Shown in pieces: positions 1 to 6,604 of a stretch of DNA of 6,604 bases; within the stretch, counting starts at the first letter, position 1; every line of letters begins with the position of its first letter. The position numbers were made by a program, and so were the translations under genes. The stretch lies in IMG/VR virus record IMGVR_UViG_2711768053_000002. One strand, written 5' to 3'. This DNA comes from a virus. Taxonomy: Duplodnaviria; Heunggongvirae; Uroviricota; Caudoviricetes. The notes under the pieces were generated by a model. That model was given only the letters and a program-made list of their open reading frames with translations, did not search any database and was not told the DNA's origin.

Positions 1-317
1 TCTTCATTTTCATCATCCACTTCGACGTCAACGGCTGGCGCATCCGGTGCCAGGCGCTGGCGCAGGTCGCCGCCGTTGTCTGCCAGCCAGGCTTCAACCA
101 GAGAAAACACCAAATCCGGATTGAGCTGACGATAGGGCCATGCGTCCCATCGCAGAAAAGCCGTATATTTTCGGACCTGCGTACATAACTGCCCGTGCCC
201 CAGCGACTTCGTAAACGGAACGAGCGTGATGTCATCCATGTCACTGGTGAACGGAATGCGTGCGCGTGCCGGCAGATTGTTTTCAATGAATGCCGTCAGG
301 CTGGCGAGTTGCGTCAT
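1..317 (-). CDS. Hypothetical phage protein, 5' end complete and 3' end beyond the window edge (at least 105 codons); sits immediately downstream of head-completion gene L
   Basis: ATG at 317..315 lies 9 nt after the L stop (327..329) and is preceded by GGAA (taaGGAAatggtATG). I translated the frame by hand and it stays open to position 3: MTQLASLTAFIENNLPARARIPFTSDMDDITLVPFTKSLGHGQLCTQVRKYTAFLRWDAWPYRQLNPDLVFSLVEAWLADNGGDLRQRLAPDAPAVDVEVDDENE... It is absent from the ORF track only because it has no stop inside the window. Function is not recognised. Confidence 0.55.
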   Translation of the reverse strand, partial: MTQLASLTAFIENNLPARARIPFTSDMDDITLVPFTKSLGHGQLCTQVRKYTAFLRWDAWPYRQLNPDLVFSLVEAWLADNGGDLRQRLAPDAPAVDVEVDDENE

Positions 318-326
318 ACCATTTCC

Positions 327-821
327 TTAATCAATCAGCGCGATGGATGCACGCGGTCGGCCCAGCAGCGCCCGCACCGCCATGGCCGCTTCAGCCAGCA
401 ACGTCCGGCGGCTTTCGCTGGCTTCTGATGATGGCTGCGCCTCGCGCCGCCCCACGCTGGCAGATTCCGGCAAAAGATCGGCCTTTGCGCGGGCATACAC
501 AGCCTTGGTGTACAGTGCTGTAATGTGGTTCTGCATCCGTTCAGGTTGTGCATCCGTATTGCGCGGCTCTGGTTGCAACACTGTGTAACCCGGAATATCA
601 GCGGCCCGGATGTGGCCCTGTTCCAGCCAGTATTCACGGCGTGCAGCCAGTTCAGTGTTAATCTCTGTTACCGCGCAAAGCAGCGCCGTCAGCACCGTTT
701 CGTGTGACGTGACGGCGGGGATGCTGCGGCTCTTTTCAAAATCGCCGGCATCAATATCCGGCCAGAATCCATCGTTCTGAATAATGGCCTGCTGATAGTG
801 AATGCTTTTCCCGTCAAACAT
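327..821 (-). CDS. L: Head completion/stabilization protein (P2 gpL family)
   Basis: The product contains FWPDID followed by a C-terminal region that matches my recollection of P2 gpL, and the gene sits after M as in P2. I chose the ATG at 821..819 (GGAG 5 nt upstream, ccGGAGtgagcATG), giving 164 aa; P2 gpL is about 169 aa. The track ORF extends to 1016, but that start would overlap M by 97 nt and add a Pro/Gly/Arg-rich N-terminus. The exact start is uncertain. Confidence 0.8.
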   Translation of the reverse strand: MFDGKSIHYQQAIIQNDGFWPDIDAGDFEKSRSIPAVTSHETVLTALLCAVTEINTELAARREYWLEQGHIRAADIPGYTVLQPEPRNTDAQPERMQNHITALYTKAVYARAKADLLPESASVGRREAQPSSEASESRRTLLAEAAMAVRALLGRPRASIALID

Positions 822-919
822 GCTCACTCCGGGGAAAGGCGGGCTGACCGGTTTCCGCAGTGTGCTGATGGCTTTTGCCGGCACACCTCCACCGCGCCCG
901 CCCGGTTGTTGGGAGTCGT

Positions 920-1630
920 TTACGTGCCCTGCAACGCGCGCAGTCTTGCGGCAATGCGCTGGCGCAGGGTTTTCACCTGAATTTTGGGATGCAGCCAGGC
1001 AGCCCGTTCCAGGCACTGGTCGGCCTGTTGCAGTCTCTCCGGATCGTTAATTGCGCTGGCCTGTGGCTTGCCGTCATCGCCGCGCAGCAGCAGGACGCCT
1101 GCAAAGCGCCAGTAGCGGGCAGCAAGGCGTTCATTCACGCGCCATTTGTCGCGGATTTTTTCAAACACCTGCTGAAAATATGGCGCGATACTGTTCCCGC
1201 GTTCAGCTTCGGTTTCTGCCCATTCAAGAATGAAATGGGCCACAAACGTTGGCAGCTCGCTTTTGAAGTTCTCCGGCGTCTTCTGTCCCTGCTCAATGGC
1301 AATGTCAGCCCACTGCAGCGCCTGCTCAAACTGCCCGGTATCGAACAGCCAGATGATGCAGTGCATCAGGATCGGGTTCTGGTACACGCGTTCCCCGTCC
1401 AGATAGGCCTGTGCATGAGGCAGCCAGCGAGGCAGCAGGACGTCACGCTTGAACGCCAGTCGGTCACTCAGCAGCTCCATGTTCCGCAGCTGCCGGATAT
1501 CGTTATCCAGCGCCAGCAGCTTAATGTGCTGACTCTCTGTGCTGATGGCGCTCCCGTCCGTTCTGGTCATGAGCGCCGCACGGCGCTCATCCATCTGTCG
1601 GGCACGTTGTCGCTGCATTGGCGTTGGCAT
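920..1630 (-). CDS. M: Terminase small (endonuclease) subunit (P2 gpM family)
   Basis: 236-aa ORF in the position of P2 gene M between N and L; size is close to P2 gpM (about 247 aa). GGAG lies 8 nt upstream of the ATG at 1630. The family call is from synteny plus general resemblance, not a search. Confidence 0.8.
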   Translation of the reverse strand: MPTPMQRQRARQMDERRAALMTRTDGSAISTESQHIKLLALDNDIRQLRNMELLSDRLAFKRDVLLPRWLPHAQAYLDGERVYQNPILMHCIIWLFDTGQFEQALQWADIAIEQGQKTPENFKSELPTFVAHFILEWAETEAERGNSIAPYFQQVFEKIRDKWRVNERLAARYWRFAGVLLLRGDDGKPQASAINDPERLQQADQCLERAAWLHPKIQVKTLRQRIAARLRALQGT

Positions 1631-1647
1631 ACCGTGCGCTCCGTTTA

Positions 1648-2661
1648 TCAGGCGATGGTGACCGCAGACTCATCCACGGCGGCATACAGGTCAGGATCGC
1701 CCAGGGCGTAACCCTCATAACGCCAGTATGAGTTTTCGAACTGTTTGCGATCGCCCACATCTTCTGCCTTGCGGCGGCGGGAACCCTTCAGCGTCAGGAT
1801 CTGCAGATTTGGCAGCATGGTCACCACCATACGCTTGCCCGGCATAAACGGTGGAATGATGGCCTTGCGGCCCGCAATGTTCTTCGTCAGCAACTGTGCG
1901 GCCACTTTTTCGGTGGGCTTGTCCTCTTTGTTGTAGAGGCGCAGCTCTTCGGCCGCCACAAGGTCAGCGCCAACCAGTACGGTAAGTCGCGGGTCGTTGT
2001 GATACTGCGCCGGGATGTAAGTGCGGATCAGGTCTGAGGCCATGGCATCAAGGCCAATATAATCGCCGCCTTCGCCCAGGGTAACGGGATCTGTCAGGAT
2101 GCGGGAAGTGTTACCCTCCAGTTCGCCCCACTGACGGGCGATTTCATGCCAGCCGATGTTGACGTCTTCGCCGTTCGGGTGACTTTCCGGGTCAGAGTTT
2201 TCAGCAGCCTCTTTACCGTTAAAGCCAATGCGCAGCATATCCAGCGCAAAGTTGGTGACGGCGGCGGCGTTCATCAGGTTGAAAAATTCCTGCGGGCTGC
2301 CGGCATTCGCCCAGATGGCGAGTTGTTCCCAGGTGATCACGCAGCAGGAATCAGTTTCAACGAGTTTAAATTCGTTGCCTTTGATGCCCGAACCTTTAGC
2401 GAAACGACCGCTTTTCACGCGACCGGTGCGCAGCGTGGATTCTCCCACTGTGACGACCTGCCCCTGCGGGTGCGGAACGTCCATGCAGGTGGTGAAACCC
2501 AGAAATTCTGTGCTTTCCAGCAGGGCTTTACGCAGGGCAATGCTGCGCGGTTCGGTCAGCGAAAAGAAACGATCGCTTGATTTTCCGCAGTCGCTGAATG
2601 TTTTTTGCAGTTCGCTGATGTACTGATTAACCAGCTTTTGTGCTTCTGGTGTCATGTTCAT
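1648..2661 (-). CDS. N: Major capsid protein (P2 gpN family)
   Basis: 337-aa ORF with motifs I recall from P2 gpN (IGFNG, GW, GGDY...LDA, DP.L.VLVG) in the same order. Strong SD GGAGAG lies 6 nt upstream of the ATG at 2661, which is 14 nt after the O stop. Position between O and M matches P2. Confidence 0.9.
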   Translation of the reverse strand: MNMTPEAQKLVNQYISELQKTFSDCGKSSDRFFSLTEPRSIALRKALLESTEFLGFTTCMDVPHPQGQVVTVGESTLRTGRVKSGRFAKGSGIKGNEFKLVETDSCCVITWEQLAIWANAGSPQEFFNLMNAAAVTNFALDMLRIGFNGKEAAENSDPESHPNGEDVNIGWHEIARQWGELEGNTSRILTDPVTLGEGGDYIGLDAMASDLIRTYIPAQYHNDPRLTVLVGADLVAAEELRLYNKEDKPTEKVAAQLLTKNIAGRKAIIPPFMPGKRMVVTMLPNLQILTLKGSRRRKAEDVGDRKQFENSYWRYEGYALGDPDLYAAVDESAVTIA

Positions 2662-2675
2662 TGCGTTCTCTCCGG

Positions 2676-3566
2676 TTACACCAGGTTAAAAGTTTCGCCA
2701 CCGGCCGGATTGTTGCCCGGCAGCTTCGTGGCATCCTTGCTGAGTTCAGCAAATGCGGTTTCCATACTGGTAACCTTCTCCGCGATGGCGTTCACCGTGG
2801 AGAACAGCTTTTCGCCCTGCTCAGCAGTCAGCGTGAAGGTTTTCTCGTCCTTGTTGTTCTGTTCTGCGTTGTTCTGCCCCTGATCGCCGGCGCTGCCTTC
2901 CGGCTTGTTATCACCGGTATCTTTCGGGGCATCCTTCGCGCTGAACTGCGCGACGTTTTTTTCCAGTTTGTCCAGGCGTTCGCCGGTTTTGTTGATGGCG
3001 TCCATCAACTGACCGAACTGTTTTTCGTTCATATCGTTTTCCTGTTTGTTGCGTCCCACGGAGAAAAGGCCGGAAAAGAAACTGCGTTTGGCCTGCTCGT
3101 CGTCAGACTGCAGCGTGAAATTCAGTTCTTCTGCATTCCCCATGTGAATGGAATCTCCCTGCGAAAATTGCAGGCGGGTGGTGTTGATGCTGGCCGGTGT
3201 GTCAGTCACAGCGATACCGGATACAAAGAATTTGCCTGTTCCCAGGTAGTTTTCCTTTACCTCTATGGAGGTGAAAAGTTTTTGTCCAGCCTCGTTGGCT
3301 TCGGTCAGAAAGCGGTTGGGTATCAGGCGGGCTTTCAGCTGCACTTTATCACCGACTTTTTCCGCCTTCAGTGCATCAACAAGACCATAGTTATTGGTGA
3401 AAGCACGCCAGCCGGCGCTGGCATGAAACGGCCAGAGCATGGCGGTGTGTTCGTCCGGGTTATAAACCTCGGCGGCATCCGTCAGCCACTTTGGATCAAT
3501 TTCCCGACCGTCGATGGTGGGGCCTGAAGTGGCTACGACCACCCAGTCTGTTTTCAGTTTCGACAT
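2676..3566 (-). CDS. O: Capsid scaffolding protein with N-terminal protease-type domain (P2 gpO family)
   Basis: 296-aa ORF, first gene of the leftward operon. The N-terminal region (TIDGREIDPKWLTDAAEVYNP...) aligns with my recollection of P2 gpO, and the C-terminal third is low-complexity and charged, as expected for a scaffold. P2 gpO is about 284 aa. The SD is weak. Confidence 0.85.
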   Translation of the reverse strand: MSKLKTDWVVVATSGPTIDGREIDPKWLTDAAEVYNPDEHTAMLWPFHASAGWRAFTNNYGLVDALKAEKVGDKVQLKARLIPNRFLTEANEAGQKLFTSIEVKENYLGTGKFFVSGIAVTDTPASINTTRLQFSQGDSIHMGNAEELNFTLQSDDEQAKRSFFSGLFSVGRNKQENDMNEKQFGQLMDAINKTGERLDKLEKNVAQFSAKDAPKDTGDNKPEGSAGDQGQNNAEQNNKDEKTFTLTAEQGEKLFSTVNAIAEKVTSMETAFAELSKDATKLPGNNPAGGETFNLV

Positions 3567-3649
3567 CTGAATTAACCCGCTGATAAAAATTAAACTGGCG
3601 TTATTTAACGGAGAAATAAAAATGTCGTCATCTGATTAATTTCCGGTAC

Positions 3650-3675
3650 TTTCGGATATGCGTATATATCCGAAA
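3650..3675. promoter_or_regulatory. Perfect inverted repeat TTTCGGATAT-N6-ATATCCGAAA; candidate transcription-factor binding site
   Basis: Arms at 3650..3659 and 3666..3675 are exact reverse complements with a 6-bp spacer (GCGTAT). Imperfect symmetry extends outward (CCGGTA at 3643..3648 against TACCG at 3678..3682). The dyad centre (about 3662.5) is 96.5 bp from the O start and 98.5 bp from the P start. Confidence 0.4.
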
Positions 3676-3745
3676 AATACCGAAAAGCGATATTCGTTTT
3701 TAAAAAAGCCTTTGCTGAAAATGCATAAATTAAAATTGCATCAGC

Positions 3746-3753
3746 AGGTGAGG
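3746..3753 (+). promoter_or_regulatory. Shine-Dalgarno sequence for gene P
   Basis: AGGTGAGG lies 7 nt upstream of the P ATG at 3761. Confidence 0.6.
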
Positions 3754-3760
3754 TTTATTT

Positions 3761-5548
3761 ATGGCGTATTCTGATGAGGTGATTGCTGCTGCAAAATCGC
3801 TCTATCTGAAAAGACACACACCAAAAGAAATACAAAAGAAGCTCGGACTGAACAGCCCGCGAATTGTTTATTACTGGGCGACAAAGTTTGAGTGGTACAC
3901 ACAGCTTAATACTGAAGGCGTGGAGGATGTTATCGCCCGTCGTCTCGCTGTACTGGCGGAGCGTGATCATAAAACGCCGGAAGAGCACGATGAACTCGAT
4001 CGCCTGATTGGTCATCATGTCAAACTGATGTCGGTCAGAAACAAGCACACGGAACGAATGGCCGAGATTGAACGAATGGGAGCGGATATTCCCCAGTCTG
4101 GTCGTTATGGAAAAGAAGAACGCGGAGAAAAAGGTGCAGGTAAGAAAGAGCGCCCCCGCAAAGCTAATGACGTTTCCGGACTGACTGCTGAAAGTTTTGA
4201 GCCGTTTACAAAAAAGTTGTTTGCTTATCAGTTTCATCTGCGTGAAAACAAATTCCGCCGTGTACGCAACCTGCTTAAATCCCGCCAGATTGGGGCGACG
4301 TATTACTTCGCGTTTGAGGCATTTGAAGATGCAGTATTAACCGGCGACACACAGATATTTTTATCGGCATCAAAACGTCAGGCCGAAGTGTTCCGTACTT
4401 ATATTGTAAAAATTGCACAAACAGAGTTTGGCATTCCCATTAAAGGCAATCCGGTTAAGTTAAGTAATCTGGCTGAACTGTATTTTCTGGCGACCAACAG
4501 TAACACAGCGCAGTCAAACAGCGGTCACCTGTATATTGATGAATACCTGTGGATCCCCGGTTTTCGCCGTCTCAATGAAGTGGCATCAGGGATGGCCACC
4601 CATAAACACTGGCGCATTACCTATTTCTCCACGCCGTCATCCAAAACACACCAGGGTTACCCGTTCTGGTCTGGCGATGAATGGCGCAAAGGCGATCCGA
4701 AACGAAAAGGGGTTGAGTTTCCGTCCTTTGATGAGCTGCGCGATGGTGGGCGTGAATGTCCGGATGGTCAGTGGCGCTATGTGGTTACGCTGGAAGATGC
4801 CATTGCCGGCGGCTTTAACCTTGCTGATATCAACGAGCTGCGCGAGCGATACAACGAAACAGCGTTCAATATGCTGTTTATGTGTGTGTTTGTGGATGAC
4901 AAAGAGAGCGTCTTTAAATTCGATGATCTTGTGCGTTGTGGTGTTGATGTCAGTACGTGGGAGGATTTTCATCCGGAAGAGCCCATGCCATTTGGTAACC
5001 GTGAGGTGTGGGGCGGCTTTGACCCTGCGCGCTCCGGCGATAACGCCACATTTGTTGTGCTGGCACCGCCTCTGGTTGCGGCAGAACGATTCCGCGTGCT
5101 GGAAAAACACCACTGGCGCAGCATGTCATTCCAGTTTATGGCAGAGCGTATCCGCAGCATTAAGGCACGCTATAACATGACGTTTATCGGCATTGACGTC
5201 ACCGGTCTTGGCTACGGTGTCTTTGAGCTGGTTCAGGGATTTGCCCGCCGTGAAACTGTGGCCATCCATTACAGCGTGGAATCCAAAAACCGCCTGGTGA
5301 TGAAGATGCTGGATCTGATTTACGCCAACCGTATTGAGTGGGATGAGGAAGCCACGGACATTCCGGCATCGTTCCTGGCCATTCGCCAGGAATCCACCAA
5401 CAGCGGCAATAAAGTCACTTTCACAGCCGAACGTAGCGAAGAAACCGGGCACGCTGACATCTTCTTTGCCATAGCTCATGCCGCAAGTAATGAACCCCTG
5501 AACTATAAGCACAAGCGCAAATCAACATGGATCCTGTCAGATGAGTAA
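3761..5548 (+). CDS. P: Terminase large (ATPase) subunit (P2 gpP family)
   Basis: 595-aa ORF with a strong SD; P2 gpP is about 590 aa. It is followed by the portal gene with an 8-nt overlap and is divergent from O, as in P2. The N-terminus has an HTH-like segment (TPKEIQKKLGLNSPRIVYYWATKF). Confidence 0.9.
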   Translation: MAYSDEVIAAAKSLYLKRHTPKEIQKKLGLNSPRIVYYWATKFEWYTQLNTEGVEDVIARRLAVLAERDHKTPEEHDELDRLIGHHVKLMSVRNKHTERMAEIERMGADIPQSGRYGKEERGEKGAGKKERPRKANDVSGLTAESFEPFTKKLFAYQFHLRENKFRRVRNLLKSRQIGATYYFAFEAFEDAVLTGDTQIFLSASKRQAEVFRTYIVKIAQTEFGIPIKGNPVKLSNLAELYFLATNSNTAQSNSGHLYIDEYLWIPGFRRLNEVASGMATHKHWRITYFSTPSSKTHQGYPFWSGDEWRKGDPKRKGVEFPSFDELRDGGRECPDGQWRYVVTLEDAIAGGFNLADINELRERYNETAFNMLFMCVFVDDKESVFKFDDLVRCGVDVSTWEDFHPEEPMPFGNREVWGGFDPARSGDNATFVVLAPPLVAAERFRVLEKHHWRSMSFQFMAERIRSIKARYNMTFIGIDVTGLGYGVFELVQGFARRETVAIHYSVESKNRLVMKMLDLIYANRIEWDEEATDIPASFLAIRQESTNSGNKVTFTAERSEETGHADIFFAIAHAASNEPLNYKHKRKSTWILSDE

Positions 5549-6575
5549 AAAGAAAAAATACCCCGTGTTACACGATGGCGTGGCAAAAAAAACAGCCAGC
5601 AAAATGACGTTTATCGAATTTGGTGACCCGGAACCGGTCGCTGCATGGGGCTGTTATTACGGCTCGCTCTGGGATGGCTATAACGGCTGGTACACGCCGC
5701 CCATTGAGCGCATGGATCTCGCCATGTTGTCCAATATCGCACCGTATCACGGCGCGGTATTGCGTGCGCGCGTGAATATGATCATGCAGGGTTTTCGGGG
5801 TGGTGGTGGTATGACACACGCCGCCATGGCGGCAGCAGTGACCAATCTGCTGATATTCGGGGATATGGGGCTGCTTAAAGTGCGCAATGGCTTCGGGCGG
5901 GTGGTGCGCCTGCATACGTTGCCTTCTCTGTACCTGCGACGCAACAACGAAGGTGGCACGGTGATTGTGCAGGCGGCACTGGAAGATCTCGTTTACTCGC
6001 CAGGCGAAGTGGTGTTCGTGGCCATTTATGACCCACAACAGCAGGTTTACGGTGTCCCGGATTATATTCATGGAATGGAATCTGCCATGCTGAATGTGGA
6101 TGCCACCCGCTTTCGCCGCAAGTATTACAAGAACGGCGCACATCTGGGTTATATCCTGTATTCCACTGACCCGGACATGGATCCCGAGCTCGAGGCGGAA
6201 TTTCGTAAAAAGATAGAGGCGTCAAAAGGGGCGGGCAATTTTAAATCCATGTTTATCAATATACCTGGCGGAGACAAAGAAGGCGTTAAGGTGATCCCTA
6301 TCGGGGATTCAGGTACAAAAGATGAGTTCCTGAATATAAAAACCATCAGTGCCCAGGATCAGCTCGTTGCGCACCGTTTTCCACCCGGACTTGCCGGCAT
6401 CATTCCCGCAAATACGGCTGGGCTTGGTGACCCACTGAAATCCCGCGAGGCATATTACAGGGATGAGGTTATCCCGATGCGCCGCCTGATTATGGAGGGG
6501 ATCAACAGCGACCCGGATATCAGACGACTGGGGGAGGTGAAATTTATTCTTGATTTTGATGAACCCATGGAGTGA
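5541..6575 (+). CDS. Q: Portal (capsid vertex) protein (P2 gpQ family)
   Basis: 344-aa ORF, the same length I recall for P2 gpQ, immediately downstream of P and overlapping it (ATGAGTAA: Q start at 5541, P stop at 5546..5548). It ends 29 nt before the window edge. Confidence 0.9.
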   Translation: MSKKKKYPVLHDGVAKKTASKMTFIEFGDPEPVAAWGCYYGSLWDGYNGWYTPPIERMDLAMLSNIAPYHGAVLRARVNMIMQGFRGGGGMTHAAMAAAVTNLLIFGDMGLLKVRNGFGRVVRLHTLPSLYLRRNNEGGTVIVQAALEDLVYSPGEVVFVAIYDPQQQVYGVPDYIHGMESAMLNVDATRFRRKYYKNGAHLGYILYSTDPDMDPELEAEFRKKIEASKGAGNFKSMFINIPGGDKEGVKVIPIGDSGTKDEFLNIKTISAQDQLVAHRFPPGLAGIIPANTAGLGDPLKSREAYYRDEVIPMRRLIMEGINSDPDIRRLGEVKFILDFDEPME

Positions 6576-6604
6576 TGTGCGGCATGGGGAAAGAGCGGGT
6601 AAAA

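Follow-up and report, generated by a model that had tools for sequence, protein, structure and literature searches.

In phage P2 the divergent operons P-Q and O-N-M-L are separated by a gap with a single dyad, and their weak promoters depend on a phage-encoded activator with a C4 zinc finger, Ogr. Late transcription of P2 is blocked in an rpoA109 host. The P2 record (NC_001895) annotates one feature at 3057-3087, 'activator binding site; pO, pP promoters', which is common to both promoters. This site is centred 55-56 bp from the annotated starts of the P operon (3016) and the O operon (3127), and its half-site triplets are centred at -48 and -63. The P2 ogr gene follows the tail operon and is transcribed from its own promoter and, late, via read-through from the upstream late operon. 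In all, P2 has four late promoters (PMC3931495).

Comparable arrangements are recorded for other members of the family. The record of phage 186 (NC_001317) contains one protein_bind feature for the B protein, a member of the Ogr family, at 3798-3817, with the legend 'activation of pV and p12 promoters'. Its sequence, GTTGTGTGGGCGGTTGTCCA, is of the TGT-N12-CCA type, as is the dyad of P2. For the Stenotrophomonas phage Smp131 it was proposed in silico that one dyad (nt 4381-4398), of the TGT-N12-ACA type, serves the divergent promoters PP' and PO'; four late promoters were predicted, and the Ogr-like protein carries a CX2CX22CX4C motif (PMC3931495).

The late promoters of the HP1/K139-type phages have so far merely been guessed. 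The HP2 record (NC_003315) gives 12555-12610 as a 'repeat_region ... most likely contains promoters for late genes'. The K139 record lists two late promoters only, P16 and P17, and one terminator that closes the long operon. The putative -10 and -35 sigma-70 hexamers of P16 were set on or against the half-sites of a dyad that we discuss below as an operator. Neither the HP2 nor the K139 element is described as an activator operator. A literature search found the motif, its binder and the late promoters of HP1/K139 undescribed, although the original papers on HP2 and K139 and the review of P2 were outside that search and an earlier description is possible. The same search found no binding, footprint or start-site experiments for this phage or its relatives.

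Here we describe the gap between the O and P genes of an HP1/K139-like prophage and its relationship to the late-control regions of P2, 186 and related phages.

The O/P gap and its inverted repeat

The window (the whole stretch of DNA analysed, 6,604 nt) contains six large ORFs, all of them P2-family head and packaging genes. The features are as follows, with the gene that follows Q in the prophage added in the last line.

327-1016, minus strand: L, P2-family head/packaging ORF
920-1630, minus strand: M, small terminase
1648-2661, minus strand: N, major capsid
2676-3566, minus strand: O, capsid scaffold (GPO family; Pfam PF05929, 138 bits; RefSeq annotation of the identical prophage), which opens the leftward late operon
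3761-5548, plus strand: P, large terminase (Pfam Terminase_6N, Terminase_6C and Terminase_5; RefSeq annotation of the identical prophage), which opens the rightward late operon P-Q-(ogr-like)
5541-6575, plus strand: Q, portal (Pfam; RefSeq annotation of the identical prophage)
from would-be window position 6642 (L024 23342-23599): ogr/Delta-like gene, directly after Q

The window sequence is identical to that of a prophage of E. coli SC418, which is inserted beside pdxB, and a prophage of E. albertii NBRC 107761 has 99% identity to it at the protein level. Related prophages are carried by 41 of 5426 complete E. coli genomes. Because the phage collection gave no megablast match to the whole window, relatives were sought through their proteins. 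The terminase is at most 60% identical to those of known Peduoviridae, the nearest being from Yersinia phage vB_YenM_324, Cronobacter phage ESSI-2 and Aeromonas, Vibrio and Haemophilus HP2-type phages. The prophage is an HP1/K139-like member of the P2 family (Peduoviridae), present in E. coli and E. albertii.

The O/P gap (3567-3760) is 194 bp long and has a G+C content of 32%, compared with 53% across the whole window. It contains an inverted repeat with the following parts.

3650-3675: inner dyad, TTTCGGATAT-N6-ATATCCGAAA, with 10-nt arms at 3650-3659 and 3666-3675
3651-3655 and 3670-3674: conserved core of the dyad, TTCGG and CCGAA separated by N14, centre 3662.5
3641-3645: left half-site of the outer pair, TTCCG (one mismatch to the consensus TTCGG), spaced about 10 bp from its inner neighbour
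3680-3684: right half-site of the outer pair, CCGAA, spaced 10 bp from its inner neighbour

The preliminary description of this DNA had reported that the gap lacks a TGT-N12-ACA element, that it holds a perfect 10-bp inverted repeat at 3650..3675, and that the repeat lies within about 1 bp of the midpoint between the two start codons. All three observations are borne out. The plus strand of the gap has TGT once (3623) and ACA nowhere, which makes TGT-N12-ACA impossible on either strand; the triplet 12 bp past the sole TGT is AAT. The arms are 100% complementary and 6 nt apart, and the dyad centre at 3662.5 compares with 3663.5 for the midpoint of the start codons of O (3566) and P (3761). Further flanking copies of CCGAAA/TTTCGG had also been noted, of which the right one is exact (CCGAAA at 3680) and the left one is imperfect (TTTCCGG, 3640-3646). 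The symmetry about the start codons is not conserved, the distance from the dyad to the P ATG ranging from 88 to 134 bp among close relatives; the symmetry about the -10 elements described below is conserved.

Taken by itself the palindrome is only modestly significant. Of 2000 dinucleotide-preserving shuffles of the gap, 1.45% contain a perfect inverted repeat with arms of 10 bp or more and a loop no longer than 20 bp. The palindrome is judged to be real because it is conserved in relatives. Two other kinds of element were considered and rejected. Rfam gave only a meaningless sub-threshold match for an RNA element, and the dyad would be untranscribed under the promoter model presented here. 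A consensus scan of the gap region found no terminator.

The relatives used for comparison were chosen through protein homology, independently of the motif. The TTCGG-N14-CCGAA core is retained in eight of the nine, and HP2 retains only CGG-N14-CCG. Among E. coli prophages the core is found in gaps whose regions are 83% and 71% identical to the window and in one that is far more distant. It is also present in the O/P gaps of Edwardsiella anguillarum and Edwardsiella ictaluri (terminase 75% identical), Yersinia massiliensis, phages vB_YenM_324 and ESSI-2, Aeromonas phage A051 and Vibrio phage K139, where the gap reads TTCGGATAT-N6-ATATCCGAA with outer half-sites in addition. The annotated HP2 repeat is the same element in the same gap. 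It forms a 21-bp perfect inverted repeat with CGGATA-type half-sites around CGG-N14-CCG, and it has five half-sites (three plus two). In Salmonella phage SW3 the dyad is degenerate, with the inner right half-site affected.

A second set of relatives came from a scan of IMG/VR with the pattern TTCGGATA-N8-TATCCGAA, which has 16 specified bases. Sixty-six of the 80 loci that matched adjoin O and/or P homologues. In 63 the match falls between the homologues of O (31-100% identical) and P (40-100% identical), and three more adjoin O or P alone on incomplete loci. The remaining 14 matches have neither an O or P gene nor outer half-sites, and their count is about that expected by chance. The array is present even where the scaffold protein encoded by O is only about 31% identical.

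An alignment on the dyad centre was made from 23 non-redundant IMG/VR loci and the nine independently found relatives. Outward from the centre, TATCCGAA occupies positions 5-12 on either side, and a second CCGAA at positions 18-22 is 70-90% conserved though it lies outside the search pattern. The six central bases vary in nearly every relative (GCGTAT, GTGCAT, TTGTGG, CGCGGG, GGCGGG and others), and in the drifting flanks column identity is about 40-50%. The preliminary description had proposed to test whether the dyad is conserved among related O/P gaps while the flanks drift, and this is the pattern seen. It had centred on the 26-bp palindrome, whereas the relatives share an array of four half-sites (3641-3684) that recur every 10 bp and are inverted about the centre. 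Only this phage and its close kin have perfect 10-bp arms, and the conserved unit is TTCGG(ATA)-N8-(TAT)CCGAA together with the outer half-sites. The putative functional unit is the full array TTCGG-N5-TTCGG-N14-CCGAA-N5-CCGAA, which reaches beyond the perfect palindrome on both sides.

The HP1/K139-lineage O/P operator, as we call the TTCGG-N14-CCGAA array, is a class introduced here rather than a curated family. The window has the core, the outer half-sites (the left one with one mismatch) and -10 candidates at 55-60 bp. In the complete prophage, of about 34 kb, there is a single site at one mismatch or fewer, and TTCGG-N12-16-CCGAA has one exact match. Matches with two mismatches number 14, compared with 15.8 in shuffles; they are at chance level and lie inside genes. 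Single half-site matches are likewise at chance level, and CGG-N14-CCG alone, with 20 matches in the prophage, is too unspecific. No further sites were found upstream of the other late gene blocks of the complete prophage. Given the lack of a second site, the leftward head-lysis-tail cluster of about 19 kb is probably one operon, with all late genes under the single site.

Predicted promoters and a candidate activator

A consensus scan of 3500-3830 found no sigma-70 consensus promoter, as is expected if the promoters are activator-dependent. Weak promoter elements were located by their position relative to the dyad.

3608-3603, minus strand: predicted -10 of PO, TTAAAT, 55-60 bp from the dyad centre; predicted start about 3596
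3631-3626, minus strand: weak -35-like element of PO, ATGACG, 17 bp upstream of the predicted -10
3717-3722, plus strand: predicted -10 of PP, GAAAAT, 55-60 bp from the dyad centre, with the start predicted near 3729 and no -35 conserved

The position of these elements is conserved in relatives. Counted from the centre, TAnnnT starts at position 55 on the O side in 13 of 30 representatives; on the P side, 9 of 30 have it at position 55 and four more at position 56. The count at every other position between 20 and 99 stays below 4. The P-side equivalents are GAGAAT in Edwardsiella, AATAAT in L064 (a sister E. coli prophage) and TATCAT, TACACT or CATAAT in distant relatives. The sole remnant of a -35 is a TG that is conserved 33-34 positions from the centre and is confined to the O side. 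Both promoters thus have a positionally conserved -10 and a poor -35, the features of weak promoters. The top-scoring -10-like hexamers in the gap lie at 69-74 bp on both sides (TAAAAT, 3731-3736; TTTAAT, 3594-3589 on the minus strand) and would put the starts at about 3743 and 3582, and the register of 55-60 bp is preferred over them only because it is conserved in distant relatives.

A -10 weight matrix was used to find the best hexamer within positions 39-70 from the dyad centre. Of the 49 sides that have an outer half-site, 38 place it at position 55 or 56. In five sides it falls at position 45, and all five score as being without an outer half-site; these are both sides of L091, both sides of L092 and the O side of L104. 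The predicted -10 shifts by whole helical turns with the width of the array. The dyad centre is predicted to be 67 bp from both starts here and 57 bp in the relatives without outer half-sites. Because the -10 is nearer (45-50 bp) where the outer half-site is missing, the nearest half-site would stand at about -47 from the inferred start. The predicted leaders are about 30 nt long.

The preliminary description had pointed to the late activator gene as something to be identified elsewhere in the prophage, and a candidate is found after Q. The ogr/Delta-like gene begins 66 bp downstream of Q, 38 bp beyond the end of the window. Its 85-aa product (WP_001254198.1), annotated as an ogr/Delta-like zinc finger in the identical E. 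coli prophage, matches Pfam PF04606 at 48.3 bits (cut-off 26.3) over profile positions 1-47 of 47. The cysteines (Cys8, Cys11, Cys34 and Cys39 of MRRQKARCHCCG...YYRCTRLECGH) are spaced C-X2-C-X22-C-X4-C, which is the motif stated for P2 Ogr (PMC3931495). An Ogr-like gene also follows Q in the E. coli, Edwardsiella, Y. massiliensis, YenM_324, ESSI-2, K139, HP2 and A051 relatives; the records of HP2 and Aeromonas A051 leave this ORF unannotated. Homology and the conserved position of the gene suggest that the protein activates late transcription. A PDB search for the Ogr family returned no solved structure, only weak zinc-ribbon matches to TFIIS/RPB9.

The type of Ogr-like protein and the type of dyad appear to vary together, as a coarse correlation. 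P2 and 186 have the TGT-N12-CCA dyad, and the TTCGG dyad accompanies proteins of the ...CGH(T/S)(F/W)V... type. Aliivibrio prophages have a different Ogr-like protein and the dyad TTCTATAT-N5-ATATAGAA, and Pseudoalteromonas phage PY3 has yet another and the dyad TTCCTA-N11-TAGGAA. A class of the form GCAATCGTAGAG-N5-CTCTACGATTGC is also among the dyads seen.

The proposed operator and alternative readings

We think it likely, from sequence comparison, that the array at 3641-3684 is the operator of the prophage's own Ogr-type activator and serves to switch on both late operons. WP_001254198.1 would bind the array, and the bound activator would turn on PO and PP, two weak divergent promoters, together. 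The single site would govern all the late genes of the prophage, and the order P-Q-ogr would permit positive feedback like that of P2. We infer the identity of the binder, activation upon binding, the start sites and the stoichiometry. The proximal half-site at about -47, close to the ACA half-site of P2 at -48, suggests an upstream contact with RNA polymerase of the same kind as in P2. Against this proposal stand the predicted position of the centre at -67, compared with -55.5 in P2, the imperfect left outer half-site, the higher-scoring hexamers at 69-74 bp and the degenerate inner right half-site of phage SW3. One symmetric site for both late operons, with a specificity unlike that of P2 Ogr, was also the proposal of the preliminary description, and it appears to be the best reading of the conserved dyad, the symmetric -10-like hexamers and the sole site. 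Its suggestion of an activator or repressor with non-Ogr specificity would stand as far as the differing specificity is concerned; the likely binder would itself belong to the Ogr/Delta family, and a repressor is unlikely.

The 10-bp period of the half-sites resembles that of tandem-repeat activator sites, and the centre of each proximal pair lies some 52 bp before the predicted start, near the -55 of P2. This would be accounted for by two abutting independent sites, with the left pair (3641-3655) acting on PO only, the right pair (3670-3684) acting on PP only, and the palindrome arising as a by-product. We regard this as unlikely. Almost all relatives keep the N14 between the inner half-sites, also those reached independently of the search pattern, which indicates a constraint across the centre. 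Moreover, L091 and L092 keep only the inner dyad and have their -10 elements 10 bp closer on both sides, so one dyad must serve both promoters there, as is annotated for P2 and 186. A palindrome that arose by chance in an A+T-rich spacer and is without function would be compatible with the shuffle frequency given above. However, the same half-sites recur with the same spacing in the same gap at an O identity of about 31%, the matches are concentrated at the O/P gap, and the flanking -10 elements stand in a fixed register. The comparative data have already effectively refuted this explanation.

A regulator of the Rrf2 family is encoded next to ogr in this prophage and was considered as a candidate binder. 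Binding by a protein other than Ogr (a host factor, a nucleoid protein, an Rrf2-family or other phage regulator), perhaps with a repressing effect, is nevertheless quite improbable. The Rrf2-family gene was rejected as the source of the binder, since it is absent from relatives that retain the dyad. Its place is taken by a hypothetical protein in L026, by a MarR-family gene in L028 and by other genes in K139 and HP2. Neither the Rrf2 and MarR neighbours nor the early and immunity genes are conserved across these phages, and immunity and early regulators differ where the dyad does not. The hosts span Haemophilus, Vibrio, Aeromonas and Enterobacteria, for which one host factor is less parsimonious than a conserved phage regulator. 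Finally, promoters without a consensus -35 need an activator.

The proposal of an Ogr-type operator can be widened to the HP1/K139 branch as a whole, and here we hold it to be only somewhat more probable than the reverse. The branch would have a distinct class of Ogr-type activator with an unrelated operator, built of up to four or five TATCCGAA half-sites that have a 10-bp period and are inverted about N14. The width of the operator would set the -10 at 45 or 55 bp, and one site would fire two promoters and control every late gene. Together with the dyads of Aliivibrio, Pseudoalteromonas and Sphingomonas, these phages would form a series of co-evolved pairs of zinc finger and operator.

Relationship to P2, 186 and related phages

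If the proposal is correct, it provides a testable operator and promoter map for late control in HP1/HP2, K139, ESSI-2 and the Yersinia, Edwardsiella, Aeromonas and E. coli/E. albertii prophages, a large group that is widespread within the P2 family. It would mean that DNA specificity has diversified within the Ogr/Delta family, whereas the plan of a single site shared by two divergent promoters has been kept. It would also bear on cross-activation between helper prophages and satellites, on the annotation of prophages and on possible orthogonal pairs of activator and promoter.

The preliminary description had presented the shared dyad as a departure from P2. This does not hold, because the GenBank records of P2 and 186 each annotate one site for both promoters, and a shared central site is therefore the normal design of the family. 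As in P2, one dyad lies between divergent P-Q and O-N-M-L operons with weak promoters, and the phage encodes a C4 zinc-finger protein, here a candidate activator. As in 186, a single central activator site would serve two divergent head-gene promoters. The in silico proposal for Smp131 is of the same kind, with one dyad for two divergent promoters and an Ogr-like protein of the same cysteine spacing. HP2 and K139 carry this element at the same place and, like the present prophage, have an Ogr-like zinc-finger gene after Q.

The differences concern the operator, the number of promoters and the place of ogr. The recognition sequence is TGT-N12-(A/C)CA in P2 and TTCGG-N14-CCGAA here, and the sites of 186 (TGT-N12-CCA type) and Smp131 (TGT-N12-ACA type) likewise differ from the TTCGG type. 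P2 has two half-sites where this phage has four, and the distance from dyad centre to start is 55.5 bp in P2 compared with a predicted 67 bp here, a distance unlike that of P2 because the number of half-sites differs. The four late promoters of P2, and the four predicted for Smp131, contrast with what is apparently only one pair in this prophage, and ogr, which follows the tail operon in P2, here follows Q. The known logic of P2-type late control is unchanged by these differences. The design is homologous to that of P2 and 186, from which it differs in recognition sequence and array width.

Sequence elements on either side of the dyad

The predicted operator of the two late operons has as its core the dyad at 3650-3675, centred at 3662.5, and the predicted -10 elements in the conserved register lie 55-60 bp from that centre (3603-3608 on the minus strand and 3717-3722 on the plus strand). 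A second pair of -10-like hexamers is also placed symmetrically about the dyad. These are considered candidate alternative promoters because they outscore the conserved-register pair. The O side alone has a conserved TG at 33-34 bp from the dyad centre, where the plus strand reads GCA(C/T). It looks like a leftover -35, and the confinement of this remnant to the O side implies that the two late promoters are not fully symmetric.

Elements flanking the dyad in the window
3589-3594, minus strand: alternative -10-like hexamer TTTAAT, 69-74 bp from the dyad centre
3626-3631, O side: conserved TG element, at the same position in relatives
3731-3736, plus strand: alternative -10-like hexamer TAAAAT, 69-74 bp from the dyad centre

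In Vibrio phage K139 (NC_003313) a putative sigma-70 promoter, P16, is annotated at 15488-15519, with hexamers that overlap or adjoin the dyad half-sites. The putative -10 (15488-15493) lies on the left TTCGG half-site and the putative -35 (15514-15519) abuts the right CCGAA (15508-15512). The annotated hexamers are probably operator rather than promoter.

In the sister E. coli prophages L025 and L027 the P leader is longer than in the window by a 36-bp insertion (at ~4325-4350 of those two loci), which holds a tandem repeat, two copies of TTACGGAACG. The dyad centre is consequently 134 bp from the P ATG in these prophages versus 98 bp in the window. A 10-nt inverted repeat with 90% complementarity (CATAAATTAA at 3724-3733 and TTTATTTATG at 3754-3763) has one arm near the beginning of the leader and the other at the P start codon, and might form a leader hairpin provided that transcription starts upstream of 3724.

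The ogr-like gene and its surroundings

The gene for the presumed late activator, an ogr/Delta-like zinc-finger protein, is placed identically after the portal gene Q in all relatives examined. In the identical prophage of E. coli SC418 (L024) the Q-ogr spacer is 66 bp, and window 6576-6604 is its start. The order P-Q-ogr makes read-through from the late P promoter possible; late P transcripts could thus reach the ogr-like gene, which would allow positive feedback. The spacer also includes a TAAAAT, which could be the gene's own -10. Public records of Haemophilus phage HP2 and Aeromonas phage A051 lack the presumed activator, and an unannotated Ogr/Delta-type ORF is present 3' of the portal gene in both.

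Genes and hairpins
L024 23342-23599: ogr/Delta-like zinc-finger gene, which would fall at window 6642-6899, just beyond the window end
HP2 (NC_003315) 6876-7151, plus strand: zinc-finger ORF, 49 bits against PF04606
A051 ~5391-5642, plus strand: zinc-finger ORF
L024 13394-13463: hairpin GGCTTAATAAGCC-N8-GGCTTATTAAGC, within the long late cluster at the tail chaperone/peptidase gene junction
L024 23600-23667: hairpin with a 17-bp stem, separating the convergent ogr and Rrf2 genes

The two hairpins are both strong, and the one with the 17-bp stem probably acts as a bidirectional terminator. The stretch of the prophage that separates ogr from the replication gene (L024 23668-25619) encodes an Rrf2-family regulator, a ParM segregation protein and a plasmid partitioning/stability gene, an unusual cargo for a P2-like prophage.

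Dyads of other Peduoviridae lineages

The O/P gaps of other Peduoviridae lineages contain central dyads of different sequence (loci L006, L008, L011, L013, L021 ~9855-9890; L017, L023 9890-9910; L117 ~2390-2415).

Dyads in the O/P gap
Sphingomonas: GCAATCGTAGAG-N5-CTCTACGATTGC
Aliivibrio: TTCTATAT-N5-ATATAGAA
Pseudoalteromonas: TTCCTA-N11-TAGGAA

These differences suggest activator/operator pairs particular to each lineage.
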